Source: Naegleria gruberi (lineage: Eukaryota). Taken from it: DNA of 2,029 bases. The stretch lies in assembly GCA_000004985.1 (NCBI GenBank), contig GG739295.1. The stretch is one strand, 5' to 3'. The position numbers and the translations under genes were made by a program. The notes under the pieces were generated by a model. It was not told where the DNA came from, ran no database searches, and worked only from the letters and a program-made list of their open reading frames with translations. Shown in pieces: positions 1 to 2,029 of this stretch. Numbering within the stretch: position 1 is the first letter of the stretch; the number at the start of each line of letters is the position of its first letter.

Positions 1-118
1 CCAGTGTTCCTACAAAGTCGTGGTCTCTCATCAATTCAGAAGCAGATACTTTGGATGGTTCCTCCACTATCTCCTTCCACTTCTTACCAGCCTTCTTTAC
101 TTTATCTTGTGATGACAT
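1..118 (-). CDS. Partial 5' coding exon of a protein-coding gene that continues beyond the left edge. The N-terminus reads MSSQDKVKKAGKKWKEIVEEPSKVSASELMRDHDFVGTL... and is basic and lysine-rich. I do not recognise the product.
   Basis: The reverse complement of 1..118 is an open frame of 39 codons from ATG (118..116) with no stop before the window edge. The start context is A-rich (aacaataaaaaaATGtca), consistent with nematode-type initiation contexts. The in-frame sequence upstream to a stop at 200..202 has no further ATG and is not protein-like, so 118 is the first plausible start. Codon usage (AAG, GAG, GGA) contrasts with the flanking AT-rich non-coding DNA. It is missing from the ORF track only because the truncated length falls below the cutoff. 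Confidence 0.45.
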   Translation of the reverse strand, partial: MSSQDKVKKAGKKWKEIVEEPSKVSASELMRDHDFVGTL

Positions 119-436
119 TTTTTTATTGTTATAACTTTGATGGATGACATTTGCAAAAAGATTGCTAAACAAGTAAACAAGTTGATGAATTAGGTTGTAT
201 TATGTTCTGTAGATTTTTAATTCGTTTACTCTGAACTCAAATTTAACTGTAAAAATTCAATCAAACTTTTGTTTTTAAAAAGACTTTGTTGTGGAGACAA
301 TTTTTTTACTTTGGTGCGCTCAAAGTGTTCGTTACATTTATGATTTTTAAATTTATATAAAACCCTAATGATTGGCTGAGGTCTGTGTTTGTAAAAAATC
401 ATGGTGTTGAGTTTTGAGCATCAGTTTTGAACAAAT

Positions 437-468
437 CAGGTCCTCGATTTTTCGATTATCAGGACCTG
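437..468. repeat. Perfect 8-bp inverted repeat caggtcct / aggacctg with a 16-nt spacer (cgatttttcgattatc), which can form a hairpin or cruciform.
   Basis: Read directly: 437-444 caggtcct and 461-468 aggacctg are exact reverse complements. The spacer itself contains a tcgatt direct duplication (444-449, 452-457). The flanking word aatcagg recurs at 434-440, 457-463 and 479-486. Confidence 0.6.
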
Positions 469-521
469 TTTTTTCAATAAATCAGGTATCAAGTTTTCAA
501 AAATTTACTTTATTAAAATTT

Positions 522-552
522 TACAAGTCGAAAAATGCACAGTCGACTTGTA
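522..552. repeat. Perfect 10-bp inverted repeat tacaagtcga / tcgacttgta with an 11-nt loop. The core includes a SalI-type palindrome gtcgac and an adjacent tacgta palindrome.
   Basis: 522-531 tacaagtcga and 543-552 tcgacttgta are exact reverse complements. tacgta lies at 551-556. Confidence 0.6.
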
Positions 553-1104
553 CGTAATGGAAGAATGGTAATAATCTTACCTTCCAACTTCCTCCAAACC
601 AGATTCCGAGCTTAATTAATTGCGAGATGATAAGTTAAGGTGAAATTACAAAGTTACTTACAATTTGTCATTATGACACGAGCTCAAGTTTTGTTTCTAT
701 CTAATTTGAAACACTAAAGACTTGACACAAATCAAGTTGCAAAGTCAAACGCTAACAATTTGGATTGTGTGAATGAATTGAATTAATCAAATAACTTACA
801 ATTACCAAATAATCAAGAATCAATTCAGAAAACTAGAGTTAACTTCCCCATATACAGGTTAGTTGACTTGTGAATTATTGATAACAAAACTTAAGTGAAA
901 CTTACCTTGATTCAGTCAAAAAAGTCATTGTTTTATGATAAGATTTATTTCTTACTGAGAATATATTGATCATCATCCAATATATTAAGTATTTAAAGGA
1001 CAACCAAACATGCCAATGCCAATTTCAAATCCAACCGAATTCCATCAATCATTCGAGATTAGTTTACTCAAATAATAATTTAATTAATGAACAAATAATC
1101 ATCA

Positions 1105-1116
1105 TTCCGATCCAAT
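1105..1116 (+). repeat. 12-bp word ttccgatccaat. This is copy 1; copy 2 is at 1569-1580.
   Basis: cattccgatccaatctaataaag at 1103-1125 versus catgttccgatccaatattcaataat at 1565-1590. The exact 12-mer is shared, and both copies are preceded by cat and followed by an AATAA-containing tail. Confidence 0.5.
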
Positions 1117-1235
1117 CTAATAAAGTAGAACAACCAACCAACATGTTGTACTCAATCACAAACGTGCTGTCAGCAATTCAATCATTTTTTTAAATGTACA
1201 TTTTCCTAAAATAGAATTGGATCATTGTCTTTGAA

Positions 1236-1253
1236 ATTGTACAAGTCGAAAAA
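1236..1253 (+). repeat. Third copy of the gtacaagtcgaaaaa word, a direct repeat of 522-535.
   Basis: attgtacaagtcgaaaaa at 1236-1253 matches ttttacaagtcgaaaaa at 519-535 over 14 consecutive bases (tacaagtcgaaaaa). Its first 11 bases gtacaagtcga equal the reverse complement of 543-553. Confidence 0.55.
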
Positions 1254-1293
1254 CCTCTCCAGAACTGCTAGCATGATGTTGATCAGATACCTC

Positions 1294-1312
1294 TTTTTCA
1301 ATAAATTAGGTG
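1294..1312 (+). repeat. Direct repeat of 470-488: tttttcaataaattaggtg versus tttttcaataaatcaggta.
   Basis: 17 of 19 positions are identical when read directly. This is part of a larger set of shared words linking 437-555 and 1236-1345. Confidence 0.5.
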
Positions 1313-1445
1313 GCTGATTTCGAATTAATTGAGACAAGGTCCTCAAATCCTGAAAATAAGGTATCTGGTACAAAGCTTGCAAATAACCTCAAGAACAATT
1401 CTGAAGCTTGTTGAAAACCATGAGAGAAAGGCTACTTGTGTTCGG

Positions 1446-1457
1446 CTCTTGCAAGAG
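1446..1457. repeat. Perfect 12-bp palindrome ctcttgcaagag.
   Basis: The sequence equals its own reverse complement. It sits in a locally GC-richer patch (ttcggctcttgcaagagaagg). Confidence 0.55.
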
Positions 1458-1568
1458 AAGGAATAGATAGAAATTGTTACATGTCCTGAATATGTAATTG
1501 TTTGCCAGTGATTACTTAGTATCAAACTATATCGTAGTGTGGTACCAACATTGTGAAAGAAATTCATG

Positions 1569-1580
1569 TTCCGATCCAAT
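1569..1580 (+). repeat. 12-bp word ttccgatccaat, copy 2. It is flanked by the 9-bp direct repeats tgtggtacc at 1537-1545 and 1590-1598.
   Basis: Read directly. Copy 2 lies inside a 44-bp segment bracketed by the two tgtggtacc copies, each of which contains a KpnI-type ggtacc palindrome. Confidence 0.5.
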
Positions 1581-1665
1581 ATTCAATAATGTGGTACCTG
1601 TTTTTCCGAAGAAGAGGTATTTGATTTTTCAAAAAGCACGATTTGGTCTGCAAAAAGAATAAATC

Positions 1666-1731
1666 TAGGTGCTAGATTTTTTGAAAAACAGCCATCTAAA
1701 TAATTATTAAATTTTTTAGGTGTTGGATTTT
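1666..1731 (+). repeat. 15-bp direct repeat taggtgctagatttt (1666-1680) and taggtgttggatttt (1717-1731). It lies ~130-200 bp upstream of the plus-strand ATG, within a region rich in T5-N-A5 elements.
   Basis: 13 of 15 positions are identical. Each copy is followed by ttga (gattttttgaaaaac / gattttgatcaaatc). Nearby are tttttcaaaaag (1625-1636), ttttttgaaaaac (1678-1690) and two agtgtttttttt copies at 1745-1756 and 1773-1785. Confidence 0.5.
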
Positions 1732-1843
1732 GATCAAATCAACCAGTGTTTTTTTTGATTTTCTGGGGTTAAAGTGTTTTTTTTTGGCTCCAGATAGGTT
1801 GTTTTTTGTAAATCCGGACCAAATCCCGTCATTAGGGATATTT

Positions 1844-1851
1844 TATATTTA
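1844..1851 (+). promoter_or_regulatory. TATA-like element tatattta, 13 bp upstream of ATG 1864.
   Basis: gggatattttatatttaatttgaaaaaagATG. The spacing to ATG 1864 is too short for a classical -30 TATA, but it would be compatible with the in-frame ATG at 1891, or with a trans-spliced transcript. Confidence 0.2.
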
Positions 1852-1863
1852 ATTTGAAAAAAG

Positions 1864-1933
1864 ATGGAAGCGAATGTATTTGCGGCTGGTATGACCGATA
1901 ATTATGAATATCCAGCAGTAAAGAATCCGGGTG
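1864..1933 (+). CDS. First coding exon of a plus-strand gene. It reads MEANVFAAGMTDNYEYPAVKNPG, then one extra base (phase 1), then a GTAAGT splice donor. The product is unknown.
   Basis: ATG at 1864 sits in the A-rich context gaaaaaagATGg. The open frame of 23 codons ends exactly at a canonical 5' splice-site consensus G|GTAAGT (1933|1934..1939). If unspliced the frame would stop two codons later (ggt aag taa). An in-frame alternative ATG lies at 1891. The codon composition is distinctly less AT-rich than the upstream DNA. Confidence 0.4.
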
Positions 1934-1939
1934 GTAAGT
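1934..1939 (+). other. Canonical 5' splice donor GTAAGT, starting an intron that continues to the right edge.
   Basis: gtaagt follows immediately after the coding frame ...aat ccg ggt g. The downstream sequence (aaacgagcatcactacaaaattctcaagaagtttggcttttttg) is AT-rich and non-coding in character. Confidence 0.4.
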
Positions 1940-2029
1940 AAACGAGCATCACTACAAAATTCTCAAGAAGTTTGGCTTTTTTGTGATCGGAATGAATTTT
2001 GATCTATTTTTGTATGATGGTTATGGTGA

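Follow-up and report, generated by a model that had tools for sequence, protein, structure and literature searches.

Direct, internally palindromic short repeats account for an apparent inverted pair in a non-coding spacer of Naegleria gruberi

Introduction

A 2029-base stretch of Naegleria DNA, referred to here as the window, carries two blocks of about 110 bp (A, positions 437-555; B, positions 1236-1345) that share a set of short words and enclose some 680 bp. The words appear in opposite order in the two blocks, and an earlier note, made from the sequence alone, took the blocks for apparently inverted copies of one element, possibly a decayed foldback or MITE-like element or else a pair of regulatory modules. 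The locus thus raises the question of whether the blocks are inverted relative to each other, and of what kind of sequence they represent.

Genomic context of the blocks

The left edge of the window lies within a recognizable gene.

2-118, minus strand: exon 1 of the PH-domain/beta-helix protein gene NAEGRDRAFT_79952, 39 codons, ATG at 118

The translation of this exon (MSSQDKVKKAGKKWKEIVEEPSKVSASELMRDHDFVGTL) matches the N-terminus of XP_002676633.1 (NAEGRDRAFT_79952) at all but one of 39 residues and is 79-84% identical to the first exons of other Naegleria. The homologues were recovered by an exhaustive HMMER search, a word-index protein search with the 39-residue exon having given no match, and the PH-domain/beta-helix assignment of the homologous first exons came from cluster look-ups and a protein search. 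Positions 1-187 are also found, at 98.9% identity, in a same-species metagenome contig (L046) that ends at window position 187. The matches to NAEGRDRAFT_79952 and to this contig therefore identify the window as nuclear DNA of the N. gruberi complex. A phage or plasmid origin was discarded, as BLASTN gave no match, and searching collections of viral, metagenome and prokaryotic genome sequence for exact patterns returned chance matches of 17-23 nt only.

Positions 119-1863 form a non-coding spacer of about 1.75 kb, which contains all of the repeats described below. The window is 69% A+T, with GC values from 0.26 to 0.37. The enclosed 680 bp had been called its most AT-rich part, which is roughly correct, the stretch 101-400 being equally AT-rich (GC 0.255-0.27). 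Under the standard code the longest open frame in the whole window has at most 83 codons. Reassignment of TGA, TAG or TAA gave no convincing frame anywhere in the window, in any reading frame, and hidden coding under an alternative genetic code was rejected on this ground. A tRNA search of the window found none. Rfam gave nothing overlapping 421-555 or 1593-1748 and no match with E<1 in the window; a sub-threshold match to the lncRNA family ST7-OT4_1 over block B (1195-1383, minus strand) scored 16.4 bits (E=8.4), where the gathering score is 50.

The same position was compared in five related Naegleria loci (N. lovaniensis, L047; L041/L042; L043; L045; L044). In all five, exon 1 is preceded on the same strand by an RRM-domain gene of about 1000 amino acids, the end of which is 50-125 bp away, while the window has at this place 1.75 kb of unrelated non-coding DNA; the spacer is absent from each of the five loci. 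Their short upstream regions are without the motifs described below, in species that are distant from the source of the window (58-61% protein identity), and no family motif was found in 64 kb of other Naegleria loci. An RRM pseudogene within the spacer was considered and rejected, there being no RRM remnant. The DNA of N. gruberi exceeds that of N. fowleri or N. lovaniensis by about 10 Mb at a similar gene number, with 5.1% annotated repeats (PMC6125883), and a kilobase-scale unannotated spacer is therefore unexceptional in this organism.

Orientation of the shared sequence

All words quoted in the earlier note were found in the sequence. AGGTCCTC occurs at 438 and at 1337-1344, AGGACCTG at 461 and TTTTTCAATAAATCAGGTATC at 470, with TTTTTCAATAAAT recurring at 1294; TACAAGTCGA is present at 522 and 1240, and its reverse complement TCGACTTGTA at 543. 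The reverse complement of 1236-1345 reads GAGGACCT ... TTATTGAAAAAG AGGTATC ... TTTTTCGACTTGTAC, in the order previously given. The count of three for AGGTATC and its site at 484 were likewise correct, with the other two sites 1-2 nt away from where they had been placed, at 1359 rather than 1360 and at 1286-1292 (minus strand) rather than 1284. As had been proposed, the shared words are commoner than chance would have it: AGGTATC, TACAAGTCGA and AGGTCCT are each seen three times, against 0.13, 0.00 and 0.07 expected from dinucleotide-preserving shuffles. The word and motif counts were reached in none of 200 such shuffles, a kind of null that may overstate significance for real eukaryotic spacers.

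The direction of the similarity was examined by several routes, one of which, local alignment with shuffled controls, had been named beforehand as a check. Under strict settings, block A aligned with block B in direct orientation at a score of 33 (null 15.6 +/- 2.5, p<0.001) and in inverted orientation at a score of 22 (p=0.025), the latter consisting solely of the 11-mer TCGACTTGTAC, which is the only exact inverted match between the blocks. This 11-mer match exists because block A has a hairpin of that word (522-553). Self-BLAST with 400 shuffles placed two direct A/B pairs at the top of all direct pairs in the window: 513-535/1231-1253, with 21 of 23 positions identical (score 36, p=0.005), and 470-487/1294-1311, with 17 of 18 (p<0.0025). 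Exact 12-mer pairs in direct orientation numbered 8 in the window against 0.79 expected (p~0.002), and exact inverted 12-mers were not enriched over the whole window (1 against 1.58 expected). The inverted orientation proposed for the blocks is thus not borne out by their best matches.

A modular inverted alignment does exist, as had been described. When gaps are tolerated, 407-558 aligns collinearly with 1392-1236 over 105 identical positions, above shuffles (p<0.003). This alignment is secondary to the direct matches, because block A is itself palindromic and because the non-palindromic flanks of the words match only directly. In B the core of the word TACAAGTCGA is preceded by TTGAAATTG and followed by AAAAAC, which agree with the forward copy in A (TTAAAATTT ... 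AAAAAT) and not with its reverse copy, and TTTTTCAATAAAT(C/T)AGGT matches between the blocks in direct orientation only. The sequence shared by A and B is therefore real, and its primary orientation is direct.

The self-complementarity of block A is extensive, and the warning that palindromic words blur the orientation was well placed. AGGTCCT (438-444) pairs with AGGACCT (461-467) across a 16-nt spacer, and 427-477 aligns with its own reverse complement in self-BLAST. At 522-553, TACAAGTCGA (522) and TCGACTTGTA (543) form a hairpin with a 10-bp stem and an 11-nt loop. DNA folding gave z scores of -3.4 for 515-560, -4.9 for 420-560 (single-stranded DNA) and -4.9 for 1590-1735. A direct copy partly aligns with the reverse complement because the units hold small palindromes (AGGTCCT/AGGACCT, ACCT...AGGT, T5-C-A5 and the hairpin of TACAAGTCGA). 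A Helitron-like 3' hairpin at 522-553 was rejected, as no CTRR motif follows the hairpin.

A family of short direct repeats

The repeated unit is about 23-26 nt long and starts with a T-run, and two units make up a module of about 46-52 nt with the layout T-run, CAATAAAT, AGGT, N4, GATTTTTCAAAAA. In the best-kept version of the module, element E (about 45-50 nt), GATTTTTCAAAAA comes after a dyad, ACCT-N15/16-AGGT. Element E is present in direct orientation at 461-505, 1286-1330 and 1593-1637, and partial copies adjoin these sites. A second word, TACAAGTCGA(AAAA), termed K, accompanies the modules. With moderate confidence, we assign A and B, together with a third cluster, to one degenerate direct-repeat family (clusters ~405-555, 1185-1344 and 1593-1748), the last cluster lying outside the coordinates of the earlier note. 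The copies are as follows.

421-466, plus strand: module copy 1, with the dyad AGGTCCT/AGGACCT and a AGGTNNNNGATTT site at 438
461-505, plus strand: element E copy 1, with ACCT-N16-AGGT (464-487) around TTTTTTCAATAAAT, then AAGTTTTCAAAAA
513-553, plus strand: K word TTAAAATTTTACAAGTCGAAAAA (513-535) with an inverted partial copy TCGACTTGTAC (543-553), giving the hairpin 522-553
1231-1253, plus strand: K word copy 2, TTGAAATTGTACAAGTCGAAAAA, direct to 513-535 (21/23), with a degenerate module before it (~1185-1230)
1286-1344, plus strand: element E copy 2, with ACCT-N15-AGGT at 1289-1311, AGGTNNNNGATTT at 1308, then AGGTCCTC at 1337-1344
1593-1748, plus strand: third cluster, with element E copy 3 (1593-1637, ACCT-N15-AGGT at 1596-1618) and modules at 1648-1696 and 1700-1748

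Several motif patterns were set after the data had been viewed; the pattern AGGTNNNNGATTT, however, was tested on sequence outside its source blocks. A (438) and B (1308) suffice to define it, and three further sites (1615, 1667 and 1718) lie outside both blocks, all five being on the plus strand against 0.07 expected. The sites of the third cluster are spaced by 52 and 51 nt. The dyad ACCT-N15-18-AGGT occurs three times (0.06 expected), once in each cluster (464-487, 1289-1311 and 1596-1618), with the T-run on the same side of all three. The three stretches of about 58 nt around the dyads have a mean column identity of 75%, and six modules of about 46-50 nt can be aligned. Element E copy 1 is directly similar to 1290-1314 (19 of 25 positions), and its stretch 464-503 to 1596-1635 (41 columns, 76%). 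A collinear alignment of 469-535 with 1185-1253 supports the degenerate module before the second K word. Among the copies the AGGT and GATTT cores are invariant and the N4 between them varies freely, an invariance that is in part an ascertainment effect since those words served in part as anchors for finding the copies.

Head-to-tail tandem structure with a defined period was found for cluster 1 only. TRF reported a period of 23 for 425-487 (2.7 copies, 70% matches), and the autocorrelation of cluster 1 at lag 23 was significant after correction over lags (z=4.2, p=0.002); in 1590-1840 the periodicity peaked at 51-52 nt and was not significant alone (p=0.16). Clusters 1 and 3 align directly (p=0.003). 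An HMM built from the 1598-1748 modules only was run against both strands of 66 kb, of which 64 kb came from other Naegleria, and its best non-training matches were 426-464 and 1293-1323, both on the plus strand, at weak E-values of 0.08 and 0.44; cross-validated HMMs gave 0.08-0.8. Cross-validation supports one family across the clusters, at these weak E-values.

The word order of the blocks can be restated in these terms. Block A reads module-module-K, and in block B a degenerate module (1185-1230) is followed by K, a spacer and a module. The mirrored order needs no inversion, as either block could be a piece of a direct module-K arrangement, and among three words the prior for a reversed order is 1/6.

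The outer inverted repeat and the right-hand exon

The best inverted repeat of the window is a pair lying outside the two blocks, of which the right arm adjoins a putative exon.

344-398: left arm of the outer inverted repeat, core CCCTAATGA (363-371) with ATATAAAA before it, pairing with 1802-1860
1802-1860: right arm of the outer inverted repeat, core TCATTAGGG (1829-1837), ending 4 nt before the ATG at 1864
1864-1935, plus strand: putative first exon of a divergent gene, 24 codons (MEANVFAAGMTDNYEYPAVKNPGG) followed by GTAAGT

The arms align over 59 columns at 73% identity with a score of 32, which is marginal (p=0.028), and the core starts CCCTA.../...TAGGG. The ends of piggyBac elements start with CCCTA. 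In the window CCCTAATGA is preceded by ATAAAA and TCATTAGGG is followed by ATAT, the nearest TTAA lying 11-12 nt further out and inside the repeat on both sides; this separation of TTAA from the CCC/GGG core led to the rejection of piggyBac-like ends. At 344/1860 (flanks ...TTTATGA / AAGATGG...) there was no target-site duplication, and at the block edges 437/1345 neither a target-site duplication nor a sharp terminus. TATA-like sequences are present in the outer arms, and CCAAT in the left one, on the strand that faces the left gene. The codon-usage score of 1864-1935 is 5.6, comparable to the median of true coding windows, and no homologue of this putative exon was found in the related loci or the PDB. 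On the minus strand, GTAAG sites lie at 576-906; were these used as splice donors, block A could fall within a 5'-UTR intron.

Discussion

The blocks are, in our estimate with a probability of about 0.5, copies in the same orientation of a short repeat with internal palindromes, which arose by local tandem and segmental duplication and have since diverged and decayed. The suggestion that A and B are diverged copies of one element with accumulated indels was right in this respect. The family would have arisen inside the AT-rich non-coding spacer of the N. gruberi lineage. Replication slippage or unequal exchange may have produced the 23-nt tandem array at 425-490, and short segmental duplication may then have carried module-plus-K pieces to the other sites, where point mutation and indels would have reduced the copies to ~70-90% identity. 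The internal palindromes of the units would mimic an inverted relationship. We infer both this mode of duplication and that the repeats have no dedicated function. The invariant AGGT/GATTT with a free N4 resembles selection on a bipartite site, which speaks against neutral decay. The local-duplication model also treats the marginal flanking inverted repeat of ~55 nt (p=0.028) as a coincidence.

Among known systems, a degenerate minisatellite with dispersed daughter copies offers a close parallel, with head-to-tail units of 23 nt, a higher order of ~46-52 nt, a single orientation, 70-90% identity with indels and an AT-rich non-coding context. Unlike a minisatellite, the window has 2-4 units per cluster, in clusters 300-800 bp apart rather than in one array, its units contain internal dyads and a separate hairpin word, and a period is significant in cluster 1 only.

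The likeness to a MITE or foldback element is that the repeats are short, non-coding, AT-rich and hairpin-capable (z=-4.9) and that their similarity is modular with indels. Such an element is nevertheless not supported by the sequence: A and B are not inverted arms and match directly, the motifs lie on one strand (AGGTNNNNGATTT at 5/5 sites), there is neither a target-site duplication nor a sharp end, and family members lie outside the proposed element, at 1593-1748. Foldback arms built of opposed sub-repeats fit no better, since every one of the five AGGTNNNNGATTT sites and three E elements points the same way and inverted exact repeats are not enriched. The foldback reading is also weakened by the window's best inverted repeat being the different, outer pair 344-398/1802-1860.

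That the spacer is instead the relic of some other non-autonomous mobile element, with the modules as former transposase-binding or terminal repeats, appears unlikely, though it is a real alternative. One version would be a DNA transposon of ~1.5 kb bounded by 344-398 and 1802-1860 and containing subterminal repeat arrays, as in hAT, CACTA or piggyBac elements. The imperfect outer repeat, with repeat clusters just inside its arms and the core CCCTA, is what such an element would offer, and the annotation of N. lovaniensis includes PiggyBac and CMC-EnSpm elements (PMC6125883). The 1.75 kb of unrelated DNA at a place where five related loci have the RRM-domain gene 50-125 bp away, with no pseudogene of it left in the window, would also suit an insertion. 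Unlike in these transposons, however, neither TTAA nor another target-site duplication stands at the ends, the arms are only 73% identical and lack sharp termini, and no transposase remnant was found in the window. Subterminal motifs should moreover be mirror-symmetric, and the arrays here are not, with AGGTNNNNGATTT on the plus strand throughout; a further cluster lies in the middle, and a putative start codon stands 4 nt from the end of the right arm. The opposite-strand neighbour, if real, suggests rearrangement over simple insertion, and spacers of ~1 kb are in any case expected in N. gruberi. In a second version, clusters 1 and 3 would be the decayed terminal direct repeats of a TRIM-like element, for which their direct alignment (p=0.003) speaks. 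Sequences beside these clusters showed only vague resemblances to a PBS and PPT (TGGTAATAATC, GAAAGAAA), and these were discarded.

We regard as similarly doubtful that the modules are repeated cis-regulatory sites in the shared upstream region of two divergent genes, the second of the uses suggested in the earlier note. A dimeric DNA-binding protein would then recognise ACCT-N15/16-AGGT and/or AGGT-N4-GATTT, with the K hairpin serving as another palindromic site. The arrangement resembles the homotypic clusters of transcription-factor sites in bidirectional promoters: several bipartite or dyad motifs lie between divergent putative start codons at 118 (minus strand) and 1864 (plus strand), the third cluster lies from -270 to -115 relative to the latter, and each cluster has one dyad with the spacing fixed at 15-16 nt. 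The invariant cores around a variable N4 point the same way, as do the TATA-like sequences of the outer arms and the CCAAT that faces the left gene. The orthologues of the left gene in the five other, distant Naegleria have at most 125 bp upstream, free of the motifs, and lend no comparative support. The right-hand gene is putative, the invariance of the motif is in part the ascertainment effect described above, and the literature searched gave no Naegleria promoter motifs.

A more speculative thought, to which we give little weight, is that element E and the TACAAGTCGA hairpin could belong to an undescribed dispersed family of the N. gruberi lineage, either a new non-autonomous transposon, perhaps bounded by CCCTAATGA...TCATTAGGG, or the binding site of a lineage-specific dimeric protein.

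A chance coincidence of AT-rich words, for which one might cite the 69% A+T of the window, the many weak 10-16-nt repeats throughout it and the prior of 1/6 for a mirrored order of three words, is very improbable, as the shared words contain G and C, their counts were reached in no dinucleotide-preserving shuffle and the local alignment scores were matched by no shuffle or at most ~1%; at the level of such shuffles pure chance is excluded.

Conclusions

The apparent inverted pair turns out to be a set of direct, internally palindromic short repeats, and the importance of this result lies mainly in annotation. The spacer that houses them, absent from the related loci examined, lies at a gene junction that is tight in those relatives. 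For an organism with essentially uncharacterised promoters, the modules, if regulatory, might offer a first cis-element candidate. If E or K were present in many dispersed copies, a mobile-element origin would become more likely, and E dispersed genome-wide would provide a handle on the ~10-Mb non-coding gain of N. gruberi. Either reading of E and K as a dispersed family, if true, would mean that such repeats could have contributed to this expansion of non-coding DNA.

Gene order at the spacer

The non-coding spacer (119-1863), which separates exon 1 of the PH/beta-helix gene NAEGRDRAFT_79952 (2-118, minus strand) from a putative divergent ATG at 1864, departs in gene order from five other Naegleria loci. 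At these loci (L041, L043, L044, L045 and, from N. lovaniensis, L047), an RRM-domain gene of ~1000 aa lies upstream on the same strand, its end separated from exon 1 by 50-125 bp, and neither this gene nor a pseudogene remnant was found within 119-1863. The sole same-species contig found, L046 of the metagenome assembly ERZ929261, begins at the equivalent of window position 187 (its position 1), a break located 69 nt 5' of the start codon and shortly before the repeat-bearing spacer. The break could stem from assembly trouble at the repeats or else from low coverage.

Repeats and palindromes

The top inverted repeat of the window pairs 344-398 with 1802-1860 (73% over 59 columns, p=0.028), with a core of CCCTAATGA/TCATTAGGG and adjoining ATATAAAA/TTTTATAT; a target-site duplication was looked for at this pair and none was found. 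The left arm (344-398), on the strand that faces the left gene, NAEGRDRAFT_79952, reads AGCCAATCATTAGGGTTTTATATAAAT, a CCAAT- and TATA-like sequence. The earlier note had described two repeat blocks, A (437-555) and B (1236-1345), and TTCCGATC is a separate repeated word outside both, present in three copies against 0.04 expected (1105-1116 and 1569-1580, plus strand; 1985-1992, minus strand). In two of the three copies the match is longer, giving the 12-mer TTCCGATCCAAT; TCATTCCGATC occurs in inverted arrangement at 1102 versus 1985. An exact 12-mer, ATCAATTCAGAA, is common to exon 1 of the left gene (30-41) and the central spacer (819-830). Two perfect 12-bp palindromes are also present:

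1192-1203, palindrome AAATGTACATTT
1446-1457, palindrome CTCTTGCAAGAG

A snoRNA-like stretch

A 75-nt stretch on the minus strand (906-980) resembles a C/D-box snoRNA, with AUGAUGA towards its 5' end and CUGA towards its 3' end. Its match to SNORD36 is sub-threshold, at 19.7 bits versus a gathering score of 30 (E=6.9), and the stretch stops exactly at a consensus AAG|GTAAGT site.

Splice-like sites on the minus strand

Donor-like words are enriched in the window, with four occurrences each of GGTAAG (0.46 expected) and GTAAGT (0.84 expected). The donor-like sites cluster within the region between blocks A and B, and a pyrimidine-rich acceptor-like site is also present:

576-581, minus strand, donor-like site
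656-661, minus strand, donor-like site
794-799, minus strand, donor-like site
900-906, minus strand, donor-like site
~166-181, minus strand, acceptor-like site TTGTTTACTTGTTTAG

These sites may reflect a minus-strand transcript that is spliced, or a 5'-UTR intron, inside which block A would lie.

Follow-up and report, generated by a model that had tools for sequence, protein, structure and literature searches.

The locus analysed here raises the question of why a perfect 10-bp hairpin should be accompanied by a distant third copy of its arm, and whether such an arrangement is a signal, the remains of a mobile element, a product of local duplication, or a coincidence. The window, by which we mean the whole 2029-bp stretch of DNA that was analysed (31.7% G+C), carries TACAAGTCGA on the plus strand at 522–531 and 1240–1249 and its reverse complement, TCGACTTGTA, at 543–552, as described in the initial annotation. 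The two neighbouring copies, 522–531 and 543–552, form a perfect 10-bp stem closed by an 11-nt loop, AAAATGCACAG, at 532–542, and the centres of the two arms are 21 bp apart. Folded as single-stranded DNA, the stem has a free energy of −8.3 kcal/mol (z = −3.0), and none of 200 shuffled sequences was equally stable. The two plus-strand copies belong to a longer direct repeat. The 14 identical nucleotides reported previously, TACAAGTCGAAAAA, are found at 522–535 and 1240–1253, and the similarity reaches further, with 21 of 23 bases identical between 513–535 and 1231–1253.

We refer to the 23-nt units as copy A (TTAAAATTTTACAAGTCGAAAAA, 513–535, plus strand), the core of which at 522–531 is the left hairpin arm, and copy B (TTGAAATTGTACAAGTCGAAAAA, 1231–1253, plus strand). 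Copy C is the minus-strand sequence at 543–553 (TCGACTTGTAC, the reverse complement of GTACAAGTCGA), and its positions 543–552 make up the right arm. The 23 nt of copy B recur directly in copy A, an additional copy that lies 7 nt from copy C. Copies A and B have the 23 nt in common, and copies B and C the 11-mer only. The initial annotation had counted three instances of this 11-mer. The count is correct for the 10-mer; the exact 11-mer GTACAAGTCGA has only two copies, at 1239–1249 (plus) and 543–553 (minus), because position 521 is T. With T at 521 and C at 553, the stem stops at 10 bp. Since copies B and C carry G where copy A has T, position 521 was, by parsimony, probably once G and the stem once 11 bp long, one pair having since been lost; such a loss would argue against selection on the stem. 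The copies had further been described as sharing a palindromic gtcgac core. GTCGAC occurs only once, at 542–547, where it is composed of the last loop base and the right arm, and therefore there is no shared core. Copy B is itself a weak palindrome, centred on TTGTACAA.

Could so short a pattern arise by chance? Dinucleotide-preserving shuffles of the window served as the null model. Taken singly, none of the components stands out in AT-rich DNA: a perfect stem of at least 10 bp (loop of 3–30 nt) appears in 17% of the shuffles and an exact direct repeat of at least 14 nt in 3.2%, and the alignment score of the 23-mer alone was matched in 26 of 400. The specific combination is rare. A stem of at least 10 bp with at least four G or C was seen in 3 of 500 shuffles, and a 10-mer hairpin arm of any sequence together with a third copy in 73 of 6000, a figure that falls to 2 of 6000 when at least four G or C are included. 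The number of extra copies of TACAAGTCGA expected from base composition is 0.004. From the rarity of this pattern in shuffles we conclude that all three copies share a common ancestry: they are true paralogous copies and non-random. The repeat was thus rightly described as lying above chance, but it is less extreme than had been claimed. A mere coincidence in AT-rich DNA, picked out post hoc, could draw on the frequency of long stems and 14-mer repeats among the shuffles, and on the other exact 11–12-mers that recur in the window (two direct families and one inverted pair). The rarity of the joint event, in particular at this G+C content, and the very low expectation for further 10-mer copies nevertheless make it very improbable, as does the fact that the copies adjoin module homology which is significant independently of them (see below).

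The genomic context was clarified by the flanking genes. Positions 2–118 (minus strand) hold exon 1 of a PH/beta-helix gene, encoding MSSQDKVKKAGKKWKEIVEEPSKVSASELMRDHDFVGTL. An exhaustive protein search returned relatives with N-termini 71–84% identical to the exon-1 peptide, and just downstream the contigs of the related loci, L001–L007, carry a gene whose product combines a PH domain with a Pel9A-like beta-helix. Among named relatives, the closest come from Naegleria lovaniensis (C9374_000294, 81% identity to the L001 protein) and Willaertia magna. Judged by its sequence, the window is DNA of a Naegleria-like heterolobosean amoeba and not of a nematode, as had been assumed; since the relatives are Naegleria and Willaertia, nematode repeat families in Dfam or Repbase are the wrong comparison. 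The exon also accounts for the weak relative of the unit, TACAAAGTCGTGG, that had been pointed out at 11–23. The site is coding (CAC GAC TTT GTA GGA, read as H-D-F-V-G in exon 1) and varies codon-wise among the relatives, and hence does not count as a copy of the repeat. The contig of L007, from an environmental metagenome (ENA ERZ929261, run ERR1078381) and of the same species as the window, is 98.9% identical to window positions 1–187 and stops exactly at 187. A stop at the start of the spacer would fit an assembly that broke at repeated or polymorphic sequence.

In L001–L006, the PH gene has as its upstream neighbour, at a distance of 50–550 bp and on the same strand, a gene for an RRM protein of ~1000 aa. 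L001 and L002 are duplicates of each other, as are L005 and L006, which leaves four distinct sequences among the six loci. The RRM neighbour is absent from the window, and tblastn with all neighbouring proteins of the related loci revealed no pseudogene relic. At 119–1863 the RRM adjacency is replaced by a 1.75-kb spacer and the start of a divergent ORF, the two gene starts being at 118 (minus) and 1864 (plus). The plus-strand ORF start, MEANVFAAGMTDNYEYPAVKNPG, spans 1864–1935, with GTAAGT at 1934 and a TATA-like word 12–23 nt upstream, as in the genes of the relatives; the ORF had no match in the PDB. Because Naegleria genomes are gene-dense (77% coding, with 2.5–5% repeats and 1.25% DNA transposons; PMC6125883), a 1.75-kb spacer without a detectable gene stands out.

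The spacer contains no long ORF, the longest in the test being 78 aa, no Pfam domain and no tRNA. Exact look-ups of fifteen ORFs, from the window or reading through its ends, gave no match in the protein collection. Its concatenated six-frame translation found no match among 5.8 billion proteins, which is a weak negative; the word-index protein search missed relatives of exon 1 that were later found exhaustively, and its negatives carry little weight. A codon-usage scan trained on the genes of the relatives did not separate exon from spacer, and a scan for bacterial promoters and terminators gave background levels. The hairpin might still belong to an RNA product, either small or structured (a snoRNA, a terminator or a microRNA-like precursor, for example), and the region 470–600 does have a stable predicted RNA fold on both strands (z = −2.6 on the plus and −2.0 on the minus strand). 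However, the search of Rfam gave no match at E ≤ 1, the stem is unextended at 10 bp where ~20 bp or more is the criterion for a precursor, and the third copy has no partner arm, all of which makes an RNA the least probable of the explanations considered here.

A different picture emerges from comparison of the window with itself. Eight alignments of the window to itself, direct or inverted, score 25 bits or more, whereas 400 shuffles gave 1.07 on average and never more than 5. A module, M, of ~90–130 nt is present in at least three copies and in both orientations. M1 (420–512) is quasi-palindromic and holds the word TTTTTCAATAAATCAGGT and a second hairpin, CAGGTCCT/AGGACCTG, at 437–468 (arms at 437–444 and 461–468), with a perfect 8-bp stem that includes G+C and a 16-nt loop. 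M2 (1254–1385), which can be aligned to M1 either directly or inverted, includes TTTTTCAATAAATTAGGT at 1294–1311 and AGGTCCTC at 1337–1344. The third copy, M3, is found at 1540–1671. Alignments of M1 to 1254–1385 as good as the observed one were obtained in 0 of 1000 shuffles for the direct and 2 of 1000 for the inverted orientation. The direct alignment of M1 to 1540–1671 was equalled in 0 of 300 (z = 6.5 for the similarity of M3), and the direct pair 388–503/1516–1635, one of the two strongest self-alignments (the other is the outer inverted pair described below), scored 34.0 bits, a score reached in 2 of 400. M1 gave no significant alignment to the control segments 560–1221 and 1400–1531, and its alignments to 1254–1385 and 1540–1671 hold with every unit copy removed. 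The central segment between the copies, 554–1230, is without M similarity and without coding signal.

The relation between hairpin and module is seen in the inverted alignment of 423–553 with 1378–1239, which terminates in the perfect 11-mer GTACAAGTCGA. As this alignment places them, copies C and B each terminate a ~130-nt copy of one module, the two module copies being in opposite orientation and copy B adjoining M2. The third copy is not isolated, because both C and B end module copies that align in inverted orientation. The unit had been presented as the clearest repeat of the window, and it is indeed the sole word of at least 9 nt (with at least two G or C) that is present three times; longer, degenerate repeats nonetheless outscore it. 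The layout of a hairpin plus a third copy is also seen a second time, with AGGTCCT(C) at 438, 461–468 and 1337, where AGGTCCTC recurs in direct orientation. A third trio, (TCA)TTCCGATC(CAAT), occurs in direct orientation at 1102–1116 and 1569–1580 and inverted at 1985–1995.

Some further features of the spacer may be recorded here. The inverted copy of TTCCGATC falls within the putative intron 3´ of the GTAAGT at 1934, and the flanks of the direct copies (1090–1131 and 1557–1597) are 75% identical over 44 nt. Three occurrences of ACTTAC, which reads GTAAGT on the minus strand, fall within 250 bp, in the regions 655–664, 793–802 and 900–905, and two exact copies of ACTTACAATT are found among these sites. 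They could be splice-donor-like words of the minus strand or another small repeat; neither an ORF nor homology supports exons at 655–905. A long palindrome at 1271–1380 was dismissed as not significant, its score being reached in 41 of 400 shuffles. The plus strand is A/C-rich at 475–1435 and T/G-rich in the flanks of the spacer. Composition switches at 474 and 1435 when the whole window is considered and at 474 and 1712 within the spacer. None of these points coincides with repeat copies, and an inversion between copies B and C was rejected on account of this mismatch.

Outside the modules lies another inverted pair. Its left arm (344–398, plus strand; read on the minus strand as ...CAGCCAATCATTAGGGTTTTATATAAATTT) aligns with 1860–1802 at 73% identity (35.4 bits, reached in 2 of 400 shuffles), and this alignment is collinear with the inverted alignment 423–553/1378–1239. 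The right arm (1802–1860, minus strand) ends 4 nt before the ATG at 1864. CCAAT-like and TATA-like words (CAGCCAATCATTAGGGTTTTATATAAA; GTCATTAGGGATATTTTATATTTAA) are present in both arms, each of which faces its adjacent gene in the same way, and at the gene starts of the relatives TATA-like words are found 17–45 nt upstream of the ATG. The outer pair may represent duplicated core-promoter sequence rather than the ends of an element. A partial further copy of the arm, TTTCTATCTAATTTGAAA, was noticed at 694–711.

A cis-regulatory role of the unit itself also deserves consideration. The hairpin would then be a putative homodimer site with half-sites 21 bp, or two helical turns, apart, copy B would be a single site, and one or both of the divergent genes would be the target. 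The copies do lie between the two divergent gene starts, several short words recur in the spacer in both orientations, and the 10-mer core is perfect in three of three copies in surroundings where the repeats are 65–84% identical. By our own estimate, however, identity of the core at 10 of 10 positions between two copies has p ~0.2 at ~85% flank identity and is therefore not evidence of selection. The copies are 404 and 611 bp away from the ATGs, whereas the TATA-like words of the relatives are so close to theirs, and L001–L006, loci that are non-syntenic upstream, lack the unit ahead of the orthologous gene. In addition, the stem has lost a base at 521, and the 23-nt tract shared by copies A and B exceeds a typical binding site. 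We consider regulation by this unit quite unlikely.

The repeats may also have arisen locally, without involvement of a mobile element, through small segmental duplications in a neutral spacer that gave rise to copies A and B and an 11-nt template switch that produced the inverted copy C. The shared tracts are as short as micro-duplication or template switching would leave them (11 nt for C and B, 23 nt for A and B), every repeat that was detected is confined to the window, no target-site duplication is visible, and short palindromes are abundant in the region. On the other hand, the 11-mer of copy C runs into ~130 nt of inverted module homology, and at least three copies of M in both orientations together with a collinear outer pair would require many independent events. 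In addition, conserved gene order was lost at this very locus. This origin is possible, if somewhat unlikely.

A mobile element as the source, in the form of a TIR remnant, had been put forward in the initial annotation. The inverted module ends and the collinear outer pair agree with this suggestion, but the analysis revealed no unambiguous target-site duplication, no defined element ends and no other genomic copies in the DNA searched. Candidates for inverted repeats are the perfect 11 bp at 543–553/1239–1249 and the 55–59 nt at 344–398/1802–1860; an equally long perfect 11-bp inverted pair occurs elsewhere in the window, at 1102–1112/1985–1995. We found no direct repeat that could be a target-site duplication outside either the inner pair (preceded by GCACAG and followed by AAAACC) or the outer pair (TTATGA and AAGATG). 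The palindromic TCGA could, however, represent a 4-bp duplication next to repeats of 7 bp. Small size and lack of coding capacity, as in MITEs, are found here, given the 78-aa limit on ORFs and the lack of Pfam domains.

Three other types of element were tried and rejected. PiggyBac-like CCC...GGG ends are flanked by AAAA and ATAT, not by TTAA. For a Helitron 3´ end, the hairpin is followed by CGTAATGGAAGAATGGTAATAATCTTACC on the plus and AAAATTTTAATAAAGTAAATTTTTGAAAACTTG on the minus strand, neither of which has CTRR. Finally, a retroposon insertion with the 23-mer as its target-site duplication would leave an A- or T-rich tail, and there is none beside either copy.

The search for further copies was extended to other collections. 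The 14-mer, the 23-mer and the core word of M are absent from 56 kb of related Naegleria-like DNA, in which the hairpin arm with at most one mismatch had only three matches, all of them coding and none a copy of the unit. A scan of JGI metagenomes for AAATTKTACAAGTCGAAAAA returned 11 loci in seven contexts with 26–45% G+C and without flank similarity; as the contexts are unrelated and the flanks dissimilar, these matches are taken as chance. The hairpin pattern had no match in IMG/VR and four in GTDB genomes, which are unrelated and bacterial, and the plasmid collection gave no match. In the literature we found nothing on MITEs from Naegleria.

Taken together, we favour, tentatively and with somewhat less than even confidence, the explanation that the repeats derive from repeat DNA of a non-autonomous foldback or MITE type, now present as relics, and from local duplication of it, at a break in gene order and without present function. 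The unit would comprise the 11-bp core GTACAAGTCGA within a 23-bp direct repeat at the edge of module M, and the spacer would be a patchwork of decayed repeats, in direct as well as inverted orientation, enclosed by the outer inverted pair. Relics and local duplicates would have gathered where gene order broke. What creates the hairpin is the head-to-head arrangement of two unit copies, 11 nt apart. Both the origin from a mobile element and the absence of function are what we infer to be most likely, and the sequence most likely has no function today, save that it could form a small cruciform.

One more specific possibility is that the unit and M are sub-terminal repeats of an undescribed, lineage-specific foldback/MITE-type family in Naegleria-like amoebae, the insertion or recombination of which broke the RRM/PH adjacency, with the head-to-head 11-mers as the binding or cleavage site of the transposase. 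We regard this as unlikely, and membership of a MITE or foldback family is not claimed, because of the two defining features, multiple genomic copies and a target-site duplication, neither was clearly seen in the DNA analysed.

The main value of the analysis is a correction of context: the DNA is from a heterolobosean amoeba, and the hairpin is the edge of a larger, decayed module and no stand-alone signal. It also flags a 1.75-kb spacer built of repeats at a gene-order break in an otherwise gene-dense type of genome. Should the module prove to be a multi-copy family, it will be a small addition to the sparse catalogue of mobile DNA in Naegleria. The repeat is real yet ordinary and small, nothing indicates a special function, and its importance beyond annotation is little.

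Comparison with known systems places these observations in perspective. The short perfect hairpin in non-coding DNA is reminiscent of the 3´ hairpin of Helitrons, but neither strand carries CTRR within ~35 nt, nor is the stem G+C-rich. Identical inverted half-sites 21 bp apart from centre to centre, with a lone third site in the same intergenic region, resemble the sites of homodimeric transcription factors; here, no conservation was seen in L001–L006, both gene starts are far away, and the shared flanks exceed a typical footprint. Quasi-palindromes generated by template switching have a counterpart in the 11-nt perfect inverted copy, which lies in DNA that appears neutral and is separated by 11 nt from its template, although in the present case the inverted copy runs on into longer module homology and a distant direct copy exists as well. 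Foldback elements and MITEs differ from the locus in that its best-conserved 11-mers are at the inner and not the outer ends of the arms, its arms are only 55–73% identical, and neither a target-site duplication nor a second copy was found in the DNA searched. They are matched by its AT-rich composition, its lack of coding signal, its size of ~0.7–1.5 kb and its intergenic position at a gene-order break, by the nested, collinear inverted pairs 344–398/1860–1802 and 423–553/1378–1239, and by hairpin-forming words and candidate arms of unequal length that appear to consist of short sub-repeats.
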